Virus record (IMG/VR): IMGVR_UViG_3300044633_003049
Coordinates: 62,001-126,000 of that record
Strand: one strand, 5' to 3'
DNA: 64,000 nucleotides
Shown here: one piece after another, positions 1-64,000 of the stretch
How the letters are laid out: each line of letters opens with the position of its first letter
Position numbering within the stretch: position 1 is the stretch's first letter
Position numbers and translations under genes: made by a program
The notes under the pieces: model-generated
What the model was told of the DNA's origin: nothing
Databases searched by the model: none
What the model saw: the letters and a program-made list of their open reading frames with translations, nothing else

Positions 1-2025
1 TTCCGTAGTTATGTTAATATAAGAATTTTCATGATTCACACATAATGTCGGGACTAACATCCATTCAGGTAAAATATTTTTAACAAAATTACCCTCACCA
101 TCTATCCAATTTGCATCTATTTCATAATCATTTTTTTTAATTCCAATATTTAAAAAATATTTTATTTCTTCTTTTATCGATTCAATTTCTTGTGAATTAA
201 ATATGTGACTATAAAATTCATTTTCAGCATTTGGATTATAGTCAGGTATTAACGACCAATTTATATCCTCTAATAAATTATTTTTTTTCAATAAACATAA
301 CAACGCATACCTATGTCTTTTAGGTCCTTTATTAAAACACATAAAAAATTTACCTTTTTTTTCTGTTATTAAAGAACACTCTCCCTCCATTTCTAATACT
401 CTAGTTGATGAGAATGGTAAAAAATTAATTTTATATACGTTAATATCACTATTATGTTCTTTTTTAATATCATCAATTAATGAGTTATTATTAATAAAAT
501 AAAATTGTTTTGGATTTAAATTATTTTTAATTACAAAATTATTAAGTTCTAAAAACCCGTTTTCGTCATCTGATTCGTGTTCTGTAACAAATCCCACGTA
601 AAAATTTTCACATTTTAACAAAACATTTTTTAAATTTTCATTAAAAAATTGTTCAAATTTTGCTTGTTTAAAAATTTGTTCATAATTAAATCCATGTAAT
701 GTTATGAAATAATAAAAATTTTCATCGGGTCTCTCATATACTTCATTAAATCTACATTTTTTTAATTCAAATTTATCATTACTCGATAATGTATTTTGTA
801 GATATCCAAAAAAAAGTCCTTTATCTAAATATGACCACATTAAATGATGCATATCTCCAAAATGTAAATTAGGAAAATGTTTTTTACCGTTATAATTTGT
901 ATTGTCAATGTCTAACCAATCATCATACACTAAATTTATTGTATTTTTTTTAATCATATTTTTAATCGTATTTAAAAAGTAACTTGGGATTACATCCTGA
1001 TTAATTGCATCATGTACCTCATATGTATATTCTTTAAATAATTCAATTAATTCTTTTGGTAAAAAAGGATCTTTTTCTATGATTTCTAACGCTCTTTTTT
1101 TATTTCTTTTAATCTTATCTTTAATAATATTGTTTAAATCATTTAAATTTTTATTTTTAAGATTTAATAAATTATTAACTACACCATCAGTTCTTTCCTT
1201 TAAATTTGGTTTTTTATCAAATGTATAATCAATTATTTCGTGATATAATTCAAATCCATATTCTTCTAATATATAATTTTGGTTCATATAACCTAAACAT
1301 ATAAATGGTTGTTCTAATAAAATCGCCTTAAAGGTTTTTTCTGTTACAAAAAGAAAATCATCACTAGATTCTGTTACAATTGTTAAAAATGTATTGGGTA
1401 TCAATATTTGTTTTGTCCATTCATTTAATATTTGTTTTCCGTCGTCTTCTAAATCAATATTTAACAATGTTTCGTTCCAATATTTAAATTCGTAATTAAT
1501 TTGGTAATCATCGTATTTAATCATTCTCCAAGATACTAAACCATCGTTTAATAGTTCATGTTTTGATAGGTTATCAATTAATTCACATCTATGATATCTT
1601 GACTTATTATTGTAGCATAGATAAAGATAATTAAAATTATTTCTATCTATTATATTTTCAAAATTAGATATTTGTGATTTTAAATGGTACATTGTATAGT
1701 GTAACAATGAAGTTCCCCAGGGTAATATATTTATATAATCAACTATACGTTTATTACCAAATATTGATTCCGATTTATGTATGTGATGTTGGTATTCGGC
1801 ACCACAAATAATATATAATTTAATATTCCTATCAATCAATAAATTTTTAAAAATTTTAAAGTTTTCTTCGTTATCTAACGCACGAAAAGATGCCTCAGTG
1901 ATATTAAAAAAAAATATTTTGTTAAAATTATATCTTTTAATTTCATCAATAATGTAAGATAAACCTTGTCCTACTCTTCCATCAACATGTGATATATTAT
2001 AGATTCCAACTCTTTTATCTAACAT
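1..2025 (-). CDS. Tandem two-domain GT10-like ('TEK' family) putative glycosyltransferase, 3' end beyond window
   Basis: Not in ORF track. Hand translation is open from ATG 2025 (MLDKRVGIY...) to base 1 (>=675 aa). Domain 1: CYNNKSRYHR and IVTESSDDFLFVTEKTFKAILLEQPFICLG. Domain 2 starts in frame at ATG 957 (MIKKNTINLVYDDW...) with HESDDENGF and CFNKGPKRHR, paralogous to 6451-7716. Confidence 0.75.
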   Translation of the reverse strand, partial: MLDKRVGIYNISHVDGRVGQGLSYIIDEIKRYNFNKIFFFNITEASFRALDNEENFKIFKNLLIDRNIKLYIICGAEYQHHIHKSESIFGNKRIVDYINILPWGTSLLHYTMYHLKSQISNFENIIDRNNFNYLYLCYNNKSRYHRCELIDNLSKHELLNDGLVSWRMIKYDDYQINYEFKYWNETLLNIDLEDDGKQILNEWTKQILIPNTFLTIVTESSDDFLFVTEKTFKAILLEQPFICLGYMNQNYILEEYGFELYHEIIDYTFDKKPNLKERTDGVVNNLLNLKNKNLNDLNNIIKDKIKRNKKRALEIIEKDPFLPKELIELFKEYTYEVHDAINQDVIPSYFLNTIKNMIKKNTINLVYDDWLDIDNTNYNGKKHFPNLHFGDMHHLMWSYLDKGLFFGYLQNTLSSNDKFELKKCRFNEVYERPDENFYYFITLHGFNYEQIFKQAKFEQFFNENLKNVLLKCENFYVGFVTEHESDDENGFLELNNFVIKNNLNPKQFYFINNNSLIDDIKKEHNSDINVYKINFLPFSSTRVLEMEGECSLITEKKGKFFMCFNKGPKRHRYALLCLLKKNNLLEDINWSLIPDYNPNAENEFYSHIFNSQEIESIKEEIKYFLNIGIKKNDYEIDANWIDGEGNFVKNILPEWMLVPTLCVNHENSYINITTE

Positions 2026-2752
2026 TTATATTTTTTAAAAATGGTAATATTATTTCTTTTGTAAACATTTCATGCCCATAATCATTTGGGTGAATTCCTA
2101 TATATCCATTAAAATCAGGTTTATTAAAACCTTTATCTTTACAATTAATTTTAACCCATTCATGACACCCATTTATCGGTAAGAATTTCTCAAAATTTAC
2201 CATATTAAATAAATATTCAACTTCAGGATGTTTTAATGTTGTTTCGTTTTCTTTATTTAAAATATCCATATATGTGGTCATAAAATATTTTATATTATTT
2301 TTTTCTAAATATAATTGTACTAATAAAATATTTCGTAACGTTTCTATCATTGCACCTACATATGTATGGAAATTTTGATACCACATTTTAGCTAATGGTG
2401 TGTTCCAATGTGAATTTATTATAACCCAATTTTTACGGTTTTCAACTATACTTGTTGGGTTTTCTTCCCATCCGTCTACATTCTCTAATCTTAAATTATT
2501 ATCTATAAAGAAATTGTGTCTATCAATACCACTCCACATGATACCGACAATTATTTCTTCACTTTTTTTTGTTTTTAATTGTTCATTAACATTATATAAA
2601 ACCTTTTGAGCAATAATGTTATTTCCTTGACATGGCATTGATACGTTCAATAAGTCATATTCATTTAACTCTTTAAGTTTGTATGCCCAACTCCAAGGTT
2701 GGTGTGTAAAACTACAACCACTAGCAATTAAAATTTTTTTATTTTCCTCCAT
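2015..2752 (-). CDS. SGNH/GDSL-fold protein (putative sugar O-acyl esterase/transferase)
   Basis: N-terminal LIASGCSFT, GN block, IMWS, C-terminal HPNDYGH. Confidence 0.65.
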   Translation of the reverse strand: MEENKKILIASGCSFTHQPWSWAYKLKELNEYDLLNVSMPCQGNNIIAQKVLYNVNEQLKTKKSEEIIVGIMWSGIDRHNFFIDNNLRLENVDGWEENPTSIVENRKNWVIINSHWNTPLAKMWYQNFHTYVGAMIETLRNILLVQLYLEKNNIKYFMTTYMDILNKENETTLKHPEVEYLFNMVNFEKFLPINGCHEWVKINCKDKGFNKPDFNGYIGIHPNDYGHEMFTKEIILPFLKNINVR

Positions 2753-3878
2753 AATAAACTGTGTCTTTGTATTTTCTTTCTCTCCATGGGTCTAATACAA
2801 TACTACCTTCAGGGAAAACAGTATCATTATGTGTTCCTCTATGCCCTAATAAGTATATTGCGGGTCCGTCTATTAAATCAAAATTCATTGGGTAATTTAA
2901 ATAATGAGCGATTAATCTCGTATAAGAACCATCCACATACGGAACACCAGGTTTAAAACTTTCTCCCATAATTACAAGTGGTAAATTATATTTATCCTTT
3001 AGTTCCATCATTTTATTAGCAATATTATGTGCCTGTTCCTCTCTTGATTTCATTACTGCATCAAATAAATCATATGTTAAACCATATTCTTGTGCCATAA
3101 ACCTCAACGCAATATTATCTCTCGGATGACATCCTCCACCATCTCCCATTCCAGCTTTCATATAAGCCGGTCCCATAATTCTATACGAACTTCTCTCTAA
3201 TGCACCAGTAACAATATCGGTATTCATATTACCATTTTTTTCCGCTACATCCATTATCATATTCACTAATGATAACTTAGTAGAAATAAATGTGTTATAA
3301 AATATTTTAATAGCCTCCGCATCGTCCCATGTACCTATTTCACATCTTGTTTCGGGGTGTATGAATGTTCCGTAGAACTCTGTTAGTTTTTCCGCGTCTC
3401 CCGTTCTTGACCCGTCCTCCGTACCTATTATTAACATTTCTGGTTTGACCATATCTTCTTTAACTGTACCCATTGCAATTAGGTATGGATTATATATAAA
3501 ACGATAATTTTTAACCAATGGTATAAATTCACGTCTTGTGGTGCCGGGTAAAACTGTTGATATTAAAACAACTAACTGTTCTTTTGTTGTATGTTGATTT
3601 ATCTCATTCAAAATACCCTTAACAATTGAATAGTCAAAATCTTTTGGTTCCAAATGTGATGTTGGTTGACTCCCATCGTAATCTTTGTGATGTGGGGTCG
3701 GTACCGCAATGAATATCAATTCCCTATCTCTACAAACATCTTCTAATGATGTTGTCATAGATATTGTACTATCCTTAATTTCCATCACATCGTAACCAAG
3801 AACATCGTGATTAGCACTCTGCATAACTTCAGCGGCCTCTTTTCCTAATTTACCAATTCCAATAAATCCAATTCTCAT
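2739..3878 (-). CDS. ugd: UDP-glucose/GDP-mannose 6-dehydrogenase family
   Basis: GIGKLG Rossmann motif, FIAVPTP, STVLPGTT, AIKIFYNTF, catalytic-Cys motif GGGCHPRD, SFKPG. Confidence 0.9.
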   Translation of the reverse strand: MRIGFIGIGKLGKEAAEVMQSANHDVLGYDVMEIKDSTISMTTSLEDVCRDRELIFIAVPTPHHKDYDGSQPTSHLEPKDFDYSIVKGILNEINQHTTKEQLVVLISTVLPGTTRREFIPLVKNYRFIYNPYLIAMGTVKEDMVKPEMLIIGTEDGSRTGDAEKLTEFYGTFIHPETRCEIGTWDDAEAIKIFYNTFISTKLSLVNMIMDVAEKNGNMNTDIVTGALERSSYRIMGPAYMKAGMGDGGGCHPRDNIALRFMAQEYGLTYDLFDAVMKSREEQAHNIANKMMELKDKYNLPLVIMGESFKPGVPYVDGSYTRLIAHYLNYPMNFDLIDGPAIYLLGHRGTHNDTVFPEGSIVLDPWRERKYKDTVYYGGK

Positions 3879-5164
3879 ATTAATTTCTTTTTGTTACCAT
3901 TTTTATTTATATCTTCCCAAATACCTATTAAAACTTCTTTAATTGTTTTAGATTCGTCGGTTTCACCGTAATTTTCAAAATAATAAGTTTTGAAATGGTT
4001 GTAATTAAATTCACATATCTCAAACATTTCTTCTCTCAATTTTTTTAATTCATCTAAAGATTTTAAACTAAATTTTTCTAACTCATTAACAATCATTTTA
4101 GATCTTTTATCCCTATCAGGTTCATCATCATAACTCTCATCTATCCATCTATCAAACGTTTTGAAACCGATTGATTTTAAATACTTTAACGAATACTGAT
4201 TACCGTAAACCATAAATGGATGACCTACCATAATTGGTTTCCAAATTTTTTCAGAAAAAAATAGTGTCCCGTCATCAACTAATGTTTCCGTAACTACTGA
4301 AATAAATGTTTTTTTAAAATCTTCAACAGTTATGTTAACCGCCAAATTATATTTTAATTCAGGCATCGTATCAATCGTCATTGGTGTTTCATTATCAAAA
4401 AATGATTTTATATTATCTGAAACTTCATAAGGTATTTCTGAAATTTTATCTATACTAATTAATCCTTTATATATAAGATTTTTTTCCAATAAATCAATTA
4501 TAAATCTTATTCTTTGATGTCTATATTGTCTATTATAGGATAAAAAAAGATATTTTTCATTTGTCGGTTCAAAAGATACGATTCTCCCCTTATATTTATT
4601 CCACGGCTCAAAATGTGAAACCCCTTTTGCTCCAAACCCTAAATTTCTTTCAATTACTATTTTTTCTGACAATAAATTTCCACACACATAAAAGATAGAA
4701 TTTTTTGGTAAATTTGATTCTAATCTCCATTTTTCTATTATCTCAAAATCTTCATTATTTTCCATTCCGGAATAACCTTCATATATAAAAAACATTAATA
4801 TTTTAGATTTACCATTTCTTATATCATCTATATAATTCTTTGAAATGCATGAAAACCCAATATCTAAATTATTTTCAAAAAACGTATTCGTATATATATT
4901 AATAATGTATATATGTGACGAACCATTTAATTCGTTTTTTGGTGTATATTGAATTAAATTACAAATTTTAGGTGTAGTTTGATGTCTTAAATGTTCTAAG
5001 TCAAACATTTCACCATCTTCCGTTAATACATTCCATTCCCCCAATGTATGTGGAATTGCCAATTTTTTTGATTCCTTTATATACCAAGTTTTAGAAGATC
5101 CGTTAGGTCTGTAATAATCAAAAATACTGTCCCAATCTTCTAAACTACAAATAATTTTTTCCAT
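3875..5164 (-). CDS. GT10-like 'TEK' family putative glycosyltransferase
   Basis: SYNRQYRHQR; FISVVTET...FFSEKIWKPIMVGHPFMVYG; GFKTFDRWIDESYD. Confidence 0.6.
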   Translation of the reverse strand: MEKIICSLEDWDSIFDYYRPNGSSKTWYIKESKKLAIPHTLGEWNVLTEDGEMFDLEHLRHQTTPKICNLIQYTPKNELNGSSHIYIINIYTNTFFENNLDIGFSCISKNYIDDIRNGKSKILMFFIYEGYSGMENNEDFEIIEKWRLESNLPKNSIFYVCGNLLSEKIVIERNLGFGAKGVSHFEPWNKYKGRIVSFEPTNEKYLFLSYNRQYRHQRIRFIIDLLEKNLIYKGLISIDKISEIPYEVSDNIKSFFDNETPMTIDTMPELKYNLAVNITVEDFKKTFISVVTETLVDDGTLFFSEKIWKPIMVGHPFMVYGNQYSLKYLKSIGFKTFDRWIDESYDDEPDRDKRSKMIVNELEKFSLKSLDELKKLREEMFEICEFNYNHFKTYYFENYGETDESKTIKEVLIGIWEDINKNGNKKKLI

Positions 5165-5174
5165 ATTGATATAT

Positions 5175-5253
5175 GAAATATAAGAAAATTTATTTAAAAA
5201 AACAATAAATTAACTAAAACTATTCGGTATTTAATTATTTTTTATTATATTAG
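5175..5253. promoter_or_regulatory. Divergent promoter region with Bacteroidetes-like TAnnTT elements
   Basis: TATATTTC on minus strand (5175-5182) before the 5164 start; TATATTAG on plus strand (5246-5253) before the 5258 start. Confidence 0.5.
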
Positions 5254-5257
5254 TATT

Positions 5258-5890
5258 ATGGTAAAAAATTTAAACGATAATCTACCAATTGTTAGGAATT
5301 CACTTTGGGATAAACATGGACTTATTCAATTCGAAAGGAAAATGGCCGACTATTGGGAATCTGGTAAAGTAAGAGGTCCCATACATTTAAATGGTGGTAA
5401 TGAGGACGAATTAATTGAAATTTTTAAACGAATTAAAAAAACCGATTGGGTTTTTTCGACTTGGAGATCCCATTATCATGCATTATTAAAAGGTGTTCCT
5501 TCGGAATGGTTAGAACAAGAGATATTGGAAGGTCGTTCAATAACGATTATAAACAAAGAAGAGAATTTTTATAGTTCAGGAATTGTTGCCGGTATTATAC
5601 CGATAGCGGTTGGTGCGGCAATTGCAAATAAAAGAAATGGTAGTAATGACATAGTATGGTGTTTTTTAGGTGACATGACATATGAAACAGGTATTTTCAT
5701 GGAAAACCACAAGTATGCCAAAAATTTTGATTTACCTATTAAATTTGTCATCGAAGATAATGGAGTATCGACAAATACCCCAACAATTGAAACGTGGGGG
5801 GTTAAAAGTGGAGTTCCAAATGACATTATTTGGTATGACTACGAAAAGCAATGGCCTCACTATGGTACAGGTAAATGGGTTATATTTTAA
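5258..5890 (+). CDS. ThDP-dependent E1 alpha-like subunit (shortened)
   Basis: HLNGGNE, STWRSHYHAL, GIVAG, ThDP motif GDMT...G.F.E...LPIKFVIEDNG. Confidence 0.85.
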   Translation: MVKNLNDNLPIVRNSLWDKHGLIQFERKMADYWESGKVRGPIHLNGGNEDELIEIFKRIKKTDWVFSTWRSHYHALLKGVPSEWLEQEILEGRSITIINKEENFYSSGIVAGIIPIAVGAAIANKRNGSNDIVWCFLGDMTYETGIFMENHKYAKNFDLPIKFVIEDNGVSTNTPTIETWGVKSGVPNDIIWYDYEKQWPHYGTGKWVIF

Positions 5891-5904
5891 ACATTAAAAA
5901 TTAG

Positions 5905-6450
5905 ATGAATACACAACAACAAACACCTTATAAAGATGCATTGACTAACTCAATGACTTATTTAGGTCAACAAAATGATACAGTTTTTATTGGTCAACAA
6001 ATTATTTGGCCTGGAAACCCAATGAGTTCTACTTTAAATAATGTTTCTAAAGAAAAAATGATTGAGGTTCCTGTAATGGAAGATTCACAAATGGGAATGT
6101 CATTAGGGATGGCGATGGTCGGTAAGTTTGTTATTACATTCTACCCTCGTTGGGACTTTTTAATATGTGCAACAAATCAATTAGTTAACCATGTTGATAA
6201 AATTGGTTTAATGAGTGGTGGTGAATGGAAACCTAACATGATTATTCGTGTGGGTAAAGGTTCAGATAATCCATTGGATCCAGGTCATCAACATAAAGGT
6301 AATTATTTTAATGAATTTAAATCGATGTGTCCCAATATTAATTTTATCGATTTAAAAGATTGGGAATCAATTGAATTTCACTATAAAAATGCGTATGAAA
6401 AGGGTGGAATTCATGTTATAGTTGAGTATCCTGAACTTTATAATTTATAA
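5905..6450 (+). CDS. ThDP-dependent E1 beta-like subunit (pyrimidine-binding domain only)
   Basis: EVPVME...GMSLGMAM, DFLICATNQLVN, GHQH; C-terminal domain absent. Confidence 0.8.
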   Translation: MNTQQQTPYKDALTNSMTYLGQQNDTVFIGQQIIWPGNPMSSTLNNVSKEKMIEVPVMEDSQMGMSLGMAMVGKFVITFYPRWDFLICATNQLVNHVDKIGLMSGGEWKPNMIIRVGKGSDNPLDPGHQHKGNYFNEFKSMCPNINFIDLKDWESIEFHYKNAYEKGGIHVIVEYPELYNL

Positions 6451-7716
6451 ATGAATAACATTTTAAATTTAGTGTACGATATTTGGGATGGTGATGCTCC
6501 AATTTTTAACGGAAAGAGTCATTATCCGAATAAAATTTTTTGGGATTTTGAAGATTTTATAAAGTCGTATATTAATTCATTTTCAAATTGTGATGAGTCA
6601 GGTAAAATTGTAATTAAAAATCATAAAATTAAAGATGTTTATGACAATTCAAATGAAAAATTTTATTACGTAATTTGTCATGCTTCAATAAGTATTGATG
6701 AAATTATTAACGATAAACTAATCCTTTCTGAAGAAATTATTGAATGTTTAAAAATATGTAAAAATTTTAATCTTATATTTTTTTCTCATCATGAGTCAGA
6801 TAATGAAAATGGATTTGCCGTTTTAAATAACATTGGTGTTTCACCTAAACAAATATACATTGTTAATAACAATTATAAATTAAATCATTACGTCATTAAT
6901 TATAAGTCAGAAATTAACGTATATAGTATAATGTACTTACCAATCGTAGTTGCATTATCCCTTGAAAAAAATGACATACCATTTGATGTATATGAAAAAA
7001 ATAAATTTTTTATGTGTTTTAATAGAGGTCCTAAAATACATAGATGTAGCTTATTGATTTATATGTTAAAAAATAAATTATTAGATGACACAAATTGGTC
7101 TTTTATACCTTTATATTCTAAAAAATGTCAAAATTCAAATTATTTGTCTTTATTTGATGATAGTGAATTAGAGACACTACATGATGAAATTGAATATATT
7201 GATAATTTAAAAATAAAAATTAGTGACACCGAGGTAAATGATTTAGAATTTGATGATAATAATGAAATAACAATTATAAACCCAATTTATGTAAACAGGC
7301 TTTATCCACCAGACATACCGCACAATTATAAAAACGCATATATTAATATTGTTACGGAATCACAATTTATTGATTTAGGAAATGTTATTCATATAACCGA
7401 AAAATCATTTAAACCATTTTTTTACTATCAGTTTCCGATTATTTTGGCAACACACCACCACATTAAATCATTAAAAGAAAAATATAATTTTGATTTTTTT
7501 GATGATGTAATTAATCATAGTTATGATAATGAGCCGGATCAAAAGAAAAGATTTAAAATGATTACAGAAGAATTAAAAAGATTACATGAAAATAAAGAGA
7601 CTTTAATTGAATTTTATTCAAAAAATTCACAAAGATTTGAAGATAATAAAAACAAAGTAATTCAAATAGGCAAAAATAAAAGTGATTATCTTTTTATTAA
7701 AAATTTATTAAATTAA
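6451..7716 (+). CDS. GT10-like 'TEK' family putative glycosyltransferase
   Basis: CFNRGPKIHR; YINIVTES...ITEKSFKPFFYYQFPIILA; FDFFDDVINHSYD. Confidence 0.6.
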   Translation: MNNILNLVYDIWDGDAPIFNGKSHYPNKIFWDFEDFIKSYINSFSNCDESGKIVIKNHKIKDVYDNSNEKFYYVICHASISIDEIINDKLILSEEIIECLKICKNFNLIFFSHHESDNENGFAVLNNIGVSPKQIYIVNNNYKLNHYVINYKSEINVYSIMYLPIVVALSLEKNDIPFDVYEKNKFFMCFNRGPKIHRCSLLIYMLKNKLLDDTNWSFIPLYSKKCQNSNYLSLFDDSELETLHDEIEYIDNLKIKISDTEVNDLEFDDNNEITIINPIYVNRLYPPDIPHNYKNAYINIVTESQFIDLGNVIHITEKSFKPFFYYQFPIILATHHHIKSLKEKYNFDFFDDVINHSYDNEPDQKKRFKMITEELKRLHENKETLIEFYSKNSQRFEDNKNKVIQIGKNKSDYLFIKNLLN

Positions 7717-8450
7717 TAATGTGCTTTTATTATAAAATCATATAACATATCAGAAATTAATTTATACCCATGGATATTAGGATGTTGGGTTGGTCTATCT
7801 TTATAATTTTCACTATGTTCCCAAATATCTTCTCTGTTTGTATCGTTCAAGAAATCTCTTATGGTTTTTTTACCGAACCTCCAATAATATTTTTTATCAA
7901 TTATATCTAACCTATCATCATGTTTATTTAATTCAATTATCATACTTTCAAAAGCATCACACATTACATATTTAACTTCATAAAAATCAAACATCTTCTG
8001 TAAAAAAATAATATAGTTTTGGTTAACTATATTATAATAATTTTGATTAAATAAATTGGATACGTATAATTCTTTAAATGAACACAAAAAATTATTATAT
8101 TTTTCATTTTCACTTTGATATGACTCAACGAATTTGTGGGGATATTCTATTAAGTGTTTTATTGACCAGCTAACCCATTCGTTTTTAGGTAAAAATGGTA
8201 CCAAATCCCTTAAAGATGATGACCACATAATAACCACAATATCATTTTTTTCAATCTTACCTTCAATTAAATCGTCAACAATTTTATTAAAAATATTTAA
8301 ATTTGAATTTCCTGAAATGCCGTTATTAATGGATTTTACATTAAGTTTATCTGACACTATTTTTAGCCAAGAATGTTTTTTCCATTCATTTCTATTATTA
8401 GTGGTTCCTTGTCCCTCAGTCCAACTATCTCCATATCCATGTAACCTCAT
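7713..8450 (-). CDS. SGNH/GDSL-fold protein
   Basis: Likely start ATG 8450 (MRLHGYGDSWTEG), just after the upstream stop at 8452; GISGNSN, IMWSS, QHPNIHGY. Confidence 0.7.
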   Translation of the reverse strand: MRLHGYGDSWTEGQGTTNNRNEWKKHSWLKIVSDKLNVKSINNGISGNSNLNIFNKIVDDLIEGKIEKNDIVVIMWSSSLRDLVPFLPKNEWVSWSIKHLIEYPHKFVESYQSENEKYNNFLCSFKELYVSNLFNQNYYNIVNQNYIIFLQKMFDFYEVKYVMCDAFESMIIELNKHDDRLDIIDKKYYWRFGKKTIRDFLNDTNREDIWEHSENYKDRPTQHPNIHGYKLISDMLYDFIIKAHY

Positions 8451-8451
8451 A

Positions 8452-9063
8452 TTACTTATTAAATGATACAATTGAGTATCTTGGAAATTGTGCATACTCC
8501 TCAACTGAACTAACAAAGTGAGGTGATCTAAAAACTTTATTATTTAGTAATGTAACCCTATTGAATTTAGGTAGAACTTGTTTATTAAATTCAAAATCTT
8601 TATCATCAACAACGTTTAGTATTCCTCCCCAATCCCACATCCATTTTTCATTTACATAGTATATTAAATTAATGTGTCCACCATAATCATCAATGTGTGT
8701 TCTGAAGTAATCTCCTTTATCTGATTTGTGACATCTAATGTCAAATTCATTCAATTCAAATGGTGATACTTCCTTTAACATCGGTACAAAAAATTCATTG
8801 TACGTATTTTTAATATCTTCGTTTTGTTCTAATGTAACGGACCTACTATATCTTGTTGAGTATATTTCGTCTCCTTTAGGTAAGTAAGGTGATTCGGTTT
8901 TAAAAACGTGCTCAAAGTGATTTTCTCTTACTTGATGTTTAAGTTCCCATGTTTGTTCATTTACGAATAAATCATGTATTTTTTTTGCAACATCGGTCGG
9001 TAAAAAATTGTCAATTACTGTGTAACCAATTTCCAATAAATCGCTTTTGTTTTTAGTGTACAT
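8452..9063 (-). CDS. 2OG-Fe(II) oxygenase (prolyl-4-hydroxylase-like fold)
   Basis: IDNFLP, HxD (THIDD), WGGIL, PKFNR, distal His (PHFVS), 2OG-binding R (RYSIVSF). Confidence 0.85.
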   Translation of the reverse strand: MYTKNKSDLLEIGYTVIDNFLPTDVAKKIHDLFVNEQTWELKHQVRENHFEHVFKTESPYLPKGDEIYSTRYSRSVTLEQNEDIKNTYNEFFVPMLKEVSPFELNEFDIRCHKSDKGDYFRTHIDDYGGHINLIYYVNEKWMWDWGGILNVVDDKDFEFNKQVLPKFNRVTLLNNKVFRSPHFVSSVEEYAQFPRYSIVSFNK

Positions 9064-9073
9064 AAAATTACAT

Positions 9074-9514
9074 TTAACCTTCTTCTTCTGTTATGTCGGT
9101 TTTACTCCAACTTATTCCCCAATTTTGAAATTCAGCCGCCAAACAATCAAGTTTATAATCTTTTCTACCTCCCACAACTTCTTGTATTTTATTCTTTGCG
9201 GTATTTCTAACACCATTTAACCCATGTGTTAATTCTAAATTATTTCCATCTTTTATACCTTTACGATAATTAGATTCGTTATGCCAAATATGTAAATTGG
9301 TTTGTGCTAAAACAACTATTGCTCTGATGGTTTCTGCATTTATAGTGTTAGGATGTTCATTTAAAAATAATTGAACGTCATGTTGAATGTCTCTTATTTC
9401 TTGTGAGTATTCCTCTTTATGTTCAGTTATAAAAACTTCCTTTAATTGTGATATACTTAACCTATCTACTAATTCTGCCAAAGTCGGCAAATACTTTCTT
9501 TCGTTGTTTTTCAT
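9074..9514 (-). CDS. Helical protein, DUF6165/DUF4254-like
   Basis: ELVDRLSI..LK and N..IW..E..R...N..R...K..I pattern recalled for that family. Confidence 0.45.
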   Translation of the reverse strand: MKNNERKYLPTLAELVDRLSISQLKEVFITEHKEEYSQEIRDIQHDVQLFLNEHPNTINAETIRAIVVLAQTNLHIWHNESNYRKGIKDGNNLELTHGLNGVRNTAKNKIQEVVGGRKDYKLDCLAAEFQNWGISWSKTDITEEEG

Positions 9515-9520
9515 TTTATA

Positions 9521-10471
9521 TTATTTATTTTTTGGTATTAAGGAATCTCCCATTGTTATTATGTGTTTATATATGATTTCCGATATTACTTCATGACCTT
9601 TATATGATGGGTGTGAACATTTTGTAATATAACCATAATCACTTATTTTATCAATTGAAACAGATAATTTCCTAAAATTATCCATGCTCAATATTAAATC
9701 TAATAAATCGTCTCTCTTTTCTAAAGATAACAATAAATCAGTTACACATAAACTCCCATTTGGGTATAAAAACGTATTCCAATCTATTATATCAACTAAA
9801 CCATTAACTCTTTTTGGTTCCCTGTACATTGTGTTATCATCATGTGAAACACCTTTTATATTATCAATTAATGATTTTCTATTTATATCATTTTCAAAAC
9901 CACTTGTTAATACTAATTTAGCATTATTAACAATACACCAATTTTTTACTAATGATATATTTAACAATAATTCTATTACTGAAGATTTATCACTATGTGC
10001 ATAATTTAAATATCCACCAAAAAAATCTTTTTCTGGATTGTCATCATTAATTGAAGGCCATATTGTTTTAAAATGAACATGTTCAGCATATTCTTTATGT
10101 ACAAAATCAAACCTTTCTCTTCCACTTAACATAAAAACAACAATTTTTTCTTTTGCCATTTCTAAATTTAACTCTGGATGTAAATACAATTCATTTGCCG
10201 CCGCCCTGTTACCTCTCCCTAACATGCCAAAATTTATGGGGGTAAAATCAGTTAAATAATTTTCACAAATCTTATTAACCCATGAATTTTTATAATTGGA
10301 TTCTAAAACATCTACGTTCTCATTTAAATTCATTTTATTAATGTCCCAATCATATTTTTCCCACAAATCTATTGAGCAAGCTCCCTGCCCTTGGGTGAAA
10401 CTATCCCCTAACCCAATTAATATTTTTGAGTTTTTATCAATTTTTAAATTTTTTTCTTGCCAATAATACAT
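9521..10471 (-). CDS. SGNH/GDSL-fold protein
   Basis: IGLGDSFTQG, NFGMLGRGN, SHPSYKGH. Confidence 0.7.
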   Translation of the reverse strand: MYYWQEKNLKIDKNSKILIGLGDSFTQGQGACSIDLWEKYDWDINKMNLNENVDVLESNYKNSWVNKICENYLTDFTPINFGMLGRGNRAAANELYLHPELNLEMAKEKIVVFMLSGRERFDFVHKEYAEHVHFKTIWPSINDDNPEKDFFGGYLNYAHSDKSSVIELLLNISLVKNWCIVNNAKLVLTSGFENDINRKSLIDNIKGVSHDDNTMYREPKRVNGLVDIIDWNTFLYPNGSLCVTDLLLSLEKRDDLLDLILSMDNFRKLSVSIDKISDYGYITKCSHPSYKGHEVISEIIYKHIITMGDSLIPKNK

Positions 10472-11760
10472 TATATTAATTTTATTTTAGGTATTTTAAA
10501 AACTTCATTTGAGTATCTTTCTAACTCAAGAAATTCAATTGGTCTATTTATTAGTTTATCCATAAAAGTTCTATAATTGTGTTCTACAATTTCTTCCATA
10601 GACTTAAACCAACTTAATTTATCTTCTATGTTTATTATTTTTTTTATGGATTCTACAATTGCTTCCATTCTTTCAAAAGTCGGTAATGAGTCATAACTTT
10701 CGTCAATAAATCCATCAAACGTTCGATAACCAGTTTCTCTTAATTTTTTTAGGGTATCTTTATTACCCATTATAATAAACGGTTGTCTACACGCTATTAC
10801 TTTATATGTTTTTTCACTAATAAACATTGTATTATTACTATCACCACAATGTGCTTCACTAATAACTGTTACAAACGTATCCAAACAAATTTGATCATTA
10901 AACCTTCTTATGTAATGATTATCGTCCATTTCATCATTTCTTTTTCCATAAACTAATAATGGTAAGTTTTCAGTTAAATTTTCAACATAGTCGGGTTCTA
11001 TAGTTTTACCTTCAAAGTACCAATTACTTTTTTCAAATTTATTCATACTAACGAGACCTTTATCTAAAATACCGGCTTCAAACATATACTTATAAAACCA
11101 TATTCTATGTGGTCTTAGTCTTTTATTAAGACAAGCAAATGATTTTATGTTATCAATATTATCTGTTTTATATTTTATATGATTCTCCCACGTTGGTAAA
11201 CTTTCATTTCTATGTGGCATATGTAAAACTGTTATACCTAAATCCAACTCAAAATGTGGATATCCAATTACTTTAATCCTTTCAATGATTTCATTATCAT
11301 TCGCCCATTTTGTGTAAAATTCTTCAACCACCATATTACCAGTCACATAAACAACCTGTTTTGGTGATATTTTCCATTCTCTACATTCTTTATGAAACCA
11401 ATCCCATAACCATTCTGTTTGATATCCTTCAAAACTTTGGTCAATTAATAGGATAGCGTCTTCATTTTGTAAATCCCTTAAATATTTTTCATTAAGATGT
11501 GAGAATAGACTTTTAACATTTTCGTAATAACCAGTCCAATCCTCTGGACTATGGTTTACCCCACATGAAATTATATATTTTTTTATATCTTCATTACTAT
11601 CGTGAAAAGTATGTGTTGTGTTTATTTCATTCGATACGTAAAATAAATGACTTGCATTTAATAATGGGGACACACCAAATCTACGAATCCCAGATGGGTT
11701 TACATCTTCACAATTGGTAAAATTTAAAAAATTTTTTCCGTCTTCAAATATAAATTTCAT
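10471..11760 (-). CDS. GT10-like 'TEK' family putative glycosyltransferase
   Basis: CLNKRLRPHR; FVTVISE...FISEKTYKVIACRQPFIIMG; GYRTFDGFIDESYD. Confidence 0.6.
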   Translation of the reverse strand: MKFIFEDGKNFLNFTNCEDVNPSGIRRFGVSPLLNASHLFYVSNEINTTHTFHDSNEDIKKYIISCGVNHSPEDWTGYYENVKSLFSHLNEKYLRDLQNEDAILLIDQSFEGYQTEWLWDWFHKECREWKISPKQVVYVTGNMVVEEFYTKWANDNEIIERIKVIGYPHFELDLGITVLHMPHRNESLPTWENHIKYKTDNIDNIKSFACLNKRLRPHRIWFYKYMFEAGILDKGLVSMNKFEKSNWYFEGKTIEPDYVENLTENLPLLVYGKRNDEMDDNHYIRRFNDQICLDTFVTVISEAHCGDSNNTMFISEKTYKVIACRQPFIIMGNKDTLKKLRETGYRTFDGFIDESYDSLPTFERMEAIVESIKKIINIEDKLSWFKSMEEIVEHNYRTFMDKLINRPIEFLELERYSNEVFKIPKIKLI

Positions 11761-11787
11761 ATTACAAGTTATTCTTCAATATAAGTA

Positions 11788-12699
11788 TTATTTTTGGGAT
11801 TTAAAAGACATAATATTGAAATAATTACGAATACCTTCTTCATAGTTAATGTGTTCAAAATCTACATATTTTTTTAATAAACTAAAATCAACTCCATAAT
11901 CTCTACTGTCATTTGTAAAATTTTCAAAGTATTCAAATGATTTTATTTTTTTTATAATATTAATCAGTTCTAATTTATTTATATTCAATTCATTGACTCC
12001 AATATTTAAAATTGGTTCGTTAAATTGTATGTTTACTAAAGTGGTTATAATTTTAACACAATCAATAACATGTAAATGTGGTCTTTTAGCTAAAGGGTCG
12101 TATATTTCAATTGGTTTTTTGTCAATTACATCATTTATTATATTATTAATAAAAACGTCATTTCTCCATATTTTAGTGGCAGATGTATTATAATCAAAAT
12201 TACCGTAAAGTGTTGATAATCTTAATATTTTAAAATTTGAATTTTTATTTTCGGTAATAATTTTCTCACACTCTATTTTCATTTTTGAATAGAGTGACGT
12301 TGGTATAACCTCTGAATTTTCATTTACAATGTCTTCCGTCTTACCGTAGACACTACAACTACTAATAAAATATACCTTGGGTGTTCTATATATCCCAGAC
12401 CAATTAAATGAGTTTATGAATGTATTAAAATAACTAACTTCAGTTTCAACTTGTTTTTCTGTATCTAATTCATTTAATCTAGGTTGTGATAAATAAAATA
12501 TCATATCAAAAGATGGGTAATGAAAATCAGATCTAAGTGTTATTCCACCTACGTCTCCGTGTATTTTTTTACATTCTATTAAATCTTGTGTATTATATTT
12601 GAACTTATCAAATACGACTACATTGTGCCCTTTTTTTGTTAGTTTCTTAGATAATGGTATACCTAAATAACCTCCTCCTCCTATTAGTAAAATATTCAT
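11788..12699 (-). CDS. NAD-dependent nucleotide-sugar epimerase/dehydratase (extended SDR)
   Basis: GGGGYLG, FISSCSVYG, YxxxK (YSKMK), LRLSTLYG, RPHLHV.D. Confidence 0.9.
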   Translation of the reverse strand: MNILLIGGGGYLGIPLSKKLTKKGHNVVVFDKFKYNTQDLIECKKIHGDVGGITLRSDFHYPSFDMIFYLSQPRLNELDTEKQVETEVSYFNTFINSFNWSGIYRTPKVYFISSCSVYGKTEDIVNENSEVIPTSLYSKMKIECEKIITENKNSNFKILRLSTLYGNFDYNTSATKIWRNDVFINNIINDVIDKKPIEIYDPLAKRPHLHVIDCVKIITTLVNIQFNEPILNIGVNELNINKLELINIIKKIKSFEYFENFTNDSRDYGVDFSLLKKYVDFEHINYEEGIRNYFNIMSFKSQK

Positions 12700-12700
12700 A

Positions 12701-13711
12701 TTATTCTCTTATCATATCGGCCGTGACACAATGAAAAGACCCTCCAAGCGTTCTTGAATGTCTTAATTTACAATCCAATGCCTCAATATTGTATTTTTTT
12801 AATTCTTTAATCAGTTCAGTTTGTCTATTGTCCACAATAACTGTATTTTCATCTATTGATAACAAATTAATACCAACCCATACTGAAGCTCGTTCAACTT
12901 TATGGTAACCGATGTCCACCATTGGTGGTGACCATATTTTATCCCAAGATTTTAACATCTCAGGCATATTATTTTCATTTACTCTTTCTGGATTTAACAA
13001 ACAAAGACCCTCACGGAGTAATGCGATGGTTGAATCCAAGTGGCTATATGAATACATGTTTTCAAGGATATGTACCTTGTATTGGTCTCCTAATAGGTTT
13101 TGTAACCATTTTCCACCTAACTTGTTACCAGTATTACTAACAAGATATAAAATATCTTTATTTGACCTCAAAATATTAGCAGCATCAAACACAGGTTCTC
13201 TCTCGGTTAATGTTAATTTAGATAAATCATCTCTTTGGTAACTGTCATCATTCAAGATTGGTTTTGGTGCGGATATCCACTTTGCCCCTTCGTTCATGTA
13301 TTCAATAAATTGATTTCTAAAACAATATGTTTCATATTGTCTTGACCTTAATGTCATAGGGGCTTCCAATATTGTATTTCCAATAACTGTAACAGTATCT
13401 CTTGGACAGAAAGTGTAATATTGGTCTGTTTTCCAAAAACCATTACTTATTACATTTTCAGTATTAATAACTTCGGGTCTTCTAACTTTAATATCAAGGT
13501 CTTTTAATACTTTTACTAAATTTTCTAAATCCTCATATGTTTCTTCATACACCTTATCGTCAAAATTACCTTGTTCTATATATGGGATTCTGTCTTTATC
13601 GGCATAATTAATTGCATGTAAATCTATACCATGTTTTGGCATATTAGCGTTGTCGATTGTACCTACAAACACCTCCTTTAATTTACCCCATTCATTATTA
13701 ACTGATATCAT
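12701..13711 (-). CDS. Amidinotransferase (glycine / inosamine-phosphate amidinotransferase family)
   Basis: NEWGKLKEVFVG, CPRD, catalytic Asp (FDAAN), His (HLDST) and Cys (GGSFHCVT). Confidence 0.9.
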   Translation of the reverse strand: MISVNNEWGKLKEVFVGTIDNANMPKHGIDLHAINYADKDRIPYIEQGNFDDKVYEETYEDLENLVKVLKDLDIKVRRPEVINTENVISNGFWKTDQYYTFCPRDTVTVIGNTILEAPMTLRSRQYETYCFRNQFIEYMNEGAKWISAPKPILNDDSYQRDDLSKLTLTEREPVFDAANILRSNKDILYLVSNTGNKLGGKWLQNLLGDQYKVHILENMYSYSHLDSTIALLREGLCLLNPERVNENNMPEMLKSWDKIWSPPMVDIGYHKVERASVWVGINLLSIDENTVIVDNRQTELIKELKKYNIEALDCKLRHSRTLGGSFHCVTADMIRE

Positions 13712-14300
13712 TTTTTCTAAAAATTTCTAATTTTGTCAAATCTGGCCAATCATTAATTGTCCATTCTTTTGGTTTATTTAATATTGCTGTTGGTAATTTA
13801 GTTAAACCTTCTTCCGCAATTTCAGGTGTCATATAATAATGATATCCAACCATATCTATATTTTGTTCTTTCCACGGTATATTTGGTAATCTACCGTCAT
13901 ATGACATTTTTTTTAATTTAATAGCAGCTTCTTGATTGTCGGTTAATATCATGCCACCTCTTCCCAATGATAAATGTTTTTGATATTGAAAACTAATTGA
14001 CATGAAAGTTTTAGGAATATAACTATTTGGTTTCCATAAAACTGCGGCATCGATAACACTATATGAAAGATAATAAAAATCTTTCCAATTTTGAGTTCTC
14101 CATTCTAATCCTAAATTTAATTTTTTAGCTAAAAACGGAATTGAGATGTAAGTTTGTTTAGGAACATTAATTGATTTTACATTATTATAACGTAAACATA
14201 ATTCAATTCCATGTGTACAACTATCGACCGCAACGGCAAACGGAGATCCGAAGAACTCCGCAATTTTTTTTTCAAATTCTATTACAGTGTTAAAATCCAT
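13698..14300 (-). CDS. DegT/DnrJ/EryC1/StrS sugar aminotransferase (shortened, 200 aa)
   Basis: FEKKIAEFFG, AVAVDSCT, VIDAA, SFQYQKHLSLGRGGMI (PLP Lys), GYHYYM. Confidence 0.85.
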   Translation of the reverse strand: MDFNTVIEFEKKIAEFFGSPFAVAVDSCTHGIELCLRYNNVKSINVPKQTYISIPFLAKKLNLGLEWRTQNWKDFYYLSYSVIDAAVLWKPNSYIPKTFMSISFQYQKHLSLGRGGMILTDNQEAAIKLKKMSYDGRLPNIPWKEQNIDMVGYHYYMTPEIAEEGLTKLPTAILNKPKEWTINDWPDLTKLEIFRKNDIS

Positions 14301-15390
14301 CTTTAAGATTATCAGGAATTAATTTTGATAAAGTTCTGTAATCTAAATTTTCATGCCCAAAATAATAACCGTCTGGTTGTAGCCAATTTGGATTGAGAAA
14401 TTTATCTTTTATTTTTGTTTCCCAGTCATCATTTACAGAGACTGCCGGTTGATTTCTATAATACTCTGCAAATTCGCTCCATGTTGATTGGTCTGATTTA
14501 ATTAAAAATTTACAATAACTTAATGAAAATAAATCAACGATATTTTCAATAACATTTCCTCTAATTAAATCATTAATATTCATTTCCGAATTTAATAAAT
14601 ACTCTTTTATTATTGGGACAATATCGAATCTGGTTATAATAGAGTCACCATATTTATCTTTATAATATGAGAAAAATTCATATGGTAAATCTGTACTTAA
14701 ATAAAATTTTTGGTCTGGATTAATTTTAAGAATATTATCAATAATATTGAAGTATTTTTCATCTTCGACAAAGTCATAATATTTATTTACCTTTGGTTTT
14801 ATATTTTTCATTTTTGAAAAATCTTTTCTTATTTCAACAGGTAAATTAAAAATATCTTCCTCGGAACAATTCACTCCACTATTTCTTCTAATATGAATAC
14901 CTACAACATCATAAGTATTTCTTCTAAGTAAATCTTCAATAAATTGATCTTTCAACCTAACATATTTCAACGGCCTTTCCTTTAATGTTCTTTTATATAA
15001 TGAATGAATATGTTGATAACCAAAATCACAGTACCAATGGTCATCATCTGACAATGATTTCCCATCATCATATATTAACCTTAACTTATCTTTATCTATT
15101 TTTGACGATAATCTTACATTAAAATTTTCAACATCTAAAACCGTTAAAAAATTTAAATCTTTAACCCTTTTATCATACTCATATGAAATAAATGTTGAGG
15201 TTTCTGGTAAACTTATTAAGGTGAGTTCAGGCCAATCAGTTTTATCTAACATAATTCTGAATTCACAATCATTACGTCTATTTATATCATAGGCCACTTC
15301 CCAATGAAATATTCTATTACATAAACCAGTATCATTATTTTCCCAACCACCGTATGGTTCTGACCATCTTAATGTTCTTTTGTATATCAT
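14290..15390 (-). CDS. Fucosyltransferase-like GT-B protein (GT11/GT23/NodZ-like)
   Basis: GLCNRI, VGIHIRR, FYLSTD, DLFSLSYC..LI...STWS. Confidence 0.7.
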   Translation of the reverse strand: MIYKRTLRWSEPYGGWENNDTGLCNRIFHWEVAYDINRRNDCEFRIMLDKTDWPELTLISLPETSTFISYEYDKRVKDLNFLTVLDVENFNVRLSSKIDKDKLRLIYDDGKSLSDDDHWYCDFGYQHIHSLYKRTLKERPLKYVRLKDQFIEDLLRRNTYDVVGIHIRRNSGVNCSEEDIFNLPVEIRKDFSKMKNIKPKVNKYYDFVEDEKYFNIIDNILKINPDQKFYLSTDLPYEFFSYYKDKYGDSIITRFDIVPIIKEYLLNSEMNINDLIRGNVIENIVDLFSLSYCKFLIKSDQSTWSEFAEYYRNQPAVSVNDDWETKIKDKFLNPNWLQPDGYYFGHENLDYRTLSKLIPDNLKDGF

Positions 15391-15393
15391 ATT

Positions 15394-16158
15394 TTAAAAT
15401 TTATCTTTTAATAAATCAAACCATTTATTAGCTAAAATTTCACTATCCTCATTTGATACGTGAAATGGATTTTTGGTTTCTTTATTCTCATTATAATATG
15501 TCCATGGATTTAGTTCATCTAAATTTTTAATAACATTATCTTTACAAAAATAAAAATATTTATCATCTAATATAGGTGTTATTAAATGAAAATCAATATT
15601 ATTTGATAATAATTTATACGCACCTTCTGAAATTATCCACGTATCTTGTTGTTTTTTCCATTCCATGTCGTAAAGAAATTGAAAATAATTATTTACAATT
15701 TTTTTCATCTCTTCGTTTACAATATTCTCATATAATATATTATTAATTGAGTTACTTAACATGGTTGGGGTACTGTTGTTAAATATTATATTTTTACCGC
15801 TCTCTTCTAAACTATTTTTATATGAAATATTCGATAATCCGTTATTAGATTTAAAATAATGATTTTTCCATTTTTCAAAGTAATTATTTACTTTTAAATC
15901 ATTTAAGGGTATTTCAATTCTATCAGGACTAGTTGTACCAATAATAATATGATGGGGGTTATGTTTTATAACTTCATCAATCTGTAATCTTATACATTGA
16001 TTACTGACACCTCCCTTCGCGTATGTCATAATTTCACAACCTAACATTTCTTTAAGAATATCTGTAAAATGTTTTCCATGTCCATTTTCTAAATTATTAT
16101 CGTCTTTAGAAATTGACGCCATAAAACTATCACCACAAATACCCAATATTTTTTTCAT
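15394..16158 (-). CDS. SGNH/GDSL-fold protein
   Basis: GICGDSF, AKGGVSN, TSPDR, C-terminal FH. Confidence 0.6.
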   Translation of the reverse strand: MKKILGICGDSFMASISKDDNNLENGHGKHFTDILKEMLGCEIMTYAKGGVSNQCIRLQIDEVIKHNPHHIIIGTTSPDRIEIPLNDLKVNNYFEKWKNHYFKSNNGLSNISYKNSLEESGKNIIFNNSTPTMLSNSINNILYENIVNEEMKKIVNNYFQFLYDMEWKKQQDTWIISEGAYKLLSNNIDFHLITPILDDKYFYFCKDNVIKNLDELNPWTYYNENKETKNPFHVSNEDSEILANKWFDLLKDKF

Positions 16159-16164
16159 TATAGG

Positions 16165-17613
16165 CTACTTATTATAATTTTCTTTATCCGAAATATAAAC
16201 ACCAGGTTCAAAATGTGTTATTCTACCGTCAGTAACTTTAACATCACCAATTGTATTGTCAACCACCAATGAATTATACCAATCTTCCAACTCAGGAAAT
16301 GTTGCGACAAAATTCTTATTTCTACGAATATCATATTGAACATAAAAACTCTTAAAATCGTGATATTGCATTGACATGTCCATTTCACTTGTGTTATGAC
16401 CTCTATTAACAACTTCAATGTAATCAATTAATCTTTGAATTTGAGCCCCTTCATTCATATTAATTAATGGATTTTTTTTATGTTTTCTCCACCACATTGA
16501 TAACTTACCATGTAAATCATGTTTGACGTCATCTGGTAATGTAAGTGGTGACATAAATGCTGGCCATCTTAATATGTTAAAATCTACAATTGGTTTATGT
16601 GTTCCGTATTTTTCTTTTAATTTCAACATATCATCTAAAAATTCGGTAATACTAAATAAACACAAACTATTAATTGTCATCATAATAACAACTTGTCTAA
16701 TTTTAGCACTCTCAATTACTTTAACTAAATTACTTCTCCATAGTTCATAATTTAAACCATCTCTAATATATTCTGCTTGTGCACCATAAGCCTCACAACT
16801 TGTGTATAAATCAAACTCTTTGATGTCTAATTCGTGAGATATACTAATTAACCTATTCACAGTCATTTCATTAAGACCTAGGTTAGAATTGACTGCAAGT
16901 CGTAAATTAGGGGATGGGTATTGTTTCATTGTATCCATAAACTGCCAGAAATTACGAGATTGTGATGGTTCCCCACCAGTTACACGTATTTCCATTAATT
17001 TTTGTGATAACTCAGGCCACCATTTTAAAAAGGCATCCACATATGGATTATTCTCATTGTACTTACCATAAATCTCTGACCAAGATCCGTCAGCATAATA
17101 TGCCCCCGCACTTGTTGTTTTGAATTTCTGATATGGACCGTTATCTTTTATGTCTTTACCCCATGTTGTTGAGTATCCCGAATTACAATATGAACAAGCA
17201 AAATTACAAGTTCTATCAAATGATACCTCAATAGTTTGTGGTACAATGTCCGCATCCCAAGGTAGTTCTTTTAATGCCGCAATATCTTCTGAACTATATA
17301 TTTGACTCTTATATACTCTATCTGAAATATTATTTCTACCGATATCCTCAATTTTCCAACAATAAGAACATTCAGCCGGTTTAACACCCTCTAACATCAT
17401 TTTACGAATTTCTTTTTTGAAATCAGTATTATGTAATGCCGCAGGGTTGGTTTTAATTGCTTCAACATCTATTGGATGTGGTAATGGTAGGTGACATGAA
17501 TTTGTAAACCCATGACCTAAATGTAAACTAACATTTAACCATTTTGCCGCACAAAAACTACAACTTATCTTATTTAAATGTTCATCTCTCCAATTTGACA
17601 ATTCTTCTGACAT
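16165..17613 (-). CDS. Radical SAM enzyme with N-terminal twitch-like Cys cluster
   Basis: CAAKW..SCH...CSYCW auxiliary cluster; CNFACSYC; TGGEP. Confidence 0.9.
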   Translation of the reverse strand: MSEELSNWRDEHLNKISCSFCAAKWLNVSLHLGHGFTNSCHLPLPHPIDVEAIKTNPAALHNTDFKKEIRKMMLEGVKPAECSYCWKIEDIGRNNISDRVYKSQIYSSEDIAALKELPWDADIVPQTIEVSFDRTCNFACSYCNSGYSTTWGKDIKDNGPYQKFKTTSAGAYYADGSWSEIYGKYNENNPYVDAFLKWWPELSQKLMEIRVTGGEPSQSRNFWQFMDTMKQYPSPNLRLAVNSNLGLNEMTVNRLISISHELDIKEFDLYTSCEAYGAQAEYIRDGLNYELWRSNLVKVIESAKIRQVVIMMTINSLCLFSITEFLDDMLKLKEKYGTHKPIVDFNILRWPAFMSPLTLPDDVKHDLHGKLSMWWRKHKKNPLINMNEGAQIQRLIDYIEVVNRGHNTSEMDMSMQYHDFKSFYVQYDIRRNKNFVATFPELEDWYNSLVVDNTIGDVKVTDGRITHFEPGVYISDKENYNK

Positions 17614-17661
17614 GTTTTCTATTTTTTATAATATAATATTTTTTATTGATAATCTGAAACG

Positions 17662-18399
17662 TTATTTAATATATTCCTTAGGTACTCTTTCTAAAAAATT
17701 TGTATTTTTAGACTCATCATAAATTATACCTAAATTATTGATATTGTTAAAATTATGAAGAAAAAGAATGTCGTTATAAAATTCTTCCTCTAATATAACA
17801 TCAGTTTCACTTTGATAAATTAATTTAGAAAAATTAATATCACTATGGTTAACTATAGTTGAAAAATGATTAACATCCACTTGACAATAATATCTAGCAT
17901 TTTCAAAATCGCATTCAGGGCTGGAACATCCTAAAAATAAACCTGGATTTTTATAATCATCAATTAAGTTACCCTCAAAACTAATTCTATTATTTTCTTC
18001 AAAATTTTTATAAACTATAATTTCATTTTCTTTTTTTATGACAGTTATAATTACCCCTTTATGGATGTCCTCTTTTTTTATGTCTTTAAATGGAATAAAA
18101 TTAAAAGATTCCTCTATTTCGGTTTTATTCCAAAACTCAAATGCCATAGTATTTGTAGTTTTATTATATGATAACCCAATATTTTTACCAGGTTTACCAT
18201 ATATCATACAAATTTCATCGGTAATAAATTCTTCTGTTATTTTAAAATCACATGTAATAATGTAATTATCATTTAATAAGAATTCATCTAATATTTTATT
18301 ATTTGTTTTGTTATATTCGGTTACATATTGATTATCATGATGGGTTGACATATCCCATTGAAACTTAACCCAATAAGGTTGTTTATAATTTATTATCAT
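17662..18399 (-). CDS. Stand-alone LamG/concanavalin-like domain protein
   Basis: Beta-rich; GKPGKNIGLSY..FEFW and LFLGC..P motifs shared with the two N-terminal repeats of 18383-21184. Confidence 0.55.
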   Translation of the reverse strand: MIINYKQPYWVKFQWDMSTHHDNQYVTEYNKTNNKILDEFLLNDNYIITCDFKITEEFITDEICMIYGKPGKNIGLSYNKTTNTMAFEFWNKTEIEESFNFIPFKDIKKEDIHKGVIITVIKKENEIIVYKNFEENNRISFEGNLIDDYKNPGLFLGCSSPECDFENARYYCQVDVNHFSTIVNHSDINFSKLIYQSETDVILEEEFYNDILFLHNFNNINNLGIIYDESKNTNFLERVPKEYIK

Positions 18400-21184
18400 T
18401 TCTTATTTGCTTTATAAAATTAATTAATTCGGGATAATACTCCTCACAATTTACTCCTCTTCTTTTTTCATATTCATCAATGAATTTAATAAAATCTCTT
18501 TTACTACTATCAAATTCTTTAATGTCAGTATCGTAATCTGTAATGAAGATGTCTTTTATTCTTGAAATTTTTTCAATCTCTTGGGTTGAAAATCCGACGT
18601 CTTCAATAGTTTGTTGTTCATAGAAATTAATACTTCTATATGTTGAATTAAATTTCATGTACTTTAACCACCTATTAAAGTACTCAACATCAATATAATC
18701 TTTCAATACTCTAAAACTCATAAATGAAGGATGTCTCAAATATGATGTATCTAAAATAACTGCCGAGTTCCAATATCTTGATGTATTGAAATGTTTAAGT
18801 TTAAAACTATGTATTTTTTTAATTAGTTTTTCGTATGAAAATATACTAAACATATTAAAAGTTGACATTACTACAATGGTTACTTTGTCCAATACCGTTA
18901 AAATTTTATCTATGTTTGAGAATAGTCTATCAAACTCCAATCCAAATCTTGTGTATTCGGCTTGTTTACCGTATCCTTCACATGATGTAAACAATATTAC
19001 CTCCTTAACTCTACCTTCAGCAATTATTTTTTCTAATTTTAAAATTAATTTATCAATCAACTCATCTGATACACCTAAATTGCTATTGATTGATAATTTT
19101 AAATTTTCGTTAGGTGTGTCAGTTTCCAATATGAAATCTAATACTTTCCATGTGTCTTTTGATAATAGAGGTTCTCCACCGGTAATTCTAAAAGTATCTA
19201 AAGTTGAATATAATTCAGGGAACCATTCCCAAAACGCTTCCACATATGGATTTTCATCTGTTTGTTTATATGGTTTAGTATTTCTTTCCTCCATCCTTCT
19301 GAGACCATTAAATTCATGTGTATCTAACATATATCCTCCGTGTTCGTTAATCTCTTCCATCCATTTGGTCGAATATTCAGGTCCACAATACGCACATTTA
19401 AAATTACATGTGTTAGAAAAATTAACTTCAACATATTTTGGGTTGTAGTTATCTCTCCAATGTAAGTTGGCAATTTCGTCAAAGTGAGGTTCAGACCATG
19501 GTTCCGCAGATTTAAAAAATCTATCAGAAAATGAATCGGAATGATCTTCTACATTCCAACAATAATTACATTCACTTGGTCTTTTGTTTTCCAACATTTC
19601 TTTCCTAGCTCTCTTCTTTACATTACTATTGTGTAATGCGGTTGGGTTTCTTTTAATTTCATCTAACCCTATTTTATGTGGTTCAGGATGGTGACAACTA
19701 TGTGTTGTTCCATTATGTAAATGCATAGTCACTTGTGTCCATTTAGCCAAACAAAAACCACAACCAACTTTATTTAATTTTTCTTTAACAAGATTAAAAT
19801 CTACCATTGTCTTAAATGTTAATAAATCAACAAGTTCGATTGATGTTTCTTTATTTAAATTGTCAAAAATTTCATCAATATTATCAGTTTTTTTAAAATT
19901 AAAATAAGTTAAAGAATTATCTGTTTTTGTTAGTTTTTCTAAATCAACAATATTCATAATTCCATCATAAATACTAAAATGATTTAATTCCATTTCAGTA
20001 AAACATTTATGATTTTCTAATAAAGAACTTGGATTATGGCAACCGAAATAAATTGATTCCGTATTGTATTCAGATATTAAATTATCTTTAACTTCAATTG
20101 TGTCAATTAATTTAAAATTATGATACAATTCGAAATATTCATTCTTTTTATAAATTAAACTAATAGTAATTCCATTATGTAAATCGTTACGATTTATTTT
20201 ATAGTTTTTGTGGCAATGAAATTCTTTATTTTCTTCATCTTTTTGTGTCCAATATTCAAAAACAAACTTCTCGACTTCATAATCAAAGCTAATACCAAAG
20301 TTTTTACCTGGTATTCCAAAAAATCCAATTTTCTCATCTTGAGTAAAATGACGTTCTATTTTAAAAATAATATTTAATGAAAAATCTCTATTTGTTAATA
20401 AATTAGATTCTAAATTGGTTTTTAATTTAAATGGTTTTTTATGTTCAATTTTTAATCCAGGTACCCTTTTTCTTTTTAATTTTATTCTATCCGCAACACT
20501 GACATTTAATTCACTAAATGAAATGTTTATTAGTTTATCTTTTTGATTTTGTATTAGAAAATAATTATAGTCTTCTTTATGAACTAAATATTTTTCCTTT
20601 AAATCAAAGTAACATAACAAATTATCATTAAGATTTTTACTATTATAAAATTTTTCAACATCTTCTATATTCGCCTCTCCATTAAAAATACTAAAATGTT
20701 TTAAATCTAATTCTGTAAAACATTTGTGTTTGTGATTATCAGCATCGGGGTTATGACAACCAAAATAAAGTGGTTGGGTATAGTAATCTTCAATTAAAGG
20801 GTCGTCTAATTCTACATCGAAAAATATATTAAAGTCATGATATAATTCTAATATATTTTTTTCTTTATCGTAATGTATAGTTAAAACAAGACCATTTTCA
20901 ACATCAATTCTATTAATATGGAAATCTTTATGGCAGTGAAAATTATCTCTACCGTTCAACCCTTTTGTCCAAAATTCAAATACAAAAGTCTCAACTTCAA
21001 AATCATAACTAATTCCAAAGTTTTTACCTGGCATACCTAAAAATCCTAATTTTTCATTATCGTAAAAATTTTCAACTTTAAATTCAATTGTTAAATAGGA
21101 ACTATCAGATAAAAACGGATTTATCTTATTACTATCAAGATTATTAATTTCAAATAACCAAGGTTTTTGATTTTCTACTTTCAT
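18383..21184 (-). CDS. Two LamG-like domains fused to a twitch-type radical SAM enzyme
   Basis: Duplicated G.PGKNFGIS.D.EVE.FVFE.WT / YFGCHNP repeats; CLAKW..SCH, CNYCW, CNFKCAYC, TGGEP; paralog of 16165-17613. Confidence 0.85.
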   Translation of the reverse strand: MKVENQKPWLFEINNLDSNKINPFLSDSSYLTIEFKVENFYDNEKLGFLGMPGKNFGISYDFEVETFVFEFWTKGLNGRDNFHCHKDFHINRIDVENGLVLTIHYDKEKNILELYHDFNIFFDVELDDPLIEDYYTQPLYFGCHNPDADNHKHKCFTELDLKHFSIFNGEANIEDVEKFYNSKNLNDNLLCYFDLKEKYLVHKEDYNYFLIQNQKDKLINISFSELNVSVADRIKLKRKRVPGLKIEHKKPFKLKTNLESNLLTNRDFSLNIIFKIERHFTQDEKIGFFGIPGKNFGISFDYEVEKFVFEYWTQKDEENKEFHCHKNYKINRNDLHNGITISLIYKKNEYFELYHNFKLIDTIEVKDNLISEYNTESIYFGCHNPSSLLENHKCFTEMELNHFSIYDGIMNIVDLEKLTKTDNSLTYFNFKKTDNIDEIFDNLNKETSIELVDLLTFKTMVDFNLVKEKLNKVGCGFCLAKWTQVTMHLHNGTTHSCHHPEPHKIGLDEIKRNPTALHNSNVKKRARKEMLENKRPSECNYCWNVEDHSDSFSDRFFKSAEPWSEPHFDEIANLHWRDNYNPKYVEVNFSNTCNFKCAYCGPEYSTKWMEEINEHGGYMLDTHEFNGLRRMEERNTKPYKQTDENPYVEAFWEWFPELYSTLDTFRITGGEPLLSKDTWKVLDFILETDTPNENLKLSINSNLGVSDELIDKLILKLEKIIAEGRVKEVILFTSCEGYGKQAEYTRFGLEFDRLFSNIDKILTVLDKVTIVVMSTFNMFSIFSYEKLIKKIHSFKLKHFNTSRYWNSAVILDTSYLRHPSFMSFRVLKDYIDVEYFNRWLKYMKFNSTYRSINFYEQQTIEDVGFSTQEIEKISRIKDIFITDYDTDIKEFDSSKRDFIKFIDEYEKRRGVNCEEYYPELINFIKQIRNDNKL

Positions 21185-22599
21185 TTCATTGTAACATTTA
21201 TAAATTTAGTATTTTCATATAAAGATACATCAATATTTTCAACATTCAAAACATTTAATATATTGTTTAATCCATCTTCATTATGTTTAATTAAACCCTG
21301 TTGCATCTCCATAACAAATCTTTTTTCGTTTCTAGCGGTAGTTTCCCCCTTAGCCCATTTTCCTTTAACATAACCCTCATCTATATGGGGTATACAGTCA
21401 AAATTACCTTCCTTTCTGAATGGAATCACATTTTCAACCACATTAATATTTTCTTTTGAAATGTTAACATTAAATTCACATTCTTCTTTATTAATATTTT
21501 CTACAACTCCCTTTTTAAAATCCATTTGTAATAACAATCCATCTGAATCATGTAACGCTTCATTGATATCATTTATTGATTTATTAAAAATTCTAATTTC
21601 CGCAATTTTACCTTTAAAAAATGTATTAACGTGTGAACAAAATCCAATTATAAATGGTTGTAGATTATTATATGGTTTTAATTTTTTCTCAATTTTAAAT
21701 GGTGTGTTTTGTTTAGTTCCGTTTTGATTATTAATTAATTCATCGTTTATATATAATGACATCTCCTTTCTTTTACTATTATATGACATTGTCACCCATG
21801 TCCATTGATTTTCATATCTTTTTGCATAGTTGTAATAGTGATTACTATCTTTATCATACATAACCATATTAACTGAACGTGAATTATTAAACGATAATCC
21901 CCAAGTCCAAGAATCTAATTTTCTTATTAATGGGTACTCAATGAATTTCTTTTCTTCGTCCCCAACAAGCCAAATCGGTACCTTTTCTGGTTGTTGTTCA
22001 GCATTAAATAATATTGATATTGTATGGTCATTATCCAAACAACTATCTAATTCTTTATTAGACGGTATAATTATAAAGTTATTTATTCCATTAAAAGTTG
22101 CCGTTGTTTTATTTTTATAAGTTTTAAAAACATTATTCGTTGTATATCCTTCTAAATAACATCTCCAAAATAAGTCATCATCTTCCTGACCCCAATCCCA
22201 ATATTCATTTGAATATCCATTGGTTTTATATGCTTGTTCTTTTGTGAATAAAACGACACCTCCAAAGTATTGATCATAACCTAACCCGTAATTATATTTT
22301 GATAACTTTGTTGCAATGTGTGTTGGATGTTCTTCAGGATACGAATAATCAGCATCTACTTGTGGTAACATATCAACATCGTGCCATGCAACATAGTCAC
22401 ATCCGTCTTCAAACGCGTAATGTGCTGCAATATTTTTCATTGCACCTCTATTGAATAACTTTTCGTCTACTTGGTGACCAACATAAAACGTATGGTCAAT
22501 TCCATTATCTGTTAAATGTTTTGATAGATGTGGTATTAATTTATCAATGTGTTCTTTTCTATCTCTATATGGTATACAAATACCTAATTTATGACTCAT
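21181..22599 (-). CDS. GT7 beta-1,4-galactosyltransferase-like enzyme with inserted LamG domain
   Basis: IPYRDR, FNRGAMKN, WHDVD, YFGGV, GYSNEYWDWGQEDDD; LamG (WTWVTMSY, LYIND, FKGKIAEIRIFN); GT7 C-terminus DGLNN...INVTM. Confidence 0.85.
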   Translation of the reverse strand: MSHKLGICIPYRDRKEHIDKLIPHLSKHLTDNGIDHTFYVGHQVDEKLFNRGAMKNIAAHYAFEDGCDYVAWHDVDMLPQVDADYSYPEEHPTHIATKLSKYNYGLGYDQYFGGVVLFTKEQAYKTNGYSNEYWDWGQEDDDLFWRCYLEGYTTNNVFKTYKNKTTATFNGINNFIIIPSNKELDSCLDNDHTISILFNAEQQPEKVPIWLVGDEEKKFIEYPLIRKLDSWTWGLSFNNSRSVNMVMYDKDSNHYYNYAKRYENQWTWVTMSYNSKRKEMSLYINDELINNQNGTKQNTPFKIEKKLKPYNNLQPFIIGFCSHVNTFFKGKIAEIRIFNKSINDINEALHDSDGLLLQMDFKKGVVENINKEECEFNVNISKENINVVENVIPFRKEGNFDCIPHIDEGYVKGKWAKGETTARNEKRFVMEMQQGLIKHNEDGLNNILNVLNVENIDVSLYENTKFINVTMK

Positions 22600-24047
22600 A
22601 TTGCTACGTTAACGTGTGTTATGTTTTCACTTATCTGAATTTTTGAATGTTCAGCAAATTCCAATGTTGATAATCCGTCATTTTCCAATAACTCGTCATT
22701 TAATCTAACTTCATTATAAAATCTTAATTGATTCCATCTGGTTGCTTTGAATTTCCATTTGTTTTTATAAAACCCATTTTCTTTGTGTGGTAATAATGCA
22801 AATGTCGATTCTCTTCTATGTGGTATTTTTATTCTTTTATATTTTTCAAATTCTAAATCAACAATTTCACAATTAAAAATTTTACCGTTATTTAAATTAT
22901 CCGATAAATCTTTTAATTTATAACCTTCAGTAAAATTAGGGTCATAATATAGTTGTAGGTCTTGTGATGATATATAATCACCAAAATTTTCCTTTAAATT
23001 ATTATTTTCATTTTTAGATATTTCTAAAATTTCATTGTCATTTAAATTACAATTGTATACTGCGAATGTTGAAATATAACCATTAAAATAATTAGGATAT
23101 TGAGAATTAGGTGTGTCATTTCTTTTTGGGTTACCTACACCTAAATAAAAATATTTTTCATTATCGTATGAACGTATTTTTTTATAAAATACTTCTTTCC
23201 CAATCAGTTTTCCGTCTTGATATACTTTAATAACGTCGTTAATGTTGTCTAACACAACACATATATTCGTTTTATAATTTGTTATTATATTTGAATTAAC
23301 ATAAACCGCATTATTGTCTTTATCAAAAGTGCAGAAATTATATCTACGAAATGAATTATACGTAATTGAAAAATCGTATCCTGGAATTGAAAATATAGTA
23401 AAATCGTCAGAGTCTTTTGTATGGTCTAATATTAAATCAGTAGGATAAAACGAAACGAAAAATGTCATATTTTGATTAAGTTTAAATTCATTTCTTGCCT
23501 TAACATATGCATTTATACCATTAAGTTTTAATACTTTTGATGGTGATGTCCCCACATTCTGAATATCTAAATCATTTAATGGTATACCTTTTTTTTCACA
23601 TCTATAAAGTAAGTCAGTGTCCTCATAACCCCAACCCCAATACTTATTGGAATACCCATCTATTTGACGAAAATGTTCCATTGGGAACATTACAACTCCT
23701 CCAAAATATTCTTCGAAGGTTAATTTTTTATCATACTCTTCATTATTTAAAAAATGTGTTGATAAATGTAACGGGACCTCTGAATATGAATAATCAACAT
23801 GTATTGGCATCATGTCAATATCATGAAATACGACATAATCACAATTTAATTCTTCAGCATACTTAAATCCGATATTTAATAATGTTCCCCTATTAAATAA
23901 TTTAGCATCGTCTTGGTTAATAACAATTAATTCATAATTGATATCAAATTTTTCCATATATCTAACAAATCGTCTACTAAATTCTTTTAAATGACTTCTT
24001 CTATTTCTATATGGAACAACGACTCCTAATTTTTTACTTTTTTCCAC
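22596..24047 (-). CDS. GT7 beta-1,4-galactosyltransferase-like enzyme with inserted LamG domain
   Basis: VPYRNR, FNRGTLLNIG, FHDID, YFGGV, GYSNKYWGWGYED; LamG (VYQDG, FNGYISTFAVYN, DLSDNLNNG); C-terminus DGLSTL...HVNVAI. Confidence 0.85.
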   Translation of the reverse strand: MEKSKKLGVVVPYRNRRSHLKEFSRRFVRYMEKFDINYELIVINQDDAKLFNRGTLLNIGFKYAEELNCDYVVFHDIDMMPIHVDYSYSEVPLHLSTHFLNNEEYDKKLTFEEYFGGVVMFPMEHFRQIDGYSNKYWGWGYEDTDLLYRCEKKGIPLNDLDIQNVGTSPSKVLKLNGINAYVKARNEFKLNQNMTFFVSFYPTDLILDHTKDSDDFTIFSIPGYDFSITYNSFRRYNFCTFDKDNNAVYVNSNIITNYKTNICVVLDNINDVIKVYQDGKLIGKEVFYKKIRSYDNEKYFYLGVGNPKRNDTPNSQYPNYFNGYISTFAVYNCNLNDNEILEISKNENNNLKENFGDYISSQDLQLYYDPNFTEGYKLKDLSDNLNNGKIFNCEIVDLEFEKYKRIKIPHRRESTFALLPHKENGFYKNKWKFKATRWNQLRFYNEVRLNDELLENDGLSTLEFAEHSKIQISENITHVNVAI

Positions 24048-24264
24048 TCTTAGTTGTTACTTTACTGTCCTCAACGAAACCTTCTTTTACAAATTTGTTA
24101 TGAAATTCCGCTAGATAATATTGGGCTCTGTTACCCCACTCATCTTTATCGATTTCTTCAAACCAAACGGTTAAAGAATCTAATGAATTTGCAATTTTTT
24201 CTAAGGCTTTTACTTTTCTTGTTTCGAGAGCCATTAACTCGTCATTTGATGGTTTTACACTCAT
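24034..24264 (-). CDS. Hypothetical protein (76 aa)
   Basis: Overlapping, translationally coupled ORF within the operon. Confidence 0.6.
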   Translation of the reverse strand: MSVKPSNDELMALETRKVKALEKIANSLDSLTVWFEEIDKDEWGNRAQYYLAEFHNKFVKEGFVEDSKVTTKSGKK

Positions 24265-25118
24265 ATTGATGTTATTTTATTTATTAATTTATTCCAACTT
24301 TTATATCTGTTATATTCGGGATATATTAATCCCAATTCAAACATATATTCTCTTTTATTTAGATTTATTTTATATTTTGTTTTTAACAATTCAGTGAACA
24401 TTTTAAAATACTCATCTGAATAAGAATAATCTTCTTTTAATTCTGCAACCGCTTTCACTCTATCTATGGAAGTTTTATCCCATTTAAAATGATGTACTTG
24501 AACTGAATAGGATGGTATTGGTGCAATTGATGGATGACCCCAACCTTGCCATTTCCATGTGGTGTGTCCATCAATATTTGCATAGTGTTGACCTGAAGTA
24601 ATTTGTATTCCACCTCTAATTAAACATATTTTATTTGGACACGCTTTACTCATATGATATCTAAAAAAACCGGCATTTGGAAATTGTTCCCATATTGATA
24701 CATCATCTTTTAATTCAACAAACTCACCATCTTCTCCAATTCTATCAATAAAACCACCTCGAACAATATCCCATCCAAATTCTTCACAATCGTTAATTAA
24801 TGAAACAATATCATCATCAGGATATAAATGAAATTCATCAATGTCGGCAATCACCCACCAATCAAATGGTATTTGATCCTTAATGAAGTTATATAATGCG
24901 GTTACTTTCTCCCAATCAAAAACTCTATCTTCAATGACCTTAACAATCTTCACATTGTCATGGTCTTTAATAATTTCATTTATATCTTCTTCTAATGTTG
25001 GGTATAAATCTGTTTTATAAATTGCAATGTTAATCTCATCAACATATCTTTTATAATGTTTGATGAAATGTGGAAGTAAATTAACTCCGTGACCTATAAC
25101 TGTTAATAACCTAACCAT
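24261..25118 (-). CDS. GT2-like/GT92-like glycosyltransferase (GT-A fold)
   Basis: LLPHFIKHY, WWVIADIDEF (DxD), HHFKW. Confidence 0.75.
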   Translation of the reverse strand: MVRLLTVIGHGVNLLPHFIKHYKRYVDEINIAIYKTDLYPTLEEDINEIIKDHDNVKIVKVIEDRVFDWEKVTALYNFIKDQIPFDWWVIADIDEFHLYPDDDIVSLINDCEEFGWDIVRGGFIDRIGEDGEFVELKDDVSIWEQFPNAGFFRYHMSKACPNKICLIRGGIQITSGQHYANIDGHTTWKWQGWGHPSIAPIPSYSVQVHHFKWDKTSIDRVKAVAELKEDYSYSDEYFKMFTELLKTKYKINLNKREYMFELGLIYPEYNRYKSWNKLINKITSI

Positions 25119-25843
25119 TATTTTTTATTAATTACCGTTATACCGCTTGATGCTGGTTTGTTAGGTAATATACGAAAATTAAATAAATTAATCAAATTAT
25201 AAAGTGGATTTTTTTCTAATTCTTTAATAAATTTTGATGGACCGTCAAATCTATGGTGGTCTTTTTTTGCGTCCTCTGAAACTATTAATGATTCCTCGTA
25301 ATCTGAATCTGTATCGTGAATAACAATAATACCTTTATCGGTTAATAGTGTTGAATATAATTCAAAATCTTTCTTAACTCCTTCATATGAATGGTCACCA
25401 TCTATAAAGATAAAATCTAATTTAATATCTTGTAAAACAAAGAAATTATAATATGCATCTTCTGATGTTGATTTAATCAATCTGGGTTGAAACGTATGTC
25501 GGTAGTATGAATACTCATCCTCAAGGTCGTTAGGTCCTCCTACCCCATTACAAGCGTCAACCAGATAGGTTACACCAATATCACCCCAATTTAAAGTGTC
25601 GTTACCTTCAAATATTCCTTGTTTATGTAAATCTAATCTTGCTTGTGTTATAATACGAGGTATATATCCACCACCAGAACCGATACATGCGCAGTTCTTG
25701 GCTCTCATATGTTGTATTAACGAATAAACTATAATACCATCACCTAAATGTTCTTCGGTGGCACCATGTGTCCATCTATAAGGTACAGGTTCACCATAAT
25801 TGGTTGTAATTTTTTCTTTAATAAAATCTTGATTGGTAATCAT
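25118..25843 (-). CDS. Class I SAM-dependent methyltransferase (Methyltransf_24-like)
   Basis: IGSGGG, DFIFIDGDHSYEGVKKDF, GIIVIHDT. Confidence 0.85.
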   Translation of the reverse strand: MITNQDFIKEKITTNYGEPVPYRWTHGATEEHLGDGIIVYSLIQHMRAKNCACIGSGGGYIPRIITQARLDLHKQGIFEGNDTLNWGDIGVTYLVDACNGVGGPNDLEDEYSYYRHTFQPRLIKSTSEDAYYNFFVLQDIKLDFIFIDGDHSYEGVKKDFELYSTLLTDKGIIVIHDTDSDYEESLIVSEDAKKDHHRFDGPSKFIKELEKNPLYNLINLFNFRILPNKPASSGITVINKK

Positions 25844-25846
25844 AAC

Positions 25847-26527
25847 TTATTGTTTTATTACATTTATAACATTATCTTTTAACATATTAAACAATTCATT
25901 ATCTTTTTGTATATACACATTTGATAGTTTTGATGCAATATGTATTGAGAATCCTTCTCCACCTGCGTATATTTCTTTAATTCTTCTGATATCACAACTT
26001 TCTCTCACCACTTGCAACTTTTCATATTGTAAAAAGAAATCATCTTTAAGTCCTTGATTATTAAAGACAATGAAATATTCGTTAATTGTTTCTAACTCTG
26101 TAAATGTTGGTAATAATTTATCAACGTACTTCTTATATTCATCCCAATCTGGTGCAGTTAAATTGATTTCACCGATAAACTCTTTATTAACTTTATTTGA
26201 TAATAGATTATCAATGTATGTGATTCCGTCTTTGAATTTGTGGTTTTTTAAATCGTTAATAATTGAATAGTCATTGATGATGGTGTCGGCATCAATTAAT
26301 ATTGCTATGTTATGATATTTTAATATTTCTTTAACTAATATTATCTTATCATGATATGACTTAAGGTGTCTACCATAGTATATAGTTTTAGTTGTAAATT
26401 GTTCTGTGTCATCGGTTAAGACATAACAATCAATTCCAATATCTTTTAAATTGGTAACTTTTTCTTTTGTACTATTAAAATAGGAAACGTCACCGAAACA
26501 CATTACTCCTATACCGATATTATTCAT
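25847..26527 (-). CDS. DxD-type glycosyltransferase-like protein (GT6/GT8-like)
   Basis: Likely start ATG 26527 (MNNIGIGVMCFG) after CTTATATTAT; YVLTD, LIDADT. Confidence 0.5.
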   Translation of the reverse strand: MNNIGIGVMCFGDVSYFNSTKEKVTNLKDIGIDCYVLTDDTEQFTTKTIYYGRHLKSYHDKIILVKEILKYHNIAILIDADTIINDYSIINDLKNHKFKDGITYIDNLLSNKVNKEFIGEINLTAPDWDEYKKYVDKLLPTFTELETINEYFIVFNNQGLKDDFFLQYEKLQVVRESCDIRRIKEIYAGGEGFSIHIASKLSNVYIQKDNELFNMLKDNVINVIKQ

Positions 26528-26568
26528 ACCTATAATATAAGAAAAATATTTCAATAATTAAAATATTA

Positions 26569-28230
26569 TTATCTAATATAGACTTCCACTCTTGCACTTC
26601 TATTGATACCGGTAGTATCTTGACAACACCCAATCATATCTCCACCAGAATAGTTTCCATATCTACTATCCATACCAATACCACCACTTACATCATCCGA
26701 ACCTCTATATGGTCCTACTGCCAAAGTAGCTGGAGATGTGTATAATCCTTCACCATTTTCATTCCAACCAAACCCCCATCTAACTTTTGCATCCGTTGTA
26801 CCAAAATATAATGGGTTATTTCTAAAATTAAATCCATAAAATCTAATATCCACCTGACTTGAAAATACTCCACTTGCCCAACCAGTAAAAGTTTTTGCAT
26901 CTCTTAAAAAATATCCACCATAAGTACCACCATCACCACTTTCGTATGTTCCTGCATTAGTAAAAAAATCTACTAAATTTGTTCGCGTACTAGCTCTACC
27001 ACCATTAAACCCTTTTTCCATCCATATCCAATTTCCTGTTCCCGCAATACTACCACCAGTAGTTGGAATATCGGGCCATCTAGCCATTAAATCTGTACCT
27101 TCAAAATAATTGAATGCGTCATATTTAGCATCACCATCATCTTGATTTAAGTTATTTTGATTTAATACATTTTGTGTTGTCCAATAACTTGCCCCATAAT
27201 TAAAAGTAGTTCCTCTTGTGGCTTTCATTACCATCATCCAACCTCCTCCATCATATGCACTATCCATAATACAAAATGTTTTTCTTGGGCCAATGTTAGG
27301 TAAATTTATATAATATACCCCATTTGGTGCATTTGAATTTAAGGTTTTTATTGTTTGTGCCGAATCGGCCGGATTAAATGCTGAACCTAATGGTGTATCT
27401 ACTCCGTATCTACCTCTTTGTTCATTAAATATATTTCCAATTTCTTCATCACTTAATGCTCGGTTATAAATCATAACTGCTCCTAAATAACCAATAAGTA
27501 ATTCTCCCGTATTACCTTCACCAAATCTCAATGTTTCAGTATTTGTAGTTGAACTAACGGCACCTGTTACATATGCACATCGTATTGTATCAATAAATGT
27601 TGCTTTTGATGACCCGTCACTTCTAATGACAACTTGTTGCCACTTACTTCCTATTATTGAATTATTGGGTGTATCTATCGCTGCCAATGAGTAATTTGTT
27701 TCATAATGAATATATCCGAATGCACTTCTCAATGTTGCGGCGTATTGTTGTGAATCTCCTTTACTAATTAATCCGTGCCAAGTTCCACCACCTAATGATG
27801 GATTTACCCAAATTAACGCAGTATATTGTTGGGTACTCGTAAAATCCAATGAACTATGATGTGCAACGTTTGCTCTTGCGGTTCCATCAAAATATAAAGA
27901 ACCTCCTCCGGTCGTATTAAATGAAACACCTGAACCAGGTAGAGTTAAATTATTTGAATTTCCTGATAAATCTGTTAATGTACTACCATTACCACTATAA
28001 CATTGTGGATCACCAGCATCTATATAACAAACTAAACCAGATGTGCTATAATTTTCTTTTCTTTTTTGTGCGCTCATCCACTTAGTACCATCATACACTT
28101 CAACTTCGGTACGACTTGAATTATATCGTATCATACCAGTTGTTGGTGATGGTCTTTGTGTTCCAGTTCCCGATGGTAGTCCTAAATATCCGGTAGAACT
28201 TGTTATTGTTGTATTTTTAAGTGTTGCCAT
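26569..28230 (-). CDS. Fibre tip/adhesin: anchor domain + LamG + fibrinogen C-terminal-like domain
   Basis: LPSGT..QRP..G.IRYN..E.YDG.W anchor; LamG (DLSGNSN, IYNRALS); GVYYI..FC.MD..DGGGW fibrinogen-like motif. Confidence 0.75.
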   Translation of the reverse strand: MATLKNTTITSSTGYLGLPSGTGTQRPSPTTGMIRYNSSRTEVEVYDGTKWMSAQKRKENYSTSGLVCYIDAGDPQCYSGNGSTLTDLSGNSNNLTLPGSGVSFNTTGGGSLYFDGTARANVAHHSSLDFTSTQQYTALIWVNPSLGGGTWHGLISKGDSQQYAATLRSAFGYIHYETNYSLAAIDTPNNSIIGSKWQQVVIRSDGSSKATFIDTIRCAYVTGAVSSTTNTETLRFGEGNTGELLIGYLGAVMIYNRALSDEEIGNIFNEQRGRYGVDTPLGSAFNPADSAQTIKTLNSNAPNGVYYINLPNIGPRKTFCIMDSAYDGGGWMMVMKATRGTTFNYGASYWTTQNVLNQNNLNQDDGDAKYDAFNYFEGTDLMARWPDIPTTGGSIAGTGNWIWMEKGFNGGRASTRTNLVDFFTNAGTYESGDGGTYGGYFLRDAKTFTGWASGVFSSQVDIRFYGFNFRNNPLYFGTTDAKVRWGFGWNENGEGLYTSPATLAVGPYRGSDDVSGGIGMDSRYGNYSGGDMIGCCQDTTGINRSARVEVYIR

Positions 28231-28236
28231 AATTTT

Positions 28237-28944
28237 TTATTTTATCCATAATTGAACATGTGAAAGATAATGTGCTTCATCTGCTTGTGCCTGATCTGCT
28301 CCACATACATGTCTTGCTGTAAATGATGTTGATGTGTGGTCATAATATCCACTATCAAATATCACATATCCATCATTTCCATAAGTACCATTTCCCCAAG
28401 GTCTATAAGTGTATGTTTTTGGATTACTCCAAGTTGCGGACGCCCCTGATTGTAAAACTGATGTTGATGGTGCGGCATTATAAATTTTTGTAAATCTCCA
28501 AAATTCAGTTTCTGTTCCTGATGAATTCATTAAATATAAATTACTTGTTTCGGTATCCAATGAGTCCACTAAATGCCAAAATACCATATAACGAACTTGT
28601 GTATGTGTTGGAATTGAACTCAATGTTAATGTATATGTTGCAGGACCTGTCGACCAACCATGTGCGGTGACATGTCCTAATTCGCCAAAGTTTAACATTG
28701 AGAATGTTGTACTATTATTCCAATTTCCTGTATATAAATTCGCATCTCTACCTTCGTAATAATGTAAATAACTTTCCGTTCTAGCATAAGGATTTAACCA
28801 ATTATTAATATAAACTTCAGGTCTACCTAAAGTAGTATTATATCTAACATATCCATTAGACGGAGATGGTCTTTCAGCTGTACTACCTGTTGGTAATCCA
28901 ATAAATCCAGTGTCGTTAATTGTTAAATTTTTTAAACTTGCCAT
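28237..28944 (-). CDS. Fibre tip/adhesin with shared anchor and unknown beta-rich head
   Basis: MASLKNLTINDTGFIGLPTGSTAERP..GYVRYN anchor. Confidence 0.65.
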   Translation of the reverse strand: MASLKNLTINDTGFIGLPTGSTAERPSPSNGYVRYNTTLGRPEVYINNWLNPYARTESYLHYYEGRDANLYTGNWNNSTTFSMLNFGELGHVTAHGWSTGPATYTLTLSSIPTHTQVRYMVFWHLVDSLDTETSNLYLMNSSGTETEFWRFTKIYNAAPSTSVLQSGASATWSNPKTYTYRPWGNGTYGNDGYVIFDSGYYDHTSTSFTARHVCGADQAQADEAHYLSHVQLWIK

Positions 28945-28949
28945 TATAT

Positions 28950-29813
28950 TTAAATATTAAATCTATTTCTTTGCGCGTTATAATTTTGTAAAACTTGAGC
29001 TCCACTTAATCCTATACTATATATTCTTGCAATTGCAATTTGTCCTTGAAAATTATGCAACCCATCTGTCAATCCACTTCCATATGTTCCAACTACATAT
29101 GTGGCGGCGGCAATTGTCCCTGTCTGTGCCGCAGACCATACTTCGGTACCATTCACATATGCTTTACTCGTTGAACCATCCCATGTACCTACAATGTGTG
29201 ACCAAACATTATTGGGGATATTACCAACTGCACTATATGGTCTACTACTATCGGTAGTATTTGCCCAATGTAAAGAGTGTGTACTACCACCATCTGCGGA
29301 ATTAAATATACCTAAATATGTCGTATTTGTTGCAGAAACCACACCACCTCTCACAGTTCCCGTACTTACTGTTCTTGTTGGTTTAATCCAACCTTCCATA
29401 GTTATTTGTGTTGTTGGTAATGTATTTAATGTAGAAATTCTAATATAATCATTAGTTCCGTCAAATGAAACGGTACCTCCCGAACCATCAGCTGGTGTAT
29501 ATGTTGGACTGTTTACAAATATCCCATGTGCACATTGTGAACTAACATCATACCACACATTACCACCGCGATAACTCGTTGGTTTACCACTATCTAAATG
29601 AAGTAATAAGTTTGATGTTACAATACCACCTTCCGCAATTCTACCGGTTGTTTGATCTATCCAATAACTACCGTTGTAATATTCAACTAAACCCATAGTT
29701 GTATTAAATCTAACATATCCAGTCAATGGTGACACAGGTCTTTGTGCTGTTGTTCCCGATGGTAATTGTATATAACCAGTGTCGTTTATGGTAAGATTTG
29801 TAAGATTTGACAT
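28950..29813 (-). CDS. Fibre tip/adhesin: anchor + LamG domain
   Basis: LPSGTTAQRP..GYVRFN anchor; LLLHLD, FDGTNDY, WSHIVGTWDG, YVNG, QNYNAQRNRF. Confidence 0.75.
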   Translation of the reverse strand: MSNLTNLTINDTGYIQLPSGTTAQRPVSPLTGYVRFNTTMGLVEYYNGSYWIDQTTGRIAEGGIVTSNLLLHLDSGKPTSYRGGNVWYDVSSQCAHGIFVNSPTYTPADGSGGTVSFDGTNDYIRISTLNTLPTTQITMEGWIKPTRTVSTGTVRGGVVSATNTTYLGIFNSADGGSTHSLHWANTTDSSRPYSAVGNIPNNVWSHIVGTWDGSTSKAYVNGTEVWSAAQTGTIAAATYVVGTYGSGLTDGLHNFQGQIAIARIYSIGLSGAQVLQNYNAQRNRFNI

Positions 29814-29815
29814 TA

Positions 29816-30082
29816 TTAAGGTTTTGGATTGTTTTCTTTAACCTCTTTTATTTTATTAAACCATTCACCATTACTTGTTAAACTTCCACTCACATTTAAT
29901 TCATGCCACAACATATCTAATTGATTACCTAATGATGGGTATATTTGTTGTCTATCTCTTTGATATTGTGTTGAGTAATGTTCTGCTAAACCAACATAGA
30001 AACCATATCTTTGGTCTTCTGTAAGTGGTGTTCCATCAACTGGACTTAATAATGGTTCTCCTTTATCTAATTCGTGTATCAT
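29816..30082 (-). CDS. Tail fibre assembly chaperone-like protein
   Basis: Y...R...YPS...QLD.LWH...W...I..VK...PKP pattern common beside phage fibre genes. Confidence 0.55.
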   Translation of the reverse strand: MIHELDKGEPLLSPVDGTPLTEDQRYGFYVGLAEHYSTQYQRDRQQIYPSLGNQLDMLWHELNVSGSLTSNGEWFNKIKEVKENNPKP

Positions 30083-30091
30083 ATTATATAA

Positions 30092-30532
30092 TTATTTTAC
30101 TCTTGTTAATATTGACGATTCATATCCCGATGAATTTAATATTCTTATATTAAAATAAACAGTTAATCCATTTTGTCCTGATGTATTGGTAAATCTTAAC
30201 CAATTTCTATCAACATTACCTTCTTGATAATGAGAAACTGAATAATCTCCCCACGATAAAATTGGTGTGTGTTGTAATCCATATCTTGATACATCAAACT
30301 CAAATATTCCATATCTCCATGTTCCCGTTGTAAAATTAAAAAAATTACAAAGTCCAATTGTTCTTGCGTATCCACTAACATTACATATTAAATCAACGGA
30401 AGAACCATTATTAATCGCCGCCGTTCCTGTCCATTCATTCATTGCCCCATATGTATTACTCATTAACATTTTTGGTGATGTTATTGAAGTTGCAGTTAAT
30501 TCAGAAGATGTTGTTGCTATTAAATTTGCCAT
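30092..30532 (-). CDS. Small beta-rich fibre-tip paralog
   Basis: MANL start; VDL, F..SRYGL, WLRFTN, SSILTRV shared with the next two genes. Confidence 0.6.
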   Translation of the reverse strand: MANLIATTSSELTATSITSPKMLMSNTYGAMNEWTGTAAINNGSSVDLICNVSGYARTIGLCNFFNFTTGTWRYGIFEFDVSRYGLQHTPILSWGDYSVSHYQEGNVDRNWLRFTNTSGQNGLTVYFNIRILNSSGYESSILTRVK

Positions 30533-30999
30533 TATCTTACTCGTTGTGTTAAATATGATGATGTGAAATCACCGGGTCCTTGTACATTTAATACAAAGAG
30601 ATATGTACCATTACCCCATTCAGAACCTATCGTATTGTAGAATCTACAATAATTTGTCCCATATGATGGATTATGTCTAGCGGCAGACCACGTACCTGTA
30701 CTTGTTAATGTTTGTATATTAAAACCATATTCAGATAATTGCCAATAAAAACTACCACAATGTATTTGAGATTGATAGCAAACCCAACTACAAAACCCAT
30801 ACATACGATTATGAACTCCCGTATTACCAAATAGGTCAACATAATTTGTTGCACTATTAACCGTTGTTGGGATAAAGACTGTTCCACTATACTCCCTCAT
30901 CATATGATTATAACTTGTATTATTTAATATACGTGGTGATGTGAAACTCGTAGATGTGGTTAAAATACCATTTACTGTTGTATTTTGTAAAGTTGCCAT
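30532..30999 (-). CDS. Small beta-rich fibre-tip paralog
   Basis: MATLQN start; VDL, LSEYGF, YCRFYN, WGN, SSYLTQRV. Confidence 0.6.
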   Translation of the reverse strand: MATLQNTTVNGILTTSTSFTSPRILNNTSYNHMMREYSGTVFIPTTVNSATNYVDLFGNTGVHNRMYGFCSWVCYQSQIHCGSFYWQLSEYGFNIQTLTSTGTWSAARHNPSYGTNYCRFYNTIGSEWGNGTYLFVLNVQGPGDFTSSYLTQRVR

Positions 31000-31469
31000 T
31001 ATACGTATCTTGTTAAAATTGGTGACGTTATTGCGTTAGCATTTGGAGCAAATAATGTTATATTAACTAAACATGTGGCATTTCCCCACGATACGTTATA
31101 TTGATTTGTAAATCTTAACCAACTTTTACTACCATCACTTGGGTCTTGGTAATATGAGAATGTTATTAGTTGGTCGTTAGTTGGTCCTGATGTAATTTGT
31201 AAACCATATTGTGATAATGCAAACCAAACATTTTGAGTACCGTTATAACTTTGATATGATAAAAAACTAATATAACCTGTTACCCATTGCCAATTACTAT
31301 TATTACAAAGAACATCTGTATATGGTGTGGCGGTATAATATGGTGATATTACAGAAACATTTCCACCCCATTGTTGTAAAGCCATTGGATTAGAACAAAT
31401 TGTACTACTTGCATTTGACGTAGATGTTGCATTGTATGTTGTTGCAGTTGTACCTATTAATGTCGCCAT
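30999..31469 (-). CDS. Small beta-rich fibre-tip paralog
   Basis: MATL start; LSQYGL, WLRFTN, WGN, SPILTRYV. Confidence 0.6.
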   Translation of the reverse strand: MATLIGTTATTYNATSTSNASSTICSNPMALQQWGGNVSVISPYYTATPYTDVLCNNSNWQWVTGYISFLSYQSYNGTQNVWFALSQYGLQITSGPTNDQLITFSYYQDPSDGSKSWLRFTNQYNVSWGNATCLVNITLFAPNANAITSPILTRYV

Positions 31470-34400
31470 TATTTATTTGATTTAAGTTCTTCAATTTCTT
31501 TCTTTAAATCTTTTATTGCTTCAATCAAATATGAAACTACTCTACCGTAAGAAACGGAATCAGGTAATCCTTCTTCATTTTTATTTACCAATTCAGGTGC
31601 AATTTCATTTAACTCTTCCGCTATTAAACCAATCTCTTTAACACCTGTATCTTTTTTAATGTATGAAACACCTCTCATTTTAAGAACATTATCTAAACCA
31701 TATTTTAAAGTTTCAATGTTATCCTTATATCTTACTGATGAGTTTTCTGTTAATGTTCCACCTACTGTTAAGTTACCGGTTGTTGATACTGCACCTGTTA
31801 CCGTTAATGTTGAACCATCAAATGTTAAATTCGCTTCCGCATTTAACGTAACACCACCGACACTTGTCATTACTCTATTATCTACCGCATTTGTGATTGT
31901 TGTTGTACCACTAGAACCTGATGAACCGTTGGTTCCATTACTACCACTTGTTCCTGAACTACCGTTCGTTCCGTTAGAACCCGAAGTACCATTCGTTCCA
32001 TTAGAACCTGATGAACCTGAACTACCATTAGTTCCATTAGAACCTGAACTACCATTTGTACCGTTACTACCACTAGTTCCTGAAGAACCATTTGTACCGT
32101 TAGAACCTGAAGTTCCTGATGTTGCCGCAGTATATGATGTTCCGTTAATATTTAAACTTGTTACACTTAATGAACCTGTAACTTCTGTATTTGTACTAAT
32201 TTTAACAGTTGTACCGTCATCTGAAATATTACTATCACCAAGATGTTCTTGACCTAATGATTTTAATACTCTATTAGTTGTTGGTAAAATCTCATTTCCT
32301 AAACTATTGTAAGTTTGAGCACCTACCATAACTACCGAAGACGTTACGGTTGATTGATTTGTGTGAACATAAACAAACTGATTGTTTAATGAGTCAAATA
32401 AGAATGAACCTGAAACTAATGGTGATGAACCACTATCTAACACTGACAAACCAGCAAATCTTACACCAGGAGATGAAGCGTTAACCGTAATGACATTGTC
32501 ATTTACTCTTAGTTGAGACGCTGTCACATAAATTATTGATGATGACCCTAAAACATTTAAGTTTTGTGTAATTGTTAATGAACCAGTAATTGTTGTGTTT
32601 GAATTAATATTAACTAATGAAGCATTATCGGTTATGTTTGAATTAACCATACTGTTAGACGAGAACTTACCCAAAACATTGTCAGTACCAGAAACTGTAA
32701 CTGAAGTTCCTGAAGAACCATTTGTTCCGTTAGAACCTGAACTACCATTTGTTCCGTTAGAACCACTTGAACCTGAACTACCGTTTGTTCCATTACTACC
32801 TGATGTACCATTTGTTCCATTACTACCTGATGTACCATTTGTTCCATTACTACCTGATGTACCATTTGTTCCACTAGTTCCGTTTGTGCCGTTAGACCCT
32901 GATGATCCGTTACTTCCACTTGTCCCCGAAGAACCGTTGGTTCCATTAGAACCTGATGTTCCTGATGTCATTGAACTAAATGTTGTACCATTAACAGTAA
33001 TTCCGTTTGTGAAATTTGCTGAACCTGATACTATAATATCATCAGCAAAAACAACACTATTACCACCTGAACTTAATATTTTAAATCCGTCTTGAACTAT
33101 AACATTTCCTCTAATGTCAACCGAACCTGTCGTTGGGTCAATTAATATATTACCTCCGCCAGATGATTTCAATTGGATATCTCCATCCGCTGTTTGAAAT
33201 GTAATTGTATCTGTACCTTGTTCTAAAATTTTAATTGATTGACCGTTGTCGGTTGTAATCTGTAATTCTTGATTTGTCGAACCTAATACTTTTTGTCCGT
33301 CAATGTATAAAGATGCACTTGATAAGTATAAGTGTCTAAACGGATTCGTTACCGTACCTAAATCATATGACCCACTACCAAAAGGTATTAATGATCCACT
33401 AAATGTTTGGTCTCCTTTAAATGTGTTTGATCCTGTAGTTGCTAAACCTGATGTACTTGATCCACCTGTGAGTGGTGTTCCATTAACTAATAGACTACCT
33501 GAAATATAAACGTTATTAAATTGTTTTAATGAACTACCTAAATTATATAGACCATTTGCTGATGGTGTTATTGTCCCAACAGCAGATAAATCTTGAGCAC
33601 CTTCTACTTGATGTCCACCTCTAACTATATGAACTTCACCCGCTTGTGCAATTGGGAATGTTATTTGTAAATTGTTTGAATCTATTGATGTTATCTCACT
33701 TGGGATTATAACTTTTCTATTACTATCCCAAACTGTTACACCTGGATAATCAATGTCTAAATTGTGAGCAACAGACCATGTTGTTGCCGATGTGTATGTT
33801 TCTGTATAACCACCAATACCACTAGCACCTGTTGCACCGACACCACCTAATGTGGCAATCACTGTACCTGTTTGTGCAATTGAAAAATATACTTCAATAT
33901 TATTAGAATCTATCGCTCTAATTCCTGTTGGTATAACAACATAACCATCACTATCAAATACTGTAATTGATGGGTATCTTTCATTCATACCATGATTTAA
34001 TGACCATGTGGTTGCCGCAACTGTAACTGTTGTCTTCATTGTTGAACCTGAAACAATAAATGGATTTTCAACATATGAGGCGGTTAAGGCGTATGTTGCA
34101 AATGATGATGTTCCTGCAAATGTAGATGTATTTGAACCTGTATATGTGTTAAATGCCGTTTCGTCTAACTTACCTGTACCCACAACTGCACCATTAACAT
34201 ATAATGATCCAGTAATCTTTACTGATCCAGTAAAATTGTGATTATCGTCAAATGTATTACCAAATGCGGTAGAACCTGATTCATACAATACCGAAGATGT
34301 AACTAATGCTGTGTGAATTTCTTTTGCTGTAAGTGTTCCTGTAATTGTTAAATCACCATTTACTTTTGCGTTATTTGTGGTTTCCCAAACTGAACCTGTT

Positions 34401-35305
34401 AAAGCAAATAAACTATCTCCTGATGTTCCTGATGAACCGTTGGTTCCGTTAGACCCACTAGTTCCAGAACTACCGTTTGTTCCATTACTACCACTAGTTC
34501 CTGAAGACCCGTCTGTTCCATTAGAACCTGATGAACCGTTAGTTCCGTTAGAACCTGAAGAACCATTCGTTCCGTTAGAGCCTGAAGTTCCTGATGAACC
34601 GTTGGTTCCATTTGACCCTGATGTTCCAGAAGATCCTGATGAACCATTTGTACCATTACTACCACTAGTTCCTGAAGAACCGTTGGTTCCGTTACTTCCT
34701 GATGTACCACTTGTAGTTGAGGTATATTCAGTTCCGTTTATATTAAATGAACCTGTTAAATTAATTGAACCTGATAGAACTAAATTATTATTCTCATCAA
34801 GTAACATTTGTCTGTTACCATTTCTACTGAAAACTAAACCATCAACATCGGTTGTTGCACCTCTTGCAGCACCTATCGTCCAATTCTCACCGCTCCAATT
34901 AAAACGAATACCTGCAGCAACTCTATCTGGAGTGTTGAAACTTGCAGGATTGTAAACTGAACTATCAGGTACGAATGCTTGAACATTTGCAACAGGGTCA
35001 GAACCCGAAACGACTAATGATGTTAATGATGTGTTACCTAAAACTTTTAAAGAACCTGTAACATTTAATGAACCCGTAATATTTTCTGTTCCAAGTAAAT
35101 TGAAACTTCCACTTAGATTTAATGAACCTGTGTTTTGAGTATTTGTAGTTAAAACTTCCTCTATTGAGGCTGATAATGATCCTGATTTGGCAAAATATAA
35201 TTTACCATCGGTTGTGTTTATTGCTAATTCTCCTAATTGTAATTGGGAATTGGTAGGCCTATTCCCACCAGTGGAACTTCTACGTAGTTTTACTATTTGA
35301 CTCAT
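31469..35305 (-). CDS. Long tail fibre with Gly-X-Y repeats and C-terminal intramolecular chaperone (peptidase S74)
   Basis: N-terminal KLRRS...GELAINTTDGKLY; three GSNGTNGSS repeat blocks; C-terminal SS.RYKDNI...GLIAEE...L.EAIKDL..EI. Confidence 0.85.
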   Translation of the reverse strand: MSQIVKLRRSSTGGNRPTNSQLQLGELAINTTDGKLYFAKSGSLSASIEEVLTTNTQNTGSLNLSGSFNLLGTENITGSLNVTGSLKVLGNTSLTSLVVSGSDPVANVQAFVPDSSVYNPASFNTPDRVAAGIRFNWSGENWTIGAARGATTDVDGLVFSRNGNRQMLLDENNNLVLSGSINLTGSFNINGTEYTSTTSGTSGSNGTNGSSGTSGSNGTNGSSGSSGTSGSNGTNGSSGTSGSNGTNGSSGSNGTNGSSGSNGTDGSSGTSGSNGTNGSSGTSGSNGTNGSSGTSGDSLFALTGSVWETTNNAKVNGDLTITGTLTAKEIHTALVTSSVLYESGSTAFGNTFDDNHNFTGSVKITGSLYVNGAVVGTGKLDETAFNTYTGSNTSTFAGTSSFATYALTASYVENPFIVSGSTMKTTVTVAATTWSLNHGMNERYPSITVFDSDGYVVIPTGIRAIDSNNIEVYFSIAQTGTVIATLGGVGATGASGIGGYTETYTSATTWSVAHNLDIDYPGVTVWDSNRKVIIPSEITSIDSNNLQITFPIAQAGEVHIVRGGHQVEGAQDLSAVGTITPSANGLYNLGSSLKQFNNVYISGSLLVNGTPLTGGSSTSGLATTGSNTFKGDQTFSGSLIPFGSGSYDLGTVTNPFRHLYLSSASLYIDGQKVLGSTNQELQITTDNGQSIKILEQGTDTITFQTADGDIQLKSSGGGNILIDPTTGSVDIRGNVIVQDGFKILSSGGNSVVFADDIIVSGSANFTNGITVNGTTFSSMTSGTSGSNGTNGSSGTSGSNGSSGSNGTNGTSGTNGTSGSNGTNGTSGSNGTNGTSGSNGTNGSSGSSGSNGTNGSSGSNGTNGSSGTSVTVSGTDNVLGKFSSNSMVNSNITDNASLVNINSNTTITGSLTITQNLNVLGSSSIIYVTASQLRVNDNVITVNASSPGVRFAGLSVLDSGSSPLVSGSFLFDSLNNQFVYVHTNQSTVTSSVVMVGAQTYNSLGNEILPTTNRVLKSLGQEHLGDSNISDDGTTVKISTNTEVTGSLSVTSLNINGTSYTAATSGTSGSNGTNGSSGTSGSNGTNGSSGSNGTNGSSGSSGSNGTNGTSGSNGTNGSSGTSGSNGTNGSSGSSGTTTITNAVDNRVMTSVGGVTLNAEANLTFDGSTLTVTGAVSTTGNLTVGGTLTENSSVRYKDNIETLKYGLDNVLKMRGVSYIKKDTGVKEIGLIAEELNEIAPELVNKNEEGLPDSVSYGRVVSYLIEAIKDLKKEIEELKSNK
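31905..32120 (-). repeat. Gly-X-Y coding repeat (GTS/GSN/GTN/GSS)
   Basis: 9-nt periodic degenerate repeat; coordinates approximate. Confidence 0.9.
32700..32968 (-). repeat. Gly-X-Y coding repeat
   Basis: 9-nt periodic degenerate repeat; coordinates approximate. Confidence 0.9.
34418..34712 (-). repeat. Gly-X-Y coding repeat
   Basis: 9-nt periodic degenerate repeat; coordinates approximate. Confidence 0.9.
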
Positions 35306-35326
35306 ATATATGTGTTCTAAATCCTT

Positions 35327-35361
35327 GTGATATATATCACGGTTAACGACCTATGTAGGTC
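35327..35361. promoter_or_regulatory. Three adjacent palindromes in the leader of the fibre gene
   Basis: GTGATATATATCAC (35327-35340), GTTAAC (35342-35347), GACCTA-TG-TAGGTC (35348-35361). Confidence 0.45.
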
Positions 35362-35365
35362 TTAT

Positions 35366-35373
35366 TATAAATA
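35366..35373 (-). promoter_or_regulatory. TATTTATA putative phage promoter
   Basis: Recurrent motif upstream of starts; here directly after a terminator. Confidence 0.55.
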
Positions 35374-35385
35374 CATTTAATAAAT

Positions 35386-35414
35386 AAAAAAGGAGACTTT
35401 TTTACGGTCTCCTT
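35386..35414 (-). terminator. Intrinsic terminator
   Basis: AAGGAGAC-9nt-GTCTCCTT stem followed by a T-run on the minus strand. Confidence 0.8.
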
Positions 35415-35432
35415 GAATGTTTTTATTTATTG

Positions 35433-37373
35433 TTAATATTTTGCGGCTATTGAGTTAACTCTATTGTTCATTATGGTATTACCATTTGTTGTTGCTGACC
35501 AAGTTAAACCGTCGGTTGATGTTGCCAATTGATTTGGTCCTCCTACACCGCCCGCAACCCATTTAGTACCGGCCCAAGTTACACTTAACGCCGAGAATGA
35601 GAATATTGTGTTTCCGTTTGTAGATCCCGACCATGTTATACCATCAGATGAATATGCCAATGCGTTTGTACCTTGTCCTGCGGCAACCCATTGTGAACCA
35701 TTATATGATATACCATAACCAGTACCTGAGATTCTGCTATTTCCACTTGTTGAACCTGTCCATGTTATGCCGTCTGATGAATATGCGATTCTATTTGCAC
35801 CTGTACCAACTGCAACCCATTTATCACCACCCCAAACTACATTATTACATGATCCTGTAAATATTGTACCACTGTTTGCGGATGCCGTCCAAGATATACC
35901 ATCATCTGAATATGCTATTGTTGTTCTATTTCCAGTACCACCAGCAGGTGATGAACCTACCGCAACCCATCTACTTCCATTATATGCCACAGTATTTGGT
36001 ACACTACCAATTACATTCGAATTTGATGCCGCTGTCCAAGTTATACCATCTGTTGAATATGCAAATTTGGCGGCGCCTGATGAAATACCGACCGCAACCC
36101 ATTTATCTCCTCCATATCCTATACCTCTAACATTTGTTGTAAACATGGATGAACCATTTGTTGATCCCGACCATGTATTTCCATCAGAAGACCAAAGTAA
36201 AGCATTTGAATTACCTCCACCTGCAGTTCCTCCTGCAACAAATATATTTCCATCAGTTGCAACGGCAAGTGCCGGTTGGGTTATAAATGTGGCACCATTA
36301 GATGAATTTGTCCAATTATCACCACCATCATATGAATAACTTAATACGTTTACAGCACCCGCAGCAACAATTACATTAGTCGTCATTGATGTTGCTGTCG
36401 GTGTTATTGTTGGTGTTGGTGTATTGGTAGGTGTGTTAGTTGGTGTGATACTTGGTGTTACCGTATTTGTTGGTGTATTTGTTGGAGTAGGAGTAGGAGT
36501 TTCGGTATTCGTAGGAGTTGGTGTTAATACTTCAGTTTCTGTAGGAGTAGGAGTAGGAGTTTCGGTATTCGTAGGAGTTGGGGTTGGAGTTATATAAGTA
36601 CTCTCACAATCATTACATCCACCAGTTCCAAATGATGTGGTAAACGCGTCGTCTATCGGAGCATTTATCTTACCAATGACTGAATAACACCCACTTGGTG
36701 TTGCTCCTGTGAATGTGTAATAGTTTACATCTCCAAGAACTATAAATCCTGGTCCTAAATCGACAACTAAAACATTTAGATTAGTACATCCTGAAATTGT
36801 GTATGTAGTTATTGAACTCGAATCAGTTGGAGTTGGAGTTGGTGTATTCGTAGGTGTTTCTGTTGGAGTATTAGTTGGTGTTGGTGTTGTAGTATTGGTA
36901 GGTGTTGGTGTAGGTGTATCAGGAATTATTTCACTAGATGTTGGAGTTGGTGTGACTGTTGCAGTTGGTGTAATAGTTGGTGTTGGGGTTGGAGGTGGTG
37001 CACCTTCACCATATGATGTGAAATGACCATTATCATTTAACCAAGTTTTAGCATCAGTTGCATTTGTAAATGGTTCTAAACCATCTGTTATTGGTAAAAC
37101 GTTTAATAACTCTAATAAAGATTGTTCTGTTAAATCTGTTGATCTCCAGAAATTAATATATGAATCCTCATCTGTCGGTGTTGGATGATTTCCCGTTGGT
37201 ACTTGGTTGGCAATAACATAACCTAACTCTTCATCAGGTCCCATCCACCATTTAACCCCACCTGGATTTTGTGAATAATCTTGTTCTGAAACACCTATTG
37301 CGATGTTTCCAATTTGTGTTGTTCCATCTATGGTGGATCCTGTGTTGTATGCGAAGGGTCTTGTTGTTGCCAT
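35433..37373 (-). CDS. Pro/Thr mucin-like stalk protein with C-terminal Asp-box beta-propeller
   Basis: TPTPT repeat tracts; repeated YSxDGxTW Asp-boxes and KWVAVG blades. Confidence 0.75.
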
Positions 37374-37380
37374 TATGTTA

Positions 37381-37388
37381 TATAAATA
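37381..37388 (-). promoter_or_regulatory. TATTTATA putative phage promoter
   Basis: 7 nt upstream of ATG 37373. Confidence 0.55.
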
Positions 37389-37398
37389 CTTTTATTTT

Positions 37399-39093
37399 TT
37401 ATAATCCGTATTTTGTTTTATCCGAATTAAAGTTTTGTAAAACTTCAGTTGATGTTAATGCTCTATTATAAAATCTTATTATTCCATAACGACCAGCAAA
37501 ATAACCGGCAGTTGACGCATTATATGTTGTAGTATCTATTGCCCCAAAATGCATATACCATGAATTTGCAATTTGAACCCAAGGTGGATACCAATTTATT
37601 GTAGATGGGGTACCAGCAGTGCCGTTTATATAACCTGTTAATGTGGTACCACTATATGTTTTAACAACTTGAATCCAATTATTAAGATATGTTGCAGCAC
37701 CATTAACCACTCTTTGAACACCATTAGTTTGATTATATATATTAGAAATTATTGATTGAACTGGCCCGGTTTGAAATATTTGACCACCCGCATAATGATA
37801 ACCCGAATTTGGAGTTTGATCTCCCGTATCTGACCATAAACAATCATCAACCGCAGTTGGTCTTATCCATATTTCAAGTGTATGTGCAGTATTACCCGCG
37901 TTATATGAGTTTGGACTTGTGATATAATCATTTACACCATCAAATGTGAAATAACCACCAACACCTGAAGTATATGTTGGGCTATTACTTATCGTTGCAT
38001 TTCTATTATTACCCGATAAGTCATATAATGTAGTTCCACTTACGTAACTTGAAACATTACCTGGATCATAATAAAAATAAGAATTTGACACAGGTTGTAT
38101 TGCTGACGATGTTGTTACAGTAGGTGTTGGAGTAACAGTTGATGTGTTCGTTGGTGTAACGGTAGGTGTAGGAGTATTCGTAACCGTCGGCGTAGGTGTA
38201 ACGGTAGGTGTTGGAGTTGGTTCCACAAATCTTGGTGCCAAATAATTGTATTGTTCCGTTATTTCAGCAAGATTTAATTGTCTGTTGTAAAAATACATGT
38301 TGGCAACATGTCCCCAAGGTTGAGCAACAACATCATTATTACCCAATCCCCAATGTGTATTTCCACCCGAACCCTCATTGATTGTGCTTCCCACCTGTGA
38401 ACCATTTATGTAGAATTTTTGAGATGAGTTAGTTCCAACTACCGCAAATTGAACCCAAACACCATTTGAAGCTGAAACATCATACCCTGAACTTACGAAT
38501 CCTGTTGCCCAATATCCTAATGTGTTTGATGCATTAGGTATAGTAATTGGTGTGATTTTAGTAGATCCTTTTGTGTAAAGTAATGTTCTAAACGATGAAG
38601 GATTACTTGTCATCAATCTTGTCCAAGTAATATATGTGTACCCTGTTGTTGGTAACGTAGGTCCTGTTGCGTTGTAATCAACTCTATTATTCCCTGTCGT
38701 ACAATCAAAACATTTTATACCATTAAGAACTGTGTAAGTCGCACCAATTAATGTATGATTATATCCACTTGTTACATCGTAAACTGTTGTTCCTGTACCA
38801 GGATAACTTGAATTATTATATGCGTCTAATTGAATAACCAATCCATTTGTTATTATATTTGGAGTTGATGATGGTGTCGGTGTAACTGTATTGGTTGGCG
38901 TAACGGAACTCGTTGGTGTAACCGTAGGTGTTGGTGTAACTGTTGGTGTCGATGTTGTGGTATTCGTTGGTGTAACACTAGGAGTTGGTGTAATAGTATT
39001 TGTTGGTGTAACTGTAGGAGTTACACTTGGTGTAGGAGTTGGTGTTACATTTGAGTTTGGAACTATCTTAATTTTATTAAATAATATACCCAT
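37399..39093 (-). CDS. Pro/Thr mucin-like protein with two LamG domains
   Basis: TPTPSVTPT tracts alternate with LamG domains (LVIQLDA, YNRQL; DLSGNNRNA, FDGVNDY, FYNRALT). Confidence 0.8.
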   Translation of the reverse strand: MGILFNKIKIVPNSNVTPTPTPSVTPTVTPTNTITPTPSVTPTNTTTSTPTVTPTPTVTPTSSVTPTNTVTPTPSSTPNIITNGLVIQLDAYNNSSYPGTGTTVYDVTSGYNHTLIGATYTVLNGIKCFDCTTGNNRVDYNATGPTLPTTGYTYITWTRLMTSNPSSFRTLLYTKGSTKITPITIPNASNTLGYWATGFVSSGYDVSASNGVWVQFAVVGTNSSQKFYINGSQVGSTINEGSGGNTHWGLGNNDVVAQPWGHVANMYFYNRQLNLAEITEQYNYLAPRFVEPTPTPTVTPTPTVTNTPTPTVTPTNTSTVTPTPTVTTSSAIQPVSNSYFYYDPGNVSSYVSGTTLYDLSGNNRNATISNSPTYTSGVGGYFTFDGVNDYITSPNSYNAGNTAHTLEIWIRPTAVDDCLWSDTGDQTPNSGYHYAGGQIFQTGPVQSIISNIYNQTNGVQRVVNGAATYLNNWIQVVKTYSGTTLTGYINGTAGTPSTINWYPPWVQIANSWYMHFGAIDTTTYNASTAGYFAGRYGIIRFYNRALTSTEVLQNFNSDKTKYGL

Positions 39094-39099
39094 ATAAAC

Positions 39100-39107
39100 T
39101 ATAAATA
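39100..39107 (-). promoter_or_regulatory. TATTTATA putative phage promoter
   Basis: 6 nt upstream of ATG 39093, downstream of a terminator. Confidence 0.55.
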
Positions 39108-39128
39108 TATTATATTGTCTTTATGGAT

Positions 39129-39158
39129 AAAAAAAGGAGGACTTTTTGAGTCCTCCTT
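39129..39158 (-). terminator. Intrinsic terminator
   Basis: AAGGAGGACT-loop-AGTCCTCCTT followed by a T-run on the minus strand. Confidence 0.85.
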
Positions 39159-39177
39159 GTTAATTTTTATTCTACTT

Positions 39178-42100
39178 TTAGAACGTTCCTCCGTCTATTG
39201 TATCGGTGAAGGTTAACGTTCCGTCAGATGTTTTATAACCTAACATTGATGTAACCGCCACACTTGAAGATGTTGCTGAAATCTCACCAAATACATCAGT
39301 TGAGTTTTTGAATGTTACAGTTGAGGTGTTTGTACCCGCATCTGCACCATTTCCACTTACTTTCAATGTACCCGCTATTACTGTGTTTCCTGATGCTGAT
39401 TCAACTGTGAATTTATCTGTGTTGAATTGTAATGTTGTACCTGAGTAAGTTAATAAACTATCAGTAATTGTATTATCAGCCGATGCGATTGGGAATGTTC
39501 CACTTGTTAAACTTGTTTCACTTCCTAATGTTGCTGCAGTTGTTCCAACTATTTTACTTGAACTATTTGAACCGTTTACAGTTAACCATTTGTTATTAAG
39601 AGAATCCCATAATAATGAACCTGATTGATCCGCTGAACCTGAATCATATCCACTGATACCTGCGTATCTTTGGAATGGTGAGTAAGCGTTTACTAATATG
39701 ATATTATCACCGATTGCTACTGTATTTGATTGTAAACTTACATTTGTTGATGAACCTAATACTTGTAAGTTTCCTGATACAAATAAATCACCACCTAAAC
39801 TTGTTAATGAACCTGAACCAACTGTGAACGCTCCTGTAACACTTGTATTACCTTGTATATTTGTTTTTCCTGTTACAACTAAATCTGAATTAACTGTTAC
39901 ATTTGTTCCATTATCAACTATACTTGAATCTACTAATGTGATTGTTGCTCCTGTTGAATCAAATTTACCAATGTAGTTGTTTGTACCTGTTACTGATACT
40001 GATGTACCTGACGTACCATCTGTACCATTTGAACCACTTGTTCCTGAAGAACCATCAGTACCATTACTACCTGAAGTGCCATCTGTTCCGTTTGAACCAC
40101 TAGTTCCTGAACTACCATCTGTTCCGTTTGAACCACTAGTTCCTGAACTACCATCTGTTCCGTTAGAACCTGAGCTACCGTCCGTACCATTAGAACCACT
40201 AGTTCCTGAACTACCATCTGTACCATTTGATCCTGAACTACCATCTGTTCCGTTAGAACCAGAACTTCCGTCAGTACCATTTGAACCACTTGTTCCTGAA
40301 GAACCGTCGGTGCCATTACTTCCTGATGAACCTGAAGAACCATCTGTACCATTAGAACCTGATGAACCTGATGAACCTGATGAACCATCTGTTCCATTAG
40401 AACCTGATGAACCTGAAGATCCGTCTGTACCATTAGAACCTGATGAACCTGATGAACCATCTGTTCCATTAGAACCTGATGAACCATCTGTACCATTAGA
40501 ACCTGAACTACCATCTGTACCATTTGATCCACTAGAACCTGATGTACCATCAGTACCATTTGACCCACTAGAACCTGATGTACCGTCGGTACCATTACTT
40601 CCTGATGTACCTGAAGTTGCTGCGGTATATGATGTACCATTAATTGTTAAATCACCACCAACTAAATTTATTGATCCTGAAACTAAAACTGAACCAGTGA
40701 ATTGGTGATTATCGTCAGGCGTATCTCCGAATTTAGTTGAACCTGAAGTATATAACACTGAAGATGTTACATAATCAATATGTAATTCTTTAGCAGTTAA
40801 TATACCATTAATGTATGTGTCTCCATTTACTCTGAATGTTCCATCAGATTGAATTGATGCACTTACACTTCCACTTACTATTTTGTTTAATTCTAATCCT
40901 GTAACTCCACTTGCTGGAATGTTATATAATCCACCTCCATCTCCAGTAAATGAACCTGATATTGTTCCAGTTTTTACTGTTAATGAACCTGTTATTTCTA
41001 CATTGTTTGTTGTTCTCCATATTCCAGAACCTAAACTTGTTTCGGCAAATAAACTATCTCCTGATGTACCTGAAGAACCGTCGGTACCATTACTTCCTGA
41101 AGAACCATCAGTACCATTAGAACCTGAACTACCGTCTGTTCCGTTAGAACCTGATGAACCTGAAGAACCATCTGTACCGTTTGACCCACTAGAACCTGAA
41201 GTACCGTCTGTTCCATTAGAACCTGATGAACCTGATGAACCTGAACTACCATCTGTTCCGTTAGACCCAGAACTTCCGTCAGTACCATTTGAACCACTTG
41301 TTCCTGAGGAACCGTCGGTACCATTTGAACCTGAAGAACCATCGGTACCGTTTGACCCACTTGTTCCAGAACTTCCGTCTGTACCATTAGAACCTGATGA
41401 ACCTGAAGAACCGTCAGTTCCGTTTGACCCACTTGTTCCTGAAGAACCATTACCACCAATAGTGGCAATTACCGTACCTGTTTGAGCTTCGTTAAAATAT
41501 ACTTTTAAGTTATTACTATCAATAACGTGAATTTCCGTTGGTATTACAACTTTATCACTACCATCAAACACATTAACCGCTGGATATTTGTATCCTAAAT
41601 TGTGGTTGAATGACCATGTTGTTGATGCTGAACCAATTACTAATGTTTTAGTTTGACCTGAAACAATTACAGCGTTTTCCGCATATACTGCATATGATGC
41701 TGAAGTTGCAAATGATGCTGTACCTGCAAATGATGAGGTAACTGAAGATGTATAAGCGTTAAATGCTGTTTCATCTAATTTACCCGTACCAATTGCTTGA
41801 CCGTTTAATGATATTGAACCTGTAATATTAACACTACCTGTAAATTGATGTGTATCATCTAACGTATCACCAAATCTATTTGAACCTGAAGTAAATAACA
41901 CTGAAGAAGTCACATAATCCATGTGTATTTCTCTTGCTGTTAATATACCATTGATATTAACATCTGAACTAATTGTAACAGTTGTACCATCATCACTAAT
42001 ACTTGAATCTACTAACGTTGTAGTTGCTCCTGTTTGGAATTTACCAATTGTATTGTTTGTACCACTTACAGTTACCGATGTACCTGAAGAACCGTCGGTA

Positions 42101-43560
42101 CCATTACTTCCTGATGAACCTGATGTACCATCTGTTCCGTTTGAACCAGAAGTTCCTGAACTTCCATCGGTACCATTAGAACCACTAGTTCCTGAAGAAC
42201 CATCTGTTCCGTTAGACCCCGATGAACCATCCGTACCATTTGAACCTGAAGAACCATCCGTTCCGTTTGACCCACTAGAACCAGATGTACCATCAGTACC
42301 ATTTGAACCTGAAGTACCTGAAGAACCGTCGGTACCATTAGAACCTGAAGTACCTGAAGTCATTGCTAAGAATGAAACTCCGTTTATTGTTAAATCACCT
42401 TCAGTGATATTAACTGAACCTGAAAGAATATTTATTGATCCTGTAAATTGGTGTGTGTCATCGTTAGTATCTCCGAATTTAGTAGATCCTGAAGTATATA
42501 ATATAGATGAAGTAACATAATCAATATGTAATTCTTTCGCAGTTAATATACCGTTGATGTATGTATCACCGTTTACTCTGAATGTTCCATCAGATTGTAT
42601 AGACGCACTAACTGAACCGCTTACTATTTTATTTAATTCTAATCCTGTAACTCCTGAAGCTGGAATGTTATATAAACCCCCACCATCACCTGTAAATGAA
42701 CCTGATATTGTACCAGTTTTAACAGTTAAAGAGCCTGTAATTTCTACATTATTGGTTGTTGTCCATATTCCAGAACCTAAACTTGTTTCAGCAAACAATG
42801 AATCTCCTGATGTACCTGAAGAACCGTCTGTTCCGTTTGATCCTGAAGAACCATCCGTACCATTAGAACCTGAAGAACCGTCAGTACCATTAGAACCTGA
42901 AGAACCAGAACTTCCGTCTGTTCCGTTTGATCCTGAAGAACCTGAACTACCGTCTGTACCATTAGAACCTGAAGAACCGTCGGTTCCATTACTTCCTGAT
43001 GTGCCTGAAGAACCGTCAGTTCCGTTACTTCCTGATGAACCTGATGTACCATCTGTTCCGTTTGAACCTGAAGTTCCTGAAGTTGCTGCCGTATATGATG
43101 TTCCGTTTATAAATAAACTACCCGTAACATTTAAAGAACCACTTACATTAACTTGACTACCGAATGTTGCGGTTGTACCTGTTAAATTAGTAATTGTTAC
43201 ACCACTGATAGTATTACCTTCAATGTTACCAACTAAATTTAATTTGACATTACCACCCGCACCGTCATTATTTAATATGTATAATTTATTTTCACCACTA
43301 GCGTAGAATGGTGTACCGTCTAATGTTGAACCATACGTTCCCGCAGAAATCGTTGGTGCATTAGCTCCTTGATACATCTTGGACACCGCCTTAAATGCAC
43401 CTGCAACTCCTTCATCTCCAATTGCTGGTGAACCGATAAAGATAAAAGGACCTGATAAGTCATTTATCGAACCGGTTGCGATGATTAATTCACCATTTCT
43501 TGCCGTTGTATTTTTGAGGATTTCTAACGAACCCCTCCTGTGTTTAATAATTTGTGCCAT
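39178..43560 (-). CDS. Long tail fibre (1460 aa) with four Gly-X-Y repeat blocks
   Basis: N-terminal IKHRRG...GELIIAT; GSNGTDGSS repeats; FGDxxDDxHxFTGS modules; C-terminal IDGGTF. Confidence 0.8.
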   Translation of the reverse strand: MAQIIKHRRGSLEILKNTTARNGELIIATGSINDLSGPFIFIGSPAIGDEGVAGAFKAVSKMYQGANAPTISAGTYGSTLDGTPFYASGENKLYILNNDGAGGNVKLNLVGNIEGNTISGVTITNLTGTTATFGSQVNVSGSLNVTGSLFINGTSYTAATSGTSGSNGTDGTSGSSGSNGTDGSSGTSGSNGTDGSSGSNGTDGSSGSSGSNGTDGSSGSSGSNGTDGSSGSNGTDGSSGSNGTDGSSGTSGDSLFAETSLGSGIWTTTNNVEITGSLTVKTGTISGSFTGDGGGLYNIPASGVTGLELNKIVSGSVSASIQSDGTFRVNGDTYINGILTAKELHIDYVTSSILYTSGSTKFGDTNDDTHQFTGSINILSGSVNITEGDLTINGVSFLAMTSGTSGSNGTDGSSGTSGSNGTDGTSGSSGSNGTDGSSGSNGTDGSSGSNGTDGSSGTSGSNGTDGSSGTSGSNGTDGTSGSSGSNGTDGSSGTSVTVSGTNNTIGKFQTGATTTLVDSSISDDGTTVTISSDVNINGILTAREIHMDYVTSSVLFTSGSNRFGDTLDDTHQFTGSVNITGSISLNGQAIGTGKLDETAFNAYTSSVTSSFAGTASFATSASYAVYAENAVIVSGQTKTLVIGSASTTWSFNHNLGYKYPAVNVFDGSDKVVIPTEIHVIDSNNLKVYFNEAQTGTVIATIGGNGSSGTSGSNGTDGSSGSSGSNGTDGSSGTSGSNGTDGSSGSNGTDGSSGTSGSNGTDGSSGSNGTDGSSGSSGSSGSNGTDGTSGSSGSNGTDGSSGSSGSNGTDGSSGSNGTDGSSGSNGTDGSSGTSGDSLFAETSLGSGIWRTTNNVEITGSLTVKTGTISGSFTGDGGGLYNIPASGVTGLELNKIVSGSVSASIQSDGTFRVNGDTYINGILTAKELHIDYVTSSVLYTSGSTKFGDTPDDNHQFTGSVLVSGSINLVGGDLTINGTSYTAATSGTSGSNGTDGTSGSSGSNGTDGTSGSSGSNGTDGSSGSNGTDGSSGSNGTDGSSGSSGSNGTDGSSGSSGSNGTDGSSGSSGSSGSNGTDGSSGSSGSNGTDGSSGTSGSNGTDGSSGSNGTDGSSGSNGTDGSSGTSGSNGTDGSSGSNGTDGSSGTSGSNGTDGSSGTSGSNGTDGTSGSNGTDGSSGTSGSNGTDGTSGTSVSVTGTNNYIGKFDSTGATITLVDSSIVDNGTNVTVNSDLVVTGKTNIQGNTSVTGAFTVGSGSLTSLGGDLFVSGNLQVLGSSTNVSLQSNTVAIGDNIILVNAYSPFQRYAGISGYDSGSADQSGSLLWDSLNNKWLTVNGSNSSSKIVGTTAATLGSETSLTSGTFPIASADNTITDSLLTYSGTTLQFNTDKFTVESASGNTVIAGTLKVSGNGADAGTNTSTVTFKNSTDVFGEISATSSSVAVTSMLGYKTSDGTLTFTDTIDGGTF
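39998..40617 (-). repeat. Longest Gly-X-Y coding repeat (~200 aa)
   Basis: GSNGTDGSS units; coordinates approximate. Confidence 0.9.
41059..41455 (-). repeat. Gly-X-Y coding repeat
   Basis: GSNGTDGSS units; coordinates approximate. Confidence 0.9.
42075..42360 (-). repeat. Gly-X-Y coding repeat
   Basis: GSNGTDGSS units; coordinates approximate. Confidence 0.9.
42805..43083 (-). repeat. Gly-X-Y coding repeat
   Basis: GSNGTDGSS units; coordinates approximate. Confidence 0.9.
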
Positions 43561-43581
43561 CTACTTTGTGTTTGTTTTGTT

Positions 43582-43589
43582 TATAAATA
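43582..43589 (-). promoter_or_regulatory. TATTTATA putative phage promoter
   Basis: 21 nt upstream of ATG 43560. Confidence 0.5.
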
Positions 43590-43661
43590 GTGTATTTTAC
43601 TACATCCACCGAATTATTTCTATTGTTTTTTAATATATTTTTATTATTAATTTGTTTTTTT

Positions 43662-46163
43662 TTAAAATCCTCCCAAATCCATGACACTTCCAGTACCCAT
43701 ATCATATGTTATTACTCTTTGTCCTTGCATTGAAAGTGACGCGGATATCATTTGTGATTGAATTTGAGCTTGCATAATAGCTATTGCTCCTGATACTATT
43801 AATGACTCTCTTAATGGATCCGAAGCAGTTAATATTGTTGTACCATTAACTGTTAGGTCACCATTAATAACAACTGAACCTGATGTACGTAATGAACCAG
43901 TAAACAGATGTAAATCATCTGATGTATCTCCAAACTTAGTCGAACCTGATGAATAAAGAACTGAAGATGTTACATAATTAATATGTAATTCTCTCGCAGT
44001 TAATGTACCGTCAATATTAACATCAGTATTAACTCTTAACGTACCGTCAGCCATTGAAGCACTTACACTTCCACTAATGATTCTATCTAATTGTAATCCT
44101 GTAACTCCTGTAGCTGGAATGTTATATAAACCTGCACCGTCTCCTTTGAAAGATGCGGTAATAAAACCACCATTCTCAATGTATATGTTAGAACCACTTG
44201 TTAATACTAATGACGCACTTTCATTTAATAAAACATTTGCGTCATTAATACCTAATTGAGAAGATATACTTAATGAACCTGTAATTTGGATATCGTTTGT
44301 TGTTGTCCAAACACCTGGTGATGTTTCAGCAAATAATGAATCTCCTGATGTACCTGAAGTTCCGTTAGTACCATTACTTCCACTTGTACCAGAACTTCCG
44401 TCGGTACCGTTAGAACCTGAAGAACCATTTGTACCATCTACTCCTGATATACCTGAAGAACCTGAACTACCATCTGTACCATTACTACCACTTGTTCCCG
44501 AAGAACCATCGGTTCCATTACTTCCACTAGTTCCTGAAGAACCATCTGTTCCGTTGGAACCTGATGAACCAGAACTTCCATCTGTACCATTACTACCCGA
44601 TGAACCATCGGTTCCATTACTTCCTGAAGAACCTGAAGTACCGGAAGAACCATCAGTACCATTACTACCCGATGAACCATCGGTTCCATTACTTCCTGAA
44701 GAACCTGAAGTACCATCCGTACCGTTAGAACCACTTGTACCGGAACTACCATCGGTACCGTTTGAACCTGATGTTCCTGATGTCATTGCGGAGAATGAAA
44801 CTCCGTCTATCGATAAACTACCGCTTACTATGTTAATTGACCCCGAAACAAATACCGAACCTGTAAATTGATGTGTATCATCATGTGTGTCACCAAATTT
44901 GGTTGAACCTGAACTATATAATACTGATGAAGAAACTAATGTAACATTATATTCTTCCGCAGTTAAAACACCTTTAATTTTTACTGAACCCGTAATTTCT
45001 ACATTGTTGGTTGTTGTCCAAAAAGAACCACTATTCGCAAATAAAGAATCTCCTGAGGTTCCCGAACTACCATCAGTTCCATTAGAACCTGAAGTACCGG
45101 AAGAACCATCAGTACCATTACTACCTGAAGTACCATCTGTTCCATTACTTCCTGAAGAACCATCCGTACCGTTACTTCCTGAAGTACCTGAACTACCATC
45201 GGTTCCATTTGAACCACTAGTTCCTGAAGAACCGTCAGTTCCGTTAGAACCTGAACTTCCGTCTGTACCATCTACCCCTGATATACCTGAAGTACCTGAA
45301 GATCCATCGGTACCATTACTACCACTAGTTCCTGAACTACCATCGGTACCATTACTTCCACTTGTACCAGAACTTCCGTCGGTACCGTTAGAACCTGAAG
45401 TTCCGTCTGTACCATTAGAACCTGAAGTACCTGAAGAACCATCGGTTCCGTTTGAACCTGATGAACCACTTGTACCAGAACTACCATCACTACCTGAAGT
45501 ACCTGAAGTACCATCAGCACCACTTGTACCTGATGTACCTGAAGATGATGCTACAGATGTCACTAACGCATCTTTTAATGTTCTACCAACATATTGATAT
45601 GCCGTTATGTAAACATATTTTGTATTATCAGGGGCATCTGCAGTTAAAACAAACTGAAGAACACCCGTTTTATAATCAAATACAAATTTTGTAGGGTCTA
45701 ATTGATCACCGGCAGATGGTGAAGATGAGTTAGTTGAAACAAAAACTTTAACACCATAACCCGCTGGACTGTCTTCCGCGTTGGCGGTAGATAGTGAGGG
45801 GATTGAATATTTTGGTGATATGAAGTTTTTTTGTTGATTGGAATCAATTAATTGAGCATCGATACCTGCCGTAGTACCTGTAGTAAAAAACCAAACTTGG
45901 TTATTCGTACTTGATTTGGTCATCTTGTAACGATAGTAATACTTCATTACTTGTTGACCACCTGAAGAATAAATTGATAAATTGTCTCCACTTGTTCCAA
46001 AAGGAACGCTACTTACTGGTATTAAATCTTGATCTACATAAATCTCATTAGCATTAATATCCAACACCGAAGTGAAAGCTTCTTGAGCATCGGTAAAAGT
46101 TTCGTGTGTGTATCTTCTACTTTGGAGTAACCTTGGGGATTTTTTACTGTTATCTATCGACAT
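43662..46163 (-). CDS. Tail fibre-like structural protein (833 aa) with Gly-X-Y repeats
   Basis: Globular N-terminus (FDYKTGVLQF, YQYVG); two repeat blocks (~45050-45550, ~44340-44785); C-terminal DLGGF. Confidence 0.75.
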   Translation of the reverse strand: MSIDNSKKSPRLLQSRRYTHETFTDAQEAFTSVLDINANEIYVDQDLIPVSSVPFGTSGDNLSIYSSGGQQVMKYYYRYKMTKSSTNNQVWFFTTGTTAGIDAQLIDSNQQKNFISPKYSIPSLSTANAEDSPAGYGVKVFVSTNSSSPSAGDQLDPTKFVFDYKTGVLQFVLTADAPDNTKYVYITAYQYVGRTLKDALVTSVASSSGTSGTSGADGTSGTSGSDGSSGTSGSSGSNGTDGSSGTSGSNGTDGTSGSNGTDGSSGTSGSNGTDGSSGTSGSNGTDGSSGTSGISGVDGTDGSSGSNGTDGSSGTSGSNGTDGSSGTSGSNGTDGSSGSNGTDGTSGSNGTDGSSGTSGSNGTDGSSGTSGDSLFANSGSFWTTTNNVEITGSVKIKGVLTAEEYNVTLVSSSVLYSSGSTKFGDTHDDTHQFTGSVFVSGSINIVSGSLSIDGVSFSAMTSGTSGSNGTDGSSGTSGSNGTDGTSGSSGSNGTDGSSGSNGTDGSSGTSGSSGSNGTDGSSGSNGTDGSSGSSGSNGTDGSSGTSGSNGTDGSSGTSGSNGTDGSSGSSGISGVDGTNGSSGSNGTDGSSGTSGSNGTNGTSGTSGDSLFAETSPGVWTTTNDIQITGSLSISSQLGINDANVLLNESASLVLTSGSNIYIENGGFITASFKGDGAGLYNIPATGVTGLQLDRIISGSVSASMADGTLRVNTDVNIDGTLTARELHINYVTSSVLYSSGSTKFGDTSDDLHLFTGSLRTSGSVVINGDLTVNGTTILTASDPLRESLIVSGAIAIMQAQIQSQMISASLSMQGQRVITYDMGTGSVMDLGGF

Positions 46164-46169
46164 TTCTTA

Positions 46170-49100
46170 TTAACTAAAAGTTGTTGTTATTGATGTTATT
46201 GGCGTTGGGTCCCCCTTGTATCTTACAATTACATAAATATTAGTATATGTAGCGTTTAGTATCATACCATCCGCACTAATTAATGGTATTGTGTATGTAT
46301 TACTTGAAACTGAACTTGTGTTACAACGATTTACGTATATACTTGAACCAAATGGATTTGTTCCGTCAGTATTTGCAGTAATTGTTCCTAAGTTTGTTAA
46401 AGCATTTGATGGGTCAAAAAATCTTGGTGGTGTATATAAACCACTCTTTGTCGATTCAAATAAAATTAATGATGAAACAGAATTACTTGTTGTTGAGTCC
46501 CAATTTACAAGTGCCGTTCCCATGTTTAAAGTCATTGTAAGTTTTACTCCCGCGTTGGTTGTAACTTTTCTAACATAATATTTGTAATCACTTGTATCAC
46601 TTGGATTTTCTAACCAATACTTGTAAGCTCCACCAGGTTTAACTAAGAAACCAGGTTTAACTTGTAAATCGTTTGCACCTAAATTATATAAACCAAATGC
46701 AGTATCCCAAGCTGTTCCTGTGAATGATAAAATATTATCACTTAATTGTATTCTATTGTTTTCACCAAGGAATGGTTCAGAGTTAGATGCCCCACCATTT
46801 GTTGCAGTATCACCTGTTTGTGGTCTACCATAATACGCTAAACTACCACTCGCACTTGGTTGTCCAAATGTACCCGCCGTATGATAAGAAACTGTTGATG
46901 TGTTTGTTGTTGTACTTCCACCTTTATTTAATCCATTTATTTGTAATGAAAAAGATGTTGTACCTAAACCTGTTTGACTTATATTTTCATCAGACGCTGT
47001 AGGTGCAAATGAAGATGTTGTATATACTTTTACAATATCAGTTTCATAAGGAACCGTTCCTGTACTTCTAACAGTTACACCTGTAGAATCATAAACTGCG
47101 TTTGCAGTTTGTATTGTTCCTCCCGCAGTTGATACGGTTAATACTCCACCCGATTCAGTTACTAACGCATCAGAATCTGTAATTGTTGCAATACCCGTAC
47201 CAGCATAATATAAAGGATTAAACAATCCTAATACTGAACCCGATATTGTATATGTTGCCGAACTTAAATAAGGTGCTCCACTCAATGAACGAGACACTGC
47301 GGTTATTCCATTAACACTCACACCACTAAATGTAGGTGTCTGTGCCGGTATGTTTGTTGATATTGTTGTTAATGGTGCGTAAAATATTTCAGTACTACGT
47401 GTTTGTGGTGTTGTATATGTACTTGATCCACTAGCTATTGCAATAGACGACGTTATATGATAATAACCACTTCCACTAATTGCAGTTGCCCCTGCGTTAT
47501 AAATTGCCGGTGAGAAAACCGTTACATATTTACCATCTTGATATGCTGCAGGAATAACAGCAGGATTTGCCGTGTTAATCTTTGCTAATGTAACTCCGTT
47601 AGTTGTACCAGCACCTGTTTGTGTAATGAGTGCCTGTGAACTTGAAGTTGCCGTATCTGTTTTAGAACTATTATCTTTAAATTTAAAGGTGAATGAACCC
47701 GAAACTTTAAATGAAGTTGGAGTTCCACTACTTAATGTACCTAAACCGAATAATTGAGAGTCAACTGATGATGAAACTATTGTAGAACCACCGGCAACAC
47801 TCGTATACGTTTCGTAATATCCTGAATTAGTATAAATTGGAGAAATACCACTGAAGATTGTTGAACCTGTGGTTGCAAAACCTTTACTTTGTAAGTAAGT
47901 AATTGTTGGATTACTTGAGTTTAATGGTATACTACCAACCGTAACCGTTCCCGTCGCATTATTATTAGGGACTGTTGTATATGAACTATATGTTTTTGTA
48001 TTTGGTGCTGCGTCAGGTGCTGAAGATGATAATAAACCAGCAACAAATCTTAATATTTCAGAAACATCTGTATTTTCATTGAAGTTATTAAAATAAGAAC
48101 CATTTAAACTTGATTGCCATGGATTTGATGTTGGAACACCTACGTTGATGTTTTCAGCATGTATTGATTGTGATACCGATAATGCATATTTGTTACTGAC
48201 ACTGCCATCAGGTGAGTTTAATAAAACTTCACTACCTGTAATTTCTTGATTTCCTTTTAGAGTTATTGACCCTGTAACTAAAAGTGAACCTGTAAATAAA
48301 TGTGTATCATTTTGACTGTCACCGAAATTAGTCGAACCGCTCGCATATTGAACGGTCATGTTGGTAACCGACGACGATACTATTAATTCGTTAATGGTTA
48401 ATTTACCATCAATTGTTACGTCATTTTTTGTGTACCAATTTGAACCTGTTAATGCAAATAAACTATCACCAGAAGTTCCTGAAGAACCATCACTACCTGA
48501 AGTACCAATTGCCCCATCTGACCCACTCGTTCCAGACGTTCCTGATGTACCATCTGTTCCATTAGAACCACTCGTTCCTGAAGAACCATCACTACCTGAT
48601 GTTCCATCTGTTCCATTAGAACCACTCGTTCCTGAAGAACCGTCCGTACCATCTACACCAGAAATACCCGATGTACCATCACTACCTGATGTTCCACTTG
48701 AACCGTCGGTACCATTAGAACCTGAAGTGCCATCCGTACCATTAGAACCTGAAGTACCGGAACTACCATTCGTACCATTAGAACCTGATGTACCTGAAGA
48801 ACCATCCGTACCATCACTACCTGAAGTACCTGCCGTACCTGTCAAACCAGGTACACCTAAAGGAATGATTAAAAACTCATCATTATTATTTGGAGTTGTT
48901 CCACCGACTGATAATTGACTAACTGTATATTTTTCATACCCACTATCTAATGGGTCAACAACATCAATTTTTAATAATTTAAATGTTGTTGCGTCCCCTA
49001 CTTTAACTAATTTTAAAATTGTTCCAATAGTTAATCCGTCTAAATAAGATTCAAAATCTTGATTTGGTGAATATGCAACATTATCTATTGAAATACTCGT

Positions 49101-49916
49101 TGTTGATGTTAACCAAGCTGCCGAATTTAAATTGAAATATCCACTTCCTGGATCAACACTTGTGTTTGTGTTTCCACTATATCTCCAAATTGCTAAATGT
49201 CCTTCATATCCTGCATATCCACTTGTACCTGATGTACCATTTATACCACTTGTGCCTGATGTACCACTTGTTCCAACTCCACTTGTACCTGAAGTACCAT
49301 CTGTTCCACTTGTTCCTGAAGTACCATCTGTTCCGTCACTTCCATTAATTCCAGACGTACCATCAGTACCGCTTGTTCCTGATGTACCATTTATACCACT
49401 TGTGCCTGATGAACCATTACTACCTGAAGAACCATTAGACCCACTAGTACCTGATGTACCATCTGTACCATTAGAACCTGAAGTACCACTTATTCCACCT
49501 CCAGTACCACCTGTTATTGTAACTATTACATCACCATTACCACTATCGGTAACCGTAGCACCACTAAATGTAATTTTATCAACATTATTAATTGTTGTTG
49601 TTCCGTCTGTTAACGTAATTGCCGTACCCGTACCACTTGTACCTGAAGTTCCTGAAGAACCAGTACCACTAGAACCTGAAGTTCCTGATGTACCAGCAAC
49701 ACCTGAAGAACCACTTGTACCTGAAGAACCTGACAATCCACCGGTACCACCAGTACCTCCTGCCGCAATTAAAGCTGTAACACTTGTTCCGGAGATATAA
49801 AGATTGTCCGCATATACCGCATGTAATGAACCAGATGGAGAACCTAAGTTAATTGTCGACCCCGAAGGGACGTTCTCGGTATCAACTTGGGTCCAATTTA
49901 TTTTTTGTAATGCCAT
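46170..49916 (-). CDS. Large fibre/structural protein (1248 aa) with Gly-X-Y repeats and Ser/Thr-rich beta C-terminal region
   Basis: GTSGS/GTDGT repeat blocks (~48470-48840, ~49220-49490, ~49620-49760); FGDSQNDTHLFTGS module. Confidence 0.7.
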   Translation of the reverse strand: MALQKINWTQVDTENVPSGSTINLGSPSGSLHAVYADNLYISGTSVTALIAAGGTGGTGGLSGSSGTSGSSGVAGTSGTSGSSGTGSSGTSGTSGTGTAITLTDGTTTINNVDKITFSGATVTDSGNGDVIVTITGGTGGGISGTSGSNGTDGTSGTSGSNGSSGSNGSSGTSGINGTSGTSGTDGTSGINGSDGTDGTSGTSGTDGTSGTSGVGTSGTSGTSGINGTSGTSGYAGYEGHLAIWRYSGNTNTSVDPGSGYFNLNSAAWLTSTTSISIDNVAYSPNQDFESYLDGLTIGTILKLVKVGDATTFKLLKIDVVDPLDSGYEKYTVSQLSVGGTTPNNNDEFLIIPLGVPGLTGTAGTSGSDGTDGSSGTSGSNGTNGSSGTSGSNGTDGTSGSNGTDGSSGTSGSDGTSGISGVDGTDGSSGTSGSNGTDGTSGSDGSSGTSGSNGTDGTSGTSGTSGSDGAIGTSGSDGSSGTSGDSLFALTGSNWYTKNDVTIDGKLTINELIVSSSVTNMTVQYASGSTNFGDSQNDTHLFTGSLLVTGSITLKGNQEITGSEVLLNSPDGSVSNKYALSVSQSIHAENINVGVPTSNPWQSSLNGSYFNNFNENTDVSEILRFVAGLLSSSAPDAAPNTKTYSSYTTVPNNNATGTVTVGSIPLNSSNPTITYLQSKGFATTGSTIFSGISPIYTNSGYYETYTSVAGGSTIVSSSVDSQLFGLGTLSSGTPTSFKVSGSFTFKFKDNSSKTDTATSSSQALITQTGAGTTNGVTLAKINTANPAVIPAAYQDGKYVTVFSPAIYNAGATAISGSGYYHITSSIAIASGSSTYTTPQTRSTEIFYAPLTTISTNIPAQTPTFSGVSVNGITAVSRSLSGAPYLSSATYTISGSVLGLFNPLYYAGTGIATITDSDALVTESGGVLTVSTAGGTIQTANAVYDSTGVTVRSTGTVPYETDIVKVYTTSSFAPTASDENISQTGLGTTSFSLQINGLNKGGSTTTNTSTVSYHTAGTFGQPSASGSLAYYGRPQTGDTATNGGASNSEPFLGENNRIQLSDNILSFTGTAWDTAFGLYNLGANDLQVKPGFLVKPGGAYKYWLENPSDTSDYKYYVRKVTTNAGVKLTMTLNMGTALVNWDSTTSNSVSSLILFESTKSGLYTPPRFFDPSNALTNLGTITANTDGTNPFGSSIYVNRCNTSSVSSNTYTIPLISADGMILNATYTNIYVIVRYKGDPTPITSITTTFS

Positions 49917-49966
49917 TGTAAAAGTAAACTCTTTTAGATAAATACTTTTATTTAGGTATATTACAT

Positions 49967-50000
49967 AAAAAAAGGGATTTTTTTTAATCCCTTTTTTTTT
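49967..50000. terminator. Intrinsic terminator (bidirectional-type)
   Basis: A7-GGGATT...AATCCC-T9. Confidence 0.8.
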
Positions 50001-50271
50001 ATATATGTTTTTTAATCATTTCTATGAGTTCTTCCTTACTTTCATAGTCTCTTTCGGGAACAAAAACTATCCCTTCATCTGTACCTTCATTGGGTAAAAA
50101 CACCGTTGGCACTGCGTTGTGACCTGTTTGTGAAACTACTTTGTCCCATATTTCTTTGTTCTCCTCAATTTCTATTTCATCAAAATCTATCTTCTCTTTA
50201 TTTAATAAATTTTTTAAAACAGTGCAATGAGAACAATTATTTAGTGTAAAAATAATTACCTTACTACCCAT
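49999..50271 (-). CDS. Glutaredoxin/NrdH-like protein
   Basis: CSHC active site; TGHNAVPTVF cis-Pro motif. Confidence 0.85.
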   Translation of the reverse strand: MGSKVIIFTLNNCSHCTVLKNLLNKEKIDFDEIEIEENKEIWDKVVSQTGHNAVPTVFLPNEGTDEGIVFVPERDYESKEELIEMIKKHI

Positions 50272-50274
50272 AAA

Positions 50275-50580
50275 CTATAATGTGTCTAAAATTTTTGTAT
50301 AAACGCTGTCAATATTTGCACCAAGTGATCTGTTTACTAACACATCTCCATTATAAATCATAATTGTAGGTACAGTACTAATACCTAACTCCATAACTGC
50401 GTCTTGATTTTCATCAACATTTACTTTAACAAATGTAACGTCAGGATATCCTGATGATAATTCTGTTAATCTTGGTGCTAATGCCTTACATGGTGAACAC
50501 CAATCGGCTGTGTACTGAACTAATAATTTTTTTCCTTCTGATTGTAATTGTGCAACTTGTGCGGATGTAACGTATTCCAT
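50275..50580 (-). CDS. trxA: Thioredoxin
   Basis: ADWCSPCK, KVNVDE, ISTVPT. Confidence 0.9.
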   Translation of the reverse strand: MEYVTSAQVAQLQSEGKKLLVQYTADWCSPCKALAPRLTELSSGYPDVTFVKVNVDENQDAVMELGISTVPTIMIYNGDVLVNRSLGANIDSVYTKILDTL

Positions 50581-50589
50581 TTTATAATT

Positions 50590-51678
50590 TTAAAATCCTA
50601 TTTTATTTCCTTTTGTGGATGTTTTATAGACCTCTGTGTCTATGTTATAAATATCAGCTAAAACCATACCTTCCCCAACTTCTTGATTTTTTTCTAAATG
50701 TTTTAATAATTTGTTTGTGTCATCAATTGAAAGTTTCTCAAACTTATGTTCAGCAATTAAACGACCCTTACGAAGAAGAGCTTGGTCTATCTTCTCTCTC
50801 TTCATGTTAAAGGTTGCAATAACTTGAATGTTCAAACAGTCACCTAAAATACCGTCAGTTAAGTTAAGGATATTAGAAACTCCCGCAGGTGAACCATTAC
50901 CTTCTCTGTCTGATATAACTCTTTCAGCATCCTCAATAATCAATATAGAGTTCTTATGGTCCATTAAAAATGGAATGATTGTTGGTTCAGATAACATTTC
51001 AGCCATTGATGGTGGGATGAATAAAATATCCTTATCTTTTACTAAACTTGTCAAATGTTTAATGTATGAGGTCTTACCTGTACCAGGATCTCCGTGTAAA
51101 AGAATAATTCCCTTATCATATTCAGAATTTAATCTATCAACAATGACATCGTGTATTTTTAAAAACTCAGAACCATAGTTCAATTCTAAATCAGTAGGTG
51201 GAACAAATAAATCATAATCTTCAGTATCTAAATGACCCATGTCACTTTTAACAAGTTGAATACTCGCTTTCTTTTTTGGTCTTTGGTGTATTTTAATTAC
51301 ATCTAAATCTAATTGGTCTTTTAATTCACCCTTTTTAATGTCATATGAAAAATCTAATAATAATAAATCATCTTTAGATTTTTTATTTGTGTTGTTATTG
51401 TTACTACTATAAACTCTAATTATAATTTCTTTACTATCATATACAAATAAAGATTGTGAAGAAGAATCGTGTCTTTTATTTTTTATGTTACATCTCGCCT
51501 CTTCAACAAACCCCAATTTTTTTAATTCATCTATTATCATTGGGTCGTAGAATGTTCCACCATCTAAAAATTTAGAAGGTATTTTATCATACTTAATCGT
51601 ATAGTACTGTTCAGTTGGTGTTTCACTTCCATATACAGTATCGTAAATTGCATAATTTTGGGGTAATAATTTTTCCAT
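50590..51678 (-). CDS. AAA+ ATPase
   Basis: Walker A GDPGTGKT, Walker B IIEDAE, LNLTDG, SRH IDQALLRKGRL. Confidence 0.9.
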   Translation of the reverse strand: MEKLLPQNYAIYDTVYGSETPTEQYYTIKYDKIPSKFLDGGTFYDPMIIDELKKLGFVEEARCNIKNKRHDSSSQSLFVYDSKEIIIRVYSSNNNNTNKKSKDDLLLLDFSYDIKKGELKDQLDLDVIKIHQRPKKKASIQLVKSDMGHLDTEDYDLFVPPTDLELNYGSEFLKIHDVIVDRLNSEYDKGIILLHGDPGTGKTSYIKHLTSLVKDKDILFIPPSMAEMLSEPTIIPFLMDHKNSILIIEDAERVISDREGNGSPAGVSNILNLTDGILGDCLNIQVIATFNMKREKIDQALLRKGRLIAEHKFEKLSIDDTNKLLKHLEKNQEVGEGMVLADIYNIDTEVYKTSTKGNKIGF

Positions 51679-51713
51679 TGATTAAATATAAATAAAATGT
51701 TTGTAAATAAAAA

Positions 51714-52052
51714 CTAATTAAGACAAATTAAACCAAAATTGGGAAAAGGAAGTCCGATAAAAACTCCATTATCGTAATTGAAATCCTCGCTTTTAATTTC
51801 CACTTTTTTTGTAAATGATTTTTTTTCAATTACATTTATTGCTAATATTGTCTTTCGTAATAATTCAAATTGGTCTCTATTAAGCATTGATTCTCCTGAC
51901 TTAGTAAAATTCTTTTGAGCAATTTCAGTTAAATGTTTAAAGAATAATTCTTCGTTAGTTCCACTTAAAAAATATTCACCAGCTTCTTTGTTTGTTGCAA
52001 AGTAATTTTTAACTGACTGAACATAAATTAAAACTTCGGGTGATAAATCCAT
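51714..52052 (-). CDS. Hypothetical protein
   Basis: ORF coupled to the nusG stop. Confidence 0.65.
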   Translation of the reverse strand: MDLSPEVLIYVQSVKNYFATNKEAGEYFLSGTNEELFFKHLTEIAQKNFTKSGESMLNRDQFELLRKTILAINVIEKKSFTKKVEIKSEDFNYDNGVFIGLPFPNFGLICLN

Positions 52053-52582
52053 TATATCTTTTCTATTTGTGATAACATTAAAGAAACGGCAGTGTTACGC
52101 CCAAATATTTTTATTTCAACGTCAACTCGGTCACCTTTAACTTCAGATATGGTTCCTTCAAATGATGTGAATGGACCTTCGTTTACTTTAACTTGTTCTC
52201 CTGAAATGTATTTCAATTTCTTTGCATCAATATGTTCTTCTAATGTATCATCTTTCAATATTCTTCTTACATCAGTTTCTTTTAATAACATTGGCATCCG
52301 ATCTCCCATCATACCCATAATATTTGGAATCAAAGATATGACTTTTAAATCATCATCTTGTAATCTTTTAATAGATTCAAAATAAAGATATCCACTATAT
52401 AATACTTTCTCTCTTAAAACTTTTTTATTTTTAAGAACTACCAATTCTTTTTCAGTTGGACATACGAATCTCACAATATTAGAAATTCTACCTAATCCGA
52501 TGTCTTTATTAAATTGTTCGTTTAATGATCTTTCTTTCCCTGGTAAAACTTTTACCACATACCATGCTGTTTCCATATTCAT
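52052..52582 (-). CDS. nusG: Transcription elongation/antitermination factor NusG family
   Basis: WYVVKVLPGKE and LYSGYLYF (NGN domain); GEQVKVNEGPFTSFEGTI..V.IKIFGR (KOW). Confidence 0.9.
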   Translation of the reverse strand: MNMETAWYVVKVLPGKERSLNEQFNKDIGLGRISNIVRFVCPTEKELVVLKNKKVLREKVLYSGYLYFESIKRLQDDDLKVISLIPNIMGMMGDRMPMLLKETDVRRILKDDTLEEHIDAKKLKYISGEQVKVNEGPFTSFEGTISEVKGDRVDVEIKIFGRNTAVSLMLSQIEKI

Positions 52583-52598
52583 TTTTTTATAAATATAA

Positions 52599-53441
52599 TT
52601 AATAGTTCATTATTAAAAGTTCAGTACCCATATTTTGTTTACCGTCTTTTTTAGCCGCAGCTGCTTTAGCAAAATCTTTTTGATTCCATTTATATTGGTC
52701 TTTTGGAAACCATTCAACCAATTTAGGAAAATCGTAATATGACAAACTAAATTTACCTTCAATGTTTTTAATACACTCCGCCAATCTTGTGTGATCATTC
52801 ACATCAAAGTCATGATTTGAATAGTAATTTTCAGTTTTCCAATATGGTGGGTCCATATAGAAATAAGTTGTTGGTGAATCATATTTTTCAACAACCACCT
52901 CAAAATCCATATTCTCAACAAACGTTAACTTATCAAAATGTTCTCTATACTTTGGGTGTTTTAATTTATCCATAAAGATTAAAACTTTACAACGATACTT
53001 TCCTTTATAATCTGTGTAAGCGGCAGTTTCAGGTTTTGATCCTGAGAATACTTGACACAACACATAAACATACTTCCCCGCAATGTCTAAACTATTTTCT
53101 TCGGTGATAACTAATTCAGGATTAAATACCTCTTTTTGGTATGTTTTAAACATTTCAGCATATTCGGGTGGTGTATCAATTACACCTAATTGTTGGCACG
53201 GGTATTTTGCTAACTCCTCCCATAGAATGTCATATTGTTTAGACCATTTCATTAGGTTAGCATTTAACCTATTATAGTCATTATACACTACCGTTTTAAG
53301 ATTGGGGAACTTACTTAAATCCATATTAAAAAATACCCAGAACATCCCACTAAACCCTTCAACATATGTTTCAATATCCGTCGGGATTTGTGGTACTATC
53401 CATTTACCTATACGAGCTTTACCTCCGATGTAACTAATCAT
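52599..53441 (-). CDS. D12-class (Dam-like) DNA adenine methyltransferase
   Basis: YIGGK, YVEGFSG, VYND, DPPY, ELLIMNY. Confidence 0.9.
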   Translation of the reverse strand: MISYIGGKARIGKWIVPQIPTDIETYVEGFSGMFWVFFNMDLSKFPNLKTVVYNDYNRLNANLMKWSKQYDILWEELAKYPCQQLGVIDTPPEYAEMFKTYQKEVFNPELVITEENSLDIAGKYVYVLCQVFSGSKPETAAYTDYKGKYRCKVLIFMDKLKHPKYREHFDKLTFVENMDFEVVVEKYDSPTTYFYMDPPYWKTENYYSNHDFDVNDHTRLAECIKNIEGKFSLSYYDFPKLVEWFPKDQYKWNQKDFAKAAAAKKDGKQNMGTELLIMNY

Positions 53442-53512
53442 TTATCATTCATTATATTTAAAAATATAACAAAAAAAATTGATAAAGAGAAATTAAAAGT
53501 ATATATTTTAAT

Positions 53513-53665
53513 ATGAGTTGCACATCTTGTAAAGAAAAAAAGAACATTAAAGAGGAGTTAATTAAATCTGGGGATTTTGTACCTAAGGGAATTGTTATAT
53601 TCTCAATTATATGGTTTATTCTAGGTGGTTACGGTCTCTATTCTTTAATTATAAAACTATTATGA
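53513..53665 (+). CDS. Small membrane protein with N-terminal CxxC (50 aa)
   Basis: Hand translation MSCTSCKEKK...GIVIFSIIWFILGGYGLYSLIIKLL; TATATTTT at 53502; ATGA overlap with the next gene. Confidence 0.65.
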   Translation: MSCTSCKEKKNIKEELIKSGDFVPKGIVIFSIIWFILGGYGLYSLIIKLL

Positions 53666-54303
53666 AAAACGGGAAATATTTTATAGTACTTTTCTGTAAC
53701 CAAAAAAGGGTTAAAATATTACATAGGAGTATGAGAAGAACCACCGCATATGAATATTGGAGGGAGTTTAAGACCCAACAAGTTCCACCCTTTCTTAAAC
53801 AACAAGGGGGTGAGAGAAAAAAAAATGAATTAGTTTTTGAATTGGCACTTATCTTCCCAAATAACCGTTGGGCAACTGCAACATATGTTAGAGATAGTTT
53901 GGGTAGGAATCAACCAGCAATAATTGAAAACGATAAATTTCGTATCAAAGAGATAATCCCGTATTGGCAAGAAGAACAGATATACGATTACCAAATAAAG
54001 AAGAGAATTAGATATCATGTAATGATGGAACAAATATTACCCATAACAGAGGTTGCTCAAATTTTCACTTTAAACAATAAACTATTTGTACAGGTTGATG
54101 ATGATATTAAGTTATTTGGGAATAAGAATATAAACGACGCCAATAGACTATTTGAAATTGTAAAAAAGGATTTGGTGAGTAGAAAAAAAGGTAATTTCTT
54201 TTTTGTTAAAGACATAACCACACACCAAAGAAGTTTATTATATAAACTATTAGAATCTAAAGGATTTAAAAAAGAAGAACTTTTTAGACATTATTCGTAT
54301 TAA
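53662..54303 (+). CDS. Hypothetical basic protein
   Basis: Likely start ATG 53662 (MKNGKYF) via ATGA coupling. Confidence 0.7.
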   Translation: MKNGKYFIVLFCNQKRVKILHRSMRRTTAYEYWREFKTQQVPPFLKQQGGERKKNELVFELALIFPNNRWATATYVRDSLGRNQPAIIENDKFRIKEIIPYWQEEQIYDYQIKKRIRYHVMMEQILPITEVAQIFTLNNKLFVQVDDDIKLFGNKNINDANRLFEIVKKDLVSRKKGNFFFVKDITTHQRSLLYKLLESKGFKKEELFRHYSY

Positions 54304-54517
54304 ATACAATATCAATTAACCCTATCGTAATATTAAACTTACCTTTAGGGTTCTCCAATTTACTTCCATATTTTTTTTGTATACTCTGAAACACTCTATC
54401 AAACTCCATATTTGATAATTCAAAAACAATTGTTGTTGATTTAGTCTCGGCGTTTACCTTTTCTAATAAATCCGATATAATAGCTAATTGATTTAATAAC
54501 TCACCTTTTTTTTCCAT
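54284..54517 (-). CDS. Hypothetical protein
   Basis: Coupled ORF. Confidence 0.6.
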   Translation of the reverse strand: MEKKGELLNQLAIISDLLEKVNAETKSTTIVFELSNMEFDRVFQSIQKKYGSKLENPKGKFNITIGLIDIVFNTNNV

Positions 54518-54704
54518 GTCCTAATATCTTTAATATCTTATCTATTATAGATACTTTCTTTTTTGGTTTCGGCTGAAACATTTTATTTTTATCCAGTGAT
54601 TTGATTTCATCAATCATCCTGTTCTTGCTCGTCTCTATCTCCAACGAGTCCTTCTCTATCTCCTTCCTCAGTATCTCCAATCCCTGTTGTATTCTCTTGT
54701 CCAT
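54501..54704 (-). CDS. Hypothetical protein
   Basis: Overlapping ORF with helical, charged composition. Confidence 0.55.
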   Translation of the reverse strand: MDKRIQQGLEILRKEIEKDSLEIETSKNRMIDEIKSLDKNKMFQPKPKKKVSIIDKILKILGHGKKR

Positions 54705-55065
54705 AATTATCTAATAAATTTAAACCTTTTAATTTATCTAATGATTCATTCTTAAATAGTTCTTGTAATTCTTTTACTTTCGATTGGAAAAGTTTTTGTT
54801 TCTCTTCTTCATCTTTATTTACTTTAAATATTTCTAATGCACAAGCAAAAACAACATCATATCCTTCTTGTGTTGCACTTGAAATTAAAGACATTAACGT
54901 AAACTTTTCATTCTTATCTTGAATTTTAACTACAACCGAACGATACGGTTTTAAAATTTCTTCGTATTTCCAATTTAATGGTAATTTAATATCTAAACTA
55001 ACATTATTTTCAATTTCTCTTAACGAATGAAAATATGGTCTTATTGATTTTATTGATTCAAACAC
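54610..55065 (-). CDS. Hypothetical protein with acidic tail
   Basis: ORF track. Confidence 0.65.
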   Translation of the reverse strand: MFESIKSIRPYFHSLREIENNVSLDIKLPLNWKYEEILKPYRSVVVKIQDKNEKFTLMSLISSATQEGYDVVFACALEIFKVNKDEEEKQKLFQSKVKELQELFKNESLDKLKGLNLLDNYGQENTTGIGDTEEGDREGLVGDRDEQEQDD

Positions 55066-55069
55066 GGTA

Positions 55070-55246
55070 TTATGTTAATATGAATGTTATTATATATGAA
55101 ACAGCAAGATATATTAAAACCTGTTCAATTTTTGACAAAACTAAAGGTTCAGGATTATCTTGGAATAATTTAATTGTAAATTCAGTAATTAATCTCATTG
55201 AAAATAATATACTGATTACAAATAAAAATATTTTAACTTGGTACAT
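55070..55246 (-). CDS. Small two-TM membrane protein
   Basis: Likely start ATG 55246 (MYQVKIFLFVISILF...); two hydrophobic helices. Confidence 0.55.
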   Translation of the reverse strand: MYQVKIFLFVISILFSMRLITEFTIKLFQDNPEPLVLSKIEQVLIYLAVSYIITFILT

Positions 55247-55424
55247 CGTCGTATTTTTTAATTTCTTCAAGGATGTCCTTGCGATAAATGGCAATTAATA
55301 ATTTAATTTCTTGAGCGTATTTTCTAGCTCTAATTGATGCACTTCGGTTTCCTTTATCATAAACCTTTTGTGTATCTACTGACATTTTCTCTACTAGGTC
55401 CTTTATTTTATTTAAGGTTTCCAT
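55233..55424 (-). CDS. Histone H1-like Hc1 family nucleoid protein
   Basis: KGNRSASIRARK...YRK resembles the KGNKAA..RAR..K..RK core of Chlamydia/Bacteroidetes Hc1. Confidence 0.7.
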   Translation of the reverse strand: METLNKIKDLVEKMSVDTQKVYDKGNRSASIRARKYAQEIKLLIAIYRKDILEEIKKYDDVPS

Positions 55425-55464
55425 AATATTATTCGGTTTTTAATATGAATATACGGAAAAATAT

Positions 55465-55920
55465 CTACTTTTTCAAGTTTTGTTCAAACAATTTGTAAAT
55501 TTCGGTCAACATATCCAATTCGGACCTGGTCTTTCTATGTTTAAAATCAAATAATTTAAAAAAATATTGGGTTATTTTTATTTGATTATCATCAAGTTGT
55601 GCAAAATAATACGCCTCTAAAAAGAAGTTCCAACAGTATTCGTAACAATTGCCTCTCTCTTTAAAAAATATCTTTTCTTTATTGAAATTTTCAATGGTTT
55701 TATCCCAACACCAAGTAAAATGATTTTTTTGGTCCTCCTCTAATTCAAACACTTCAGGTCCCAAATACGTCTCTTGTAAAAGATTATATAATGACATAAG
55801 AAAGTCATAGAAAAGTTCTGTCTTCTCACGACTTATGTTGTAAGCTCTATACCAAACGTCAATTTGATTTTTGTAACTTTCGGAATGTACAAACTCTAAA
55901 TAACCTTCTTTATTTTCCAT
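55465..55920 (-). CDS. Hypothetical helical protein
   Basis: ORF with its own TATATT element. Confidence 0.65.
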   Translation of the reverse strand: MENKEGYLEFVHSESYKNQIDVWYRAYNISREKTELFYDFLMSLYNLLQETYLGPEVFELEEDQKNHFTWCWDKTIENFNKEKIFFKERGNCYEYCWNFFLEAYYFAQLDDNQIKITQYFFKLFDFKHRKTRSELDMLTEIYKLFEQNLKK

Positions 55921-55969
55921 AACCTTATTATATTATAATATAAAGATTAAAGAATTTAAAAAAAAGAAA

Positions 55970-57232
55970 TTATTGAGTTTTTTTATTGTATTCTGAAATA
56001 TTCTTCATTTTCTTGATTTCATTGTCAAGAACACTTGAAAAATTTACTTTTGATTCACTAACTGGAACCTTTTCTTTAGAATATAAAACTCTATTCTTTT
56101 TATCTTCTTCTCTATCTTTAACTTGTTTTTCTATCTTTTTAGCGGTTTCAGGAGTTTGAATGTGATTACCTTCTTTTTCTTTTGCTTCTTTTCCTTTCTC
56201 CGCACCGTTTGATGGTTTAATACTTGCAGGTTCGGTAACTTTACCATTACCCATCAATGTATCTCCTTCTATCGCCATCTTCAATCTTTTCTTAAATTGT
56301 TCTGATGGTTCAATATCATATTCTAAATTTTCTAAACCAGCATAGTTTTTAGCAATTTCATCTTCTTGTTCTGGTGTATTTTTTCTTGCAACCTTTTCAC
56401 CCTTACCAATAGCTTTAGGAAATTCAGGATTGTCGTTACCATCAAATGATGCTAATTTTTTCATTTTAGTTTCAACGTCAGCTAAATGTGCCTTATTTTC
56501 TTTACCACTTTCAAGATGTGATTTTTCGGCAGCTTGTAAACCAGGAATTGATTCATTAACCATCTTACTGATTAATTTGATTAATTCGGTTTCAGTTAAA
56601 CGTACCGTTTTCTTTTTTGATTCGTACATTCCGCCTCCACACTCACATATTTCTTTATCACATTTTTCACAAGATTTCTTTTCTTCAGCCATTTCGTCAG
56701 GTGTTTCTTCACCTTTATCTACATAACTGTGTTTTCTTCTACCCCTTAACATATTTTCAAAATCGTCATCACCTTTTTCCTCTTCTTCCATAGAAGAACT
56801 ACCACACTCATCACACTCTTCTTCATCTGATGAATCTTGACCTTTCATGATTTTAAAATCTTGACCATCAATCTTACCATTGTGATTTTTATCAAGTTTA
56901 TCTTGATTACCCACTAATTTTTCGTCCATTTGTGTATTTTCCATATTTTCTGTTTCTTCTAATTGGTCGTTCATCTCATCAAGTTTATTCATCATATCAT
57001 CATGACTTTCATAAACTCCTTTTTCGATGATTAGTTCACCATCTTTATGTTTAGCCTTATAATCAGGTAATGCGTCGTTCGCTTCTTCTTCAGATTCAAA
57101 TGTTGCTAAAGGTATACCTTCACATTTTATATGATAAACTTCTTTCTTACCATTATTCTCTTCCATAATTGTCTTTCTAATTTCGTTAGAAACGATGTTT
57201 TCAATAATTGTTGTTAATTCGCTTACTTTCAT
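55970..57232 (-). CDS. Acidic head-associated/scaffold-like protein
   Basis: VRLTETELIKLISKMVNES-type helices ending in Glu; EF-hand-like DKNHNGKIDGQDF; CxxC clusters. Confidence 0.5.
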   Translation of the reverse strand: MKVSELTTIIENIVSNEIRKTIMEENNGKKEVYHIKCEGIPLATFESEEEANDALPDYKAKHKDGELIIEKGVYESHDDMMNKLDEMNDQLEETENMENTQMDEKLVGNQDKLDKNHNGKIDGQDFKIMKGQDSSDEEECDECGSSSMEEEEKGDDDFENMLRGRRKHSYVDKGEETPDEMAEEKKSCEKCDKEICECGGGMYESKKKTVRLTETELIKLISKMVNESIPGLQAAEKSHLESGKENKAHLADVETKMKKLASFDGNDNPEFPKAIGKGEKVARKNTPEQEDEIAKNYAGLENLEYDIEPSEQFKKRLKMAIEGDTLMGNGKVTEPASIKPSNGAEKGKEAKEKEGNHIQTPETAKKIEKQVKDREEDKKNRVLYSKEKVPVSESKVNFSSVLDNEIKKMKNISEYNKKTQ

Positions 57233-57234
57233 AA

Positions 57235-58080
57235 TTAAATAAATATCTTGTTAATCTCATTTAATACGATATTTTCCACATCTTTATGTAGAATTCCGTA
57301 TTTTTTTGATATTTCCTTAATGGATTCTTGTAATTCATCGTCTTCGTGTATGAATTCAATTGCACCAGTGTCACCTTGGTTACAATAAGGGAATTTCTTA
57401 CACTTCTCTTTAACTTTTACAAAAACACTATCAGGACCTCCCCATTTAGGGAAATTCCTATCTGTAACCGCTCTACCTTTGTAGATACTTTTAGGTCCGT
57501 CTATTTTTAATGGATTTTTACGTCCACCTTTAGTTGTTTTACCAAATGCCGGAACATCAAATTGTCCAGCGTCACCTGCGGTCACTTCTTTAATCTCTTC
57601 CTCTTCAGTAAGGTTTAGATTAGGTATACTTGAAATTGGTCTTTTAACCACTTTTGATTTACCAAACAAAGGACCACTAAATGATCCTGAAGAGTCTGCA
57701 CCAGTTTCTTTAACCTCTTCCTTTTTCTTTTTTGTCATATTCACAACCCACAATTTTGGGTTAATCCCTTTGTCAATTAATCCCGCCAATCTTGTATTAC
57801 CACCTAAAAGATGATAATCATTATCCCCAAATTTAACCACCATTGGTATTTCTACTTTACCCTTTTTAAATGCTTTATTAAATCTTTCCTTTTTTTCGTC
57901 TTCTAATGTGTCAAAATCTAAATCAACATTCTTTAACACATCTTTAATCTTATTGTAATTGGTAATATCGTAATCGTTTGATGCAATATCTTTCCAACCA
58001 TCCTTACCCATTTTTTCAAATTCACGGTAACGAAGTGCTTCCATCCACTCATGGTCAATATTTGGTTTAAGGTACTTCAT
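57235..58080 (-). CDS. Protein with ParB/Srx-like domain and Cys-containing C-terminal motif
   Basis: Likely start 58080 (MKYLKPN); PMVV...YHLLGGNTRLA; CKKFPYCNQG. Confidence 0.5.
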   Translation of the reverse strand: MKYLKPNIDHEWMEALRYREFEKMGKDGWKDIASNDYDITNYNKIKDVLKNVDLDFDTLEDEKKERFNKAFKKGKVEIPMVVKFGDNDYHLLGGNTRLAGLIDKGINPKLWVVNMTKKKKEEVKETGADSSGSFSGPLFGKSKVVKRPISSIPNLNLTEEEEIKEVTAGDAGQFDVPAFGKTTKGGRKNPLKIDGPKSIYKGRAVTDRNFPKWGGPDSVFVKVKEKCKKFPYCNQGDTGAIEFIHEDDELQESIKEISKKYGILHKDVENIVLNEINKIFI

Positions 58081-58319
58081 TATCTCACACCTTTTAATGC
58101 ACTTTCCCAAAATCCCTTTCTCTGCCACAAGGTCTTAAAAAGTTCAACAACCACTTTAGTTGAAAGGTCAACGATTTTATCATCTATTTTTTTGGTACCT
58201 AACTCATCTTGAATCATTTTAACAACGATTCTTGTGGCTTGGGTTGAATCCATAAAATCTTTAATCTCCCTTTTGGTGATTCTTTCTATTTCTTTTTTAT
58301 CTTGGTCTGTTAATGCCAT
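58080..58319 (-). CDS. Hypothetical protein
   Basis: Coupled ORF. Confidence 0.65.
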   Translation of the reverse strand: MALTDQDKKEIERITKREIKDFMDSTQATRIVVKMIQDELGTKKIDDKIVDLSTKVVVELFKTLWQRKGFWESALKGVR

Positions 58320-58846
58320 TATATGTTATTATCTCTTTGATTTATTAATGGTTCAATTGATGTTTTGAATGTTTCATCAAATTTCGCCAATTTTTCTAAC
58401 GCTGTTGCAACATTTTGTTCAAGTTTCAACATATCAGCATTAATATAAACACCACTTTCGGTTCCAGCGATAAAAACAAAGTTAATATCTTCATCTGGTA
58501 AATAACCATCCAATCTGATTTGGTCTTGGTTAATGGTCATCCCTGGGTCAAATTCTGCTATTTGTGAAACTTGTTGTTTGAAATTATCAATTAAACCTGA
58601 AATTGTAGTTTTTTGTGTTTCACTCAATGTCATGTCAGCTTGATCTGTAGATAATAACTTAACATCAACATTATTAATTACTGTAACGTCATTTTTTTGT
58701 TCTTGACTTGCATCATCAGATAATGTAGATTCGAACTCAGCAACCTCATTAATTGATTGTTTTGATATTTTAGATTCTGTTATAGACCTAATGGTCTTTA
58801 ACATATTCTTGGTTACATCATAATCTGTTTTCATTTTCATTTGCAT
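58319..58846 (-). CDS. Hypothetical (probable virion) protein
   Basis: Likely start in the MQMKMK region; N-terminal ITE/INE segments; TATTTATA at 58889-58896. Confidence 0.55.
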   Translation of the reverse strand: MQMKMKTDYDVTKNMLKTIRSITESKISKQSINEVAEFESTLSDDASQEQKNDVTVINNVDVKLLSTDQADMTLSETQKTTISGLIDNFKQQVSQIAEFDPGMTINQDQIRLDGYLPDEDINFVFIAGTESGVYINADMLKLEQNVATALEKLAKFDETFKTSIEPLINQRDNNI

Positions 58847-59441
58847 AATTAAAAAAGACCCCAAAATTAAAAGAAGGGTTTATATCTGTATAAATACTTG
58901 AAAAGTTGGATTTACATACTATTCCTTTGAAATTAGATATGTTTTCTAAATATCCTTGGGACGGTACGGTTTGTTTTGGTATTTCGTGTTTATCACATAG
59001 GGAATCACATAGTTCAGATAGTGAATTCATTTGGATTTCAGTGTACTTATCCCAAAAATAGTAGTTTCTCCAATTACGTATATGGGGTTCTGACCTATAT
59101 GGGTCTCCAATCCAATTATTAAGGACACCAGTGATGGTGTTCTTATTCAACCAACCCAAGTTCTCAATTGCTATTTTAATCATCCTCTTATCGTTCTGTG
59201 AGTCATTAAACGTATTAGAACTATAGTTGGTATCAAACAATTGATATGTACTACCTAATTTTGTAACTATAAAATGTGGGATGTCATCAAACTTACCATT
59301 ATTACGATGTTCAATTTTATTAACAAAGTCGTCAAATCTTCTTTGTGTATCGTATAGGAATATTTGAGTTTTTTTAGATTTTCTTTTATTAATAATTAAA
59401 CTATTATAATCTATTTTTTCTATTTCGTGTATTACTAACAT
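58818..59441 (-). CDS. Amidase_2 (N-acetylmuramoyl-L-alanine amidase)-fold protein, Zn ligands degenerate
   Basis: PHFIVTKLG..YQL, I.IAIENLG, YTEIQMNSL..L...L, TDINP; expected His ligands read LYDT and VCKS. Confidence 0.65.
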   Translation of the reverse strand: MLVIHEIEKIDYNSLIINKRKSKKTQIFLYDTQRRFDDFVNKIEHRNNGKFDDIPHFIVTKLGSTYQLFDTNYSSNTFNDSQNDKRMIKIAIENLGWLNKNTITGVLNNWIGDPYRSEPHIRNWRNYYFWDKYTEIQMNSLSELCDSLCDKHEIPKQTVPSQGYLENISNFKGIVCKSNFSSIYTDINPSFNFGVFFNYANENENRL

Positions 59442-59649
59442 TTTTCTTAATGAATTTAGGACCTAAATCAGTTAGTGGTGAGTTAAGAGTTATATCCTCA
59501 TTTGGTATTATAACCTTATTATTTTCCAAATCATATAGTACTTGGTTTGGATTTACGTCATCTTTTTCCCAATATAAATTATCAGAATCTTGAGATTCTA
59601 ACGTTGGGACGTTTTTTTCCGTTATTGGAATTTGGGGGTCTACTAATTT
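59404..59649 (-). CDS. Start-less ~80-codon ORF, probable -1 frameshift extension of 59643-61010
   Basis: Open -1 frame begins inside the A10 run (KLVDPQIPITEKNVP...RNRKNRL*); TGA just upstream; no ATG. Confidence 0.5.
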   Translation of the reverse strand, partial: KLVDPQIPITEKNVPTLESQDSDNLYWEKDDVNPNQVLYDLENNKVIIPNEDITLNSPLTDLGPKFIKKNVSNTRNRKNRL

Positions 59650-61010
59650 TTTTTTTCATCATTTTTTTCTAATGATGTGTCTTCTTCATTGTCGTAATGT
59701 AACCCTTCATTTCCATTCTGACCTATAATGTTCATTCTTTCGTCATCTTTAGGAATTTGACTTACTTTATAACCATTCTTTTTATGTTGTTCAATTGTTG
59801 TGAATATTTTATTATTTGCGGTTGTTGTTGGTTCTTCTTGTAAAATATTCTCTGTTTCAGGTTCTATAGTGGAAAAATTTCTTTTAATTTCTTCTTCAGT
59901 TGGTTCTTCTTGTAAAATTTTCTCCGTTTCTTCTTCAGTAAAGAATGGTTCTTCATCTTCTAAACCATCCATTAAAGTAACATCCCAATCTGATGTATCG
60001 TCATATAAACCTAATTCTTGGTCGTTCTTCATCATCTCCGCTAATAGTTCTCCACGTTTTTCACGTTCAATATCTGTCTTCATTTTATAATATTCGGCAG
60101 CAGATTTTAAATTGTCATTTGGTTTTGGTGGATTTAATAAAGTTTCTTCTAACTTCATTAAATCGTTTTCAGTTAAATGTAATCTTGTGGTTTCATCAAC
60201 AAAGTTTTTTAAATCTTCCGGAGACGATGGTTCTTTTTCATCCTCATCTTTCTTCTTACCTTCCATGGTTAATTGATTGAATGAAATAATTAACGCAACC
60301 GCCAATGGATCAAACACAATCACAATTAAAATTATAAAGAATTTAACAACAGAATTAAGTGGTACACCGAAAGATTCTGCTACAAAACGAAACCCCCCTA
60401 CTTCTTTTTCTAATTCAATATTATTATTTTTAATAACATTAATTGAATCTAATGATGCGTTGTTTTTTATTGTTAATTCATCAATTCTTTTTGAAATAGA
60501 ATTAATTTCTTTATCTGCGGATTTAATCATTTGAGACACTCTAGATGTTGATTTATCCTTATCAATTTGTTTGGTTAAATTTGTCTCTTGTGAATTACGA
60601 ATATTTTGTTGATTGTTTAATTGAGTGGTGTAACGAGATATTTCTAAATCATTTTTAGTAATTTGTGTTTGGTAAACTGCAATGTCTCTTTCAATTTTTT
60701 GTAATCCTAAATTTTGTTGTTGGAATGCATTTGAAAGATAACCGAAGATACCTGCAGATGTGATTAACATTAAAATAACAACGGAGGTGGTTAAATAAAT
60801 TTTACTAAGTAACTCTATTTTTTCCCACTTTTGTTTTAAATAAGTTGCGGTAACTAACTTTGCAAATTCTAATGAACTTGCCATAATCATAACGGCAATT
60901 GCAGCACCACTAAATAAAACACCAAGACCAGTTACTGAAAAATATGCAGCACTACCCGCAATCATAATAGCCGCCAGTGCAACCAAATACTTTAACCAAT
61001 TATTATTCAT
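59643..61010 (-). CDS. Membrane protein: 3 N-terminal TMs, coiled coil, TM, acidic tail
   Basis: AAYFSVTGL, SLEFAKLV, ITSAGIFGYLS, IVFDPLAVAL. Confidence 0.75.
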   Translation of the reverse strand: MNNNWLKYLVALAAIMIAGSAAYFSVTGLGVLFSGAAIAVMIMASSLEFAKLVTATYLKQKWEKIELLSKIYLTTSVVILMLITSAGIFGYLSNAFQQQNLGLQKIERDIAVYQTQITKNDLEISRYTTQLNNQQNIRNSQETNLTKQIDKDKSTSRVSQMIKSADKEINSISKRIDELTIKNNASLDSINVIKNNNIELEKEVGGFRFVAESFGVPLNSVVKFFIILIVIVFDPLAVALIISFNQLTMEGKKKDEDEKEPSSPEDLKNFVDETTRLHLTENDLMKLEETLLNPPKPNDNLKSAAEYYKMKTDIEREKRGELLAEMMKNDQELGLYDDTSDWDVTLMDGLEDEEPFFTEEETEKILQEEPTEEEIKRNFSTIEPETENILQEEPTTTANNKIFTTIEQHKKNGYKVSQIPKDDERMNIIGQNGNEGLHYDNEEDTSLEKNDEKKN

Positions 61011-61013
61011 ACC

Positions 61014-61829
61014 TTATAAATAGTTTAAGAGACCAAAACTTTCGTTTCTTAGTTTCTTAATAGCCTTATCACGTAATTGTCTTATACGTTCTTTAGTACA
61101 ACCAAACTCCTCACCTAAATCTTCCAAGTTAGATTCTATACCCGTTAACCCATAATATCTTTCAATGATTATTTTTTCTCTATCATCCAACACACTTAAC
61201 ATTGCTGAAACTTTTTTCTTTATTTCTTCCGGTGAATTAAGAATGGCGTCAGGACTTTCAGCCTCTCTATTAGGTATAACATCAATTAATTGGTCACCAT
61301 CTTCATTAATTTCTTTATATAAACCAATACAGTATGGGAGATTAACACCGATTGGTGTTTCATCTTCAACATTGTTTATGAAGAAATTATCTTCTTCACT
61401 TATTTCAATTTTCTTTTGTTTTTGAGCATCTTGTACTAAATTTGAAGGTATACGAATTGTTCTACAGTTTTCATTTAGAGATGCCATTATTGATTGTCTA
61501 ACCCACCACACCGCGTATGAAATAAATTTTAAACCAGTCGTCGGGTCAAATCTTTCCGCCGCTTTAATTAAACCAATATTACCTTCTGAAATAATGTCCA
61601 ACAAATCCATTCCCTGATTTTGAAACATTTTAGCCACAGATATTACAAATCTTAAATTACCAACAACCAATTCATTATAAAGTTTTCCTCTAGTTTCTTT
61701 ATCTGTTTTTTTATTGTTTAATAATTCAAAAACTTCTTCCTGTCTTTGATGTGACATTACAGGAATTTTTCGTAAATCTTTGATATACAATTGAATCTCG
61801 TCTGGATTAACTAAAATGGATTTTTTCAT
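61014..61829 (-). CDS. rpoD: RNA polymerase sigma-70 factor, Bacteroidetes RpoD-like (no region 1.1)
   Basis: NLRFVISVAK.FQNQG, EGNIGLIKAAERFD, KFISYAVWWVRQSI, region 4 TKERIRQ. Confidence 0.9.
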   Translation of the reverse strand: MKKSILVNPDEIQLYIKDLRKIPVMSHQRQEEVFELLNNKKTDKETRGKLYNELVVGNLRFVISVAKMFQNQGMDLLDIISEGNIGLIKAAERFDPTTGLKFISYAVWWVRQSIMASLNENCRTIRIPSNLVQDAQKQKKIEISEEDNFFINNVEDETPIGVNLPYCIGLYKEINEDGDQLIDVIPNREAESPDAILNSPEEIKKKVSAMLSVLDDREKIIIERYYGLTGIESNLEDLGEEFGCTKERIRQLRDKAIKKLRNESFGLLNYL

Positions 61830-61877
61830 GTGGTGTAAGTTTAAGTGGATGGATAGTACTAAGATATGAAATATATC

Positions 61878-62324
61878 TTAATTTTCAAAATTGTCAAGGA
61901 AGTTTTTTTCTTCTATTGTAAGGCTCTCAATTCCAGATTCTTCTATTTTTTCAAGTAATCTGTCTAAATCTAAAGTTTCCCTTTTTTTATTTTTCTCATA
62001 ATCTACCCTAATAATCGTATTATCAATAGTTGGGGTGAAAATTAAATCTTTGATTTGTTGGGGTAGATGAGCCGTGACCATATTTTCTCTTTGGAATAAG
62101 AAATAAAATTTAATATGTTCGTCAATTAATATTGTATATAATTCTCGGTCGACCTCTATTGGTTCCATTTCAGAATCAAATATTACTATTATATTCTCTG
62201 AATTTTCTATAATGAATCTAATTGATTTGATGACCTTGCTTTCACCTATAACATCAGTACAAAAATACTCGATATCCTCATGGTCATCGAACATACCAAA
62301 AATAAATAATACGTATGTATTCAT
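61878..62324 (-). CDS. Hypothetical protein with C-terminal DUF6576-like motif
   Basis: LDRLLEKIEESGIESLTIEEKNFL. Confidence 0.55.
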   Translation of the reverse strand: MNTYVLFIFGMFDDHEDIEYFCTDVIGESKVIKSIRFIIENSENIIVIFDSEMEPIEVDRELYTILIDEHIKFYFLFQRENMVTAHLPQQIKDLIFTPTIDNTIIRVDYEKNKKRETLDLDRLLEKIEESGIESLTIEEKNFLDNFEN

Positions 62325-62331
62325 TTATGTG

Positions 62332-62979
62332 TTATTTTTTGAGTTTAACTTTCCAATAAACACCTCCACCGATAAATGGAACCAATTTTCCATTAGTCCC
62401 TTCGTCATCAACTCTATTCGTTACTCCAACACCTAATCTATACATATGTCTATCGTCTTTATTTTTAAATAAAACACTGATACCTACAATATTGATTACA
62501 TTCGGTTTGTCAAATTTTGCGTCAATACCGAGGTACATTTCATTCTGTCTTGGTATTGGTGTGTACATTGTGTCTCTAACAATTTTTTGTTTTACGTCAC
62601 TTTTAAATGAGCGACCGACTATTCTACTATTAGATATTGTATCAAATAAAGTAACCGTTCCTATATTGTTTGGTAATTTAAGAACGTCTTTCTTAAACAT
62701 TTTCATTCCAATTGCATTTAATAATGCCGTCGTGTCAATTGGTTTATCTACCGGTACAGTATCGTGAACTGCATATGGAATCTGTACTTCTACGGGTATC
62801 TCAACTTCCACAAGAGACTCAACTTCTACCGTATCATGAACAGGGACTTCAAATCCAACCGTATCTCGTATTAAAACCGTTCTATTTGGCATTATACCCT
62901 TAGGATTAAGAAATTCTAAAATACATATTAATAATAAAATTAATATTATTATATGTCTGATGTCAAAAATTTTCTTCAT
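62332..62979 (-). CDS. Envelope protein: N-terminal TM, DT-rich linker, C-terminal beta strands (lysis/spanin-like)
   Basis: HIIILILLLICIL; repeated xxDT(V/I/M/T); terminal GGGVYW. Confidence 0.5.
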   Translation of the reverse strand: MKKIFDIRHIIILILLLICILEFLNPKGIMPNRTVLIRDTVGFEVPVHDTVEVESLVEVEIPVEVQIPYAVHDTVPVDKPIDTTALLNAIGMKMFKKDVLKLPNNIGTVTLFDTISNSRIVGRSFKSDVKQKIVRDTMYTPIPRQNEMYLGIDAKFDKPNVINIVGISVLFKNKDDRHMYRLGVGVTNRVDDEGTNGKLVPFIGGGVYWKVKLKK

Positions 62980-62980
62980 T

Positions 62981-63397
62981 TTACTTAAGAAGATAAAGAG
63001 ATGTCATTATTATACCTGCAAAACTTCCAACCTTATAAAGAAACGTTTTTCTTCTTTGTCCTTTTAATTCTTTAAATAAACTTTCAGATTTTTGTCTTTC
63101 TAATCCAAATTGCTCATCTTTTTTAGTGATGATTAATTCAAGATTACCGATTTTTTGTTCTTTTAATGAATCCTTTTGTTTGTATAAACCAATTTGTTCA
63201 TCTTTTAATGATACAACTTTATTTAATTCAACAACTTCAGCAACGGCACCGTCACCTTTCATAAGGTCTTTGATAACTAATTTAGCTACCGGTACTTTTA
63301 ATGCTACGATAGTGTCTACGTTAGTTTTTGTAACGGTCTGAGAAAAACTTTTCAAGGTCACTAAAGTTATAATTGTTAACAGAATCAATTTTTTCAT
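62981..63397 (-). CDS. Secreted coiled-coil protein with hydrophobic C-terminus (spanin-like)
   Basis: Signal peptide MKKLILL...SFS/Q; coiled coil; VGSFAGIIMTSLYLLK. Confidence 0.55.
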   Translation of the reverse strand: MKKLILLTIITLVTLKSFSQTVTKTNVDTIVALKVPVAKLVIKDLMKGDGAVAEVVELNKVVSLKDEQIGLYKQKDSLKEQKIGNLELIITKKDEQFGLERQKSESLFKELKGQRRKTFLYKVGSFAGIIMTSLYLLK

Positions 63398-63659
63398 GTG
63401 TTTGGTTTTTAATAATAGTTATGTTTTTGGTAACGTTATTTACATTTGCATCGACTTTATCTATTTCTTTGTCGATGATAACCATTTGTTCGTTTAATTT
63501 AAGATTTTCATAATGAACAGAATCTATTTCATTTTGGATTGAATCTATTTTTTGGTTGTACCCCGCAACATCGGTTCTAATCCCGTTTGTTGTAAAAATA
63601 TTCCAAGCGGCCAAAACGATAATTATAACTAATAAAATGTTGGATTTATTTATCTTCAT
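63321..63659 (-). CDS. N-terminal TM plus coiled coil (i-spanin-like)
   Basis: ILLVIIIVLAAW then heptads; overlaps the next gene by 77 nt. Confidence 0.55.
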   Translation of the reverse strand: MKINKSNILLVIIIVLAAWNIFTTNGIRTDVAGYNQKIDSIQNEIDSVHYENLKLNEQMVIIDKEIDKVDANVNNVTKNITIIKNQTHEKIDSVNNYNFSDLEKFFSDRYKN

Positions 63660-63672
63660 ATCTATGTTTTAT

Positions 63673-63680
63673 TATAAATA
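63673..63680 (-). promoter_or_regulatory. TATTTATA putative phage promoter
   Basis: Between the clpP terminator and ATG 63659. Confidence 0.55.
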
Positions 63681-63685
63681 TGAAG

Positions 63686-63707
63686 AAAGGGGGTTTTATC
63701 CCCCTTT
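63686..63707 (-). terminator. Intrinsic terminator after clpP
   Basis: AAAGGGGG-TTTTAT-CCCCCTTT hairpin. Confidence 0.75.
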
Positions 63708-63709
63708 AC

Positions 63710-64000
63710 TTACTTTTTCTTCTTTTTAACTATTTCGTCAATAATTCCATAGGAAAGTGCGTCTTCCGCATTTAACCACAAATCCCTTGAAGCGTCATTT
63801 TTAACCTGTTCTGCGGTTTTTCCACAATATTCACCTAATAATGTGAATAGAATTTCATTCACCTTTCTCCACTCTATCATGCTGATTTCAGCGTCTTGGA
63901 TGTTTCCAACTGCCCCACCTGATGATTGGTGTAACATGGTTTGGGAAAACCTCAATGACCCTCTTTTACCTTTGGTACCAGCCCCTAATAGGACCGAACC
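63710..64000 (-). CDS. clpP: ATP-dependent Clp protease proteolytic subunit (3' part; 5' end beyond window)
   Basis: Frame extends to the window edge: GSVLLGAGTKGKR...MLHQ...RDLWLNAEDALSYGIIDEI. Confidence 0.92.
   Translation of the reverse strand, partial: GSVLLGAGTKGKRGSLRFSQTMLHQSSGGAVGNIQDAEISMIEWRKVNEILFTLLGEYCGKTAEQVKNDASRDLWLNAEDALSYGIIDEIVKKKKK

What the first reader, a model, noticed from the sequence alone, without database searches (positions are those of the whole stretch)
59404..59660. Probable programmed -1 frameshift (or transcriptional slippage) extending a membrane protein
Seen: the 455 aa gene ends GAA AAA AAA AAT TAG on an A10 run (59656-59647). The -1 frame is closed by TGA just before the run, then stays open for 80 codons with no ATG. 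It fills the 200 nt gap to the amidase-like gene and continues the D/E/N/P-rich tail. Short hairpins follow (AACGT-CCCA-ACGTT; AGAATCT-CA-AGATTCT). Known: A AAA AAN heptamers and A9+ runs drive recoding, as in dnaX; phage tail chaperones also use -1 frameshifts. Here the target is a polytopic coiled-coil membrane protein, which is unusual.
Basis: partly seen in the sequence, partly recalled or inferred. Interest (0 to 1): 0.65.

Follow-up and report, generated by a model that had tools for sequence, protein, structure and literature searches.

The report
Conserved hairpin-plus-A10 recoding site in phage
A membrane-protein gene of an uncultured lake jumbo phage stops just after a run of ten A's, and about a hundred related phages keep that run, a small RNA hairpin touching it and an 80-codon continuation one frame back, so the gene very probably makes a short and a long protein by programmed slippage, most likely of RNA polymerase.

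Summary
The 455-aa gene (59643-61010, minus strand) ends GAA AAA AAA AAT TAG on an A10 run. The -1 frame is closed by TGA TGA just before the run, then open for 83 codons.

The arrangement is conserved. Of 90 distinct homologous junctions in viral and metagenome contigs, 79 keep an A10 (68) or A11 (11) run, a 0-frame stop 0-3 codons later, and the extension in the -1 frame. The extension is under purifying selection and often has no start codon. In several lineages it is fused in frame.

The run is the only homopolymer of 10 or more in the 212-kb record. An independent DNA assembly also reads A10.

New here: a hairpin whose 3' arm ends at the base before the first A, supported by compensatory changes, some at paired synonymous sites.

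This anatomy favours hairpin-assisted transcriptional slippage (A10 to A11 mRNA) over classical -1 ribosomal frameshifting. No RNA-level proof was obtainable. The one A11 RNA contig traces to a strain with genomic A11.

Function of both isoforms is unknown. The closest tested analogue is Citrobacter tssM.

The parts
59643..61010 (-). Zero-frame gene, the short isoform of 455 aa. It has four hydrophobic segments (about aa 8-27, 30-50, 70-92 and 221-245), a coiled coil at about aa 95-210, and an acidic C-terminal tail with net charge -31.
   Evidence: The N-terminal 247 aa are highly conserved. They are 28-36% identical to hypothetical proteins of jumbo phages. ESM Atlas clusters are 92-100% viral and unnamed. 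The only Pfam match over its cut-off is a weak TacA1-like hit (E 4.4e-05, 23.8 bits against a 21-bit cut-off) at aa 269-307.
59657..59677 (-). Hairpin CAUCAUU-AGAAAAA-AAUGAUG. The 5' arm is 59671-59677, the loop 59664-59670 and the 3' arm 59657-59663. Its last base is the base immediately before the first A of the run.
   Evidence: Covariance model R1 matches window 59648-59680 at 43.7 bits, E 4e-8. The next best hit in the window scores 16.7 bits.
59647..59656 (-). A10 slippage run. It reads T10 on the plus strand.
   Evidence: An independent DNA contig confirms it. A run of A10 or A11 sits at the homologous place in 89 of 90 distinct junctions; the other has A9.
59643..59645 (-). Zero-frame stop codon TAG, one codon after the run.
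   Evidence: In all split relatives a 0-frame stop lies 0-3 codons after the run, although its sequence context varies.
59656..59661 (-). Two TGA codons in the -1 frame that close it up to the run. Entry into the extension frame is therefore only possible within the run.
59407..59655 (-). The -1-frame extension of 83 codons. The long isoform would be 538 aa (455 - 1 + 84), matching the 539-aa natural fusion P0003 (that strain's body is 1 aa longer); the junction would read ...NDEKKKLVDPQIP....
   Evidence: Natural in-frame fusions are P0003 (L088/L089), P0047 and P0051-58. dN/dS has a median of 0.41 and falls to 0.12 in some pairs.
59503..59577 (-). Conserved core of the extension, LYWEKDDVNPNQVLYDLENNKVIIP. 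The family consensus is LYWE.DD.NPNQ[VI]IYDLENNK.IIP.
   Evidence: The AlphaFold2 model shows only a small beta-hairpin here in an otherwise disordered tail, at low confidence.
58818..59441 (-). Downstream Amidase_2 gene, a candidate endolysin or PGRP-like amidase. Its first 35 nt overlap the end of the extension in another frame.
   Evidence: The same synteny and a 32-38-nt overlap are seen in L088-L091.
59581..59602 (-). It encodes TLESQDS in the extension frame, and the third frame stops inside it.
   Evidence: It is semi-conserved in several lineages but lies at a variable distance from the run, 53-105 nt.
61014..61829 (-). Upstream sigma-70-family gene (context). It implies use of a multisubunit RNA polymerase.
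   Evidence: Sigma70_r2 E 4e-15, r4 E 8e-12; phrog_351 E 2e-50. No T7-like or beta-subunit RNA polymerase was found in the partial record.

Best explanation
This is a programmed recoding site that makes two C-terminal isoforms of a phage inner-membrane protein.

Standard decoding gives the 455-aa form, ending EKKN. In a fraction of expression events one extra A enters the message at the A10 run. The TAG is then out of frame and translation continues for 83 codons: EKKK-LVDPQ...LYWEKDDVNPNQVLYDLENNKVIIP...NRL.

The most likely mechanism is transcriptional slippage by the host multisubunit RNA polymerase, directed by the phage sigma factor. The run is as long as the 9-10 bp RNA:DNA hybrid, so the hybrid can re-pair out of register without mismatch. 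A nascent-RNA hairpin whose stem ends exactly at the first A can form in the exit channel when the polymerase reaches the end of the run. This is terminator-like geometry with A's in place of U's, and it would destabilise the upstream end of the hybrid and promote realignment.

The genomic state 'one A short of fusion' sets the short form as the major product and the long form as the minor one. Lineages with an in-frame run would make the reverse ratio.

Shown: the sequence anatomy, its conservation, coding constraint on the extension, hairpin covariation, and A10 in DNA.

Inferred: that slippage happens, that it is transcriptional, its direction (+1 A), its frequency, and what the two isoforms do.
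For: 1. Conservation of the split arrangement. Of 90 distinct junctions found through the extension peptide, 79 have the extension in -1 with A10 (68) or A11 (11) and a 0-frame stop 0-3 codons after the run. A11 lineages still need the same shift, so this is not a length-calling error. One major branch of the N-domain tree is split in 18 of 18 members, yet keeps the extension.

2. The extension is protein-coding and belongs to the upstream protein. dN/dS has a median of 0.41, and is 0.12-0.13 in several pairs. In 21 of 59 ORFs there is no ATG, GTG or TTG before the conserved motif. Natural in-frame fusions have arisen at least four times: L088/89 and L090 by A11, and the L024 group and the L091/L148 group by other changes.

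3. The run is under nucleotide-level constraint. It is the only homopolymer of 10 or more in 211,784 bp, against about 14 expected. AAA makes up 82.5% of Lys codons, so retaining an all-A run in dozens of diverged lineages is not codon bias.

4. Evidence for transcription rather than translation.
- The run is never shorter than 10 in split loci, although a heptamer would suffice for a ribosome.
- A hairpin of 7 or more consecutive pairs ends exactly at the run in 58% of 52 distinct sequences, against 1.4% of control positions in the same genes.
- There are 33 double-sided compensatory cells against 13.3 +/- 2.6 in shuffles (0 of 500). Pairing is 79%, against 18-35% when slid by 1-2 columns.
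- Covariation includes paired synonymous third positions, ACA..GAU changing to ACG..GAC. Arms also change the amino acids on both sides, for example TSL..NDE, TSS..EDE, TSP..GDE and STNSEELVE.
- The downstream 60 nt show no structure signal, mean z -0.32.
- Relatives whose run lies in frame inside the ORF (clade B) lack the hairpin.

5. Precedent in the literature.
- Bacterial RNA polymerase slips efficiently on runs of 9 A or T, the hybrid is 9-10 bp, and Thermus dnaX adds A's (PMC5009743).
- A stem-loop 5'-adjacent to the motif stimulates slippage in Roseiflexus IS630 (PMC5009743).
- Citrobacter tssM1 has A11 before a stop and gives 20-25% of an extended inner-membrane protein. Yersinia tssM3 has the run in frame and gives the reverse ratio (PMC4256274).
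- In E. coli A_AAA_AAA is much less shifty for ribosomes than A_AAA_AAG (PMC5009743).
Against: There is no direct RNA evidence. All sequencing runs were available only as assembled contigs.
- The one RNA contig with A11 (X16) shares 8 of 9 SNPs with strains that carry genomic A11 (L088/89). It is therefore explained by DNA polymorphism.
- The other RNA contig (X15) shows A10.
- Both RNA contigs end 18-19 nt beyond the run, which would fit length heterogeneity in the reads. It would equally fit a mix of strains or low depth.

Other weaknesses:
- In the Roseiflexus precedent the hairpin promotes a deletion, whereas fusion here needs +1 A (or -2).
- The window's own hairpin is weak, 7 A-U-rich pairs at -4.7 kcal/mol.
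- About a quarter of the distinct sequences show only bulged or short stems.
- The aligned sequences are related, so the shuffle statistics overstate independence. Slides of +/-3 columns still pair 57-63%, because of codon periodicity.
- Host and RNA polymerase are unknown, and the record is about 63% complete.
- A_AAA_AAA is a legitimate ribosomal slip site, so a translational contribution cannot be excluded.
Confidence: 0.6

Rival explanations
1. Translational recoding. Ribosomes shift -1 on the A_AAA_AAA heptamer, or slide on the poly(A), just before the 0-frame stop. This yields the same EKKK-LVD junction from unedited A10 mRNA.
For: - The run contains an in-phase X_XXY_YYZ heptamer in every locus.
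- A 0-frame stop sits 0-3 codons after the run, and a nearby stop can favour shifting.
- E. coli ribosomes slide on homopolymeric A (PMC4363877).
- The protein product cannot be told apart from that of slippage.
Against: - No conserved structure lies 5-9 nt downstream, or anywhere in the next 60 nt. Mean z is -0.32 and some loci have an MFE of 0.
- Selection keeps 10-11 A's where 7 would do.
- The conserved hairpin is upstream and would be unwound inside the ribosome while the run is decoded (inference from the ribosome footprint). From memory, not checked here: upstream hairpins have been reported to attenuate -1 shifting.
- A_AAA_AAA is a poor slip site in E. coli (PMC5009743).
- Sliding was robust at A11 but weak at A9 and A10, and 68 of 79 split loci have A10.
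Confidence: 0.2
2. DNA-level phase variation only. The tract mutates between A10 and A11 during phage replication. Each genome makes only one isoform, and the population is a mix of short-only and long-only phages.
For: Close strains differ only in tract length:
- L052 has A10 and L088/89 have A11, with identical N-domains.
- L071/L116 have A10 and L090 has A11.
- L086 has A11 and L085 has A10.
- L116 has A10 and L115 has A9.
The A11 RNA contig matches the A11 strain.
Against: - The states are very unequal: 79 of 90 are one A short of fusion, and only 3 of 90 are in the third frame. Tract lengths are confined to 10-11, unlike typical contingency loci.
- A whole major branch is 18 of 18 split yet keeps the extension under purifying selection. 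That needs expression from the split genotype.
- A11 lineages compensate so as to stay in the -1 relation.
- The covarying hairpin has no role in this model.
Confidence: 0.1
3. There is no recoding. The downstream ORF is a separate small gene with an unusual start, or a decaying remnant of a formerly fused gene, and the A run is incidental lysine coding.
For: - Gene callers annotate only the 455-aa product in most assemblies.
- Some extension ORFs contain TTG codons, and rarely ATG, before the motif.
Against: - 21 of 59 ORFs have no start codon before the conserved motif, and the window has none.
- The -1 frame opens exactly at the run.
- dN/dS is below 1 across deep divergence.
- The run is the single longest homopolymer in a genome that avoids them.
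- In-frame fusions show that the module belongs to this protein.
Confidence: 0.05

Closest known systems
Citrobacter rodentium tssM1 and Yersinia pseudotuberculosis tssM3 transcriptional frameshifting (PMC4256274)
   Same: An inner-membrane protein gene is interrupted by a stop just after a poly-A run (A11). RNA polymerase adds A's, giving a truncated major form and an extended minor form (20-25%). In a relative the run is in frame and recoding gives the short form instead. That mirrors the split and fused lineages here.
   Different: - It is a bacterial secretion-system gene, not a phage gene, and the proteins are unrelated.
- The 5'-adjacent hairpin seen here was not among the passages I read for tssM.
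- tssM recoding is experimentally shown, whereas this case rests on sequence comparison only.
- The site here is conserved across about a hundred diverged genomes, while poly-A tssM is rare.
Roseiflexus IS630 stem-loop-stimulated transcriptional slippage (Penno et al. 2015, as summarised in PMC5009743)
   Same: A nascent-RNA stem-loop lies directly 5' of the slippage motif, in terminator-like geometry. [quoted passage not shown]
   Different: - There the motif is the short heteropolymer T5C5, which does not slip without the hairpin. The event is a specific one-base deletion, and the stem is G+C-rich.
- Here the motif is an A10-11 homopolymer that should slip unaided. Fusion needs +1 (or -2), and the stems are 7-10 bp and A+U-rich.
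Thermus thermophilus dnaX (A9 run) and Shigella mxiE, spa33 and mxiA slippage (PMC5009743)
   Same: Homopolymer runs of 9 or more A or T are used productively to make two products with a shared N-terminus. mxiE slippage gives an extended product and affects the adjacent downstream gene. Here the extension overlaps the start of the next gene.
   Different: The summaries I read do not mention a conserved adjacent hairpin for these cases. They are cellular genes, and the proteins are unrelated.
E. coli dnaX and phage lambda G/GT type -1 programmed ribosomal frameshifting
   Same: Two isoforms with a fixed ratio arise from overlapping frames at an A-rich slippery site. A_AAA_AAG in dnaX resembles the heptamer contained in this run.
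   Different: Those sites rely on a heptamer plus a 3' stem-loop or pseudoknot, and in dnaX also a 5' Shine-Dalgarno-like element. Here no 3' structure is conserved, the run is 10-11 nt, and the conserved structure is 5' and touches the run.

Membership tests
Programmed transcriptional slippage on a homopolymer (Thermus dnaX, tssM and mxiE type) | A run of about 9 or more identical A or T at the junction of two overlapping frames | tested here: met
   A10 at 59647-59656. A10 or A11 in 89 of 90 distinct junctions, and A9 in the other.
Programmed transcriptional slippage on a homopolymer (Thermus dnaX, tssM and mxiE type) | The run and the trans-frame ORF are conserved among homologues, and the trans-frame ORF is under coding constraint | tested here: met
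   79 of 90 junctions are split in the same -1 relation. dN/dS has a median of 0.41. In-frame fusions exist.
Programmed transcriptional slippage on a homopolymer (Thermus dnaX, tssM and mxiE type) | mRNA run length is heterogeneous (extra A's) while the DNA is homogeneous | tested here: inconclusive
   Only assembled contigs were available. A DNA contig reads A10 across the site. One RNA contig reads A10 and one reads A11, but the A11 contig matches a strain with genomic A11.
Programmed transcriptional slippage on a homopolymer (Thermus dnaX, tssM and mxiE type) | Both isoforms are detected as proteins, and the long form is lost when AAA is changed to AAG | not testable with these tools
   This needs expression experiments.
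Stem-loop-stimulated slippage (Roseiflexus IS630 type) | A nascent-RNA hairpin directly 5' of the slippage motif, supported by covariation | tested here: met
   Gap of 0 in most loci. 58% against 1.4% of control positions for stems of 7 or more pairs. 33 compensatory cells against 13.3 +/- 2.6, 0 of 500 shuffles. R1 hit at 43.7 bits.
Stem-loop-stimulated slippage (Roseiflexus IS630 type) | A short heteropolymeric motif that slips only with the hairpin, giving a one-base deletion | tested here: not met
   The motif here is an A10-11 homopolymer, and fusion requires +1 or -2 nt. This site works like that family but is not a member in the strict sense.
-1 programmed ribosomal frameshift (dnaX, lambda G/GT type) | An in-phase slippery heptamer X_XXY_YYZ | tested here: met
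   A_AAA_AAA lies in the 0 frame in all loci.
-1 programmed ribosomal frameshift (dnaX, lambda G/GT type) | A stimulatory stem-loop or pseudoknot about 5-9 nt downstream, conserved among homologues | tested here: not met
The downstream 60 nt have mean z -0.32 and only 10% fall below -2. Several loci have an MFE of 0 to -1.
-1 programmed ribosomal frameshift (dnaX, lambda G/GT type) | An upstream Shine-Dalgarno-like stimulator | not tested
   The host and its anti-Shine-Dalgarno usage are unknown, and I ran no scan for such a motif.
Phase-variable contingency locus (replication slippage) | Tract length differs between close strains and switches the frame | tested here: met
   L052 A10 against L088/89 A11. 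L116 A10 against L115 A9. L086 A11 against L085 A10.
Phase-variable contingency locus (replication slippage) | ON and OFF states are both common, with a broad spread of tract lengths | tested here: not met
   79 of 90 junctions are in one state. Lengths are confined to 10-11, with a single A9.
Phage holin or lysis regulator (considered because of the adjacent amidase) | A match to a holin family, or a small membrane protein with 1-4 transmembrane segments and a charged C-terminus | tested here: inconclusive
   No Pfam or PHROG family matched. The protein is 455 aa, with four hydrophobic segments and a 110-aa coiled coil. Adjacency to Amidase_2 is the only link.

The most novel reading that the evidence does not exclude
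A widespread family of freshwater jumbo phages has evolved a dedicated RNA-polymerase 'editing' signal: a terminator-like hairpin fused to an A10-11 tract. The signal meters the ratio of two isoforms of a conserved membrane protein. The hairpin tunes the frequency or direction of slippage on a homopolymer, a combination not described before. The long isoform's conserved LYWE...NPNQVIYDL...IIP peptide, whose reading frame runs into the start of the amidase gene, would couple membrane-protein status to control of the cell-wall amidase, for example in lysis timing.
Probability: 0.2. Interest if true: 0.8.

Novelty: new variant of a known kind. Interest (0 to 1): 0.62.

Why it matters
Programmed transcriptional slippage is documented in only a handful of bacterial genes and insertion sequences. 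The phage recoding surveys I read (PMC5009743, PMC10274946) deal mainly with ribosomal frameshifts in tail-chaperone and capsid genes.

Here about a hundred diverged natural sequences keep the same three-part signal: hairpin, A10-11 and an adjacent stop. They show compensatory changes and natural 'mutants', namely fused, A11 and hairpin-less lineages. This is a ready-made comparative data set for asking how a nascent-RNA hairpin acts on a homopolymeric hybrid, and why the geometry resembles an intrinsic terminator with A's in place of U's.

There is also a practical point. Gene callers truncate this protein in most assemblies and leave a 200-nt 'intergenic' gap. Homopolymer 'errors' at this site should not be corrected.

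The function of the membrane protein, which is shared with many cultured jumbo phages, and of its optional tail remains open.

Tried and rejected
- Megablast of the locus against 50,697 phage records found no match. tblastn found only distant N-domain relatives, annotated as hypothetical.
- Pfam, PHROGs and the ESM Atlas gave no functional family for the membrane protein or the extension. The TacA1-like hit at aa 269-307 is marginal, and I did not build on it.
- Reads: only assembled contigs were served, so run-length heterogeneity could not be measured. I first took the A11 RNA contig (X16) as a sign of slippage, then rejected that. It carries 8 of 9 SNPs of the A11 DNA strain L088/89.
- AlphaFold2 on the natural fused protein with a 37-sequence alignment gave mean pLDDT 48 and pTM 0.26. 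That is too poor for fold searches, so none were run.
- Complex prediction of the extension with the downstream amidase gave no verdict (score 0.00). This is not evidence either way.
- A scan of the whole record for other 'ORF ends at a run, another frame opens' sites found nothing convincing. The A9/T9 runs are intergenic or inside ORFs. Model R1 finds no second site in the window.
- No T7-like or beta-subunit RNA polymerase was found, but the record is partial.
- The large representative-protein search was not used, because the word search already gave 6,292 relatives.
- No alternative genetic code was invoked.
Full report
**What is there**

All features lie on the minus strand. A 455-aa ORF (59643-61010) ends GAT GAA AAA AAA AAT TAG. 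The A10 run is 59647-59656. The -1 frame reads TGA TGA up to the first A of the run. It then stays open for 83 codons (59655-59407) and ends TAA TAG. This fills the 201-nt gap to an Amidase_2 gene (58818-59441) and overlaps its first 35 nt. A sigma-70-family gene lies directly upstream (61014-61829).

The record is an IMG/VR virus contig of 211,784 bp with 31% G+C. CheckV estimates it 63% complete, and it is labelled 'provirus'. Tail-fibre and virion genes lie at 31-50 kb of the window. Relatives come from lake metagenomes, on contigs of up to 335 kb. This is an uncultured freshwater jumbo phage.

**Is A10 real and unusual?**

- Two 100%-identical IMG/VR contigs read A10.
- An independent DNA run (X7) has an 885-nt contig crossing the site with no differences and no gaps.
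- The run is the only homopolymer of 10 or more in the whole record. There are twelve runs of 9, and a first-order model expects about 14 runs of 10 or more. Long runs are therefore avoided, except here.

**Comparative census**

The word search found 6,292 relatives. Among the 120 best, almost all end ...DEKKN...DEKKK or ...EKKKY, however different their acidic tails. About a dozen are longer and carry the extension in frame: P0003 at 539 aa, P0047/56 at 572-573 aa, P0051-58 at 621 aa, and P0089 and P0104/107 at 638-641 aa.

I then searched by the extension peptide itself (alignment A1). That search is blind to the junction type. I classified 120 loci from IMG/VR and JGI metagenomes, which gave 90 distinct junctions:

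| Junction state | Count | Run length |
|---|---|---|
| Extension in -1 relative to the long upstream ORF | 79 | 68 with A10, 11 with A11 |
| Extension in frame (fused) | 8 | All A10, with a compensating base elsewhere; two groups, 'gatgA10tttaa' and 'aattA10tta[ct]tagaa' |
| Extension in the third frame | 3 | L085 A10, L115 A9, L117 A11; each differs from close relatives by one A in the tract (judged from flanking sequence) |

Further points from the census:
- In every split locus a 0-frame stop follows within 0-3 codons of the run. Its context varies widely (TTAG, CTAG, GTAG, TAA, TATTGA, TTCTTGA, CAATTAA, TTTTTAA and others).
- The A11 lineages (for example L007, L010, L081) still place the extension in -1. 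'A10 miscalled for A11' cannot explain the pattern.
- Genomic A11 fusions also exist next to A10 sisters. These are L088/L089, from two samples, and L090.
- On a tree of the N-terminal domain the split state occupies both major branches, one of them 18 of 18. Fused forms appear at four or more places.

**The extension is coding and belongs to this protein**

- Its core, LYWE.DD.NPNQ[VI]IYDLENNK.IIP, is nearly invariant down to about 35% overall identity.
- Pairwise dN/dS has a median of 0.41 over 1,316 pairs. It is 0.12-0.13 for L068/L070, L071/L116 and L078/L079.
- In 21 of 59 distinct ORFs, including the window's, there is no ATG, GTG or TTG before the motif. ATG is rare.
- The in-frame fusions serve as Rosetta-stone evidence that the module is part of this protein.
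- A lineage-wide split genotype with a conserved extension requires expression from the split genotype, which means recoding.

**Which mechanism?**

Three observations discriminate.

1. Run length. Split loci always have 10-11 A's, although a ribosome needs only the heptamer. The run matches the 9-10 bp RNA:DNA hybrid. Bacterial RNA polymerase slips efficiently on runs of 9 or more (PMC5009743). AAA is 82.5% of Lys codons, so an unbroken run in dozens of diverged lineages is selected.

2. A hairpin abuts the run. In the window it is CAUCAUU-AGAAAAA-AAUGAUG (59677-59657), and the next base is the first A. Across loci the stem sequence changes but the pairing and the zero gap persist:
 - CAUCUUC/GAAGAUG
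 - CAUCAUC/GAUGAUG
 - CAUCACC/GGUGAUG
 - CGUCACCU/AGG(A)UGACG
 - CAACAUUAG/CUGAUGUUG
 - CAACUAACUC/GAGUUAGUUG
 - CAACCAUUC/GAAUCGGUUG

 These are listed. The changes alter the amino acids on both arms. They also include coupled synonymous third positions, Thr ACA with Asp GAU changing to ACG with GAC. The constraint is therefore on nucleic acid, not protein.

 Quantitatively, 58% of 52 distinct sequences have 7 or more consecutive pairs ending exactly at the run. Only 1.4% of about 60,000 control positions in the same genes do. In one fixed register, 79% of cells pair, against 18-35% at slides of 1-2 columns. There are 33 double-sided changes against 13.3 +/- 2.6 in shuffles, 0 of 500. Two caveats apply. 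The sequences are related, and slides of 3 columns still pair 57-63%, owing to codon periodicity. A covariance model of hairpin plus run hits the window once, at 43.7 bits and E 4e-8, with the next hit at 16.7 bits.

3. Nothing lies downstream. The 60 nt after the run have mean z -0.32, and several loci do not fold at all. The AGAAUCU/AGAUUCU palindrome is semi-conserved but sits 53-105 nt from the run.

A hairpin touching a hybrid-length homopolymer has the geometry of an intrinsic terminator with A's in place of U's. It resembles the stem-loop that drives slippage in Roseiflexus IS630 (PMC5009743). A ribosome decoding the run would hold the 3' arm unwound, so an upstream hairpin is an unlikely -1 stimulator (inference).

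In E. coli, A_AAA_AAA is a weak ribosomal slip site. Ribosome sliding was robust at A11 but slight at A9-A10 (PMC4363877).

Relatives in which an A9-11 run lies in frame inside the ORF (clade B) lack the abutting hairpin. Their C-terminal domain has DxDGDG repeats and ends YPTDFSGKSY.

I therefore favour hairpin-assisted transcriptional slippage (about 0.6) over a ribosomal event (about 0.2). Mixtures are possible. The required change is +1 A (or -2). The Roseiflexus hairpin promotes a deletion, so the direction here is an open point.

**RNA data**

Only assembled contigs could be laid. Metatranscriptome contigs cover parts of the locus. One spans the run with A10 (X15) and one with A11 (X16). 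The A11 contig shares 8 of 9 SNPs with the A11 DNA strain L088/89, so it is not evidence of editing. Both RNA contigs stop 18-19 nt past the run, whereas the DNA contig runs through. This is what a graph branch at a length-heterogeneous run would give. A strain mix or low depth explains it equally well. I count it as no more than a hint.

**DNA polymorphism**

Tract-length variants among close strains are real. A pure phase-variation model is nevertheless a poor fit, for three reasons:
- the strong excess of one state;
- the narrow length range;
- the conserved extension in all-split clades.

The fused lineages that keep both hairpin and A10 (the L024 group) have a stop right after the run in the +1 frame (KKKI*). 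A one-base deletion in the message would therefore recreate a short isoform. This is the mirror image of the split lineages, as in Yersinia tssM3 against Citrobacter tssM1 (PMC4256274).

**The protein**

It has four hydrophobic segments, a coiled coil of about 110 aa between the third and fourth, and a strongly acidic tail with net charge -31. KKK follows the last transmembrane segment, which suggests a cytoplasmic tail by the positive-inside rule (inference).

The N-terminal 247 aa are highly conserved. They recur in cultured jumbo phages: XacN1, RsoM2USA, CM1, SCTP-2, Pelagibacter Mosig, Microcystis Mel-JY01 and Flavobacterium immuto. All are annotated as hypothetical.

AlphaFold2 gave a helical N-domain and a disordered tail with a tiny beta-hairpin in the extension core, at low confidence (pLDDT 48). 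The extension looks like a short linear binding motif on a flexible tail, and its partner is unknown. A complex prediction with the neighbouring amidase gave no verdict. Function is therefore inferred only at the level of 'two isoforms in a set ratio'.

**Verdict**

The mechanism is probably transcriptional, with a newly noticed conserved hairpin. It is a new variant of a known kind, and the closest tested analogue is tssM.

Noticed in passing
L011-L038 (for example L013:3001-4410): A sister group of the same membrane protein ('clade B') has an A9-A11 run at the homologous place but in frame (...YNED IKKN EIDS...). A 114-130-aa domain follows, with DxDGDG calcium-binding-like repeats, ending YPTDFSGKSY. 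The -1 frame stops after 5-6 codons (HKKKRN*). There is no abutting hairpin. Slippage there would truncate the protein rather than extend it.
   Followed up: partly
window 59581-59602 (-), and relatives listed: A semi-conserved palindrome, UUAGAAUCU..AGAUUCU(AA/GA), encodes (T)LES.DS in the extension frame. The third frame, reached by loss of one A, stays open 20-42 codons in most loci. In several lineages it ends inside this palindrome with a similar peptide (..NVRISRF* or ..LKVTRIS*). A third, basic-tailed isoform cannot be excluded.
   Followed up: partly
window 59407-59441 (-): The last 12 codons of the extension (..KKNVSNTRNRKNRL; RNVS..RRRNFR in relatives) overlap the amidase start in another frame. 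The conserved 'RNVS' coincides with the amidase AAAUGUUAGU start context. The basic tail may therefore be a by-product of the overlap, and it is absent in the L007/L010/L020 lineages. Ribosomes translating the extension would run across the amidase start, so translational coupling or occlusion is possible.
   Followed up: no
L092, compared with the window: The gene is mosaic. The L092 extension is 98% identical to the window's and its acidic tail is 79% identical, but its N-terminal membrane domain is only 57% identical. C-terminal modules appear to have been exchanged between lineages, so the N-domain tree does not track the tails.
   Followed up: partly
whole record G000: Long A or T homopolymers are depleted genome-wide. 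There is 1 run of 10 or more against about 14 expected, and 12 runs of 9 against about 22 expected at exactly that length (about 36 at 9 or more).
   Followed up: partly
window 28000-52000: This region has higher G+C (0.34-0.38 against 0.26-0.31 elsewhere). It holds very large tail-fibre or collagen-like genes of 833-1,460 aa. IMG/VR labels the record 'provirus' with 63% completeness.
   Followed up: no
window 16165-21184 (-): Two large ORFs (482 and 933 aa) have radical-SAM-domain PHROG matches. This is unusual cargo for a phage and was not examined further.
   Followed up: no
P0001 aa 269-307 (window about 60090-60206, -): A short segment of the acidic tail matches Pfam TacA1, the C-terminal part of an antitoxin, just above the gathering score (E 4e-5). 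The same family is precomputed for many homologues. Its meaning is unclear.
   Followed up: no
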